Source: Mobula hypostoma (Eukaryota). From it: a stretch of DNA of 64,000 nucleotides. The position numbers and the translations under genes are program-made. The DNA is taken from assembly GCF_963921235.1 (NCBI RefSeq), contig NC_086108.1, forward strand, positions 58,654,001 through 58,718,000, given 5' to 3'. Under the pieces are notes generated by a model. It was not told where the DNA came from, ran no database searches, and saw nothing but the letters and a program-made list of their open reading frames with translations. This document shows positions 1-64,000 of the stretch, in pieces; positions within the stretch are counted from its first letter, which is position 1, and each line of letters opens with the position of its first letter.

Positions 1-430
1 GAGACTGATATGGAGAAAAACACTGAGGATGAGATATGAAGACTTAGGCCTAGAATAGAATGGAAGAGATAGACAATTGGAAGGGTGCAGGAAAGTTGAG
101 AGATGTGGAGAGATATGGAGAGGGAGACATAGAAAAGCAGAAATAGAGATCAAATTTTATTTGAAGGAGGAGTGAGGTTTAGATGGTAAAATCAAAGTGA
201 CTGGATAAGATAGAGAGATAGAAAGGGTGAGCTGGAAAACAGAAAACTAGATAAAATGAGAATGAAAATGTAGGAAGTCAGAGAATGTGAAGCAAGGAGT
301 GAGTGAGTAAGAGAAAAAGAGAGAAAGAGAATGGTATATTAGGGGTGTTGGCAAACGATCAGATAGAGTGTTGAATAAAGGATGAAGTACCAGTGAAAGA
401 AAAAATAAAGAGAAAGTTAATAAGGAACAC
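1..430. repeat. Purine-rich (GA) low-complexity tract
   Basis: Strong A/G bias, no ORF. Confidence 0.7.
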
Positions 431-435
431 CAATA

Positions 436-500
436 AGGGTCTCAGCCTGAAACATCGACTGCTGATGCCCCTCCATAGATGCTGCCTGACTTACTGAGCT
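436..500 (+). mobile_element. Penelope-derived short repeat fragment (hammerhead-motif family)
   Basis: aagggtctcagcctgaaacatcgactg...gatgctgcctgacttactgag; same family at 5088-5330, 20650-20790, 24540-24620, 46620-46750. Confidence 0.6.
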
Positions 501-2740
501 TAAAGTTCAAAGTACAGAGTCAATTTATTATCAAATTACATATATATCACTGTATCAAGTGCTTGGGACAATGCATGATGCCTTCTCCAAACAAGAAACA
601 ATTCTTCCTGATGCATTTCAAATCAAACACTTGTTTGAAGAAAACCCTGCCCAATTACCATCAGCATATAACCTGTAGCAATGGATGTCCCAACACACTT
701 GCCCACTGTTATACTAAGATAGGGAATGCCTACCATTACATGCCCAAACCGCATTTCAGGAAATCTGATCACTTGGCTGTTCTTCTCCTACCTGCATATA
801 GGCAGAGGCTAAAGAGCAAAGCTCCAGAGATTGAGACAACAAAGAGGTGGTCATGGGAGACAGAGGAGCAACTATGGGATTGCTTCAAGTTGATGGACTG
901 GGCCATATTTATGGACTCATCTGTGGATCTGAAGGAGTGCACCCTGGTTGACATGGACTTTATAAAAACAATTGTAGATGAGTGTGTTCCCACAAAATCA
1001 TGTAGAGTCTTCCCCAATCAGAAGCCCTGGCTGAAATATGAGATGCACAGTCAGAGGCAATCAAGGGCCAGATCAGAGGCATTCAAGTCTGGTGACCAAG
1101 AAAGTTACAAGAGGTCCAGATATGACTCCAGAAAGCCATCTCATGTGTGATGTGGCAATTCTGGAATGAACTTGAATCAATGAAGGATGCTCAACTGTTG
1201 CGGCAGGGCTTGAATACTATCACCTCTTATAAAGTAAAATCAAGTGACATAGGCGACAACAGGGCTTCACTTCCAGATGAGCTCAATGCCCCCTATGCGC
1301 ACTTTGAGTATCAAAACATGGAGGGACCATTGCAAACTCCCACAACCTCAAATGATCCAGTGATTTCAGTCTCTGAGGATGACGTGTGAGCAGCCTTCAG
1401 TAAGGTGAATCCACAAAATGCATCAGGGCCCTGATAGTACCTGGCCAAGAACTAAACACCTCTGCTGATCAACTAGTTAGAGGTTTCACTGAGATCTTTA
1501 ACCTCTCGCTTCAGCAGTCTGAGGTACCCACCTGCTTCAAGCAGCCTCCAATTATACCAGTGACTAAGAATAAACATGCCAAAATGACTGTTGTCCAGTA
1601 GCACTCATAGCCAAAGTGATGAACTGTTTTGAGAGGTTGCTGATGAAACATATGCACTCCTGCCTGAGAAGTGACCTGGATTCACTCCATTTTGCCTACT
1701 GGAGCAACAAGTCCACAGTACGTGCCGTCTCATTGACTCTTCACTCAATCCTGGAACATCTGGACATCAAAGATGCATACATCAGGATGCTCTTTATCAA
1801 CTACAGCTTAGCATTTAATGTCATCATACCTCAAAACTCATCAGTAAGCTTCAACACCCTGGCCTCAATATCTCCTTGTACAACTGAATCCTTGATTTCC
1901 TCACTAGTTTGGACTGGCAATAATATCTCCTCCATGATCTCCATCAGCACAGGTGCACCACAAGGCTGCATGCTTAGCCTCCTGCTCTGTTCACTTAACA
2001 CTTATGACTGTGTGACTAAGCACAGTGTCAATGTCATATTCAAGTTTGCTGACAACACCATCGTTGTGGGCCGAATCAAAGGTGGTGACGAATCAGCAGA
2101 TAGGAGGGAGATTGAAAATCTGGCTGAGTGGTACCATAAAACAATCTCTTGCTCAATGCCAGAAAGGCTAAGGAGCTAATTATTGACTTCAGGATGAGGA
2201 AACCAGCGGTCCATGAGCCAGTCCTCGTTGGAATATCAGAGGTGGAGAGGGTCTGCAACTTTAAGTTCCTTGGTTTTACTATTTTGGAGGACCTGTCCTG
2301 GGCCCAGAATGTAAGTGCAATTACAAAGAAAGCATGCAGTGCCTCTACTTTCGTACGAGTTTGTGGAGTTTCAGCATGACATTTAAAACTTTGACAAACT
2401 TCTACAGATGTGTAGTGGAGAATATATTGACCTGTTGCATCATTGGTATGGAAATACCAATCCCCTTGAATGAAAAAATCAGTCAAAAAGAGGTGGCCCA
2501 TCATTGAAGTATTTCCACGACCTATGGACTCTCTACTACTCATATTGTCAATATTTATTTATTATTATTATTTATTTTTGTATTGGAGCAGATTATTGTC
2601 TTTTGCACATTTGTTGAACGCCTAAGTTCATGCGGTCTTTCATTGATTCTATTATGGTTACTATTCTATTATGCACACAAGAAAATGAATCTCAGGGTTG
2701 TATATGGTGATATTAAACTTCGATAAAAAACTGCCATTGA
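500..2740 (+). mobile_element. Rex1/Babar-type LINE, decayed (endonuclease end plus RT)
   Basis: Frameshifted peptides SDHLAVLLLPAY, FPNQKPW, CFERLLMKH..LHFAY, GAPQGCMLS, KFADNT, KAKELIIDFR. Confidence 0.85.
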
Positions 2741-2744
2741 AGTT

Positions 2745-4130
2745 TAAACAGCCCTGAGTTTCAGTTACTTGTGGGTACTCATAGTAAATACAAGAAACAC
2801 AAATAGAATTAATAAAAGACCGCACCCAACTGGGCAGACAAAAGAAAACGTTCAAAAGACAACTAACGGTGCAAATACAAAAATAAATAAAAAAATATAA
2901 ATAAACAACAAATATCAAGACCCTGAGGCAAAGAATCCTAGAAATGGAGTCCATAGGTTGTGAGAACATTTCAGCTATGGGGAGAGTGAAGTTGAGTGAA
3001 TCACTTGAGTGTTATCCCTTCCGGTTCAAGAGCTTGATGGTTGAGGGGCAATAACTGCTCATGACCCTGCCGGTGTGGGAGCCTGGGGCTCCTGTATTTT
3101 CTTTCTGATCGCAGCAGCAAGAAGAGAGCATGGCCTGGATGGTGGTGGTCCTAGATGATGGATGCTGCTTTCTTGCATCGGCGCTCTGTGTAGATGTGTC
3201 CAATAGTGGGGAGGGCTTTACGCTGATGGACTGGGCCTTATCCACTACTTTTTGTAAGCTTTCCCATTCAAAGGCATTGGCAGGCCATGATGCAACTAGT
3301 CATTATACTCTTCACCACACATCTACAGAAGTTTGTCAGAGTTTTAGATGGCATGCCAAATCTTCACAAGCTTCTAAGAAAGTAGAGTCGCTACTGTGCT
3401 TTTTACATAATGGTACTTAAGTGCTGGACCCAGGACAGATCCTCTGAAATGAAAACACCAAGGAATTTAAAGTTGCTGATCCTCTCTTCCTCTGACCCCC
3501 GGATGAGGACTGGCTCATGGACCTTCAGTTTCTTCATCCTGAAGTCAATAAGAAGCTTCTTCGTCTTTCTGACAATGAGTGAGAGGTTGTTGATGTGGCA
3601 CCACCCAGCCAGATTTTCAATCTATCTCCTATATGCTGATTCATCACCATCTTTGATTCGGCCTACGACAATAGTGTCATCAGCAAACTTAAATATGGCA
3701 TTGGAGTTGTGCTTAGTCTCACAGTCATAAGTATAAAGTGAGTAGAGCAGGGGCTAAGCACACTGCCTTACGCTACACCTATGCTGATGATGATTGTAAA
3801 GGAGATGTTGTTGCCAATCCAAACTGACTGGGGTCTGCAAATGAGGAAATTGAAGATCCAGTTGCACAAGGAGTTATTGAGGCCAAGATCTTGAAGCTTA
3901 TTGATTAGTTTTGAGAGGATGATAGAGTTGAATACTGAGCAGTAGTTGAGGAAGAGCATCTTGATAAAATAAGATCACTGTCAGGTGTTCCGGGGCTGAT
4001 GAAGAGCCAATAAACTGGCATCTGTGGTTGATCTGTTGTGATCTTACACAAATTAGCATGGATTCAAGTTGCTTCTCCGGCAGGATTTGATATGTTTCAT
4101 CACCAATCTCTCAAAGCACTTCATCACAAC
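2745..4130 (-). mobile_element. Rex1/Babar-type LINE 3' part, tail-to-tail with the previous copy
   Basis: Minus-strand MLFLNYCSVFNSIILSKLINKLQDLGL and reverse-complement similarity to the 1600-2740 copy. Confidence 0.8.
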
Positions 4131-4419
4131 ATTTTGTGTGTTGCTTCAGCATGTTGTGTGTTGCTCTAAATTTCCAGCATCTACAGTATCACTTGTGTCA
4201 ATATGTTAGTTTGCTGGTTAATGTGGCTTTCACATTGATTGATAAGTGCTATAGGACTCTTTGCTTGGTTTTGGGGTTATAACCAGATGAGGCTCAGAGC
4301 TGTGGTTCCCACTATTTTTAGTTTACCAACATGAAAGTGTCTACTGTGTGCTCTCTGGCAGTTAAATAATCCTTTATCCATGATAACCCTCTGGACCTTG
4401 AGCCCTTTCTTTGTGCAGT

Positions 4420-5050
4420 AACCTTACACTGTAGCTTTCCTTAAGTCACCTTATTGAATTCAAAAGCATTATATTCATAATTTCCTGATGGCCCACCTGT
4501 TTGTCTCATCCTTCAAAGTATTTGTCAAATATGATTTCCCCTGCAGAGAACCATGGTGACTCTGGGTAATTACATCATGATTTTCTATCTGCTCTTTTAT
4601 TCTTCCTTAACAATAGTTTCCAGCACTTTCTCAATGACAGATGTGAGGGCTAAATTGCCTGCAGATCCTTGGTTTCTCTCCCTGTCGGCCCTGGTTCACT
4701 TTACCATCAACCATCTCCTGTAATCATGCTGCATTTGCTGATTACCAATCAGAGTCAGGGGATGTTTGGAATATCACAGCCAATGAATCTAATATAACTA
4801 CAGCCACTTCTTTCTGAAGTCTTTAATCATTAGTTTACTGCCTCCTTCCTCAGGTGATATGTTTTAAGTTTTCCCAGGGGCTTGTCCTTTTTTAAAAAAA
4901 ATATCTTGGTAGGACCTTAGGTTCTTTTACTGTGAAAGCAGATACAAAGTATTAATTTAACACCTTGTTCATTTCCTTCCTTCCCATTACTTAGGTCCCC
5001 ATTCTTGATTTCTAAAGCAGCAATATTTGCTTTTGCATATCCTTGTGGAA
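4420..5050 (-). mobile_element. Highly decayed CR1 fragment
   Basis: Reverse-complement resemblance to CR1 RT region (atgatttcccc, ccatggtgact, gatacaaagtattaattt). Confidence 0.5.
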
Positions 5051-5087
5051 AATCTTCCATTTCTTCAGATACTGTCATGAAGTCAAG

Positions 5088-5335
5088 CCACAGATGTTTC
5101 TTGACCTGTTAAGCTCTTCCAGCATCTATGGAAATGAATGGAAACATTTCAGCTTGAGATCCTTCATCAGGACTCACGAGTCCTTCATGAGCCCTGATGA
5201 AGGGCCTCGGCCCGAAGCATCGACTGTTTATTCATTTCCATAGATGCTACCTGACCTGCAAAGCTCCCCCAGCATTTTGTGTGGGTTTTGCCTTGGATTT
5301 CCGGCATCTGTAGATTTTCTCATGTATTTGAAGTT
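5088..5335. mobile_element. Penelope-derived repeats in head-to-head arrangement with two degenerate hammerhead cores
   Basis: Plus: CTGATGA-A-GGGC-CTCG-GCCC-GAAG-CATC-GACTG at 5194-5226; minus: GTC-CTGATGA-AGGATCTCAAGCT-GAAA at about 5141-5175. Confidence 0.65.
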
Positions 5336-5849
5336 CTTCCAGCATTCTGTTTTTAATCTATACAACCCTGCATTGCATAAGGAAACAGAACTCAAGCGAT
5401 GGATTGATGGCTTCTTGACAACAATGATCATCTCCAAAATGTGTCCGGAAAACTAACACCACATGCCAGCTAACAAGTGGTCATTAAAGGTATTGCTACA
5501 GGCCACTTGCCAAAGCAAACTGCATAAAGGTCTTATTGAGCTGGCAAATACGATGTTCCACACCATTTATCAGAGAAGTCCAAAGAGCCAACATTGTGCT
5601 GACAGTCTATCCTTACATTTGCTGGAATCAAACCCTCTTATCCCTGGTAGAATTGAATTGAATTGATAACAATTTCCCATAATGTAGTCACGTGAGATAG
5701 AATAAGCCTGGCCACAATTAATCTACTGCTTTTTGATTTATAAATACACTTAGTTGTCAAGATGAATTAAGGCCAAAACTTCCATGATGCATTTACATCA
5801 TGAGTTTGAAATTTCCTTTAGAATTGGCCTGTGCTGCTCCAACCAAAAA

Positions 5850-7130
5850 GGATTTTTAATTTTCCATACATTGATTGGGACTCCCATACTGTTAGGGGTC
5901 TAGATGGTTTAGAGTTTGTAAAACGTATTCAGGAAAGTTTTCTAAATCAATATATAGAGGGACCAACTAAAGGGGATGCAATATTGGATCTCCTGTTAGG
6001 AAACGAGTTAGGACAAGTGACAGAAGTCTGTGTAGGGGAGCACTTTGGTTCCTGTGATCATAACACCATTAGTTTCAATTCGATCATGGACAAGGACAGA
6101 TCTGGTCCTAGGGTTGAGGTTCTGAACTGGAAGAAGGCCAAATTTGAAGAAATGAGAAAGGATCTAAAAAGCGTGGATTAGGACAGGTTGTTCTCTGGCA
6201 AAGATGTGATCGGTAGGTGGGAAACCTTCAAAGGAGAAATTTTGAGAGTGTAGAGTTTGTATGTTTCTGTCAGGATTAAAGGCAACGCGAATAGGAATAA
6301 GGAACCTTGGTTCTCAAGGGATATTGCAACTCTGATAAAGAAGAAGAGGGAGTTGTATGACATGTATAGGAAACAGGGAGTAAATAAAGTGCTTGAGGAA
6401 TATAAGAAGTGCAAGAAAATACTTAAGAAAGAAATCAGGAGGGCTAAAAGAAGACATGAGGTTGCCTTGGCAGTCAAAGTGAAGGATAATCCAAAGAGCT
6501 TTTACAGGTATATTAAGAGCAAAAGGATTGTAAGGGATAAAATTGGTCCTCTTGAAGATCAGCGTGGTCGGCTATGTGCAGAACCAAAGGAAATGGGGGA
6601 GATCTTAAATAGGTTTTTTGCATCTGTATTTACTAAGGAAACTGGCATGAAGTCTATGGAATTAAGGGAAACAAGTAGTGAGATCATGGAAATTGTACAG
6701 ATTGAAAAGGAGGAGGTGCTTGCTGTCTTGAGGAAAATTAAAGTGGATAAATCCCCAGGACCTGACAGGGTGTTCCCTCAGACCTTGAAGGAGACTAGTG
6801 TGGAAATTGCAGGGGCCCTGACAGAAATATTTAAAATGTCGCTGTCTACAGGTGAGGTGCCGAAGGATTGAGAGTGGCTCATGTTGTTCCGTTGTTTAAA
6901 AAAGGATCGAAAAGTAATCCGGGAAATTATAGGCTGGTAAGTTTAATGTCGGTAGTAGGTAAGTTATTGGAGGGAGTACTAAGAGACAGAATCTACAAAC
7001 ATTTGCATAGACAGGGACTTATTAGGGAGAGTCAACATGGCTTTGTGCGTGGTAGGTCATGTTTGACCAATCTATTGGAGTTTTTCGAGGAGGTTACCAG
7101 GAAAGTGGATGAAGGGAAGGCAGTGGATAT
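5850..7130 (+). mobile_element. CR1 LINE, 5' piece (continues at 10931)
   Basis: ORF2 peptides DFNFPYIDW-like, ILDLLL, SCDHN, KSPGPD, NYRLVSL, QHGF, SCLTNL; breaks at GKAVDI. Confidence 0.9.
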
Positions 7131-8223
7131 AGAAACATAGAAACATAGAAACATAGAAAATAGGTGCAGGAGTAGGCCATTCGGCCCTTTGAGCCTGCAC
7201 CGCCATTTATTATGATCATGGCTGATCCTCCAACTCAGAACCCCGCCCCAGCTTCCCTCCATACCCCCTGACCCCCGTAGCCACAAGGGCCATATCTAAC
7301 TCCCTCTTAAATATAGCCAATGAACTGGCCTCAACTGTTTCCTGTGGCAGAGAATTCCACAGATTCACCACTCTCTGTGTGAAGAAGTTTTTCCTAATCA
7401 CGGTCCTAAAAGGCTTCCCCTCTATCCTTAAACTGTGGCCCCTCGTTCTGGACTTCCCCAACATTGGGAACAATCTTCCTGCATCTAGCCTGTCCAATCC
7501 CTTTAGGATCTTATACGTTTCAATCAGATCCCCCCTCAATCTTCTAAATTCCAACGAGTACAAGCCCAGTTCATCCAGTCTTTCTTCATATGAAAGTCCT
7601 GCCATCCCAGGAATCAATCTGGTGAACCTTCTTTGTACTCCCTCTATGGCAAGGATGTCTTTCCTCAGATTAGGGGACCAAAACTGCACACAATACTCCA
7701 GGTGTGGTCTCACCAAGGCCTTGTACAACTGCAGTTGTACCTCCCTGCTCCTGTACTCGAATCCTCTCGCTATAAATGCCAGCATACCATTTGCCTTTTT
7801 CACCACCTGCTGTACCTGCATGCCCACTTTCAATGACTGGTGTATAATGACACCCAGGTCTCGTTGCACCTCCCCTTTTCCTAATCGGCCACCATTCAGA
7901 TAATAATCTGTTTTCCTATTTTTGCCACCAAAGTGGATAACTTCACATTTATCCACATTAAATTGCATCTGCCCTGAATTTGCCCACTCACCCAACCTAT
8001 CCAAGTCACCCTGCATCCTCTTAGCATCCTCCTCACAGCTAACACTGCCACCCAGCTTCGTGTCATCCACAAACTTGGAGATGCTGCATTTAATTCCCTC
8101 ATCCAAGTCATTAATATATATTGTAAACAACTGGGGTCCCAGCACTGAGCCTTGCGGTACCCCACTAGTCACCGCCTGCCATTCTGAAAAGGTCCCGTTT
8201 ATTCCCACTCTTGCTTCCTGTCT
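7131..8223 (-). mobile_element. Young CR1 LINE, 5'-truncated, with open RT C-terminal ORF (7216-8226) and (TTTCTATG)n tail
   Basis: [30 protein letters not shown]; near-identical to 54579-55665. Confidence 0.95.
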
Positions 8224-10930
8224 CAAGGTACTAAGGTGTTGTATCTCAGTGTGTGTAGTATAAGAAATAAGGTGGATGATCTTGTTACACTTTTACAGAT
8301 TGACAGGTATGATGTTGTACCCATCACTGAATGGTGGCTGAAGGATGGTTGTAGTTGGGAGCTGAATGTCCAAGGTTACATGTTATATTGAGGGATAGGA
8401 AGGTAGGCAGAGGAGGTGGTGTGGCTCCACTGGTAAAGAACACCATCCAATCAGTAAAAGAAGTGACAGAGGATCGGAAGATGTTGAATCCTTGTGGGTT
8501 GAGTTAAACTGCAAGGGTAAAAGGACCCTGACAGCAGTTATATACAGGCCTCCAAACAGCGGCTAGGAGGTGGACCACAGATTACAACAGGAAATAGAAA
8601 AGGCAAGTCAAAAGAGCAATGTTATGGTAGTCATAGGAGATTTTAAACAGGTAGGTCAATTGGGAAAATCAGGTTGGTAATGGGTCTCAAGAGAGTGAGT
8701 TTGTTGAATGCTAAGAGATTACTTTTTAGAGCAGTTTGCTATTGAGCCTACTAGGGGATCAGCTATACTGGATTGGGTGTAATGTAATGAACCAGAGGTG
8801 ATTTGGGAGCTTAAGGTAAAAGAACCCTTAGGAACCAGTGATCACAATATGATTGTGTTCAACTTGGAATTTGATAGGGAGAAAGTAAAGTCTGATGTAA
8901 CAGTATTTCAGTGGAGTAAGGGAAATTACAGTGGTATGAGAGAGGAGTTGGCCAAAGTAAATTGGAAGGAGCTGCTGGCAGGGATGTCAGCAGAGCAGCA
9001 ATGGTGTGAGTTTCTGGGAAAAATGAGAAAGGTGCAGGACATGTGTATTCCAAAAATGAAGAATTACTCAAATGGTAAAATAGTACAACTGTGGCTGACA
9101 CGGGAAGACAAAGATATTGTAAAAGCAAAAGAAAGGGCATACAACGAAGCAAAAATTAGTGGGAAGAAACAGTAGAGGATAGGGAAGTTTTAAAAAACCT
9201 ATAGACAGCAACTAACAAAATCATTAGAAGGGAAAAGATGAAATATGAGAACAAGCTAGCAAATAATATCAAAGTGGATAGTAGAAGTTTTTTCAAGTAT
9301 GCTAAAAATAAAAGAGAAATGAGAGTGGATATAGGACCGCTAGAAAATGAGACAGGATAAATAATAATGGAGGACAAGGAGATGGCTGATGAACTAAATG
9401 AGTATTGTGCTTCAGTCTTCACTGTGGAAGACACTAGCAGTGTGCCAGATGTTGTAGTGTGTGAAGGAAGAGAAGTGGGTGCAGTTACTATTAGAAGAGA
9501 GAAGGTGCTCAAAAAGTTGAAAGAACTAAAGGTACATAAGTCACACGGACCAAATAAACTGCACTCTAGGTTTCTGAAAGAGGTAGCGTTAGAGATTGCG
9601 GTGACATTAGCAATGATCTTTCAAAAATCATTGGACTCCGGCATGGTGCCAGAGGACTGGAAAATTACAAACGTTACTCCACTCTTTTAAGAAAGGAGAA
9701 AGGCAGCAGAAAGGAAATTATAGACCAGTTAGCCTGACCTCAGTGGTTGGGAAGATGTTAGAGTCAATTGTTAAGGAAGAGGTGATGGAGTACTTGGTGA
9801 CACAGGACAAGATAGTAGTAAGTCAGCATGGTTTCCTTCAGGGAAAATCGTTCCTGACAAACCTGTTGGAATTCTTTGAAGAGATTACAAGTAGGATAGA
9901 TAAAGGGGATGCAGTGGATGTTGTGTATTTAGACTTTCAGAAAGCCTTTGACAAGGTGCCACACATGAGGCTGCTTACCAAGTTAAGAGTCCATGGTATT
10001 ACAGGAAAGTTACTAACATGGTTAGAGCATTGGCTGATTGGTAGGAGGCAGTGAGTGGGAATAAAAGGATCCTTTCTGGTTGGCTGCCAGTGACTAGTGA
10101 TGGTCCACAAGGGTTGGTGTTGGGACCACTTCTTTTTATGCTGCATATAAATAATTTATATGAATGAATGGATGGCTTTGTTGCCAAATTTGCAGATGAT
10201 ACAAAGATTGGTGGAGGGGCAGATAGTGTTGAGGAAACAGGTAGGATGCAGAAGGACTTAGACAGATTAGGAGAATGGGAAAGAAAGTGGCAAATGAAAT
10301 ACAATGTTGAAAAATGCACGGTCATGCACTTTGGTCGTAGAAATAAATGTGCAGGCTGTTTTCTAAACGGGGGAAAAAATCCAGGAATCTGAGATGCAAA
10401 GGGACTTAGAAATCCCCGCGCAGAACACCGTGAAGGCCAACCTGCAGGTCAAGTCAGTGGCGAGGAAGGCAAACGCCATGCCAACATTCATTTCAAGAGG
10501 TCTAAAATACCAGAGCAAGGATGTGATGCTGAGGCTTTATAAGGAACTGGTGAGTATTGTGAGCAGTTTTGGGCCCCTCATCTTAGAAAAGATGTACTGG
10601 CATTGGAGAGGGCCCAGAGGAGGTTCACAAGGATGATTCCGGGAATGAAAGGGTTATCATAACGAGGAACGTTTGATGGCTCTGGGCCTGTACTCGCTGG
10701 AATTCAAAAGGATGAGAGGGGATCTCATTGAAATCTTTTGAATGATGAAAGGCTTAGATGGAATTGATGGATGTTTCCCATGGTGGGAGAGTCTAGGACA
10801 AGAGGGCACAGCCTCAGGATAGGGGGCGCTCTTTCAAAACAGAGATGCGGAGAAATTTCTTTAGCCAGAGGCTGATGAATTTGTGGAATTTGTTGCCACA
10901 TGCAGCTGTGGAGGCCAGGTCGTTGGGTAT
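8224..10930 (+). mobile_element. Older CR1 LINE ORF2, decayed, lacking its own 3' tail
   Basis: APE remnants (YRPP, GDF, SDHN), RT motifs YLDFQKAFDKV and KFADDTK; many stops and frameshifts. Confidence 0.9.
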
Positions 10931-12130
10931 TGTCTACATGGACTTCAGTAAGGCCTTTGACAAGGTCCCGCATGGGAGGTTAGTTGGGAAAATTCAGTTG
11001 CTAGGAATACATGGAGAGGTGGTAAATTGGATTAGACACTGGCTCAATGGAAGAAGCCAAAAAGTGGTAGTAGAGAATTGCTTTTCCGAGTGGAGGCCTG
11101 TGACTAGTGGTGTGCCACAGGGATCAGTGCTGGGTCCATTGTTATTTGTCATCTATATCAATGATCTGGATGATAATGTGGTAAATTGGATCAGCAAATT
11201 TGCTGATGATACAAAGATTGGAGGTGTAGTAGACAATGAGGAAGGTTTTCAGAGCCTGCAGAGGGACTTGGACCAGCTGGAAAAATGGGCTGAAAAATGG
11301 CAGATGGAGTTTGATACAGACAAGTGTGAGGTATTGCATGTTGGAAGGACAAACAAAGGTAGAACATACAGAGTTAATGGTAAGGCACTGAGGAGTGCAG
11401 TAGAACAGAGGGATCTGGGAATACAGATACAAAATTCCCTAAAAGTGGCGTCACAGGTAGATAGGGTTGTAAAGAGAGCTTTTGGTACATTGGCCTTTAT
11501 TAATCAAAGTATTCAGTATAAGAGCTGGAATGTTATGATGAGGTTGTATAAGGCATTGGTGAGGCCGAATCTGGAGTATTGTGTTCAGTTTTGGTCACCA
11601 AATTACAGGAAGGATATAAATAAGGTTGAAAGAGTGCAGAGAAGGTTTACAGGGATGTTGCCGGGACTTGAGAAACACAGTTACAGAGAAAGGTTGAATA
11701 GGTTAGGGCTTTATTCCCTGGAGCGTAGAAGAATGAGGGGAGATTTGATAGAGGTATATAAAATTATGATGGGTATAGATAGAGTGAATGCAAGCAGGCT
11801 TTTTCAACTGAGGCAAGGGGTGAAAAAAACCAGAGGACATGGGTTAAGGGTGAGGGGGGAAAAGTTTAAAGGGAACATTAGGGGGTGGCTTCTTCACACA
11901 GAGAGTGGTGGGAGTATGGAATGAGCTGACAGACGAGGTGGTAAATGCGGGATCTTTTTTAACATTTAAGAATAAATTGGACAGATACATGGATGGGAGG
12001 TGTATGGAGGGATATGGTCCGTGTGCAGGTCAGTGGGACTAAGTGGAAAATGGTTCAGCACAGCCAAGAAGGGCCGAAAGGCCTGTTTCTGTACTGTAGT
12101 TTTTCTCTGGTTTCTATGGTTTCTATGGAT
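10931..12130 (+). mobile_element. CR1 LINE, 3' continuation of the 5850-7130 element
   Basis: Resumes at VYMDFSKAFDKV, exactly where GKAVDI broke off; ends in a (TTCTATGG)-type tail. Confidence 0.9.
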
Positions 12131-13006
12131 CACTTATGTGGGGTTCGATATGCTGCCGAAACATGGGGATAAATACAAAGTTTTACAAGATAATGTTTGA
12201 GGGATAAATTTCTCTGTTGATTAATTCCATTAAAATAATTCTATTTCTCACCATCTGCTCCAATTCAAGGAGGTTTTTGTAATATTACTTATATAATATA
12301 ATAGGAATTGCACTGAAACGTTTAACTTTACAAGACTGTTTTCCCATTCACAGCCAATCTGTGGCTCAATTAATTATCCCCCTTTATTCCATATCCCAAA
12401 TCCTAACAAAGGTCATTCCAGCATCCATTGCGACTTGATAAAGCATAAGGATCCAGCATTGTCATTCGTATAACAATATTTCTAAACCATTCAAAGGAAG
12501 TGCTCATGGAATAGGGTCATAGAGTACTACAGTGCCAAAACAGACCCTTCAGCCCATCTAGTCTTGACCAAAATGTTATTCTACCTAGTTCCATCTGGAC
12601 CATAATCCTCTCTACACCTCCCACCATTGCAATATGTAAGAGAAGTATGAATATAAACGTTCCTGCATTTTGGCTCTGTGTTATAAAGAGAGAATGTTAA
12701 ATGTATGAATATTTTGCTCTATTTGGGCAAAAAAGAAATATTTTCTGAAATATCTTATGAGAAGGGAGGACCTTCAGTGGGCAGAACTGAATCCTATTTA
12801 TAGAGCACTTAGTGTGAGGAAGAAATGGCCATTGTGATTGTTTCTAATTTCCTGTTTTCTTGAAATGATCGCAAAAAACACGAATCATTTGTATAATAGC
12901 AGAAAGAGTGAGGAGCAGGTGGTATAGACATACAATTTTATTTGTAGTCTAGGTCTCAAATGCAGAACTTGAGCTTTAGGCTGTGGTTAATGAAGGTTTA
13001 TGTATA

Positions 13007-13312
13007 CGTGGTTAAGGCATTGGACGAGCTACCTGAAGGTCGTGAGTTCGAGCCCCAGCCGAGGGAATGTGTCGTGTCCTTGAGCAAGGCACTTAATCAC
13101 ACATTGCTCTGCGACAACACTGGTGCCAAGCTGTATGGGTCCTAATGCCCTTCCCTTGGACAACATTGGTGTTGTGGAGAGGGGAGACTTGCAGCATGGG
13201 CAACTGCTGGTCTTCCATACAACCTTGCCCAGGCCTGCGCCCTGGAGAGTGAAGAATTTCCAGGCGCAGATCCATGGTCTCGCAAGACTAACGGATACCT
13301 TTATTTATTTAT
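13007..13312 (+). mobile_element. tRNA-derived SINE
   Basis: A-box-like gtggttaagg, B-box gagttcgagccc near 13043-13054, (TTTA)n tail. Confidence 0.7.
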
Positions 13313-13444
13313 GTATAGATATGAAACTTTCAGTTGATGTCTGATCATTCCCATTAGCCAAGTTTTCTAGTATAACTGCAATTCAAAGTGGATGATGAAA
13401 AAAAACAGTATTACGCCAATCAACCCTCTTCATCACTGTCTCCT

Positions 13445-14720
13445 CTTAGAGTCATAGAGCAAAACAGCACAAATACATCTCCTTCAGCCCAACGAGTCCA
13501 TGCTGTCCAATTTGTCCATTTACCTAGCCCCAATTTTCTGCATTAGGTCCATATCTCCAGTCTCTTCCCTCTATGTAACCTGTACAAGTGCTTGTTAAAT
13601 GATACCTTTGTACCTGCCTCTACCATTTCTTCTGGCATCTGGATCCATCTACTCATCACCCTCTGTGTGAAAAAATTTGCCCCACAGGTCTGTTTTAAAC
13701 CTTTCCCCTCTCATTCTAAATTTTGCCCCTTAGTTTTGGATCCTCTACCCTGGGAAAACAACTGTTCACATTATCTATGTCTTGTATCATTTTAAAACAC
13801 TTTTGTAAGGTTGCTCGTCTTTTGTTCTAAGGAATAAAAATCTGAACATGCCAACCTCTCTTATAACTTAGACACCCTAGTCCTGGAAATATCCTCATGA
13901 TTGTTTTCTGTATTCTTTTCAGTTTAACTACATCTTTCCTATAACAAGGTGGACAAAACTAAACACAGTACTCCAAATGTGGCCTTTCCAATGACTTCTT
14001 CAATTGCAATATCATGTCCAACTCCTAAACCAAGTGACTTGACTGATAAAGGTCATTATCAGCACTCTTTCTACTTGTGATTCTGCTTTCAATGAACTAT
14101 GTGCTTGTACTACGAGACGCCTCTATGCCATTAGACTCCCTAGTGTCAACTGCTAATAATATAATTTCTACACTGGCTTGACTTTCCAAACTGGATCACC
14201 TCACACATATCTGTATTGAAATCCATTTGTCACTCCTCAGTCAACTTCCCTAACTGATCAAGATCTCCGAACTGACAATAACTTACTTTGCTATCAGAAA
14301 CATCTCCTAATTTCACATTATCTGTAACATTGCTGATCCAGCCCTGCGTGTTCACACTATATCATTCACAGATTATAAATAATGAATACTAGAGTCTTAA
14401 CAACCACACCTGTGGCACACCAATAGCCATCAACCTCTATTCTGAGAAAAACCTTCAACCACCACCCTCTGCTTCCTACCTCTGAGAAAATTTTGAATCC
14501 ACTTAACTAACTTTCCCAGGATTCCATGGGATCTAACCTTCCAGACCAGCCTTTCATCCTGGACCTTGTCAAAGGACTTGCTAAAGGTCAAACAGACTGC
14601 CCTATCCTCATCTATTCTTTTGCTTAACTCTTCAAGGAACTCCAAAGGATTTGTGAAACACAATTTCCTATATACAAAGCCACAGTGACTCCTCCTCATC
14701 AGCTTCCTACTAAACACCAG
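13445..14720 (-). mobile_element. Old CR1 LINE, decayed
   Basis: Minus-strand CFTNPLEFLEE..FSKSFDKV..HGILGKLVKWIQNFL; CR1 3' end at the left. Confidence 0.8.
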
Positions 14721-15671
14721 TAGAATAGTCCAAAAGTTCCTAGAAATTGAGAAATAAGTGTGCTTGGCTAGGCTCGTACCTCAGGTTTTACCTGCATGAG
14801 CTGAGAGAATAAGTAAGTATGTAAGTTAAATAAATAAATAAATAAATAAAACTGAGAACATGAGTTGTAGAGTCCTTGAAAATGAGTCCATACATTGTGT
14901 TCAGTGATCATTTCAGGGGTGAGGTGGGTGAACTTATCCACAATAGTTCAGGAGACATAGATAATGTGACTGGTGTTCAGACTCCTGAACACAAAAGTTC
15001 AGGAGACTAGAGGATAATAACTGATTTTTGGACCTGGTGGTGTAGGACCTAAAGCTCCTGTTCCTCCTCCCTGATGGCAGCAGTGAGGAGAGAGTATGGC
15101 TCAGATGGTGGGTATCCCTGATGATGGATGCTGCTTTCTTGTGACAGCGCTCCTTGGAAGTGTGCTCAATGATGAAGATGTCATTTCCTGTGATGGACTG
15201 GGCTGTATCCATCACTTTTTGTAGACTTTTCCATTCTTGGGCATTGATGTTTTCACGTTAGGCCATGATGCATCTGGTCAGGATACTCTCCAATACGCAT
15301 CCATAGAAGTCTGTCAGAGTTTTAGATGATATGTCATATCTGCAGAAAATTCTAAGAAAGTTGAGGCACTGATGTCCCTTCTTTGAGTTGTGAGTAGATA
15401 TAGGACTGATAGAAAATGATGCTGGAGAAATTGTAATGGGAGATAAGGAGACGGCGGAGGAACTGAACGAGTACTTTGCATCAGTCTTCACTGAGGAAGA
15501 CATCAGCAGTATACCGGACACTCAAGGGTGGCAGGGAAGAGAAGCGTGCGCAGTCACAATTACGACAGAGAAAGTACTCAGGAAGCTGAATAATCTAAAG
15601 GTAGATAAATCTCCCGGACCAGATGGAATGCACCCTCGTGTTCTGAAGGAAGTAGCTGTGGAGATTGTGGA

Positions 15672-17266
15672 CGTCATGGTCTGGACTGTGAAGTCCGTAT
15701 TCCAGTTCACGGTCCGGTCCGTAGACTCAGGCCTCCGGGTCTTCCAGCTGTCCCTTGTTTGAATTAATCATAGGCACCTGATTCCCATCTTTGGGCTTGC
15801 AATATAAGTAGCCTTGGGATTGAGTGTGGGCTGCTGGTTTGTCTTGTCAGTCCTCCTTGGAGCAACCTGCTGATGGAAGGCTAGTGAAACCATTTGTGAC
15901 CTCTAGGCCTGTTTGGAGGACCACTGCTTCATGGAGCCTTGTTGCCACTTGTTGGAGTGGTCTTTGCAGTATGAATTTGGCTGTTTCCTGGGCCAGCTGA
16001 TTGGCTGCCAGCCACTCCAAGCTAAGTAGGGATCTGGCTGTTTCCATAGCCAGCTGAGGTTGCTGGCTGAACTGAGACTTGGAGCTTCCCTGGAGCAGAG
16101 ATGGAGCTGTCTGTTGTTCTTTGGTGTTAGTCTCCTCTTGTCCTTGCCTCTGTAGGGTAAGTCAAGCTGTTTTGCTGTTGCCCTGCAGAGGGATCTGTCT
16201 TGTCTTGTCCTCACCTCTGTGGGTAAGCCAGGCTGTTTTGCCGTTGCCCTGCGGGGGGATCTGTCTTGTCTTGTCCTTGCCTCTGTGGAGTAAGTCAGGC
16301 TGTTTTACTGTTGCTCTAAGGAGAGTCCTGCCTTGTCTTGTCCTCGCCTCTGTGCGGTTAGTCAGGCCATTTTGCCATTGCCCTGCAGGGGGACCTCTCT
16401 TGTCTTGTCTCTGTTGGGTAAGTCTGGCCGTTCTGCTGTTATCTGACAGAGACCTGTCCCACCTTGGTGCGGAGATGAAGTTGAGTCCTGGCTTGTCGTA
16501 GGATAAGTCCCAGCTCTATGTCTATGTTCTGTCCTGTCTCATGTTTGTGTTGTGTTAAAGATGAGTCCTGGCTTGTTGAAGGATAAGTCCTAGCTCTATG
16601 TTGATGTTCAGTTCCCAGTCTCTCTCTCTCAGCTCCAGACTCCAAGTTATCAGCCTCTGCATTACAAGATGAAGATCCCAAGCCACAGGGATCCCAAGCC
16701 AAGCTCGAGCTCCAAGACCCCGAGGCTCGAGGATGCCAAGCTCGAGCTCCAAGACCCCGAGGCTCGAGGATGCCAAGCTCGAGCTCCAAGACCCCGAGGC
16801 TCGAGGATGCCAAGCTCGAGCTCCAAGACCCAGGACCCCAAGCCTCAAGCCATGTCATGACCTTGCCCGGTTCTGGGGTCTGAGCCTGAGGCAAGACCCA
16901 GGTTCTGGGTCCTTGTCCAGTCTTGGGCTCGGAGTCCAAGCCTTGTCTTGTCTCCAAGCTCAGACCTCTAGACCCCAGCCACTTCCTGTCCTGAAGCCAT
17001 GTTATGTCCTTGCCTGGTTCCAGAGTCCGAGCACGAGGAAAGATCGAGGTTTTGGGTCCTTGTCCAGTCTCGGGCTTGGAGTCCAAGCCTTGGCTCCTAG
17101 TCCATGGTTCCTAGTCCTGGTCCCGCTTTCCCTAGCCCAATTCTGTGTTCTTGTCCCTGCTCCTTGCCTGAATCCTGTCACGTCCCTACTCTAGTCAAGT
17201 CCTGTTCCTTGTACTTCAGTGTCTGTGTCTTGCATTTGGGTCCGTTCCCAGTACCCGCATGTGACA
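15672..17266 (+). mobile_element. Solo LTR (1.6 kb, Gypsy-like) with 5-bp TSD GTGGA
   Basis: Termini cGTCA...TGACA; GTGGA at 15667-15671 and 17267-17271; removing it restores the CR1 frame EIVEAL; TATA-like aatataag near 15801 (orientation inferred from this). Confidence 0.8.
16699..16831. repeat. 37-bp minisatellite, 3 perfect copies plus a partial copy
   Basis: CCAAGCTCGAGCTCCAAGACCCCGAGGCTCGAGGATG at 16699, 16736, 16773; partial at 16810. Confidence 0.95.
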
Positions 17267-19043
17267 GTGGAGGCATTAGCGATGATCTTCCAAAAGTCGA
17301 TAGATTCTGGCATGGTTCTGGAGGACTGGAAGATTGCAAATGTCACTCTGCTATTTAAGAAGGGGGCAAGGAAGCAAAAAGAAAATTATAGACCTGTTAG
17401 CTTGACATCGGGGGTTGGGAATTTGTTGGAGTCGATTGTCAAGGATGAGGTTACAGAGTACCTGGAGGCATATGATAAGATGGGCAGAACTGAGCATGGA
17501 TTCCTTAAATGAAAATCCTGCCTGACAAACCTATTACAATTTTTTGAGGAAATTACAAGTAGTCTAGACAAGGGAGATGTAGTGGATGTTGTATATTTGG
17601 ATTTTCAGAAGGCCTTTGACAAGGTGCCACACATGAGGCTACTTAACAAGATAAGAGCCCATGGAATTACGGGAAGGTTACATACATGGACAGTGTTGGC
17701 TGATTGGCAGGAAACAGAGTGGGAATAAAGGGATCCTATTCTGGTTGGCTGCCGGTTACCAGTGGTGTTCCACAGGGGTCCATGTTGGGGCCGCTTCTTT
17801 TTACATTGTACATCAATGATTTGGATTATGGAATAGATGGCTCTGTGGCTAAATTTGTTGACAATAAGAAGATAGGTGGAGGGGCCAGTAGTTCTGAGGA
17901 AATAGTCTGCAAAGAGACTTGGATAGATTGGAAGAATGGGCAAAGAAGTGGCAAATGAAATACAATGTTGGAAAGTGTATGGTTATGCACTTTAGCAGAA
18001 GAAATAAATGGGCAGACTATTTAAATGGGGAAAGAATTCAAAGTTCTGAGATGCGATGGGACTTGGGAGTCATTGTACAGGATACCCTTAAGGTTAACCT
18101 CCAGGTTGAGTCGGTGGTGAAGAAGGTGAATGCAATATTGGCATTCATTTCTGGAGGAATAGAGTATAGGAGCAGGGATGTGATGTTGAGGCTCTATAAG
18201 GTGCTGGTGAGACCTCACTTGGAGTACTGTGGGCAGTTTTGGTCTCCTTATTTAAGAAAGGATGTGCTGACGTTGGAGAGGGTACAGAGAAGATTCACTA
18301 AAATGATTCTGGGAATGAGACGGTTAACATATGAGGAATGTTTGTCCGCTCTTGGACTGTATTCCTTGGAGTTTAGAAGAATGAGGGGAGACCTCATAGA
18401 AACATTTCGAATGTTGAAAGGCATGGACAGAGTGGATGTGGCAGAGTTGTTTCCCATGCTGGGGGAGTCTAGTATGAGAGGGCATGACTTAAGGATTGAA
18501 GGGTGCCCATTCAGAACAGATGCAAATAATTTTTTTTTTAGCCAGAGGGTGGTGAATCTATAGAATTTGTTGCCACGGGCAGCAGTGGAGGCCAAGTCAT
18601 TGGGTGTATTTAAGGCAGAGATTGATGCGTATCTGAGTAGCCAGGGCATCAAAGGTTATGGTGAGAAGGCAGGGGAGTGAGACCAAACAGGAGAATGGAT
18701 CAGCTCATGATAAAATGGCAGAGCAGACTCAATGGGCCGAATGGCCTACTTCTGCTCCTTTGTCTTACGGTCTTATGGTCTTTGTAATGGTGCTTAAATG
18801 CTGGTCCCAGGATAGATCCTCTGAAATGATAATGCCAAGGGATTGAAAGCTACTGATCTTTTCCACCTGGCTCATGAACTTCCGGCGGCTGCATCATGTC
18901 ATCAATAATCAGCTCTTTGGTTCTGCTGATGTTGAGTGAGAGGTTGTTGTGCAACACTCAGGCAGATTTTCAATCTCCCTGATATGCTGACTCATCACTA
19001 CCTTTGATTCGGCCAACAACAGTGGTGTCGTCAGTGAGCTTAA

Positions 19044-19469
19044 CCCTTACATACCACTCGGGTCAAAATTAACCTATTTTGACATTTGACAGCAGTAAAA
19101 AAAAACACCTTAAATGCCATTTTTTTTTTTTTAGCCGAAATTTGATGACTTTTCCTAAAATGACCCAAAATGTGCAAAAATGAAAATATTTAATGTTGTA
19201 CTTTTGTACAGATGCTACAAATTTTTGTACATTGAGGCTGTTCCGGGTCAAATTTGACCCGTATCTATTGAAATGGATTTTATGTCTCTGAAACATTAAT
19301 TAAGGATTAATCACCCATTTATTAATGTCAGATAGGCTATTTATACATTCTGAATAGACCTGTGGTTCAAAATTTGGTATAGACACTTGTTATGAGGGGA
19401 TTCTTGGGCCGGGTTAAAATTGACCCGGATCATACTGTGAAGGTATAGAATATGAACTGTATGTAAGGG
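19044..19469. mobile_element. Non-autonomous piggyBac element (MITE)
   Basis: TTAA TSD at 19040-19043 and 19470-19473; 11-bp TIR CCCTTACATAC/GTATGTAAGGG; internal CGGGTCAAATTTGACCCG-type palindromes. Confidence 0.9.
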
Positions 19470-20299
19470 TTAAATATGGCATTAGAGCTGTACTTAGCCT
19501 CACAGTCATAAGTGTAATGTGATTAGAGTAGGAGGCCAAACACACAGCCTTGCGGTACACTTGTGCTGGTGGTGATTATGGAGGAGATGCTGTTGCCAAT
19601 CCAAACTGACTAGGGTCTGCAAATGAGGAGATCAAGGCCTGAGTCTTGGAACTTACTTATTATTTTTGAGGAGATGATAGTGTTGAACGCTGAGCTGTAG
19701 TCAATGAAGAGCATCCTGATGTATGCATTTTCACTGTCCAGGTGCTCCAGAGTTGAACGTATAGCCAATTAAATTGCACCTGCTGTTGACCTGTAATGAC
19801 AGTAAGGAAATTGGAGCAGAATTCCCTCCAGTATCTGACCCAATACTGACCTGCAGTTCCCTGCTTGTCCTTCCTACCCTTCTGAAAGAACGGAATGACA
19901 TTAGCTACCTTCTAGTCTTCAGGAATGTCACTGGTGGCTAATGATGGAGCAAATACTTCTGCAAGGAACTCCAGTTACTTCTCCAGCCTCCCACAAAGTT
20001 TAGGACCCTAACCTGTGACCCATCCTATTTTTTTCCAATACTTAAAACTAATAGAATTATGATCGGTTGAACCAAAGTGCTCCCTGACTACCATTTCAGT
20101 GACTTGCCCTTCCTTGTTCCCTAAGAGGAGGTACACTAGTGCACCCTCCTGAATAAGGCCCTCTATACATTGACTCAGGAAACTTCCCTGGACACCTGTC
20201 TACGACCACTGTTTGCCTTCTGTGTTCTGGATCAAATAAAATCCGTGAGGATTGTGCCTACTTATGGTGGCAACTCAGCATGCCTGCATTTCATTAACC

Positions 20300-20460
20300 C
20301 TAACCTATCTGACTGGAATGTGGAGGAAATTGGGACACCTAGAGGAAATCCATACAGTCATGGGAGAATGAACAAACTCCTTAGAGAGAGCAGTGGGAAT
20401 TGAACCGTGATCTTACAGCTGGCTCTGTAAAACATTGTACTAACTATGTCTCTAACTATC
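20300..20460 (-). mobile_element. V-SINE (HE1-like) fragment
   Basis: ggaggaaat..gaggaaatccatacagtcatgggagaatgaacaaactcc resembles the V-domain reverse complement; B-box ggttcaattccc on minus. Confidence 0.6.
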
Positions 20461-20812
20461 TGCTCCATGTCTCTGCTTGTGCTAAATAAAGGCCTATTAA
20501 CCCACACTTCTGATCTTCATGTGTCTCATTCAAAATCAGAACATTTGGTACCGTGGACCCCACCCTTTCACCTCTCACTTCTGACACCCGTAGTCACTTC
20601 ACAAGAAAAGCAGGTCTTTTTTTGGGTTGGACTGAAAGCCAAGCACTGTGGAAATGACAGGGTAAGAAACGCAAGAGATGTCAGAGTCCAGAGCTTATTA
20701 CAAACTACTGGTGGAACATCAGGCAGGATCTGAAAAGGGAAAGTGGACAATCGACAACTTGGGATGAAATCCTTCATCTGGACTCCAAGGAGAAATGTGT
20801 CCTTAATCACCT

Positions 20813-21380
20813 AACAGAATATAAAAGCAGGGATGTAAAGCTGAGGCTTTATAATGCTTTAGTCCGACCACACTTGGAGAATGGTGAGCAGCTTGGGTCT
20901 CTTATCTAAGAAGGGATATACTGGCATTGGAGAGGGTCCAGAAGAGGTTCACGAGAATGATCCCAGGAATGATAGGGTTAACATATGAGAAGCATTTAAT
21001 GGCTCTGGGCTGTACTTGCTGCGGTTTAAGAAAATGAGGGGGGATCTCAATGAAACCTATCAAGTATTAAAAGGCCTAGATAAAGTGGACATGGAGAAGA
21101 TGTTTCCTATAGTGGGGGAGTCTCGGATCAGAGGGCACAGCCTCAGAATAGAGGGATGTACCTTTTAGAACAGAGATGAGGAGGGATTTCTTTAGCCAGA
21201 GGGTGGTGGATCTGTAGAATTCTTTGCCACGTTCAGCTGTGGAGGTTGATAGGTTCTTGATTAGTCAGGGCATCAAAGATTACGGGGAGTAGGCAGGACG
21301 ATGGGGTTAAGAGGGATAATAAATCAGCCATGATGGAATGGTGGAGCAGACTCCATACTCCTGTCTTACAGTCTTGTAGT
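20813..21380 (+). mobile_element. CR1 3' fragment
   Basis: Similarity to the CR1 RT C-terminus and 3' UTR of other copies in the window. Confidence 0.8.
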
Positions 21381-22094
21381 CTAATAATTGTGCATTTTCC
21401 TTAGCTTCTACTAAGTGGAACAGAACTTTGAAAGTAGGATCTAATGCAATGGTGCATTTTGAAGTTCTGTTTAGCACTCACAATGGTAGAGAAAACTCTG
21501 CCCAGGTAGGTCATAAAGAGACACTGGCCTGAAAGGCTTATGTTCTTTCCCTTTCCCATTCCAGATGGGCGTCTTCTCCTGCCTGCCTTAGTAATGCAGA
21601 TAATATTTTTTTTACAGGGTCGGAAACTGATCTTTACAAGCCTGTTGGGGCACAAGCCTTTTCAGATTGAGTGATTGTAGAAATGTGTGTCACCAGCTGA
21701 CACTCAGTTCTGTTTACAATATTGAGCTCCTTAACCCCTTAACCCCAATCTGTAGATAATTCTACAGCTACTCAGTAAGCCATCTCCCCTCAATACTTTA
21801 TTGCTTCTGATTTATGAGCATGTCAGTCTCAACAACATGAAAGTGTATTTATATAGCTCTTTGTACTTACATAACCCCTTTCACATAAAACATCTGAAGG
21901 CTTCATGCGAGTGCTATTTGAAATCAGTGTGACAACGAGCTACATAATAACTTGAGTCATACAGCACAGAAAAGATCCTTCTGTTATTTTTCTCTCCACA
22001 GATGCTGCCTGACTTGCTAGGTTTTTCCAGCATTCCCTGCAATTTTCTCACTAATAGATCGGCATTCCCACACTTTTGAATAGACCACTTAAAA

Positions 22095-23103
22095 CAATAA
22101 AGATGTTGCAGTTATGTAAGACGCTGGCGAGGGCAGATCTGGAGTAGTTCTGGTCACCTACCTACAGGAAAAAGTTCAATAAGATGGGGTTGAAAGGCAT
22201 CATCAATCAGCCATGATGGATCGGTAGAGAAACTCGATGGGCCAAATTGCCTAATTCTGCTCCTCTGGTATTATGGTCTAAGATTGAAAGAGTACCGAGA
22301 AAATTTACAAGGATGTTGCCAAGACTTGAGGATCTGAGTTAAAGCAAAAGGTTGGTTAGATTAGGACTTTTGTACCTGTTGTATAGGAGAATGAAGGGAG
22401 ATTTGATAGAGGCATACAAAATTATTAGGGGCACAGATAGGGTAATTGCAAGCAAACTTTTTCCACTGAGGTCATATAAGACTAGAACTGGAGGTCACAC
22501 TAGAGCCGTGAGGTAATGTTACAGCGATATAAGACCTTGGTCAGACCCCACTCGGAGTATTGTACTCAGTTCTGGTCGCCTCTCTGCAGGAAGGATGTGG
22601 ATACTATAGAGAGAGTGCAAAGGAGATTTACAAGTATGTTTCCTGGATTGGAGAGCGTACCTTACGAGAATAGGTTGAATGTACTTGGCCTTTTCTCCTT
22701 GGAGCGACAGAGGATGAGAGGTGACCTGACAGAGGTGTTTAAAATGGTGAGAGGCATTGATTGTGTGGATAGCCAGAGGCTTTTTCCCAGGGCTGAAATG
22801 GCTAATACGAGGGGGCATAGTTTTAAGGTGCTCGGAGGTAGGTACCGAGTGGATATCAGGGGTAGGTTTTTCACGCAGAGAGTGGTGGGTGCATGGAATG
22901 CACTGCCGGCAATGGTGGTGGAAGAGGATACAATAGGGTCTTTTAAGAGCCTCCTACATAGGTACATGGAGCTTAGAAAAATAGAGAGCTATGCGATAGG
23001 GAAATTCTAGGCAGTTTCTAGAGTAGGTTACATGGTTGGCACAACATTGTGAGCTGAAGGGCCTGTAATGTACTGTAGATTTCTATGTTCTATGTTCTAT
23101 GTT
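22095..23103 (+). mobile_element. Cluster of CR1 3' fragments (youngest 22503-23103)
   Basis: YKTLVRPHSEYCTQFWSP...FFTQRVVGAWNALP; (TTCTATG)n tail. Confidence 0.85.
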
Positions 23104-23454
23104 CACTTCACAGACTCCATCCTGTCAAAGATGTTAACACTCTGGGTGGCCCTGTCATTACCAGGGTAGGTAAAAATGCTCCATTCTTGTTATCCTTTCA
23201 AATATAAACAATTTCTCCACTCCTCCTCAAATTCTCACTGACTGTTTAGAATTCTATAATGCACCCCCACTAGAGTGACTCTCCTCTTCATGTTCCTAAA
23301 TTTTATACATGTGGCCTCACTGAATGATCCTCTAAAGATGTTTTCTCTAAGCACTACTGTTACGTCCTCCCCTATCAAAAAGGGAGCATGGCCTCCTCAC
23401 TTACCTGTATGGCTGTTATGTCTGTAGCATCTGTATCTTGGAACATTGGGGTTC

Positions 23455-23915
23455 TATTGATCTATCCTCCCTCCAATTTCTCTTCTCCCTGTACTGTACT
23501 TTCTCACCTCCAAGCAACCTTTACACTTTCCTCAATCATTCTCTTTCTTTCCTTTGCTTTCTCACTCCCCTATTGCACTTTCTACCTAGTTTGTACACAT
23601 AAACTCCGCACCATGCTCTCATTGAAGCATACCTATTCACCTTCATCTCCCTTTCTTCTGCTCTGTTGTTCTCTCCCTGGCTCCATCTCCTTCTGTCCTG
23701 TTCTATCACTCAGCCCAAAACTTTGTTGTTCAGCTTCCTCATCTATTTCCTTTCTCTTCTGTTACTCCCTCCACCACTTTCCCCATCTGGCCTCTTCCCT
23801 TTCATGCTCTTTCATCCATTGTTTTTCTCCCCTTCTACTGCTCTTTCTTCTCTCCATCCCATTGATAACATCTTCATTTACATTCTCCCCACTTTTTACT
23901 TCTGTTTTCATGACA
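23455..23915. repeat. Pyrimidine-rich (CT) low-complexity tract
   Basis: Strong C/T bias; the overlapping S/L/F/P-rich ORFs are compositional. Confidence 0.75.
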
Positions 23916-23936
23916 TCATTTATCCAAAATTAAGTA

Positions 23937-24818
23937 TAGTGGATTTCGATTATTGGGCCGTTGATCAACCAGGTAACCACTTATTTGGGACAACTCTTAA
24001 AGGACAAAATCTAATTGAGAAAATAGCCGGGATTCTCTTCATTTATTTGGGACACTATGCCACTTAATTGGGGTAGGAGCCTGCTGCCAAACAGTTCCTA
24101 ACCAGCGTGAGTTGCATGGATTTGATAGCTGTTAGATACTACACCATGCTTAGAGTAAACAGATTTTAAATAGTGTCAGTTTGTATTCAAAAAACAGTGA
24201 TCCTTGTCACTGTTGACAAGAAATAAGTAGTAAGACAATTCAGAACTGCGGTTCCCAGCATTCAGGCTTGGAGATGCCAGAAACAGCTGGGAGTGAAAAT
24301 GAAACAATTTCACTTTTTCAACAAGTTATAACTGCGAAGAAATTGAAGGTATCACCAACCATTTTAATGTTACAATGAGAATGAAGATTTGAAGGATGCA
24401 ATCATTGAATGGATTGTATGAAGGTGATCCATTATCTGCACTAGGTGTCTGACCTGATTTTGTTCATTTACAGTCAATCAAAAGAGCATAGCAGTATACA
24501 CATTTTCAGTTCTTCCATTGATAACTGTTAGGAAGTACTAAAGGGTTTCGGCCTGAAACACCGACTGTACTCTTTTTCTAGATGCCTGCCAAGTTCCTCC
24601 AGCATTTCGTGTGTGTTGCTAGGAACTAATACACAGATTTATAGTACTGTAGTGTTCTCAGTTGTTTTGTATTTCATTTAATACATAATTTGTTACTTAC
24701 TTAAATGATAGTTTGTCTTTTTTATACCTTTTTAATGATTTCCATGATACTTTGGCTACTTTGGGCAGCCATTTAATTGGTCCAAAAAGTAGTGGTCCAA
24801 ATTAACAGGAATCCAGTG
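23937..24818. mobile_element. Non-autonomous pogo/Tigger-like DNA transposon
   Basis: TA on both flanks; imperfect TIR tAGTGGATTTCGATTATTGGGCC versus reverse complement CACTGGATTCCTGTTAATTTGGACC; PLE-derived repeat nested at 24540-24620. Confidence 0.65.
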
Positions 24819-26049
24819 TATATCCCTTTTTTAAAAATTAATTTTTATGTGTTTCTATAATACAGCTACAGAGAAAAACCCATCAACAAAATAGAGATTT
24901 ATACAGTGCAAAGCAAACATGTCCAATATATAATTCATAAGAATAAGGAAAAAGCACCCAAAATAAAATCATATAAGATTAGTGTCCTCTCCATCTCTTT
25001 TGAAAAATATCAGATAAATGATGATCAGTTTGGATTTATATCAGATGAATTTCATCTGAGCAGCCATATAGAATTTTTTAAGAAGCTGTAGGTCAAGTTG
25101 ATGTAATAAAGTAGTATAAATTATTCCCCTCAGTGTTCAAACGACCTTTGCTCAATTATTTCTGAGAAAGCATTAAGATAACTAGCAAAAACAAGGTGTA
25201 ATATAGCTAAAGCTGAAGTGGACAGTAGCTTCCATTATTAGGGAGACGTAAGCTTGTAAAAAAATAATTGAACGTAATTGTTCACAAATTAAATACAGCA
25301 GTTGCAAGGTAGTCTCAATAATTTTCAGTTAGTTCAACATGTATTGTAGCTGTGGCAAAGATCTCAACAAATTGGAAAATGAAAGATTTCAAGAGATACT
25401 CACTACAAAACAACTTTAAGGAAAGGTATATATTTATATCCTAATTTTTAAACTGTATAAAAAATGTTCAAATTGTCTGATGGAAACTATTCAAGAAAAA
25501 ATGGGCCTCCAGCCAAAGATTGAGCTTTTAAGGAAATGTGAATGAAACATAATTTCAGGCCATATTGGAGAAATTAATTTACTTAAAATTTTCAGAAGTT
25601 GCCTTGATGTTGTGCAGAGCACTAAATAGATTATATCTGCTCTACTCTGGCAGGCCTAGTATAAGGAGCCTTCTTGGATCTGGAGGCATTTTATGGTGAT
25701 GCCATGAAACTAATCCCTGAGTTTGAAAGGGAATGGTTATAATAGCCTAGAATTCCTTAGCTGCGGTGAATCATACATAGTCCATGCTAATCTCCTAGCT
25801 CAATTAGCCTTTCCCTTGTGGAGATCCTGCAGCAAGAATGTCCTTGCAATATTACTTTGAAGAATTCTGCAAAAAGGACCAATCAGTTCAACACTGATGA
25901 GCACTAATTACGAAATTTCTGATTGCTGCATTCACACAAGCTTACATGGAAATCCTGAACCCTCACACCAGATGGTCGACTGCTAGCAGTTTCTTGAAGA
26001 CAGAATCTGGTGAAAAAAAATTCTAATCATTCAGCAGGCTGCAATCAGC

Positions 26050-29000
26050 ATGGGGCCATTAAAAAAAGAAGTAAGTGGAGCAGCCATTGTTGGTGTGGGC
26101 CAGACGAAGGTTATAAGTACGTAATTTCTAGTAAATCTTTTTTTCTGTTAATACATAGTTAGTGTGCTGAAAATGGGTTTGGAGGTAGTCGTATGTCCTT
26201 TGTATGAGATGTGGGAACACTGGGAAACTTTCAATCTCCTTGATAAATACATCTGCACGAAGGTCACCAAACTGCAGCTCCTCAGAGACTGTGTTAAGGA
26301 ACTGGAGCTACAGCTGGGTGACCTTCAGCTCATATAGGAAAATGAGGAAGTGATAGATAACAGCTGCATTGATGTAGTCACCCCCAAGTTGCAGGAGGCA
26401 GGTACCTGGGTGACAGCCAAGAGAGGGAAAAGGGAATAGGCAGCCAGTGCAGAGTACCCCTGCGGCAGATCCTCTCAATAATAAGCATACCACTTCAGAT
26501 ACTGCTGGGGTGAAGCCGCAGTGACCTGGTCTCTGGCACTGAGTCTGACTCTGCAGCTCAGAAGGGAAGAAGGGAGAAGAGGTGTGAAGTAGTGATAGGC
26601 GATTCCATAGTGAGAGGAGCAGAAAGCTGTTTCTGTGGACGTGAAAGAGACATCTGGATGGTACCTTGCCTCCTGGATGCCAGGATCAGGGAAGTCTTGA
26701 ACCCGATCCAAGACATCTCTCACCCTGGCATCCAGGAGGCAACATAATATCTGGGTGTCTCTTTCATGTCCACAGAAACTGCTTTCTGCTTCGTTAACTA
26801 TAAAATCATATTAATACCAACAATATGGGTAGGAGGTCCTGAAAACATAATATAGGGAGTTAGGCAGAAAGCTGAAAAGCAGGCCCTCCCAAGTAGCAGC
26901 CTTTGGATTGCTGCCTGAGTCACATTCCAGTGAGGATAAGAATAGATATTTTGGCAGATGATCGCATGGTTGAAGAAATGGTGCAGGGAGCAGGGTTTCA
27001 GATCTCTGGATCATTGGGACTTCTTCTGGGTACAAAAAGTAGGGTTTGTCACAACCACGGATTCAGCAGCGCAGCAGATTTGGCAATTGCGCTCGTGAAT
27101 ATGCACGTGTCAGCTAATTATTTTATTGAGATAGTATTTACCTCCATTTGTTCTGTCGTAGTGTTTGTTGAGACTTGGACATGGAGCACAGCAACATTTC
27201 GCTGCCTGTTTGCATTCGGCCTTGCCTGGGAAATAGGACTATCCAGTCAACTGACTCTGAAGACTAAAGGTATTTGTTTTATATTTAGTTCTTTTCAGCC
27301 GCAGTAGGCTTCTTTTCGATTTGAGAGTTTTAGTTAATGGCCCTGTTTGGCCTAGTGTTTATTGTTTTCTTTTCCCAGTAACACTGTTCATATTAAAGTC
27401 TGTGAACCACGGCAGTGTCTCTCACTCCGCACTTGGGCCATATCCAAACCTGATAACAGCAAGTCTTGACCACACGAAGATGGATCCAGCAGAGAGAGGG
27501 CGGCTGACCTTGGCCGTGAGATTCATTGGTCAGAGTGATTCACTGAGGCAACAATGTTCCGTTGAATTCCTATGTATGAACTCTTGTTTCTGTCTGCAGC
27601 ATGACAGCAGGATGGACCCAGCAAAGTTTGAACAGTGACGTTCTGACATTTGCGGATTGAGGAGAGGCTGCCTTTATTCTAAGTGCATATCCTGACTCTG
27701 CATTCCGAGAGTCCTGAGTCTACATTCTAAGCTTCTCTAGTCCCCATTGAGTTTCTCCAGTATCCATTCCAAGCTTTTCAAGTCACAAGGATCCAGGTTC
27801 CCAGCTTCGTGGTCCCATGACTCAGGTCTGGATAACAAATGAGCACTTCAAGCAAGCTTATCAATTGATTCAACAATTCATCATTCCAGTCAATAGTGTA
27901 AACTTTGGAAGAGCCCAACTCCAAAAGCTAATCCCTGGCTGGAGTGTGTGAACACACAAATAAAGTAACCCTGTCAAGAGTATTTTTAACCTCCTGATGA
28001 AAGTCAGGGTACAGTCTGGAAAGATTGAACTTTCATGTCACAAATTAAACAAATCTACAGAGAACCAGCTAGCTTAACGATGAAAGAAACCTTTCTATGC
28101 TGTCTTGATCTGTAAAATTGATTGCCTCTGGAAAAAATTGCGAAAGATAAAACACTGTGAGCAAGACTTGAAAAGGTTCCTTCTGTACGTTTTGGGTTTC
28201 AAGTTTCATGTTGTCAAGGTCTCCCAAAGACTTTTTTCTATGTTCCTAATGTTTTTATTTTTCCGATTGTTTCCAAGGCTTAGTCAATGTGTTTAGGGTT
28301 TTTCAATGTCCTCCCCATCTCCAGTGCTCCCAAGCCTCCCTCTCAGCCCTGCCTGAGCTTTGTTGATTTCACTCGAGGTTCCCTGGTCTCTGAGTCTGTT
28401 GGAGTTCCTAGGTCTCTCAGTCTCTTCCCTGGTCTCTCTGTCTGTTGGGGTTCCCAGGGTCTCTCAGTCTCCCAAGTCTCCCTGCCTCTCAAGTTCCCCA
28501 GGTCTCTTGAGTCTTCCCTGATTCTCGAGTTTTCAGGTCTTCCAGGGCCATCAGCTGCCAGCTCATGGGAGGGGGATCCTGTCGTGACGATATCAGGCCT
28601 GTGCACGGCATCAGAGAACATTGGGCTCTGAAGTTTTTAGAGCATCTGAATTGGTCAATTGTTGTTTAACAATAGTTACTAATGGTTTAAGAGTTCCTTG
28701 TTTTTCCTGAGCAACTTGCTCTTTGGAATGTAGTTTCCTGGTGCTTTCTGTTTAAGTTTATTTTGATAGGCTCAGGGATTTTGTGTTGGTTCTATTGTGG
28801 AAGCAGATGCCCGATAAGCTTCAATCGGAGGGTCCTCACTTTGAGAATGATCCCTCTTTCAGTGTCACTTGGTCGAGCTACCTCTGCAAACGCTCTTGTC
28901 TCTGTCTCTACGTGGAAGTCTTTGGCTCTGATATTGGCAGTGCACACTATGGCACTTATCTACCAGCATCACTGAAGGACATCTTGGACGAATCCCTCAT

Positions 29001-31850
29001 TCGGGACTTCCAGCGGACACTGGTCTGTGGCGCTTCAGAGGTTGCGCTAGAGAGGCGGGCCCTCTCACAACCACGGATTCGGCAGCACAGCAGATTTGGT
29101 AATTGTGCTCATAGATATGCACGTGTCAGCTAATTATTTCGTTCTGATAGTATTTAACTCCATTCATTCTGTCGTAGTGTTTGTCGGGACTTGGACATGG
29201 AACACAGCAACATTTCGCTGCTTGTTTGCATTCGGCCTTGCCTGGGAAATAGGACTATCCAGTCAACTGACTCTGAAGACTAAAGCTATTCGTTTTATTC
29301 TTAGTTGTTCTTTTCAGCTGCAGTGTAAGCTTCGTTTTCCATTTGAGAGTTTTAGTTAATGACCCTGTTTGGCCTAGCATTTATTGTTTTCGTTTCCCTT
29401 TAACACTGTTTGCATTAACATCTGTGAACTACCGACCCGTGTCAGTGTCTCTCACTCCACACTTGGACCATGGTGGCAGGGTTACAGCTGAACCTAAGGG
29501 TGATCAATATCTTTGCAAGCAGGTTTTGTAGATCTGTGGAGGAAGGTTTAAACTAATTTGGCAGGGGGTTGGGAACTGGAGTGACAGGGCTGAGGAATGA
29601 ACTGTTGGATTACAACTAAGCGTAATGTGTAGTGAGACTAAGGAAAGACAGGCAGATGATCGGGCGGAATTGCTGCCAGTGAGATGAGTTAAAGTGTAAC
29701 AGGTTTAGAAGATGTAGAATCCTTGTGGGCAGAGTTAAGAAACTACAAGGGTAAAAAGATCCTGGTGGGAGCTATATACAGGCCTCTGAACGGTAACCAG
29801 GATGTGGGCTATAAAATAAAATGGGAGATAGAAAAGACATGTAAAAAGGACAATGTCATGATAATCATGGGATATTTCAATATTCAGGTAGATTGGGAAA
29901 ACCAGGTTGGTGTTGGATTCCAAGAGAATACCAATAAGCTGGCTTTTTAAGAATGGTTTGTGTTTGAGCTCACTAGGGGAAAGGTAATTCTGGATTAGGT
30001 GCTGTGTAACGAGCCAGATTTGATTAAGGAGTTTAAGGTAAAGGAACCCTTAGGAAGCAGTGATCATAATATGATAGAATTCACCCTGCAGTTTGAGAGA
30101 GAGGAAATGAAGTCAGATGCAAAGGCATTACAGTGGAGTAAAGAGAATTACAAAAGCATAAGAAAAGAGCTGACTAACATTGACTGGAAGGGGACAATAG
30201 CAGGGATGATGGCAGAATAGCAACGGCTGGAGTTTCTGGAGACAATTCAGAAGGCACAGGATAGATACATCAGTCTTCACTGTGGAAGACACTAGCAGAA
30301 TGTCAGAAATTCAAGAATGTCAGGGAACAGAGAAGTGTAATTGATATTAGTAAGGAAAAGATGCTTGGAAACTGAAAGGTCTGAAGGTAGATAAGTCACC
30401 TTGGACCTGATGGACTACACCCCTGAGTTCTGAAAGAGGTAGATGAAGCGATTGTAGAGGCATTCATAATGATCTGTAATGATTCCACGGCACAGGAAAA
30501 TTGCAAATGTCACTCTACTCTTTAAGAAGGAAGGAAATTATAGGCCAGTTGGTACTGGAAACACAAGATAAAATAGGCCAAAATCAGCATGATTTTCTAA
30601 AGGGGAAATCTTGCCTGACAAACCTGTTGGAATTCTTTGAAGAAATAACTGGCAGGATAGACAAAGGAGAGTCAGTGTATGTTGCTTACTTGGATTTTCA
30701 GGAGCCGTTTGACAAGTTGCCACACATGAGGATGTTTGACAAGATCAGAGTCCACAGTATTATAGGAAAGGTACTAGCATGGACAGAAGATTGGCTGACT
30801 GGCAGGAGGTGAAGAGTGGGAATTAAGGAGATCTTCTCTGGTTGGCTGCTGGTGAATCATGGTGTACTGCAGGGGTCAGCACTGGGACTGCTTCTTTTGA
30901 CATCATATGTCAATAATTTGGATGAAGGAATTGATGCCTTTTGTCCAAGTTTGCAGATGATATGATGGTAGGTGAAGTGGCAGCTAATGTTGAGGAAGCA
31001 AAGTGTCTGCAGAAGGAGTTAGACATTTTGGGGGAATGGGCAAATAAGTGACAGATGAAATAGAGTGTAGGGAAGTGTATGGTCATGCATTTTGGTAGAA
31101 GGAATAAAGGCATTGACTATTATGTAAATAGGGAGAAAATTCAAAAATCAGAGGTGCAAAAGGACTTGGGTGTTTTCAAGTAGGATTCACTCAAGGTTAA
31201 TGTGCAGGTTGAATTAGCAGTAAGGAAGGCAATTACAATATTAGCATTCAGTTTGAGAGGATTAGAGTACAAAAACAAGGATGTAATGCTGCGGCTTTAT
31301 AAAGCATTGGTGAGACCACACTTGGAGTCTTGTGAGCAGCTTTGGGCCACTTATCCAAGAAATGATATGCTGGCATCGTAGAAGGTCCAGAAGGGGTTCA
31401 CAAGAATTATCCCAGGATTGAAAAAGTTGACATATGAGGAGCATTTGATAGCTCAGGGCCTGTACTTGCAGGAATTTAGAAGAATGTGGCGGGCGGGGGG
31501 GGGGGGTGGTGGGATCTCATTGAAACCTATTGAATATTGAAATGGCTAGATAGAATGGATGTGGAGAGGATGTTTCCTGTAGTGGGAAGTTTAGGACCAG
31601 ATGGCACAGACTCAGAGAAAAAGAAATCACCAAGCAGGATATTAAACAAATAACTTTTTTGTTGCTTTCATTTAGAACAGAGATGAGAAAAATTTTCTTG
31701 AGCCAGAGGGTGGTATTCGTGGACTTCACTGCCACAGGTGGATGTGCAAGCCAGTTCACTGAGTATATTTAAGGAGGAGATTGATAGATTCTTGATTAAT
31801 CAGGGCATCAAAGGTTACAGGGAGAAGGCAGGGAAATGGGGTTGAGAGGG
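26050..31850 (+). mobile_element. Old, near full-length CR1 LINE (ORF1 zinc finger/leucine zipper/SGNH remnant plus ORF2), split by an LTR element
   Basis: VVCPLYEMWE..YICTKVTKLQLLRDCVKELELQL; VIGDSIVRG; ORF1 end TTTAAACTAA at 29547; ORF2 YRP, SDHN, SCLTNL. Confidence 0.85.
27047..29478 (+). mobile_element. Internally deleted chromoviral (Sushi-like) Gypsy LTR retrotransposon
   Basis: LTRs 27047-27458 and 29063-29478; TSD GGGTT (27042-27046, 29479-29483); gag-like start MDPAE at 27480; chromodomain-like tail DILDESLIRDFQR before a purine tract. Confidence 0.8.
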
Positions 31851-33290
31851 TAGTGGCTCAGCGAAAGTGCTAGGCAAACTCAAAGGTCTTCAGGTGGATA
31901 AGTCACCTGGACCAGATGGACTACATCCCAGAGTCCTAAGAGAGGTTGCTTAAGAGACAACAGATGCATTGGTCATGATCTTTCAAGATTCACTAGATTC
32001 TGGCATGGTCCCGGAGGACTGGAAGATTGCAAATGTCACTCCACTCTTTAAGAAGGGAAGAAGGCAAAAGAAAGGAAATTATAGGCCAGTTAGCCTAACC
32101 TCAGTGGCTGGGAAAATGTTGGAGCCTATATTAAGGACGAGGTTTCGGGATACTTGGAGATTACTAATAAAATAACTCAAAATCAGCATGGTTTCTGTAA
32201 AGAGAAATCTCGCTCGACAAATCTGTTAGAGTTGGTTGAGGAAGTTACAAGCAGAGGAGAGCAGTGGATGTCATTTACATGGATTTTCAGAAAGCATTTG
32301 ATAAGGTGCCACACATGAAGCTGGTTAACAAGATAAAATCTTATGGCGTTACAGAAAAGATATTAGCATGGATAAAGGAATGGCTGACAAGCAGGAGGCA
32401 GCGAGTGGGAATAATGGGGGCCTTTTCTGGTTGGCTGCTAGTGACTAGTGGTGTTCCTCAGGGGCCAGTATTGGGACCGCTACTTTTCACATTGTTTATC
32501 AGTGATTTAGATAATGGAATTGATGGCTTTGTGGCAAAGTTTGTGGATGATATGAAGATAGGTGGAGGGGTAGGTAGTGCTGAGGAAGCAATTCAATTGC
32601 AGCAGGACAGACAAGTTGGAAGAATGGGCAAAAAAGTGATAGATGGAATGCAGTGTTGGGAAATATATGATAATGCATTTTGGTAAAAGGGACAATAGTG
32701 AAAACTATTATCTAAACAAGGAGCAAATTCAAACATCAGAGGTGCAGAGGGACTTAGGAGTCCTTGTGCAAGGCTCCCAGAATGTTCATTTACAGGTTGA
32801 TTCTGTGGTAAAGAAGATGTAACACCCTAGGAAAGGCTTCACTGCTAATTTAATAGATTTTTCTGTAGCAACAGTGTTTGGGTTGCGGCTAGAGATAATG
32901 GGGACTTTGGAATATGCGCTGTCCAATGAAGGGAATGTTTTTTCTTGTGTGTGCATGAGAGTGAGGTGCTCTGAGTCCTTTGTTTGGCAGAAGATGAAGA
33001 GAGAAGATGCCTGTGAGACGTGGACTTGGAATGGAGTCAGGAGTGGACGAAGCCAGGGGAAATCAATGGGGGACCATCCAAAGGGAAAACATGAGCTCCA
33101 ACGTGCACATTAGACTGTTTGATTAAAATGGGCCCTTTTCTTTTTTATTTTTCTTTACTAACCCTTTTGTCAAATTGAGAATTATAAAGCCAAGTCATTT
33201 ACTTGCATACGGTTTACTGCCTGCTATTTCGCAGTACTGATTTATAACAGGGTAACACATTACGCAGCATCCACACAAACAAGAGGTTTC

Positions 33291-34712
33291 TTTATTTAAG
33301 AAGGGGGCAAGGAAGCAAAAAGGAAATTATAGACCTGTTAGCTTGACGTTGGTGGTTGGGAAGTTGTTGGAGTCGATTGTCATGGATGAGGTTACAGAGT
33401 ACCTGGAGGCATATGACAAGATAGGCAGAACTCAGCATAGATTCCTCAAAGGAAAATCCTGCCTGACAAACCTATTACAATTTTTTGAGGAAATTACCAG
33501 TAGGCTAGACAAGGGAGATGCAGTGGATGTTGTATATTTGGATTTTCAGAAGGCGTTTGACAAGGTGCCACACATGAGGCCACTTAACAAGATAAGAGCC
33601 CATGGAATTACGGGAAAGTTACATACGTGGATAGAGCGTTGGCTGATTGGCAGGAAACAGAGAGCGGGAATAAAGGGATCCTATTCTGGTTGCCTGCCGG
33701 TTACCAGTGGTTTTCCACAGGGATCAGTGTTGGGGCCGCTTCTTTTTACATTGTACATCAACGATCTGGATTATGGAATAGATGGCTTTGTGGCTAAGTT
33801 TGCTGACGATACGAAGATAGGTGGAGGGGCCGGTAGTGCTGAGGAAACGGAGAGTCTGCAGAGAGACTTGGATAGATTAGAAGAATGGGCAGAGAAGTGG
33901 CAAATGAAGTACAATGTTGGAAAGTGTATGGTTATGCACTTTGGCAGAAAAAAATAAACGGGCAGACTATTATTTAAATGGGGAAAGAATTCAAAGTTCT
34001 GAGATGCAACGGGACTTGGGAGTCCTCGTACAGGATTACCTTAAAGTTAACCTCCAGGTTGAGTCAGTAGAGAAGAAGGCGAATGCAATGTTGGCATTCA
34101 TTTCTAGAGGAATAGAGTATAGGAGCAGGGATGTGATGTTGAGGCTCTATAAGGCGCTGGTGAGACCTCACTTGGAGTACTGTGGGCAGTTTTGGTCTCC
34201 TTATTTAAGAAAGGATGTGCTGACGTTGGAGAGGGTACAGAGAAGATTCACGAGAATGATTCCAGAAATGAGAGGGTTAACATATGAGGAACGTTTGTCC
34301 GCTCTTGGACTGTATTCCTTGGAGTTTAGAAGAATGAGGGGAGACCTCATAGAAACATTTCCAATGTTAAAAGGCATGGACAGAGTGGATGTGGCAAAGT
34401 TGTTTCCCATGATGGGGGAGTCTAGTACGAGAGGGGATGACTTCAGGATTGAAGGGCACCCTTTCAGAACAGAAATGCGAAGAAATTTTTTAGTCAGAGG
34501 GTGGTGAATCTATGGAATTTGTTGCCACGGGCAGCAGTGGAGGCCAAGTCATTGGGCGTATTTAAGGCAGAGATTGATAGGTATCTGAGTAGCCAGGGCA
34601 TCAAAGATTATGGTGAGAAGGCGGGGCAGTGGGACTAAATAGGATAAAATGGCGGAGCAGACTCGATGGGCCGAATGGCCTACTTCTGCTCCTTTGTCTT
34701 ATGGTCTTATGG
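33291..34712 (+). mobile_element. CR1 LINE inserted into the 5' LTR
   Basis: ORFs 33343-33957 and 33914-34507 with RT motifs; probable TSD GGTTTC; same subfamily as 17267-18780. Confidence 0.9.
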
Positions 34713-34801
34713 TTTCGTTCCTCAAATTTCACACTTTTGGCTGGGCCAGGGACCGTCTTCCCCAGACTAACACCACCGGCTGAACCTGAGGGTTACAATT
34801 G

Positions 34802-34819
34802 TGGGGGCTCATCTGGGAT
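34802..34819 (+). promoter_or_regulatory. Primer-binding site, tRNA-Pro type
   Basis: TGGGGGCTCATCTGGGAT versus canonical TGGGGGCTCGTCCGGGAT; two CpG-type changes; 4 nt after the LTR end. Confidence 0.8.
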
Positions 34820-36925
34820 TGATTTCATTGGATGCTGTGTGATTGCCCCGAGCATTGAACCAGGGGTTGTGTGTTTACCTCTGTGCTAGTGTGGAGGCTG
34901 CTGGGGTTGAGCGGTGGTGTGTATCCATGGGGTTACTGACAATGAATATGTGTGTGTTGAGTGGGGTAGATATTTGTACTCCTGATGAATTGTTAATTCG
35001 GCCTTTAAGGACTGTTAAAGCCATAGGCAAAGTTACGATTGTGGGGCAGAGATTTGATAAAATGGTGGGAACAAACTTCGTTTTAGTTCAAACTAGTGCT
35101 GACATAATGGCAGTGGAACTGCCTGGTACTATTGGGGCCCTGGGAGAGGTGGGGGGGGTTGTGGACTGTCCGTACTTTCCGAGGGGAGGAGAGTGTAGGA
35201 GAGCGGGCTGAATCACAAGTCAAGCCTCCCATAGCCGGAGGTCGAAGAATACTGCAGGTCGTGCATTCGATGCATACGGAGGAAGATGCTGCCTACGAGG
35301 GCAGCTCCCTGGTCCCATTTGCAGAGTGCAGGGGCCCTTGACCTGATGTGTGTGGATTTCCTTCAATAGACTCAAATGCCAGCAATATGGTGAATGTCTT
35401 AGTCATCATGGATCACCATACCAGATATGTGCAGACTTTCCTTAACAAGGACCAGAGGGCATCCACGGTGGCCAAAGTGTTTTGGGAGAAGAATTTCATT
35501 TATTATGGCCTTCCCAGGTGGATACATAGTGATCAGGGATGGGAGTTCAAGAGTAGGCCCATCTATCAGTTACTGGGCGAGCTCGGAGTCGAGAACTACA
35601 CTTTATCACCCACAGGGTGATCCCCAGCTCGAGAGGTTGAACTGGACCTTGCTGGACGTGTTTGGAAACTTGGAGATCAGCAAGAAGAGCAGGTGGTGTC
35701 AACATATTGGACATCTGGTCCACTGCTACAACTGTACCTGAAATGAAGCTACCGGGTATTCGCTGTATTATCTAACGTTTGGGCGCGAGGCGAGGTTACC
35801 CATTGACCTTTGTTTTGGGACTGACTAGGACAACCTACCATCAAAGACTTATCTGAAGTATGTGTCTGATATGAGAAGGGAACTGAAAAAGGCTTATGAA
35901 TTAGCTGAGGTTGCAGCTGCCAAGCAGAATCAAGGAAATAAGAGGATGAAAAGGTTAGGTTCTCCTAGCACATGCTGGGAGATCAAGTCCTCATAAGAAA
36001 TTTTCGGCTACCTGGGAAGCATAAATTTGCTGACTGCTGGGCGGCTATGGCCTATGTGATGGAGAGTCAGATGCCAAACCTACAAGTTTCCAGGTGAAAC
36101 CAGAGGATGGGAATAGGCCTATAAAAATTCTCCATTTGAACCACCTTCTGCCTCTGGAACAAGAGGTGCGTGTTGACCCAGAGACTGACCTGGACCGTAC
36201 ACCTAGTAAGAGGACTCTGCGGTGTCGAGGGGCAACCGAAGGACCAACAGCAGGAGAGATTAGACCGGCCCCCGCCCGAGTGGGATACTGATTCAGAGGA
36301 TGAGGAAATTGGGGTGTGGTATATGCTGCCTTTAGCTAACTCCCCACTGATTGAGGAAGAGACTCCCAATCCTCATCACGCTAAGTCAGGTGAAGTTGTG
36401 GGTGTGGGGGGTGGGGGTTACTATCAGTTGTCAGCCTGGGATTCAGTGGGATCCTGCTAGGGATGAAGCAGGGCTCGGCCAAGGGGCAGAGGAGTCTGAG
36501 TTGCAGGAGGGCATGAGCGATAGACCGGGGGAGGCCTCGCCAGGTAGATCAGAAGTATCCACAGTAGTGTTGGACCATGAAGGAGTAGGTAAGGGGGAGG
36601 AGACTACTGAATAGGCTGGCCTATGTAGCACCGGGGGACCAAAGTGTGGCCCCTACTGCTTTGGGGAGCTATGTCACTGTCTTTTACACCCGGGTTGGAC
36701 TTTGTGCTTTGCAAGAAGGGTTGGCAAATTATCTCACAATCATGAGGACATGACTAAATTTGGTGGGAGAGTGTAACGCCCTATTTCGTGGTACTGATTT
36801 GTAACGGGGGAACATATCACGCAGCATCCACATAACAAGAGGATTTGCACCTCAGATTTCACCCATTTGGTGGGGCCAGAGACCGTCTTCCTGAAACTAA
36901 CGCTGGCGGTCGAACCTGAGGGTTA

Positions 36926-36978
36926 GTCATAGTCATAGTCATAGTCATAGTCATACTTTATTGATCCCGGGGGAAATT
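36926..36978 (-). mobile_element. Extremely truncated LINE 3' end with (TAGTCA)n tail
   Basis: Minus strand reads gggatcAATAAAgta then (TGACTA)n; TSD GGTTA at 36921-36925 and 36979-36983. Confidence 0.7.
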
Positions 36979-37122
36979 GGTTACAAAGGCAAATGCAATA
37001 TTGGCAGTTATTTCAAGGGGAATAGAATATAAAAACAAGGAGATAATGCTGAGCCTTTATAAGGCACCAGTCAGGCCACACTTGGAGTATTTCAACAGTT
37101 TTGGGCCCCATATTTCAGAAAG

Positions 37123-37752
37123 GATTAGATTAGATTATGAGAACACTCAGTCCTCTTTCATTGTCATTTAGAAAAACAGGACAAAACAAAGACTAACACT
37201 GACAAAACCACATAATTATAATGTATAGTTACAGCAGTGCAAAGCAATACCATAATTTGATAAAGAACAGACCAAGGGCACAGTAAAAAAAGAAGTCTCA
37301 GGTCCTGATCAACTCCCGAGTCCTCGATAGCAAGCAGTAAAAGGGAGAAACTCCCTGCCATAAACCTCCAGGCACTGACAAATGCCGATGCATTGGAAGC
37401 AGCCGACTACAGCCGACATTGAGTCCGTCCATCCGAAAACTTTGAGCCTCCGACCAGCCCCTCTGATACAGCCTCCCAAGCGCAATCCTCTGCTGAGCAC
37501 CTTCGACCTAGCCCCGGCTGCCGAAACAAGCAAAGCCGAGGATTCGGGGCCTTCTGCTCCGGAGATTCCGGTTACCACACAGCAGCAGCAGCAGCAGCGA
37601 AGCGGGCATTTCAGAAGTTTCTCCAGATGTTCCTCCATACTCTCACATCTGTCTCCATCAAATCAGAATTGTGCACAGTACCTTACTTGATAGATTACAG
37701 ATATCATTCACCGGAGAGGCTGCGCACACTGCATCGCGCCGCCATCTTCTCA
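37123..37752 (-). mobile_element. Non-autonomous non-LTR element (about 630 bp)
   Basis: 5' end AAGATGGCGGCG (YY1-like), 3' (TCTAA)n tail, interrupts a CR1. Confidence 0.6.
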
Positions 37753-39639
37753 TCTAATGATGTGCTGTCATTGGAGAGAATCTAGAGGAGGTTCACGAGG
37801 ATGATTCCAGGAATGAAACGGTTAACATACGAGGAGCATTTGGCAGCTTTAGGCCTGCCTGTACTCAGTGGAATTCAGAAGAATATGGGGGGATCTCATT
37901 GAAACCTACCAAATATTGAAAGGATTAAATATGGTGGATGAGGAGAGGATGTTTCTTATGAGGGTATCCAGAACTAGAGAAACTAGAACAGCCTCAAAAT
38001 TGAGGGGCAACACTTTAGAAGAGATAAGGAGGATTTTTTTTTTAGCCAGAGAGTAGTGAATCTATGGAATGCTCTGCCATAGATTGCAGTGGAGGCCAAG
38101 TCCATGGGTATATTTAAAGTGGGTTCCTGATTGGTCAGGACATTAAAGGATATGGCAAGAAGCAGGTGTATGGGGTTGAATAGGATATGGGATCAGCCAG
38201 GATGGTATGGCGGGGCATACTTTTGGGGCTGAATGGCCTAATTTTGTTCCTATGTCTTAATGTCGTATAATCTAGAATTCTACCTCAGTAGAGATGCTGC
38301 AGAAAGAGACCTTAGTAATAAAACAAAAGGGTAAGTTTTATCAGCTGCAAAAGAAAACATAGAGTGTGACTCAGGAGTTACTCTTTTACATGGTGATTTT
38401 TAATTGCATAATGCCTGGAAACAAGTCATTTGCTAGTGCTATAAAAGGTCATATTGCTGGTGTTCATGATAGTGTAATTCTCACTCTAGTCTATGATTAC
38501 CTCGACGGATGGAGCAAGTTTTGTTGGAATCTGATGATTGCCTTGATTTAGGATGGACACTGGGGTGGGGGGGGGGGTGGGCTTGAACCTAGAACATTAA
38601 GGGCCTTGAACATCAGAGGGTTGGAGGACTTAGTGAGTTAATACCATCTGGATTCTGGATGATAGAAGGGTCAAGGCTTTAAATGTTAGAGGGTTGTGAG
38701 TGAGAGTGGATGACTGGAGAGAGATGATCAGCAAGATGAAGAGGTTGGGGCCTGAAGGACTGAAGGACTTAACTCATAGAAGTCTCAATTCATGAGTATC
38801 CAAACTCATTTTTCTGGGACTGTCCCACAATGATTGCTTCCAGAAAAACTTGTCTAATTCCCCTGAAAAGTTTCAGGAGAAGTAACATGTGGAGAATGAT
38901 GTCATCCTTTGTGTGACCGATACAGAGCTAGTCTCAAAGTTCTAGTACTTCAGAAAATAGAACATTGAATTCCTTGACTGCAGTGAAATGGTCTAGGAAT
39001 AGTCATAACTTGCTTTTTCATTCTGGATAAAGATGACTTTCAATCATTTTCTAATGATTTCATTTCTAAGCTAGCTTCTGTGTTCTGAACTTAGATGGGG
39101 CTTTTGTTGAGTTGTGTGAAGGGCAAAGAACAGAAGCTTCACAGCAGGAGAGGAATGGAGAATTAAAATGATCAACGCAATTTTCCTCAACTGGATCAAA
39201 TGAGGAAATGTGGGAAAGTATAATATTTAGTGTTTTTTTTTGCTCTGTTGTGGAAAATCGCCAGAAATACTATTGCTATTTCTCTTTTAAATTTGGAAAG
39301 ACACTAAATTTAAGAAGTTTAATGGTTCATCAGATAAATATGTCAATTCCTCACATTTCTTTCTTAATTCCTGGTCTCCAGTTGATGTGATTTATTATAT
39401 TTTAGTTGGCCTTGACTTTATCTGGTTCTCCCTTCCTTTCCATTCCTTTTCTGCTGCCTGCTTACATCACATATAATTTCAACAGAAATGACTATTTTCT
39501 AGTTTTCTTAATAAAGCTAAACTTATTCTTTTCTAAAGATGGGAAAAATGCTGGATTTTTAAAATATAAACGAATAACCAGCAAAATTACCATTCCTAAT
39601 GTTGGACCATTTCAAGTTTGAAGACAGGTTGACCTATCT

Positions 39640-40281
39640 GTGTCCCTTAACAACAGGTACTCCTGTTTGAGTACTGTTGGGGGGGACAGCTTACCCGGGG
39701 GAAGCGACAGTGGCCGTGCCTCCGGCACAGAGTCTGGCCCTGTAGCTCAGAAGGGTAGGGCAGGGAAGAGGAGGGCAGTTGTGATAGGGGACTCGATAGT
39801 AAGGGGGTCAGATAGGCGATTCTGTGGACGCAGTCCAGAGACCCGGATGGTAGTTTGCCTCCCTGGTGCCAGGGTCCGGGATATTTCTGATCGTGTCCAA
39901 GATATCCTGAAGTGGGAGGGTGAGGAGCCAGAGGTCGTGGTACATATAGGTACCAATGACATAGGTAGGAAAAGGGATGAGGTCCTGAAAGGAGAATATA
40001 GGGAGCTAGGAAGGGAGTTGAGAAAAAGGACCGCAAAGGTAGTAATCTCGGGATTACTGCCTGTGCCACGCGACAGTGAAAGTAGGAATGCGATGAGGTG
40101 GAGGATAAATGCGTGGCTGAGGGATTGGAGCAGGGGGCAGGGATTCAAGTTTTTGGATCATTGGGACCTCTTTTGGCGCAGGCGTGACCTGTACAAAAAG
40201 GACGGGTTACACTTGAATCCTAGGGGGACCAATATCCTGGCGGGGAGATTAGCGGGGGCTACTGAGGTGACTTTAAACTAG
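39640..40281 (+). CDS. CR1 ORF1p C-terminal part, SGNH/GDSL esterase domain (5'-partial)
   Basis: VIGDSIVRG (block I), PGA, HIGTND (block III), DGLHLN (block V); uninterrupted frame. Confidence 0.9.
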   Translation: MSLNNRYSCLSTVGGDSLPGGSDSGRASGTESGPVAQKGRAGKRRAVVIGDSIVRGSDRRFCGRSPETRMVVCLPGARVRDISDRVQDILKWEGEEPEVVVHIGTNDIGRKRDEVLKGEYRELGRELRKRTAKVVISGLLPVPRDSESRNAMRWRINAWLRDWSRGQGFKFLDHWDLFWRRRDLYKKDGLHLNPRGTNILAGRLAGATEVTLN

Positions 40282-42380
40282 AATGGTTGGGTGGTGGGAA
40301 TCAAATTAAAGAGGCTAGGTGTGTGGAGGTTAGTTCACAACAGAGGGATGGGAACCAGTGCAGAGAGACAGAGGGGTGTAAAGTGAGCATAGAAGCAAAA
40401 AGTACAAAGGAGAAAAGTAAAAGTGGCAGGCCGACTAATCCAGGGCAAGCATTAAAAAGGGCCACTTTTCAACATAATTGTACAAGGGCTAAGAGAGTTG
40501 TAAAAGAGCACCTGAAGGCTTTATGTGTCAATGCAAGGAGCATTCGTAATAAGGTGGATGAATTGAAAGTGCAGATTGTTATTAATGATTATGATATAGT
40601 TGGGATCACAGAGACATGGCTCCAGGGTGACCAGGGATGGGAGCTCAACATTCAGGGATATTCAATATTCAGGAGGGATAGACATGAAGGAAGGGGAGGT
40701 GGGGTGGCGTTGCTGGTTAAAGAAGAGATTAACGCAATAGAAAGGAAGGACATAAACCGGGAAGATGTGGAATCGATATGGGTAGAGCTGCGTAACACTA
40801 AGGGGCAGAAGACGCTGGTGGGAGTTGTGTACAGGCCACCTAACAGTAGTAGTGAGGTCAGAGATGGTATTAAACAGGAAATTAGAAATGTGTGCAATAA
40901 AGGAACAGCAGTTATAATGGGTGACTTCAATCTACATGTAGACTGGGTGAACCAAATTGGTAAAGGTGCTGAGGAAGAGGATTTCTTGGAATGTATGCGG
41001 GATGGTTTTTTGAACCAACATGTCGAGGAACCAACTAGAGAGCAGGCTATTCTGGACTGGGTTTTGAGCAATGAGGAAGGGTTAATTAGCGATCTTGTCG
41101 TGAGAGGCCCCTTGGGTAAGAGTGACCATAATATGGTCGACTTCTTCATTAAGATGGAGAGTGACATAGTTAATTCAGAAGCAAAGGTTCTGAACTTAAA
41201 GAAGGGGAACTTTGAAGGTATGAGACGTGAATTAGCTAAGATAGACTGGCAAATGACACTTAAAGGATTGACAGTGGATATGCAATGGCAAGCATTTATA
41301 GGTTGCATGGATGAACTACAACAATTGTTCATCCCAGTTTGGCAAAAGAATAAATCAAGGAAGGTAGTGCACCCGTGGCTGACAAGAGAAATTAGGGATA
41401 GTATCAATTCCAAAGAAGTAGCATACAAATTAGCCAGAGAAAGTGGCTCACCTGAGGACTGGGAGAAATTCAGAGTTCAGCAGAGGAGGACAAAGGGCTT
41501 AATTAGGAAGGGGAAAAAAGATTATGAGAGAAAACTGGCAGAGAACATAAAAACGGACTGTAAAAGCTTTTATAGATATGTAAAAAGGAAAAGACTGGTA
41601 AAGACAAATGTAGGTCCCCTGCAGACAGAAACAGGTGAATTGATTATGGGGAGCAAGGACATGGCAGACCAATTGAATAATTACTTTGGTTCCGTCTTCA
41701 CTAAGGAGGACACAAATAATCTTCCAGAAATAGTAAGGGACAGAGGGTCCAGTGAGATGGAGGAACTGAGTGAAATACATGTTAGTAGGGAAGTGGTGTT
41801 AGGTAAATTGAAGGGATTGAAGGCAGATAAATCCCCAGGGCCAGATGGTCTGCATCCTAGAGTGCTTAAGGAAGTAGCCCAAGAAATAGTGGATGCATTA
41901 GTGATAATTTTTCAAAACTCGTTAGATTCTGGACTAGTTCCTGAGGATTGGAGGGTGGCTAATGTAACCCCAATTTTTAAAAGAGGAGGGAGAGAGAAAC
42001 CGGGGAATTATAGACCGGTTAGCCTAACGTCGGTGGTGGGGAAACTGCTGGAGTCAGTTATCAAGGATGTGATAACAGCACATTTGGAAAGCGGAGAAAT
42101 GATCGGACAAAGTCAGCATGGATTTGTGAAAGGAAAATCATATCTGACGAATCTCATAGAATTTTTTGAGGATGTAACTAGTAGAGTGGATAGGGGAGAA
42201 CCAGTGGATGTGGTATATTTGGATTTTCAAAAGGCTTTTGACAAGTCCCACATAGGAGATTAGTGTGCAAACTTAAAGCACACGGTATTGGGGGTAAGGT
42301 ATTGGTGTGGGTGGAGAATTGGTTAGCAGACAGGAAGCAAAGAGTGGGAATAAACGGGACCTTTTCAGAATGGCAGGCGG
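40266..42380 (+). pseudogene. CR1 ORF2p (APE endonuclease plus RT N-terminal part), frameshifted near 42245 and truncated
   Basis: NARS, ITETW, YRPP, MGDFN, SDHN, YLDFQKAFDK; 1-nt loss relative to the minus-strand copy. Confidence 0.9.
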
Positions 42381-42644
42381 TGCAGGCTCGAAGGGCCGAA
42401 TGGCCTACTCCTGCACCTATTTTCTATGTTTCTATGTTTCTATACAATCTTCAATTAATTAGCAGATAGAATATTTAAATAACATGGGATCAATCTTAGC
42501 AGTGTGGTTGTCAATATGGTTTTGTATATGCTGCCCGAGTTGTGATTCATCATAAGTATTCAGTCTTCTGAATCTTTAGGATGATCTTATGAATAACGAA
42601 TAAACAAAAAAACCGTGAAATTCAGTTAATGCAGTAATTGATAT

Positions 42645-43042
42645 GAGCTAGGGCTTTACTCTTTGTAGAGAAGGAGGATGAGAGGAGACATGATAGAGGT
42701 GTACAAGATATTAAGAGGAATAGATAGAGTGGATAGCCAGCGCCTCTTCCCCAGGGCACCACTGCTCAATGCAAGAGGACATGGTTTTAAGGTAAGGGGT
42801 GGGAACTTCATGGGGGATATTAGAGGAAGGTTTTTTACTCAGGGAGTGGTTGGTGTGTGGAATGCACTGCCTGAGTCAGTGGTGGAGGCGGATACACTAG
42901 TGAAGTTTAAGAGACTACTAGACAGGTATATGGAGGAAATTAAGGTGGGGGCTTATATTGGGAGGCAGGGTTTGAGGGTCAGCACAACATTGTGGGCCGA
43001 AGGGCCTGTACTGTGCTGTACTATTCTATGTTCTATGTTCTA
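42645..43042 (+). mobile_element. CR1 3' fragment
   Basis: MRGDMIEVYKI..FFTQGVVGVWNALP; (TTCTATG)n tail. Confidence 0.85.
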
Positions 43043-44323
43043 AATCTGTAGATCTGGTTATGAACAAAAATGTATCTTATATACTTATTAATTGAACTGA
43101 ATTATTATTTTTCCAAATAATTATTCTATTAGATTGTGAGTGTGCTTCTCTTGCCTGTTAAATTATCCTTCTTGGAGGGAATACATGCCAAAGATTAACT
43201 CTCTGCTTCTGTATATGTAACAGATCTGAAGAATAACAGGTGCAGTTCTTTCCCTCATTGGTTTGGTGGTTAATTCAGAACAGACTAGCTTTCCTTTTCA
43301 GAATATGACAGATATTTATTGCCAATTGGGGAAAAATTGAGTAACTACAAGAACAAGGTGCCCTGTTTGCCATTCAAGTCTACCATTATATATGGCTTGC
43401 AGGGGGCTTATGGGGAATGGAGAGTTCAATGCCTCTTATCTCTTAAGATACCAGTTTGATTTAGTATTTGTTTATAGAAAGCAAAAATAAGTTGGTATAT
43501 GTGAAAATTATCATGAGTGAAAGGGGGGAAAAGTGAAATAAAACATTCATGAATTACAAAGACATAAATTGATAGATCTTGAGATTGAAGGATCAAAGAG
43601 AAGTGGGGTTGATGTATGAAAATTATGCCGAGCTAAAAGATCTGTTATGATCTAACTGAATGGTGGAAGAAGTAAAAAGCACAAAATGAGCTTCTATTTC
43701 TTGAATGCTTGTATAGGTTAGAACATGTAAAGCTTTCAACTATTATAATTTTTAATCAAGTTCAACAATGGCTTAGTTAATATGTGAAAAATATAGCTTC
43801 ACAGTCAACAACTTTCAGTGAAAGGAATTAGAGACTCAGGCACACTCTATCATTTACAGCTCTTGATTTCTTTTACAGGAGTTGAGATCTGTGCTCCATT
43901 GAAACATGTCAGTGTTCTTTTACACAGTATTTCATTAAGTTCTTTTTAATCTTTATTTCACTGAGACACCCCATTGGGATTTTTTTTTCAAAATCCACAA
44001 CTATTTTTCTGTAATCTAATCACCGTTGGCTGCTTAAAATGGATGTCAGGAGATATGGATATTGGCTCTGGAGAAATATGTTCTGTCTTCATTACTATTT
44101 CAATTACAGTACTGCAAAACATTAGATCCTTTATTCCAACTGGACAAGATATGGATTTCTTTCCTTGATTACAAATTTATGTAAAATTAATCATTTTAGT
44201 TATGTAGTGTGTTTCAGATTTAACTCCGAACATAAACAGCATAATTGTCAAACAAGATATCCACCATTCTCCTCTGATAAAACAGCTAATATGAAATAAA
44301 TCAATGATGAAATCTTGCAATTG

Positions 44324-44745
44324 TACTCACTTACAGCCCATTGCACCTGCTGGTGTTTAGTGCAGCAATGAAAGTCCTCCATTGCTGTCTGTCCTTGGTG
44401 TTCAGGGCTTTCTTCATCATGCCAGTAGCTTCCACTTGGTTTTCACTCCCGTCAGCCATGCAAGTCACAGGTAGAGGCTCAAGAACCCCATTGCATGCAG
44501 ATACAGAAGAATTTTTCATTATTGTTTCTATAACAGTAGTCAGGGTTGTTAGCCCTGAGCTGAACCTCTGAACCTGGAAGATCAGTGGATCACTCTTAGT
44601 CTGGCCTTTACCCTTTGACAAGTTTGCCATGGGTGACCCTACCAAGAACCAAAGCATGAAGCCCTGACTCCAGCCAGCATAGCTCTCGGGATTGTTGAGG
44701 CATGCAAGCCTCCAAACCACAACAAGGTTGTGGTTCTCTTGGAGG
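44324..44745 (-). mobile_element. Non-autonomous RTE-derived element (5' UTR joined to 3' end)
   Basis: C-terminal KDRQQWRTFIAALN resembles RTE ORF ends; 5' part gagagctatgctgg..ggtagggtcacccatggcaaac resembles RTE 5' UTRs. Confidence 0.6.
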
Positions 44746-47139
44746 AACTGTACATACTATCTGAATAATTTTTGTTACATCCTCTGGTTCCACAGATTTG
44801 GACTATTTAGCCCGGTCTACATTTTCTAGTCCCTTCAGAGTACTAAAAAAACTATTATCTCACTTCTTAGTCTTCCCTTTCCCAGTAAGAGTGTAGGAAT
44901 TTGTATAATTGGTCATCATCATCCAGTAACTCGTTGATCATTCTGTTCCACTGTTCCCTAACCTCTCAGTACCTGCAATGTAGAATAGGCAATATTGAAA
45001 GTGTATTCATTGGATATTTCTGCTTAAACTGCTCATTAAATACGTTCCATCATCAAATTTTCTTCACTCATTGACACCCAGCATTGTTCTGTTGTCTCAG
45101 TTTATCACCAATTAGACCCCTAGCTTTCATTTGTCTTCTATACATAGCATTTTCTTGCTAATTTACAACTTTGCCCCAGTGAAGCATTTTACATTTTTCT
45201 ACACCACCTGTCACCCAATTTTCAGGTGCATTCAAATTTCCTGTAATTGACCCAATTCACTTTTGCTGTCTAAAATCAAATACTAACCCAATCCAGTGCC
45301 TGAAGAGTAAAGAAGCAATTAACTTTCCATTCATCCTTAAAGTTTCTGAAAACCTCATAAAATACCAACTAATATAACTAGGAAATACAGAAAAGATCTG
45401 ATTATCCTGTATCAGACTGTTTGAAAATCCTGATGGTTTACAATCTGGTTTACAAGGGTTTGCTTCCAATGATCCCTTTAAACTCATCCAGTTCACTGTA
45501 AAACTGTTCTGTAACATTTAAAAAAGTGAAATGAAAGAACTTAGGATATTAGTAGGAGCAATATCCAATAGTCTAGAATATTTGCCAGCCTGACACTACC
45601 AGTGTCCTGAGGAAGCTGAATTACAGGAGATTTTGGAAAATCCATTGATCAGACATCTGTATATGGAGAGCTAAGATGTTTCATGTCTGTCACCTATCAT
45701 CAGAACTTCAAAATGTTACGAATGCAACAGGCTGTAAGATATCACTTGTGAAAGGAAGTGTGGGGGGGGGGTGCAGGAAAGAGTAGAATGCAAACTTCAT
45801 ATTAAGGTGGAAGCCACAGATCCATTGATAACAGAAGAATAACTGACAGGAGTTGTCATGTTTTGCTTCCTGTTATAAAACAGGCAAGATTGATCCAATA
45901 TGACACTTAATAAAAATATACTTGTACTACTATTGCTGTGAAGATTAGATCAATGCGATAGATAGGAGTTCAATTGCCATTTCCTGTGCATATATAGGTG
46001 TGTGTTTATGCATGTAGGCCTCAATAGACAAATAGTTGTGGCATTACAGAGTGTTCAGTATGATTCAAAACCAATATATTATAGATGCCAGATATCTGAA
46101 ATAAAATCAGGAAGTGATTAAAATCATTTTTCAATTGAGTTGCATCCGTAGAGAAAAATAAGGAGTTGAACTTCAGGTCAAAGACTTTTCACCAGAATTC
46201 AAGCACTTTTCTGGGTTTGAAGTAATATGTAAATCAGGTCAATAGCATCCACTAATAATTCATTCCTTATATATAGCCTTTCTCTTTTCTCACTATACCT
46301 CATATCAACTACCTTCAAAGTAATTTGGGAGACTGCACACAAAGTAACTGCATGAACACAAGTAACATTATGTGACAAAACTGATTTGCTTTGAAGAAAT
46401 CAAGTCAAGAAACTGCTTTCTTGACTTCAGCTAAGTGCTTGCATGAAATCCATGATTATAGTTTTCAATTTTCACCCTTGCCCTGCTTTTAGAACAGTGT
46501 GGAAGGCAATGTCATAGCTCACCTTTGTGCATGTTGTCCGAAATTAGTTCAGTGCTTCTCTATAATTGCAAAGGTATTGATCAGGCCCAAATGTGACCGT
46601 CATTACATGACAGTCACAAACATAAGAGCTTCTGCAGAGACTGGAAATCCTGAGGAACACACACAAAATACTTGAGAACTCAGCAAGTCAGGTAGCATCA
46701 ATGCAGGGTTTAAACAGTTGATGTTTGAAGGGGAGACTTTCATTATGTCCTCAGTAGAGGGGGCAATTAGGGATGGAAATTAATGGGTTGATTTGCCCAC
46801 ATTATATGAAGAAATACAAAAAAAGATAAGCTATCATCATGTCCAATAGTTGTCAAAAAAAGTTTTCTGTCTTAATTCAGATGTATTTATTGGAGCTAAG
46901 GTAGAGCTGCCCCCAGTAACCCTCAGCATCTATTATAGAGTAACGAAATTGGGAGAAATGTACATAATTCACAACCCCTGACACTGAGTTGGGGTTTCAC
47001 TTTAAGGGGCTGGTCTGATATGATTATGTTTTTACAGAAGGATTTTTAGTGCACTTTTGTGTTTAGGTTTTGGGGGTCAATGAAAATGTGCTACTGGCCT
47101 CACTTTGTTTTATTTGCGAACACCTGCATTGGTGACTCC

Positions 47140-50100
47140 TAATGCTCCAGAGTTATTGAACATTACGGCTAACGCAGTCACTTTGAAACTGCCTAAGTTT
47201 TGGGAGCAAAATGCCGTCCCTTGGTTAGTACAAGCTGAAGCCCAATGCGCCCTGCAAGAAATCACTGCTGAAGACACCAAATATTTCTATGTAGTAGTGA
47301 TGCCCAGCAATTTCACAGCTGCTAGAGTGGTGAGTCTACTTGAACACTTGCCTGAACATGATAAATTCCGATCACTGAAAACTCATCTTTTACACACTTT
47401 TGGACTATTGGCGTCTGAGCGTGCCAAACAGCTGTTCTCCTTGCCTGTCCTTGGTGATGCTAATCCATCAGCTAATGGACCACATGCTGTCTCTCCTGGG
47501 AAATCACCATCCTTGTTTTATTTTTAAAGATCTCTTCATGCAGGGAATGCCTGATCAAGTTTATATAGCCCTCACTAATGCACCTGTGAAGGACTACTGG
47601 GAGCTTGCTAAAATGGCTGATAGTCTACACTCATCTGGGCAGTGGTGCATCATTCCTCCTCCTTTCTCTACCTCAATAAGCCTGGTCAGCAAGGCCCCAA
47701 CACAAGGATGCCCGCACCTGTGAAACAGACGATGCCAGACCTGTGTTTTTACCGTGCTCGCTTTGGCACGAATGTTAGGAAGTGCCAATCGCCTTGCAGC
47801 TTCAATAGTGCCAGTGCATCAAGACATCAGAGGTCTGTGAACACCATGGGTTCCAGCTGCCAGAGATGTCTACTGTTCATTACGGACACCCTTTCAGGGT
47901 GATGCTTCCTGTGTGGTGCTCAAATGAGTGTGCTGCCAGCATTGCCTACAGATGAGAAGGCAAAGAGTGACAAGACCTTGCTGGAGGCCACCAAAAGCAG
48001 CAGGATCCAAACTTATGGGACACAACAGGTGAAGCTCTGCTTCCGTGGGCGGCATTGCACATGGGACTTCATCCTGGCTAGAGTGGCTGGACCTCTGTTC
48101 AGTGCAGGTGCCCTGTGTGCCCAAGGACTGTTCGTCTATGTTAAGAACTGCTGGCTTGTGGATATCAAGGACTTTGGGCCGTTACCCTACTTCCCCAGTA
48201 AGTTTCCCGCAATGACTCTGTCAAGCTCTTGCATGACTGCATGTGAGTTTACTCGACTGCTAGTTGAATTGCCAGCCCTCACCAAGCCCACGTTCATGAT
48301 CACAGTGACAAAACATGAGGTTGAGCACCACATTCCCATAACTGGCCTGATGGCCCGTGCCCGCATGCGTAGACTGGACCCAGAAAAGCAGGCAACCGCG
48401 AAGGCTGAGTTTGCCAACATGGAAAGGCTTGGCGTTGTACGCCAGTCGAATCGCCCCTGGGTGTCACCCCTCCATGTGGTCCCCAAGTCCGATGGTGGTC
48501 GCTGCCTATGTGATGATTACAGACTCCTTTACGAAGCCACCACCCTGATCATTACCTAGTCCCATACATCCAAGATATTTTGGCATGTTTAGCTGGAAAG
48601 TTAATTTTTTCCAAAGTTGATTTCGTTAGGGGGCTACAATCAGGTATCAGTATGCTCGAAGAACATTCCCAAAACAGCTGTGATAACCCTTTTAGCCTTT
48701 GAGTTTTTGCACATATCGTTTGGACTGAAAAATGCAGCACAGACTTTTCAATGGCTGATGGACTCTGTATTAAAAGATTTAGATGTTCTTTTTGTTTACC
48801 TGGATGATATACTTGTCGCCAGTGCATCCGAATCCGAACACTTATCTCATCTCCGCACACTTTGAGCACTTGAGCCCACACGGGTTGATTATTAACCCTG
48901 CTAAATGTTAGTCTGGGTTGTCAACCCTTAACTTTCTTGGCCATTACATCTCAGCAGAAGGTGCAAAACCCTTCCCATCATAAGTGGCCGCTATTATGGA
49001 TTTCCCACCGCCCTGCACTACTAAGAAACGACAGGAGCGTTTAGGTATGGTGAATCTCTATCACCGCTTCATTCCACAAGCTGCCGAACTTATGCTCTCA
49101 CTGTATAGTGCACTTGAAGGCAATAATCAAGTGCTTGACTGGTCAGCGGACATGACCAGGGCATTCGATTATACCAAATGAGCTCTTTCTAATGCGACCC
49201 TACTGGCGTACCTGCTCCCCAATGCACCCACAGCCTTTACTCCTGATGGCTCAGACTATGCTCTCAGTGCTGTGCAAAATAGCTAGTTGGAGGCGTGTGG
49301 CAACCTCTCACCTTCTTCAGCCAGTAGCTCCGTCCCCCCCAAAAGGAAGTACAGCACGTTCGACTGTGAGCTTCTTGGTCTCTATCTGGCTGTCCACCAT
49401 TTTTGTTTTCTCCTCGGGGGTCGCCATTTCACACCTTTCATTGACCACAAACCCCTCGTACAGATGATGTCCAAAATATCACACCTTTGGTCTGCATGGC
49501 AGCAGCGTCACCTGGCCTACATATCTGAATTCTCAACAGATATACAACATACCAAGGGGAAAAATAACATGATGACTAATTGCCTCTCACAGCCAGCTGT
49601 TGAGACCATACACATAGCAGTTAACTTTGCTGGCATGGCATCCGGCCAAGCTACTGACTCAGAGGTCCAGGCGTACTGAACAGCAGTTTGTTGACATAAA
49701 GTTTGGGGAAGCTGGGGTTTCTGTCCTGTATGAAGTCTCAAATGGTCACCCTTGCCCCATCGTGCCTGCAAAATTGAGAACTATTATTTTTGATTCCATA
49801 CATGGCCTCTTGCATCCAGACCAGAAGGTCTCACAGAAAGTGGTTGCACTAAAGTTTGTTTGGCATGGCCTCACAAAGGGCGTGCATGATTGGACTGCAG
49901 CTTGTGTGGCGTGCCAGTGGACAAAAATCAATTGTGATGTTCAGGTGCCACTGGGACCTTGTTGATCCTCTTACCCCTTCCTGTGGTTTCATGCACCTTC
50001 TTACCGTGGTGGATCGTACCACCAGGTGGCCAAAAGTCATCCCTCCAGCATCAACGACAGCCACAGACATGGCTTGGGCAGCTGGGTCGCTCATTGGCAC

Positions 50101-50700
50101 CCAATCTGATATTTCCTCTGACCACAGTCCCCAATTCATTTCAGACCTCTGAGATGTGATGGCACAGAAAGTCGGCATTAAGCTACAGCACACCATGGTG
50201 TATCACCTGCAATCCAATGGCCTATGTGAAAGGTTCCACCATTCCTTAAAGGCTGCTCTGAGGGCTTCCCTGACCAATGAGTGTTGGCATGATTGTCTCC
50301 CATGGGTCCTGCTGGGGCCCAGAACTGCTCCAAAAGAGGACCTGCAGTCGTCTGCAGCTGAGTTGGTATACGGGCAGCTGTTATGAATGCCAGGTGATTT
50401 CATGCCATGACGGCCTTGTCGGCCTCTCAACAGTATTTCACCCTCCTCAGTGAACTCTATCCCTCTTCACCTGTTCCTGCCTTCCAATATGGCGTACATC
50501 ACTCTTGGGTTCCTGTTAACTAAAATTCCGCCTCGTTCATTTTTGTCCACCATGATGCATACCGTCATCCCCTTAGGCCCCCTTATGATGGCCCGTTCCA
50601 TGTTTTGGAACAGGGAGACAAGACTTTCATCATAAATGAGAGAGGTAAATCTGAACGTATTTCAGTAGACCGCCTTAAACCGGCCTCCAGACTTGGAGAA
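47140..50700 (+). pseudogene. Gypsy gag-pol (gag, protease, RT, RNase H, integrase) with stops and frameshifts
   Basis: LKLPKFW; CFYRARFGTNVRKCQSPC; GAQMSVLP; WVSPLHVVPK; FGLKNAAQTFQ; VYLDDILVAS; DHKPL; VDRTTRWP; SNGLCERFH. Confidence 0.9.
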
Positions 50701-50726
50701 TTCAACTGCTATGCCCCTGGCATCAC

Positions 50727-52497
50727 CATAAGGCTACAAGATCAGAAGGAGCAGAATTAGGCCATTTGGCCCATCGAGCCCGCTTCACCATTTCATCATG
50801 GCTGATCCCTTTTTCCTCTTAGCCCCAGTCTCCTGCCTTCTCCCCATATCCCTTCATGGCCTGCCCAATCAAGAATCTATCAACCTCTGATTAAATATAC
50901 ATACAAACTTGGCCTCCATAGATGCCTGTAGCAACGAATTCCACAGATTCACCTCTCTCTAGCTAAAGAAATTCCTCCTCACCTCTGTTCTAAAAAGGAC
51001 GCCCCTCTATTCTGAGGCTGCGTCCTCTGATTTTAGGCTCTCCCACCATAGGAAACATCCTCTCCACATCAATTCTATCAAGGCCTTTCACCTTTTGATA
51101 GATTTCAATTAGGGCACCTACAGGCCCAGAGCAATTAAGTACTTTTCATATGACAAGTTGTTCAAATCTGGAATAATTTTTGGGAATCTCCTTTGAACCC
51201 TCTCCAGTTTCAGCACATCCTTTCTAAGATAAGAGGCTCAAAGCTGCTCACAGTACTCTAAATGAGGCCTCACCAGTGCTTTCTAAAGATTCAGCATTAT
51301 ATCCTTCCTTTTATATTCTAGTCCTTTTAAAATGAATGCTAACATCGCACTTGCCTTACTCACCACAGAGTCAGACTGCAAATTAACCTTTAGGGAACCC
51401 TGCACAAGGACTCCCAAGTCCCTTTGTACCTCAGATTTTTGTATTTCTCTCTGTTTGGAAAATAATTAACCCATTCATTTCTTCTACCAAAGCACATGAC
51501 CATACACTTCCAGACACGTACTTTATACTTTATACTTTATACTTTATTGTCGCCAAACAATTGATACTAGAGCGTACAATCATCACAGCGATATTTGATT
51601 CTGCTCTTTGTGCTCCCTGGAGTACAAATTGATAGTAAATATTAAGAATTTAAATTATAAATCATAAATAGAAAATAGAAAAGGGAAAGTAAGGTAGTGC
51701 AAAAAAACTGAGGCAGGTCTGGATATTTGGAGGGTATGGCCCAGATCTGGGTCAGGATCCGTTCAGTAGTCTTATCACAGTTGGAAAGAAGCTGTTCCCA
51801 AATCTGGCCGTATGAGTCTTCAAGCTCCTGAGCCTTCTCCCGGAGGGAAGAGGGACGAAAAGTGTGTTGGCTGAGTGGGTTGTGTCCTTGATTATCCTGG
51901 CAGCACTGCTCTGACAGTGTGTGGTGTAAAGTGAGTCCAAGGATGGAAGATTGGTTTGTGTGTTGTGCTGGGCTGTGTTCACGATCTTCTGCAGCTTTTT
52001 CTGGTCTTGGACAGGATAACTTCCATACCAGATTGTGATGCACCCCAGAAGAATGCTTTCTACGGTGCATCTATAAAAATTAGTGAGGGTTTTAGGGGAC
52101 AGGCCAAATTTCCTTAGCTTCCTCAGGAAGTAAAGGCACTGGTGTGTCTTCTTGGCAGTGGACTCTGCTTGGTTGGACCAAGTCAGGTCATTTGTGATAT
52201 TGACTCCGAGGAACTTAAAGCTTTTGACCTGTTCCACTTGCGCACCACTGATGTAAATGGGGTCGTGCGGTCCGCTACTCCTTCTGAAGTCAACACCCAA
52301 TTCCTTCGTCTTGCTGACATTGAGGGATAGAATATTGTCTTCGCACCATACCACCAGGTTCTTAATTTCCTCTCTGTACTCAAACTCATCATTACCCGAG
52401 ATACGGCCTACAATTCCATCTGCTCATTCTCCTAATCTGTCTAAGTCCTTCTGTAGCCTCTCTACTTCCTCAAACCTACCTGCCCCTCCACCTATCA
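50727..52497 (-). mobile_element. CR1 3' fragment nested in the Gypsy element, itself split by a Rex1-type LINE
   Basis: Reverse-complement CR1 3' UTR and RT; resumes at 52414-52497. Confidence 0.8.
51518..52413 (-). mobile_element. Relatively young Rex1/Babar LINE 3' fragment
   Basis: Open ORF 51752-52354: LNVSKTKELGVDFRR, FKFLGVNITNDLTWS, FYRCTVESIL, LPSGRR; (TAAAGTA)n tail. Confidence 0.9.
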
Positions 52498-53054
52498 TGA
52501 TCACAACATGACTATGAGCCTGTCAACAAACCTCTGGAAGAGCCAGAGGCACCTACGGTTCCTCCACCCATAGAACACAGGACCCTAGCTGGGAGGCTCA
52601 TCTGAGCTCCAGACGCGCAAGGCTGGTTTTAGTGAATTCTGGGGGGTGGGGAGGCCTGTGTAGGGTAATGTAATTTGGAGAAATGTACTCAATTCACAAC
52701 CACCAAAACTGAGTTCAGTTTCACTTTAAGAGGCTGATCTGACGTGATTATGTTTTACTTAAAGATTTTTGGTGTGCTTTTGTGTTTAGGTTTTGGAGTT
52801 CAATAAAATGTGTTTGGAGTTTCATTAAACAAAGTGCCTCACTTCATTTTAATTGTGAAAACCTACTCTATCACTTAAAAGCAAGAATATACAGCACCTC
52901 ATTTAGCAGTGGAAACATTAGCAGATATAAACCAATTTATTAATGTGTAGCTGGAAGCGTTGTGCATAGAAAGCTTTCTGTTGTTAGTATTGCAGAAAGA
53001 GATCAACAATGCATTAGTGATATTGCTTTTATAACCTCATGTACTTGAAGCAAA

Positions 53055-53395
53055 CCTACAGGTTTCATGCCTAGACCACGGCTCTACTCACTCTATATTC
53101 ATGACTGCATAGCTAAACACAGCCCAAGTGTCATTTGCAAATTCACTGATGACCCTACTGTTGTTGGCTGAACCTCAGATGGCAACAAGGAGGTGTACAG
53201 GAGTGAGATAGATTTGCTAGTTGAGTGATGTTGCAACAACAACCTCACACTCAGAAGTCAGCAGACTAAGGAGTTGGTTCTGAACTTAGGGCAGGGAAAA
53301 TCAGGAGAACACATACCAGTCCTCAGTGATGGTTCAGCGGTGGAATTGGTAAGCAGCTTCAAGGTCCTGGGTGTCAATATCTCCAGCATCTCTGG
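53055..53395 (+). mobile_element. Rex1-type fragment, decayed
   Basis: KFTDD-like and KTKELV-like remnants. Confidence 0.6.
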
Positions 53396-54578
53396 TGGAT
53401 CAAATTGATCCTTACAGACCTCTCTTTGGTTGGTGAAAAACATACTCTTCTGTGTGGTTATCATATTTGAAATGACACTATAAATGATCCAACCTAGGGC
53501 TAGGATTTGTGAATCAAATAATTGCTTAACAAATCTTTAATAAATTACATATACTTCATTAAAATAGATGGAATTTCTGGCCAGATAAGCTTATTGAGCT
53601 ATTATTTATGTTGAAGTGTAACTACTGCAATGAGTAGACAATAGACAATAGACAATAGGTGCAGAAGTAGGCCATTCGGCCCTTCGAGCCATCACTGCCA
53701 TTCACTGTGATCATGGCTGATCATCCACTATCAGTATCCAGTTCCTGCCTTATCCCCATAACCTTTGATTCCACTATATTTAAGAGCTCTATCCATCTCT
53801 TTTTTGAAAGCATCCAGAGAATTGGCCTCCACAGCCTTCTGGGGCAGAGCATTCCATATATCCACCACTCTCTGGGTGAAAAAGTTTTTCCTCAAATCTG
53901 TTCTAAATGGCCTACCCCTTATTCTTAAACTGTGGCCTCTGGTTCTGGACTCACCCATCAGCAGGAACATGCTTCCTGCCTGCAGTGTGTCCAATCCCTT
54001 AATAATCTTATATGTTTCAATAAGATCCCCTCTCAGCCTTCTAAATTCCAGAGTATACAAGCCCAGTCACTCCAATCTTTCGACATATGACAGTCCCGCC
54101 ATCCCGGGAATTAACCTTGTGAACCTACGCTGCACTCCCTCAATAGCAAGAATGTCCTTCCTCAAATTTGGAGACCAAAACTGCACACAGTACTCCAGGT
54201 GTGGTCTCACCAGGGCCCTGTACAGCTGCAGAAGGACCTCTTTGCTCTTATACTCAATTCCCCTTGTTATGAAGGCCAGCATGCCATTAGCTTTCTTCTC
54301 TGCCAGCTGTACTTGCATGCTTGCTTTCAGTGACTGATGTACAAGAACACCTAGATCTCGTTGTGCTTCCCCTTTTCCTAACTTGACTCCATTTAGATCA
54401 TAATCTGCCTTCCTGTTCTTACCACCAAAGTGGATAACCTCACATTTATCCACATTAAACTGCATCTGCCATGCATCTGCCCACTCACCCAGCCTGTCCA
54501 AGTCACCCTGCATTCTCATAACATCCTCCTCACATTTCACACTGCCACCCAGCTTTGTGTCATCGGCAAATTTGCTAA

Positions 54579-57500
54579 TAGAAACATAGAAACATAGAAA
54601 ATAGGTGCAGGAGTAGGCCATTCGGCCCTTCGAGCCTGCACCGCCATTTATTATGATCATGGCTGATCATCCAACTCAGAACCCCGCCCCAGCCTTCCCT
54701 CCATACCCCTTGACCCCTGTAGCCACAAGGGCCATATCTAACTCCCTCTTAAACATAGCCAATGAACTGGCCTCAACAGTTTGCTGTGGCAGAGAATTCC
54801 ACAGATTCACCACTCTCTGTGTGAAGAAGTTTTTCCTAATCTCGGTCCTAAAAGGCTTCCCCTCTATCCTCAAACTGTGACCCCTCGTTCTGGACTTCCC
54901 CAACATCGGGAACAATCTTCCTGCATCTAGCCTGTCCAATCCCTTTAGGATCTTATACGTTTCAATCAGATCCCCCCTCAATCTTCTAAATTCCAACGAG
55001 TACAAGCCCAGTTCATCCAGTCTTTCTTCATATGAAAGTCCTGCCATCCCAGGAATCAATCTGGTGAACCTTCTTTGTACTCCCTCTATGGCAAAGATGT
55101 CTTTCCTCAGATTAGGGGACCAAAACTGCACACAATACTCCAGGTGTGGTCTCACCAAGGCCTTGTACAACTGCAGTAGTACCTCCCTGCTCCTGTACTC
55201 GAATCCTCTCGCTATAAATGCCAGCATACCATTCGCCTTTTTCACCGCCTGCTGTACCTGCATGCCCACTTTCAATGACTGGTGTATAATGACACCCAGG
55301 TCTCGTTGCACCTCCCCTTTTCATCATCGGCCACCATTCAGATAATAATCTGTTTTCCTATTTTTGCCACCAAAGTGGATAACTTCACATTTATCCACAT
55401 TAAATTGCATCTGCCATGAGTTTGCCCACTCACCCAACCTATCCAAGTCACTCTGCATCCTCTTAGCATCCTCCTCACTGCTAACACTGCCGCCCAGCTT
55501 CGTGTCATCCGCAAACTTGGAGATGCTGCATTTAATTCCCTCATCCAAGTCATTAATATATATTGTAAACAAATGGGGTCCCAGCACTGAGCCTTGCGGT
55601 ACCCCACTAGTCACCGCCTGCAATTCTGAAAAGGTCCCGTTTATTCCCACTCTTTGCTTCCTGTCTGCTAACCAATTCTCCACCCACACCAATGCCTTAC
55701 CCCCAATACCGTGTGCTTTAAGTTTGCACACTAATCTACTGTGTGGGACCTTGTCAAAAGCCTTTTGAAAATCCAAATATACCACATCCACTGGTTCTCC
55801 CCTATCCACTCTAATAGTTACATCCTCAAAAAATTCTATGAGATTCGTCAGACATGATTTTCCTTTCACAAATCCATGCTGACTTTGTCCGATCATTTCT
55901 CCGCTTTCCAAATGTGCTTTTATCACATCCTTGATAACTGACTCCAGCAGTTTCCCCACCACCGACGTTAGGCTAACCGGTCTATAATTCCCCGGTTTCT
56001 CTCTCCCTCCTTTTTTAAAAATTGGGGTTACATTAGCCACCCTCCAATCCTCAGGAACTAGTCCAGAATCTAACGAGTTTTGAAAAATTATCACTAATGC
56101 ATCCACTATTTCTTGGGCTACTTCCTTAAGCACTCTAGGATGCAGACCATCTGGCCCTGGGGATTTATCTGCCTTCAATCCCTTCAATTTACCTAACACC
56201 ACTTCCCTACTAACATGTATTTCACTCAGTTCCTCCATCTCACTGGACCCTCTGTCCCTTACTATTTCTGGAAGATTATTTATGTCCTCCTTAGTGAAGA
56301 CAGAACCAAAGTAATTATTCAATTGGTCTGCCATGTCCTTGCTCCCCATAATCAATTCACCTGTTTCTGTCTGCAGGGGACCTACATTTGTCTTTACCAG
56401 TCTTTTCCTTTTTACATATCTATAAAAGCTTTTACAGTCCGTTTTTATGTTCCCTGCCAGTTTTCTCTCATAATCTTTTTTCCCCTTCCTAATTAAGCCC
56501 TTTGTCCTCCTCTGCTGAACTCTGAATTTCTCCCAGTCCTCAGGTGAGCCACTTTCTCTGGCTAATTTGTATGCTACTTCTTTGGAATTGATACTATCCC
56601 TAATTTCTCTTGTCAGCCATGGGTGCACTACCTTCCTTGATTTATTCTTTTGCCAAACTGGGATGAACAATTGTTGTAGTTCATCCATGCAACCTATAAA
56701 TGCTTGCCATTGCATATCCACCGTCAATCCTTTAAGTGTCATTTGCCAGTCTATCTTAGCTAATTCACGTCTCATACCTTCAAAGTTACCCCTCTTTAAA
56801 TTCAGAACCTTTGTTTCTGAATTAACTATGTCACTCTCCATATTAATGAAGAATTCCACCATATTATGGTCACTCTTACCCAAGGGGCCTCTCACGACAA
56901 GATCGCTAATTAACCCTTCCTCATTGCTCAAAACCCAGTCCAGAATAACCTGCTCTCTAGCTGGTTCCTCGACATGTTGGTTCAAAAAACCATCCCGCAT
57001 ACATTCCAAGAAATCCTCTTCCTCAGCACCTTTACCAATTTGGTTCACCCAGTCTACATGTAGATTGAAGTCACCCATTATAACTGCTGTTCCTTTATTG
57101 CACACATTTCTAATTTCCTGTTTAATACCATCTCCGACCTCACTACTACTGTTAGGTGGCCTGTACACAACTTCCACCAGCGTCTTCTGCCCCTTAGTGT
57201 TACGCAGCTCTACCCATATCGATTCCACATCTTCCCGGCTTATGTCCTTCCTTTCTATTGCGTTAATCTCTTCTTTAACCAGCAACGCCACCCCACCTCC
57301 CCTTCCTTCATGTCTATCCCTCCTGAATATTGAATATCCCTGAATGTTGAGCTCCCATCCCTGGTCACCCTGGAGCCATGTCTCTGTGATCCCAACTATA
57401 TCATAATCATTAATAACAATCTGCACTTTCAATTCATCCACCTTATTACGAATGCTCCTTGCATTGACACATAAAGCCTTCAGGCGCTCTTTTACAACTC

Positions 57501-57719
57501 TCTTAGCCCTTGTACAATTATGTTGAAAAGTGGCCCTTTTTAATGCTTGCCCTGGATTAGTCGGCCTGCCACTTTTACTTTTCTCCTTTGTACTTTTTGC
57601 TTCTACGCTCACTTTACACCCCTCTGTCTCTCTGCACTGGTTCCCATCCCTCTGTTGTGAACTAACCTCCTCACGCCTAGCCTCTTTAATTTGATTCCCA
57701 CCCCCCAACCATTCTAGTT
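54579..57719 (-). mobile_element. Young CR1 LINE, truncated exactly at the ORF1/ORF2 junction
   Basis: Near-identical to 40276-42380 and to 7131-8223; (TTTCTATG)n tail. Confidence 0.95.
54676..57708 (-). pseudogene. Essentially complete CR1 ORF2p (APE plus RT, about 1010 codons) broken only by in-frame TGA TGA at 55321-55326
   Basis: ORFs 55324-57708 and 54676-55311 are in the same frame; the sister copy has TTA GGA at that position. Confidence 0.9.
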
Positions 57720-59029
57720 ACTTTTAATTCCCTCATTTAAATCATTAATATATATTGCAAACAGCTGTGGTCCCAGCACTGAACCCTGCGGTACCCCACT
57801 GGTCACCGCCTGCCATTCCGAAAGGGACCCGTTAATAGTAGTAAGCAGTTATCTTGATATTAAATAGTACTGTTGATTTAGTAAGTAATGTACCTATTGC
57901 AGGACTAAACAGTCATCCACAGAAATGAGGTGTTACGAACATTTAACAAGAGTGAAAGAGAAAAGATACATGTGCACAGAGCGCACACTGAATTTCAGTT
58001 ACAAATTGTGAGGTTAGTTTCAAATTGATGTAATAAATATCCAGTAGAGAAAATAGATACCACATCCTTCCTTTTTCATACCATTTCCTTAAAAGCCCCA
58101 AACAGCTTGAGTTCTCATTGTTGCATTTTACTTTTAGACTTGATTGCCTAAACAAATACTTGTATGCCATTACTTGCAAATCATTTTCAACAAAATGGGA
58201 ATAGGAGAGAAGCCTTCATTTATTAGTTAAGTTTATCTGTCACTTTACTTAAGGACATATGAGAAAGCAAATTATTGATAATTTTCAATACATGAAAGGA
58301 GTTAGGTAATTTGCCCGGTGCTTTATTGTGAGTTAATGTGCAAGTTTGGTTAGTTAGCAAATTCAATCCTTTGTAAAGATGGACCCCAGCCCAACATGAA
58401 CTATGTATTTTCCAGCAGAGATCGCCAAGTTGTAATTTGATCTCCTTGGCCTAGGGATATTGAAACTAATTAACTTGCTCTCACTATCGCTCTAATCTAG
58501 ACCTAGAAGCATCGGATAGAGTGAAGCAGCATGAAACCAAGCTCTCTGGTTTACCATATCTCTGCTTTATGAAGTACCCTATATTAAACGTGTCATGGAA
58601 CAGTGGCAGATTTAGTTTATGGGGAGCAGTGCAATTGAAACAGAAGGTAACTATTAAGGATTAAAAGTTAAAGTAACATATCTGCTATATTTGAATTACT
58701 GTCAGATTCTATTATGCTTTTAGACAATCTTCCATAATGAATTATCCGTGATGGGCTTTTAGGAATTGATTAATGTGGTACATAAGTGCCCAATATCCTT
58801 ACCGTGACACAACAGAAGATATTTGGCTAATCCTTATGCCTAACAAAACATTTTACTGATGAGTTCTATGCTGCGTTGATAATTGCTTTCAGACTGTAAG
58901 CATTTACTCTGCTTTGAAGAGCTAAAACTTATTACTTGGGTCATTGGAAACTTTAGTTATCTGTGTGTTCATCGACATAATTGTGGTGCATTAAGGCGGT
59001 GTATATGAAGGTATATAATAAACACAAAA

Positions 59030-60345
59030 AAAACATTGAAAACATTCAGCAGGTCAGCTGTGTCTGTGAAAAGAAAATAAGAATCAAATACTTTTCAACA
59101 GAACTGGGAAAACAAGGAAGCAAGTTAGTTTTCACTTGTGGGGAAAGGAAGTTGCTAAAAGCATAATAGAATCAGACAGTAATTCAAATATAGCAGATAG
59201 ATATGTTACTTTAATCTTTAATCCTTAATAACTATCTTCTGCTTCGATTGCATTGCTCCCCATAAACTAAACGAGGAGAGAATGAAAGAGAAGGAAAACA
59301 AAGGATGTATAAAAATTGTGAAATGCAGATCATAACTTTATACAGTGACCAGCAGACTGGGCAGTTTCAGTTGAAACAGAAAACCGATTTAATATTTACA
59401 GGTGTACAAGCTCCAGTAGAATTGGTCATGTCTGATACAGAGAAGTGAATTACCTGAAATTCTTGATTTCAATACTGAGAGAAGTAGACTATAATGTGAT
59501 CTTCTGAACACAAGGTGTTGCTTCTGAAGATTGTGTTGGACCTTGTTGTAGGAGTGCAGAGGGCCACAGATAGACTGCCATACTGGGAGTGGGATGGGGA
59601 CTTAAAGAGCCAGGAACAGGAAATTTGGGATCACCCACCCTATATCTGTTTGCCATCTTCAGTGTCGAGGAAACCATATTGTTCATAACAAAAACAGTAC
59701 ACAAGATTGAAAAAAGTGTGAGTAAATTGCTGCCTCACTTGAAGGATCTGTTTAGGCTCCCGGGTGGTAGGAAGGGGCAAGATTAAAGGATATGCTTTTA
59801 AACTCTTGTACTTGCATGGGAGTTACCATGAGAAGGGGAGTGGATGGAGGAGATGGAAGAGTGAACAAGGAAGCTGTGAAGGAAATGGCCCTTTCTCAGT
59901 GTTGAAAGGGGCTGGAAGGTGGATCTGACAGGGACAACTCACTAACGTTGGTGCAAGTTGCAAAAGATGATCCATTTAATGTGGAGGCTAGTGGTTTGGA
60001 AAGTGTAGACTAGGAGAACTCTTAACTTGCTTTAGGCAAGAGGAAAGGGCTAAATTCAGAAGTGTGTGAAATAGATGGGATGTGATCAATCATTTTATCA
60101 GCTGTGGTAGAAAGAGAGGCATGGTTAAAGAAGAAACTTCAGAGATACCTGTACAGAATGTCTTTTCCTCAGAGGAGAAACAATGAAGGTGTAAGAATGG
60201 AACAGAGTCCTTGCAGGAGGAAAGGTGCGAGGATGTATGATGAAGTTAGTTATAGCGATATTATAATGGATGCTCTCAGATGAAGAGAAACTAATTAAGG
60301 AAGTGAAGTGAAAGGGAAGGAAAAGGAAGAGTTAGAGATTGTCCA
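59030..60345 (-). mobile_element. Decayed Penelope-like element (GIY-YIG end and 3' repeat)
   Basis: Minus-strand remnants PKQ.LQVRQQFT and LQKQHLVFR resemble the PLE endonuclease C-terminus; the end at 59030-59100 matches the dispersed ctgacctgctga repeat. Confidence 0.6.
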
Positions 60346-60351
60346 GATGAA

Positions 60352-60735
60352 CATTCAGTGGCCACTTTGTTAGGTATGCCTGCTCGTTAACACAGATATG
60401 TAATCAGTCAATCATAAAAGCATTCAGACATGGTCAAGTGGTTCAGTTGTTGTTACCAAACATCATAATGGGGAAGAAATGTGATCTAAGTGACCCTGAC
60501 TGTGGAATGATTACTGGTGCCAGATAGGGTGGTTAGAGTATCTCAGAAAAAGCTGATCTCCTAAGGATTTCCCAGACAGCAATCTCTAGAATTTACAGAA
60601 GATGGTGCAAAAAAAAAATCCAGCGAGTGGCAGTCTGTGATGAGAATGACCAGATTGATTCAAACTGACAGGAAGGTGACAGTAACTCAAGTAAGTGCAT
60701 GTTAGAACAATGGTGTGTAGAAGAATGCACATGTT
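60352..60735 (+). mobile_element. Tc1-like transposon, left end and transposase N-terminus
   Basis: TIR-like cattcagtggccactttgttaggta; MGKKCDLSDPDCGMITGAR..SISEKADLL (paired-like HTH). Confidence 0.75.
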
Positions 60736-62504
60736 CTCATCATTATAACTTTGACATTTGAACTAATGGAAAAGGTTAAAAAGGGTGGAAAAATATAGGA
60801 GATATAGTTTCTAGTTTAAGTTGGAATGAAGGAAAAGAGCCAACTCAAAAGGGAGCTCTACAATACTGAGGCAGTGAGTAATTACAAAAAGTGAGAAAAA
60901 CTATGCCTTTATAAAGTATATTTCATAATGTCCATATTGTTTTACAGTTTTTGTATGTTTTCTTGAATATATTTTTTATTTTAATTCAATAAAGCGAACA
61001 CCTAATTTTGCCCACTACAATCTCCCATCAACAGCAATATGGTAATCAGATGTTTTTTTTTAGTTTGAGGGATGTATGATGGCCAAGGCACAGCCTTAGT
61101 TTTCTTAAATTGGTGCCATGATACACTACTTTATATAAATTTGAGTGTGATGACAAATTGAAATGACTCAGAATGCTGGAAGGATGAAAAATGCAATTAG
61201 AAAAAAAACCTCATGTCTCAAATCTCAATTATCTACCTGACCTTCATAATAAGTTTAATTTAGAGAAAATATAAAAAAAGAGTAAAAGTCCTCATTGGAC
61301 TTACAAATTAATCACTCACAGATCAGTCAGGTATTGATCCATTTATTAATGTATTGTGTGCATAGCAGCATTTAAAGAGAATGGAAATTAAACAGCAGAA
61401 GACATCGTTTAATATTACATGAAGCAGAAACTGCAATCTGTTAGGTTAATAAGTTATGTTTTATCACCTCACCCTTGTTTTACATCTACACTCTGATCTA
61501 ATTTAAAGTTGCAATGTGGAATTACTTTTCTCAGAAATGGTGTTTATTTTTCCCTCTCCAGTGAACAGAACAGTTCCTGTAAAGTCAAATTAGATTAATG
61601 GACAAATAATATGTCAATCTATTGTGATCCTGGGCTAAGGGGGAGCTTTTTTTCCTTGAGATTGGAAGCTATGTTTGATTAATGAGTATCCAGTTTCCGT
61701 AGCAACTATTTTCTGACTGTTAGCCCTGGATTTTAAAAGATGATGTTTAATTAATTCCACAAACATAAGCTGGATTTACAAAATGCATTTCTTCTGTCTA
61801 CAGGTAGTTATCTTATGCAAGATGGAACAGTCATTTCCCTTGGCCAAAAATTAATATGATAAGATATGAAACAGCAAGCCAATTGCTCATCAGAGATGTG
61901 CTGGCTGGTCCTGTCTCATGGGATTTTCTAGGATCGATCTCATTAATACAGCCAAAAAAAGAGCTTGAGCCTGGGAGCTTAAAAGAAACATGAGGTATAG
62001 GAACAGCTGTACTGTACTTGGTTTTAAAAATTAATCAACTTTAGTTTCAAGAAATTCAAATTAATGTTATCTTCTATGTTAAAAAAAACTAAGGATCATT
62101 TACATCAAAAGCTCTGAATTGGTTTAATCTCATAGGATTTTTGGGGGGTTTATTTTAACTCAATTATAGCTTGTTGTGTATTATACTATAATTCAGATTA
62201 ATAAATCTTCATTTCTAGAATCCTTCAGAGAATGAAAGATATTTAATAACTAAAATCTCTATGAAAAAGGGGTGAATTTTGATGGAAAGGCTAAGAGAAA
62301 GGTCTATTTCACAGATCAACCAATTAAAGATCTATTACGAAATTTAATACACTCTTTACTGAATGATGGTGAGTTTAAGATCTTAATCCTTCCATGGAGA
62401 GAGAGAGAGAAGTGAAAATGAAAGAATTAATCCTCCAGTCAGTAATGGTAAACTTCTGTAACATAGTGTCAGCACTATACTCTATCTCTGAAATCATTCC
62501 ATTG

Positions 62505-63310
62505 AGTTCAATGCAATAAAGATTCCAGAGACACTACACTTGTTGATGACACTACACTGATTGGCCTAATCTCAAATAATAATGAGGCAACCTACAGAGA
62601 AGAAATCATCATCCTGACTTCTGACACAGTGGTGTCAAGAAAACAACTCTTTCAATGTTGCAAAAATAAAGGAGCTGGTTGTGGACTACAGGAAGAATGG
62701 AGACAGGTTAGCTCCTATTGACATCAATGGACCTGGGTTGAGAGGGTGAACAGCTCTAAATTCCTCGGCATACATATCACTGAGCATCTCATGTGGTCTG
62801 TACATACTGGCTATGTGGTGAATAAGGCACAACAGCGTCTCTTTCACCTCAGGTGATTGAAGAAGTTTGGTATGGGCCCCTAGATCCTAAGAACTTTCTA
62901 TAGGGGCACAATTGAGAGCATTCTGACTGGCTGTCAGTCACAGATGTGAACTTCCTGTTATTCAGGACATTTACTGAGAAAAGTGTGTAAAAGGGGCCCA
63001 AAGGATCATTGGGGACCTGAGTCACCCCAACCACAAACTGTTCCAGCTGCTACCATCCGGGAAACAATACCACTGCATAAAAGCCAGGACCAGCAGGCTC
63101 TGGGACAGCTTCTTCCACCAGGCCATCAGACTGATTAAATCATGCTGACACAACTGTATTTCTGTGTTATATTGACTGCCCTGTTATACATACTATTTAT
63201 TATAAATTACTATAAATTGCACATTGCACATTTAGACGGAGACGTAACGTAATGATTTTCACTCCTCATCTATATGAAGGATGTAAGTAATAAAGTCAAT
63301 TCAATTCAGT
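62505..63310 (+). mobile_element. Rex1/Babar LINE 3' fragment
   Basis: DDTTLIGLI, KELVVDYR, KFLGIHIT, FYRGTIESILT, LLPSGK; aataaag plus (TCAAT)n tail. Confidence 0.85.
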
Positions 63311-64000
63311 TCTATAGATTTGCTAAGTATACCCGCAGAAAAGGAATCTCAGGGTTGTATGTAGTGACATGTATGTACATAAATTGTACTTTGAGTTTTG
63401 ACATTTTAGATGGAGTACAGTACACTGATGCTACAGTACAGCACATTGAGCCATTGCAGCGAAGGCGTAGGAAGGCTGCAGCCGCAAAGGGTCCCCAGTT
63501 GTCTTGCACTCTATGCTGTTGGAGCCTGACTCCGATATGTGTAGGACCACGTGGTGGCTCCCCACAGTGAACAAAGCCACACACCAGTGTTCTCCATTAA
63601 GGGAATCCACCCTGACATCCAAATCATGTGGGCGCCAGACTGGCTTATACAGCCACCTGAGGACCCCCCAATAGACAACCCCTTTGGAGAACATCACGCT
63701 CGACTAGAGTGATCACCCGACATTGTGAGCTACTGATCAGAGGAGAGTTTCTGGTATATGTTCATACCACCGGCATAAAACTGAATAACATCAGTATTTT
63801 CCCTATGCAAATTTTTAAGTGTGCCAATGCTCAGTTGGTGTCATGAGAAAGTACTTTAAAAGGATTCAGACTCTTTGATTATATCTGATAAACTCAGTTA
63901 GTACAGGAATTGAATTAATTGAAAGCAGCTGTGTTTATTTATGTAAAAATACTTTCACAAGGTCTTTGAAGGTGTGCCAATATCATTGAAGTTTTGGACA

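Follow-up and report, generated by a model that had tools for sequence, protein, structure and literature searches.

The window, the whole 64,000-nt stretch of DNA that was analysed, contains a copy of an esterase-type CR1 LINE, in which an ORF1 with an SGNH/GDSL esterase domain is followed by an ORF2 with APE endonuclease and reverse transcriptase (RT) domains (Table 1). A Pfam search of this copy revealed Lipase_GDSL_2 in ORF1 (1.6e-17) and Exo_endo_phos (2.3e-12) and RVT_1 (5.3e-08) in ORF2, and ORF1 matched the solved LINE ORF1 esterase 4c1b (2.5e-28). The copy is defective: it is 5'-truncated, so that its ORF1 lacks the zinc-finger/coiled-coil N-terminus (the family ORF1 has 311 aa), its ORF2 frame breaks near 42240, and an internal deletion has removed about 1 kb of the RT region ahead of its 3' tail, as found by blastn against the full-length copy L210. 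The ORF2 frame of L210 is intact, with 1014 codons and [YF]ADD at codon 735. The 3' ends of the window copy, L210 and a further copy, L218, consist of 8-nt tandem repeats without poly(A), which we take to be a mark of CR1, and the ORF1 homologues found come from lineages in which CR1 is known to occur. The SGNH-esterase ORF1, the APE and RT ORF2 and the short 3' repeats are shared with canonical vertebrate CR1 LINEs as described in the available parts of PMC13343379 and PMC3905857 and in PDB 4c1b. CR1-group elements are the dominant retrotransposons in most vertebrates, according to the accessible text of PMC13343379.

ORF1 of the window copy ends in the codons ACT TTA AAC TAG, and the heptamer TTTAAAC (U_UUA_AAC) stands in X XXY YYZ phase directly ahead of the stop, as the initial annotation had claimed. 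ORF2 lies in the -1 frame relative to ORF1. This frame is open from 40266, only two codons ahead of the heptamer, which it overlaps. Recounting agreed with the earlier statements that there is no in-frame ORF2 AUG until 40917, 215 codons past the heptamer and inside the endonuclease, whose motifs NARS (40530), ETW (40611) and YRPP (40830) all precede it, and that the AUG at 40283 is out of frame; it is in the +1 frame and is not conserved. In the window subfamily, no ORF2-frame AUG overlaps or adjoins the ORF1 stop. The G-rich tract that had been described, GGTTGGGTGGTGGG (40285-40298), does begin 6 nt past the heptamer, but its conserved part begins 10 nt past it. A second CR1 subfamily, which is older and also represented in the window, has the same heptamer, a TAA stop and GGGGG-TT-GGG at the same spacing, with no AUG past the stop. 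Within the window the 10-mer, with one mismatch allowed, was not enriched (5 found against 6.4 expected), so the case stands on conservation of the junction and not on rarity.

Table 1. Positions of the CR1 features in the 64,000-nt window
Feature	Position	Strand	Basis
Junction of second, older CR1 subfamily	29547..29573	+	sequence comparison
CR1 ORF1, C-terminal part with SGNH/GDSL esterase domain	39638..40281	+	PF13472; likeness to L210 begins at 39638
TGA, -1-frame stop ahead of the ORF2 opening	40263..40265	+	sequence
Slippery heptamer U_UUA_AAC; Leu-Asn in ORF1, Phe-Lys-Leu in the -1 frame	40272..40278	+	16/16 lineages
-1-frame linker from heptamer to endonuclease, 86 codons, without stop or Met	40272..40529	+	sequence
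ORF1 stop adjoining the heptamer; TAG here, TAA/TGA in other lineages	40279..40281	+	lineage comparison
+1-frame ATG, not conserved	40283..40285	+	1/16 lineages
GGGGG-NN-GGG motif, 10-nt spacer, candidate stimulator; private T at 40292	40289..40298	+	lineage and genome comparison
ORF2, APE endonuclease and start of RT; first in-frame ATG at 40917	40530..42263	+	Pfam, sequence
3' tail, 8-nt terminal repeats	42376..42442	+	blastn against L210; sequence

Conservation of the ORF1-ORF2 junction

Junction DNA was anchored on ORF1 residues that leave out the heptamer. TTTAAAC was the majority state in all six detailed G000 clusters of three or more near copies (23/24, 25/30, 18/19, 10/12, 3/3 and 20/34). 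Of 39 host-DNA contigs, 23 end short of the junction, and in 13 of the other 16 TTTAAAC lies where it was predicted or right next to it. For a wider comparison, 16 lineage representatives with an upstream identity of 0.37-0.80 (median 0.48) were hand-picked as the least decayed copies after the junctions had been viewed. Conservation across CR1 junctions, the check for which the initial annotation had asked, was found here at all seven heptamer positions, whereas the upstream ORF1 third positions had a mean identity of 0.41; because the lineages share descent and were hand-picked, 16/16 does not amount to 16 independent trials. The terminal Leu codon was only TTA, which makes up 27 of 217 ORF1 Leu codons; in contrast, a conserved upstream Leu and a conserved upstream Gly each use three codons. 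Genome-wide, the pattern heptamer-stop-N7-G5-N2-G3 had 18,149 exact matches in G000 against 1 for the control. Among 30 pattern loci, 23 passed a strict esterase-tail test and the remaining 7 resembled decayed tails. Heptamer variants that are silent in ORF1 were rare (first base, 882; Leu as CTN, 112; Asn as AAT, 525) and scattered over spacer types, and wobble changes in the G-run were commoner (1,480), all these counts being unscaled to neutral mutation rates.

The ORF1 protein ends were also compared. Among 120 homologues listed of 165 found, 75 had the esterase D-G-x-H 20-32 aa from the end, and the other 45, with D-G-x-H unmatched or the tail out of range, were excluded. Asn is the last residue in all 75 of these tails and Leu-Asn the last pair in 72, whereas positions -3 to -8 are variable, with the most frequent residue in 20-28 of the 75. 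The named sources of the listed tails are rays, sharks, coelacanth, frogs, turtles, lizards, a snake and a hummingbird. Residues without a U-ending codon (E, K, Q, M or W) are avoided just ahead of Leu-Asn, with 2 in 82 against 36 and 35 in 82 at the two preceding positions. In a set of 150 ORF1 representatives, 92 had a native-looking tail and 49 of these did not end in Leu-Asn. Sixteen of the 49, with tails of 23-28 aa that end in Gly-Asn, Lys-Asn or Gly-Phe, fit G_GGA_AAC (11), A_AAA_AAC (3) or G_GGU_UUU (2) at the level of the peptide, their codons being unseen; among internal tripeptides the background is 29 of 490 (Fisher p 2e-7). The other 33 tails match no canonical heptamer. No DNA for the Gly-Asn, Lys-Asn or Gly-Phe lineages was found among the best G000 matches, whose loci were not inspected singly. 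These three heptamers and U_UUA_AAC are among the shiftiest for mammalian ribosomes, according to the part of a review that was available (PMC5009743).

Translation of ORF2

In full-length copies, the -1 frame is open from the heptamer to the RT. L210 has its endonuclease at codon 86 and its first Met at codon 215, and the corresponding positions in L212, with a -1 frame of 982 codons, are 50 and 104. Fourteen lineages were picked with open frames for a comparison of linkers, which are 39-110 codons long; 5 of the 14 have no Met ahead of the endonuclease. The linkers contain no stop in the -1 frame, whereas the two other frames have 67 and 74, a difference that is partly due to that choice. 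An in-frame AUG lies 9-12 nt from the heptamer start in 6 of the 16 lineages, as UAAUG in 2 and 2 nt past the stop in 4. Phe-Lys-Leu was found upstream of the endonuclease in 7 of 120 predicted ORF2 proteins of other organisms, most of which begin at a later Met. In two proteins (P0121 and P0287) the esterase, Phe-Lys-Leu, linker and endonuclease lie within one frame; these are natural indel copies or gene models and not proof of slippage. A search for longer fused ORF1-ORF2 proteins gave four matches, one with both domains, which is weak either way. Neither relatives nor a motif match were found in viral contigs. One short, contaminant-like locus was seen in prokaryote genome contigs, ending ahead of the junction.

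Three features of programmed -1 sites were found at the junction, namely an in-phase heptamer, a -1 ORF open through it and conservation beyond protein need; the usual, although not universal, stem-loop or pseudoknot 5-9 nt downstream was not. The heptamer and G-run layout is common to ray-type and bird/reptile-type copies, suggesting that the enzyme is likely made via a -1 slip. We consider it very probable that esterase-type CR1 LINEs carry at this junction a conserved signal for -1 ribosomal frameshifting, which would yield an ORF1-ORF2 fusion and is possibly stimulated by a linear G-motif. The fusion proposed in the initial annotation is thus strongly supported by comparison, through the fixed heptamer, the apparent swaps of slippery class and the absence of a usable AUG from several subfamilies whose frames are intact; its other half, a G-quadruplex as the stimulator, is not supported in the form given.

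Alternatively, ribosomes might terminate after ORF1 and then begin ORF2 anew at an AUG close by or at a non-AUG codon, the motif serving termination or restart. L1 ORF2 restart tolerates non-AUG codons, and reinitiation at AUG is open to the six lineages with an in-frame AUG near the heptamer, including the two with UAAUG. However, two of the five lineages without an AUG ahead of the endonuclease have full-length intact frames, no near-cognate start is common to the spacers, and reinitiation would not explain why the U ahead of Leu is fixed, why this Leu is encoded by TTA alone or why slippery classes are swapped. SART1, which uses UAAUG with a downstream structure, and L1 resemble CR1 in having a bicistronic RNA with down-regulated ORF2 (PMC3894237, in the part available, which describes LINE ORF2 translation as an open question), but most CR1 lineages lack UAAUG and several lack any AUG ahead of the endonuclease. 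Reinitiation is therefore improbable as the explanation of the junction, but it may act alongside frameshifting in the AUG-bearing lineages. A separate ORF2 RNA, made by splicing at the AG past the heptamer or transcribed from an internal promoter whose TATA-like box would be TTTAAA, is less probable still. TAG supplies the AG in 9 of 16 lineages, and a minus-strand copy (54576-57719) starts inside the heptamer; in the other 7 lineages the stop is TAA or TGA, so the acceptor AG is not kept, and there is no upstream pyrimidine tract. Such an RNA would still be without AUG in several subfamilies, and the phase of ORF1 would be irrelevant to it. None of 15 joints listed (of 17) in contigs of four sequencing runs ends at the junction, a weak point, as the RNA status of these contigs is guessed.

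Two further explanations appear highly implausible. Constraint on the proteins alone could fix the letters of the overlap if Leu-Asn ends the esterase helix and ORF2 needs Phe-Lys-Leu and Gly-x-Gly. The terminal Leu does extend an i+4 hydrophobic stripe on the helix (-14, -10, -6, -2), and may be kept also for the ORF1 fold, and Gly-x-Gly recurs in the -1 frame. Yet distant ORF1s end in Gly-Asn, Lys-Asn or Gly-Phe with varying tail length, and the G-run is invariant at its third positions; moreover, a requirement for Phe-Lys-Leu in the -1 frame implies that this frame is already read from the heptamer. Polymerase slippage at TTTAAA, by which an extra base in some transcripts would fuse the frames in RNA, is equally hard to credit. 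The overlap does hold a short homopolymer pair, although polymerase slippage usually needs longer runs than three. Newly inserted copies of the element would carry the extra base, yet all 30 family copies and the 18,149 genome matches keep the plain heptamer, and none of 12 indel rows listed of 18 has an indel at 40272-40278.

The G-rich motif as a candidate stimulator

Five G's occupy positions 11-15 past the heptamer in all 16 lineages, covering two -1-frame third positions that are likewise fixed in 16/16, although GGG accounts for 91 of 284 ORF2 Gly codons. On this comparison, the G-tract is genuine and more conserved than the initial annotation knew. The four-tract pattern on which the quadruplex had been based rests on the T at 40292, which is private to the window copy (1 of 30 family copies); 28 of the 30 read GGTTGGGGGGTGGG in the G-run, and one has a one-G deletion. 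The conserved CR1 motif yields at most three tracts, and a three-tier quadruplex (G3x4) is possible in none of the 16 lineages. A loose G2x4 pattern occurs within 45 nt of the stop in 11 of 16 lineages against 2 of 36 ORF2 windows, and the ViennaRNA minimum-free-energy structure includes a quadruplex in 7 of 16. G-rich RNA 3' of UUUAAAC can drive -1 frameshifting, at about 7% at best, and interrupted GU/GA repeats without ligand gave no stimulation (PMC3919603 and PMC12710887, available parts). Engineered quadruplex stimulators in these sources need four G3 tracts and a spacer of 6-8 nt, the spacer that works best behind UUUAAAC (PMC3919603), whereas CR1 has G5-N2-G3 at 10 nt.

No conserved local fold or stem-loop was detected in the 16 lineages (z-scores -2.1 to +1.2; the region is C-poor, and pseudoknots were not explicitly modelled), and pairing around the G-motif is weak in most of them. 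Among 12 longer copies there was no common long-range pairing partner; the best duplex sites vary from one subfamily to another and are often upstream, within ORF1. An Rfam scan of the junction returned a single chance match (E 0.34). A known alternative to structure is the nsp2 frameshift of arteriviruses, which is stimulated, with no RNA structure, when nsp1-beta and a poly(C)-binding protein bind a short linear element some 11 nt downstream of the shift site (PMC5009743, in the part available). As in that system, the CR1 junction has a linear, conserved and largely unstructured motif, beginning at the 11th nucleotide, at a fixed spacing of 10 nt that falls within the 10-14 nt expected for sites of this type. 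The resemblance is one of layout only; the arterivirus motif is C-rich, the CR1 motif G-rich and not known to bind a protein.

Given frameshifting, there is almost an even chance that the stimulator is a linear G5-N2-G3, which a protein or the ribosome would bind at the mRNA entry channel. It is rather unlikely that nothing beyond the heptamer and the adjoining stop acts, the G-run being kept for another reason, and a two-tier G-quadruplex is somewhat less likely than that. An RNA structure that escaped detection seems distinctly unlikely.

A proposed Gag-Pol-like fusion in CR1

In the proposed mechanism, a minority of ribosomes would slip back one base at U_UUA_AAC and make a fusion of ORF1, linker, endonuclease and reverse transcriptase, while the majority would stop and release ORF1p. 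If the slip comes ahead of A-site decoding, the alternative trans-frame peptide would read ...EVTL/KLEW. As for Gag-Pol, the likely purpose would be a fixed ratio of high ORF1p to low ORF2p and an enzyme tethered to its own particle. We infer slippage from sequence comparison, and the identity of the stimulator more weakly. The heptamer, its phase and the order of structural and then enzyme ORFs match retroviral gag-pol and coronavirus 1a-1b (PMC5009743, available part), but CR1 lacks their pseudoknot or stem-loop 5-9 nt downstream. With no protease in CR1, the fusion would presumably remain intact unless cleaved by the host. Within non-LTR elements there is a precedent in TRE5-A and TRE3-A of Dictyostelium, L1-clade elements that need a -1 frameshift for ORF2 translation and differ from CR1 in clade and ORF1 type (PMC5911963, in the text available). 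Fusion to ORF1 is not always necessary for ORF2, because ORF1 has been lost from some vertebrate CR1s (PMC13343379, accessible portion).

A full-text literature search combining CR1 LINEs with programmed ribosomal frameshifting in retrotransposons returned nothing; the original accounts of CR1 in chicken and turtle (1997-2001) and the Repbase/Dfam notes, which may mention an overlap or frameshift, were outside its scope. The available parts of PMC5009743, PMC11835228, PMC2734521, PMC13343379, PMC3905857, PMC9004415 and PMC4255032 do not describe a CR1 frameshift signal, and in those of PMC13343379 and PMC3905857 the word frameshift is absent and CR1 ORF2 translation is not addressed.

We tentatively suggest, with appreciably less than even confidence, that esterase-type CR1 elements, in hosts ranging from cartilaginous fish to birds and further afield, make a Gag-Pol-like fusion with a linear G5-N2-G3 stimulator, not a folded RNA, which would be read by a host G-run-binding protein, ORF1p or the ribosome. 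With the same reserve, this motif might be a G-rich counterpart of the C-rich arterivirus signal and a switch of transposition for the host or the element. If the frameshift is real, the annotation of CR1 ORF2 as a free, Met-initiated protein is mistaken, and the real product in the window subfamily would be a fusion of about 1,320 aa (311 + 1014 codons, less the overlap). Constructs for CR1 biochemistry and retrotransposition should then retain the junction, and vertebrate genomes would carry tens of thousands of natural frameshift cassettes, perhaps with a new kind of stimulator.

ORF1-ORF2 junction of the window copy and its family

The element at 39638-42442 is an ordinary esterase-type CR1, with Pfam matches to an SGNH esterase in ORF1 and to APE and RT in ORF2; the family ORF1 matched the solved LINE esterase 4c1b. 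Re-reading the window sequence bore out the initial annotation as to the heptamer, its phase, the adjoining stop and the open -1 frame. This frame is open from 40266, and ORF1 and ORF2 overlap by 16 nt, with the heptamer inside the overlap. The first in-frame ATG of ORF2 lies at 40917, within the endonuclease as had been claimed, and 3' of the motifs NARS, ETW and YRPP, which carry catalytic residues. A protein begun there would therefore lack half of the endonuclease domain. The copy itself is dead, with a 5'-truncated ORF1, a frame break near 42240 and an internal deletion of ~1 kb of RT ahead of the 3' tail. The motif alone was not enriched within the window.

Junction features of the window copy (window coordinates)
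Feature	Position	Strand	Remark
Slippery heptamer TTTAAAC	40272-40278	+	X XXY YYZ phase with ORF1
ORF1 stop TAG	40279-40281	+	codons ACT TTA AAC TAG

At least ten more CR1-type ORF2 fragments lie across the window on both strands and coincide with strong G-skew blocks. The subfamily of the 39638-42442 element has another copy at 54576-57719 (minus strand; 98.8% to the full-length locus L210). Its 5' end falls within the heptamer, and ahead of it stands a 114-nt stretch coding for RT that comes from a more diverged copy; the two appear to form a chimera, joined where they have a few bases in common. An older CR1 ORF1 at 26400-29700 appears split into an esterase piece (~26500-27040, with an internal inversion at 26601-26807) and a C-terminal tail with the junction (~29470-29570), a 400-nt segment being duplicated at both edges of the gap (27049-27441 and 29065-29471).

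Of 40 scored copies the 30 closest were fetched, the window copy among them, and all 30 have the heptamer followed by TAG. L210 has an ORF1 of 311 aa, and its -1 frame extends over 1014 codons, from the heptamer through RT, with the first Met at codon 215; in L212, a locus of another subfamily, the frame has 982 codons, with the endonuclease at codon 50 and the first Met at 104. Further subfamilies were gathered with divergent queries, and junctions were placed by ORF1 anchors omitting the last eight residues, which anchored 184 of 209 loci and yielded 165 unique junctions. Most junctions read TTTAAAC in every one of the six main clusters (23/24, 25/30, 18/19, 10/12, 3/3 and 20/34), the misses being mostly one-base anchor offsets and decay. 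TTTAAAC was also the majority state in an older group (loci L031-L060), where every heptamer column was kept in 26-30 of 30. Across this genome (G000), the pattern of heptamer, stop-like triplet, N7, G5, N2 and G3 had 18,149 exact matches, with highly variable bases at its seven free positions; the reversed control had 1. The ORF1-silent heptamer variants (882, 112 and 525), spread across spacer types, were at the level expected of decay, as counts unscaled for neutral rates.

Conservation in other animals and putative class switching

A Leu-Asn end was found in 82 of the 120 ORF1 homologues listed. Rays, sharks, coelacanth, frogs, turtles, squamates and a hummingbird are among the named sources of the 120. 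In the native-tail subset, Leu-Asn was found in 72/75 and Asn was last in 75/75, with varying residues before them. If the heptamer is kept, the residue preceding Leu-Asn needs a U-ending codon; E, K, Q, M or W stood there in 2/82, compared with 36/82 and 35/82 at the two preceding positions.

Host DNA in metagenome contigs supplied 38 loci, and genome contigs one more; their ORF1s most resembled proteins of bird and reptile type, a name given on similarity. Sixteen of the 39 reach the junction, 13 of them with TTTAAAC, and in four loci (L093, L094, L096, L105) the -1 frame is open from Phe-Lys-Leu to the endonuclease. CR1 sequence also occurs in bacterial records (P0019, a protein labelled Pseudomonas, and L129, on a Providencia contig), likely as host DNA contamination. 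We chose 16 representatives as the least decayed, eight from G000 and eight from contigs. The heptamer was invariant in 16/16 of these picked lineages, upstream ORF1 third positions averaged 0.41 identity, and the ORF1 stop varied (TAG 9, TAA 6, TGA 1).

Searching 50%-identity representatives with a profile gave 150 proteins, 92 with a native-looking tail, of which 43 end in Leu-Asn; 33 of the 49 other tails fit no canonical heptamer. Some distant ORF1s end in Gly-Asn, Lys-Asn or Gly-Phe, compatible with G_GGA_AAC, with A_AAA_AAC and with G_GGU_UUU, which an excerpt of PMC5009743 places, together with U_UUA_AAC, in the group of heptamers most prone to shift on mammalian ribosomes. These ends stay tied to the stop although tail length varies. 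As read from related protein ends, such class switching would be the strongest argument for selection on slipperiness rather than on the peptide. In a further distant lineage, the ORF1 protein P0199 ends Tyr-Leu-Asn, and the related ORF2 calls P0283 and P0301 have Phe-Lys-Leu, then Gln-Gly-Gly, before the endonuclease, a predicted two-frame signature of the same letters. Other distant esterase ORF1s (P0146, P0147, P0168, P0200, P0201, P0244) have the ends Phe-Phe-x, Gly-Phe-x or Phe-Phe-Arg-Ser. These ends hint at a U-rich site of shifting, placed one or two codons ahead of the stop.

The downstream G-rich element

In 16/16 representatives the spacer between the heptamer and G5 is exactly 10 nt long; two free bases and GGG (15/16, 16/16 and 14/16) follow G5. 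Two of the five G's are third positions of the -1 frame, which suggests a constraint at the RNA level. G-run wobble variants numbered 1,480, a count not scaled to neutral rates. Some copies (G000:C1:1375962, C1:2534034 and several further variant rows) carry TAG in the -1 frame just 5' of the G-run and would represent recurrent decay or a non-autonomous subfamily.

The G-quadruplex stimulator proposed initially was not supported in the form given. Its four-tract pattern rests on a T present in 1/30 copies and needs the GG of a Trp codon missing in many lineages; four G3 tracts occurred in 0/16 lineages, and a loose G2x4 pattern in 11/16. Neither a conserved local RNA fold near the junction across the 16 lineages nor a recurrent long-range pairing partner among 12 longer copies was found. 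As excerpted, engineered quadruplexes behind UUUAAAC gave ~7% at 6-8 nt (PMC3919603), and interrupted G repeats gave no stimulation without ligand (PMC12710887). The arterivirus signal is described in part of PMC5009743 as a linear, protein-bound motif 11 nt downstream, and the CR1 layout is closer to it than to the engineered quadruplexes. The element is possibly a new linear G-rich stimulator. Closeness of a stop codon can also promote slippage into the -1 frame, one umbravirus being an example (PMC5009743).

Routes to ORF2

With UUA in the P site, AAC in the A site and the stop next, the ribosome would in a minority of passes slip back one base and read on through linker, endonuclease and RT, making a fusion with ORF1. 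Such -1 frameshifting at the heptamer is, on the sequence evidence, very probably how the junction is read; the layout and its conservation are observed, and we infer slippage, its efficiency and a stimulator. Reinitiation at the ORF1 stop is improbable: a nearby in-frame AUG exists in 6/16 lineages, but 5/14 have no AUG ahead of the endonuclease. A separate RNA for ORF2 is very unlikely, and polymerase slippage, or a constraint on the protein only, is slightly less likely still. In the L130/L211 subfamily and locus L119 the slippery heptamer is accompanied by a UAAUG of SART1 type that is in frame with ORF2, and in four bird/reptile-type loci an in-frame AUG lies 2 nt past the stop; ORF2 may be reached by two routes side by side in these lineages.

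TRE5-A and TRE3-A of Dictyostelium are stated to use -1 frameshifting (PMC5911963, in part), so the mechanism has a precedent among non-LTR elements. In a commentary of 2013, as excerpted, how ORF2 is initiated counts as unsettled, and the routes named are SART1 stop-start, reinitiation, IRES and 2A (PMC3894237). The available main text of a 2026 vertebrate CR1 survey (PMC13343379) had no match for frameshift, slippery or overlap. Full-text searches of the literature turned up no account of such a CR1 signal, though older papers, repeat-database notes or supplements may mention it. The frameshift fusion proposed initially is likely, a quadruplex as its stimulator unlikely. The junction signal is real and shared across the family, and is likely a programmed -1 frameshift.
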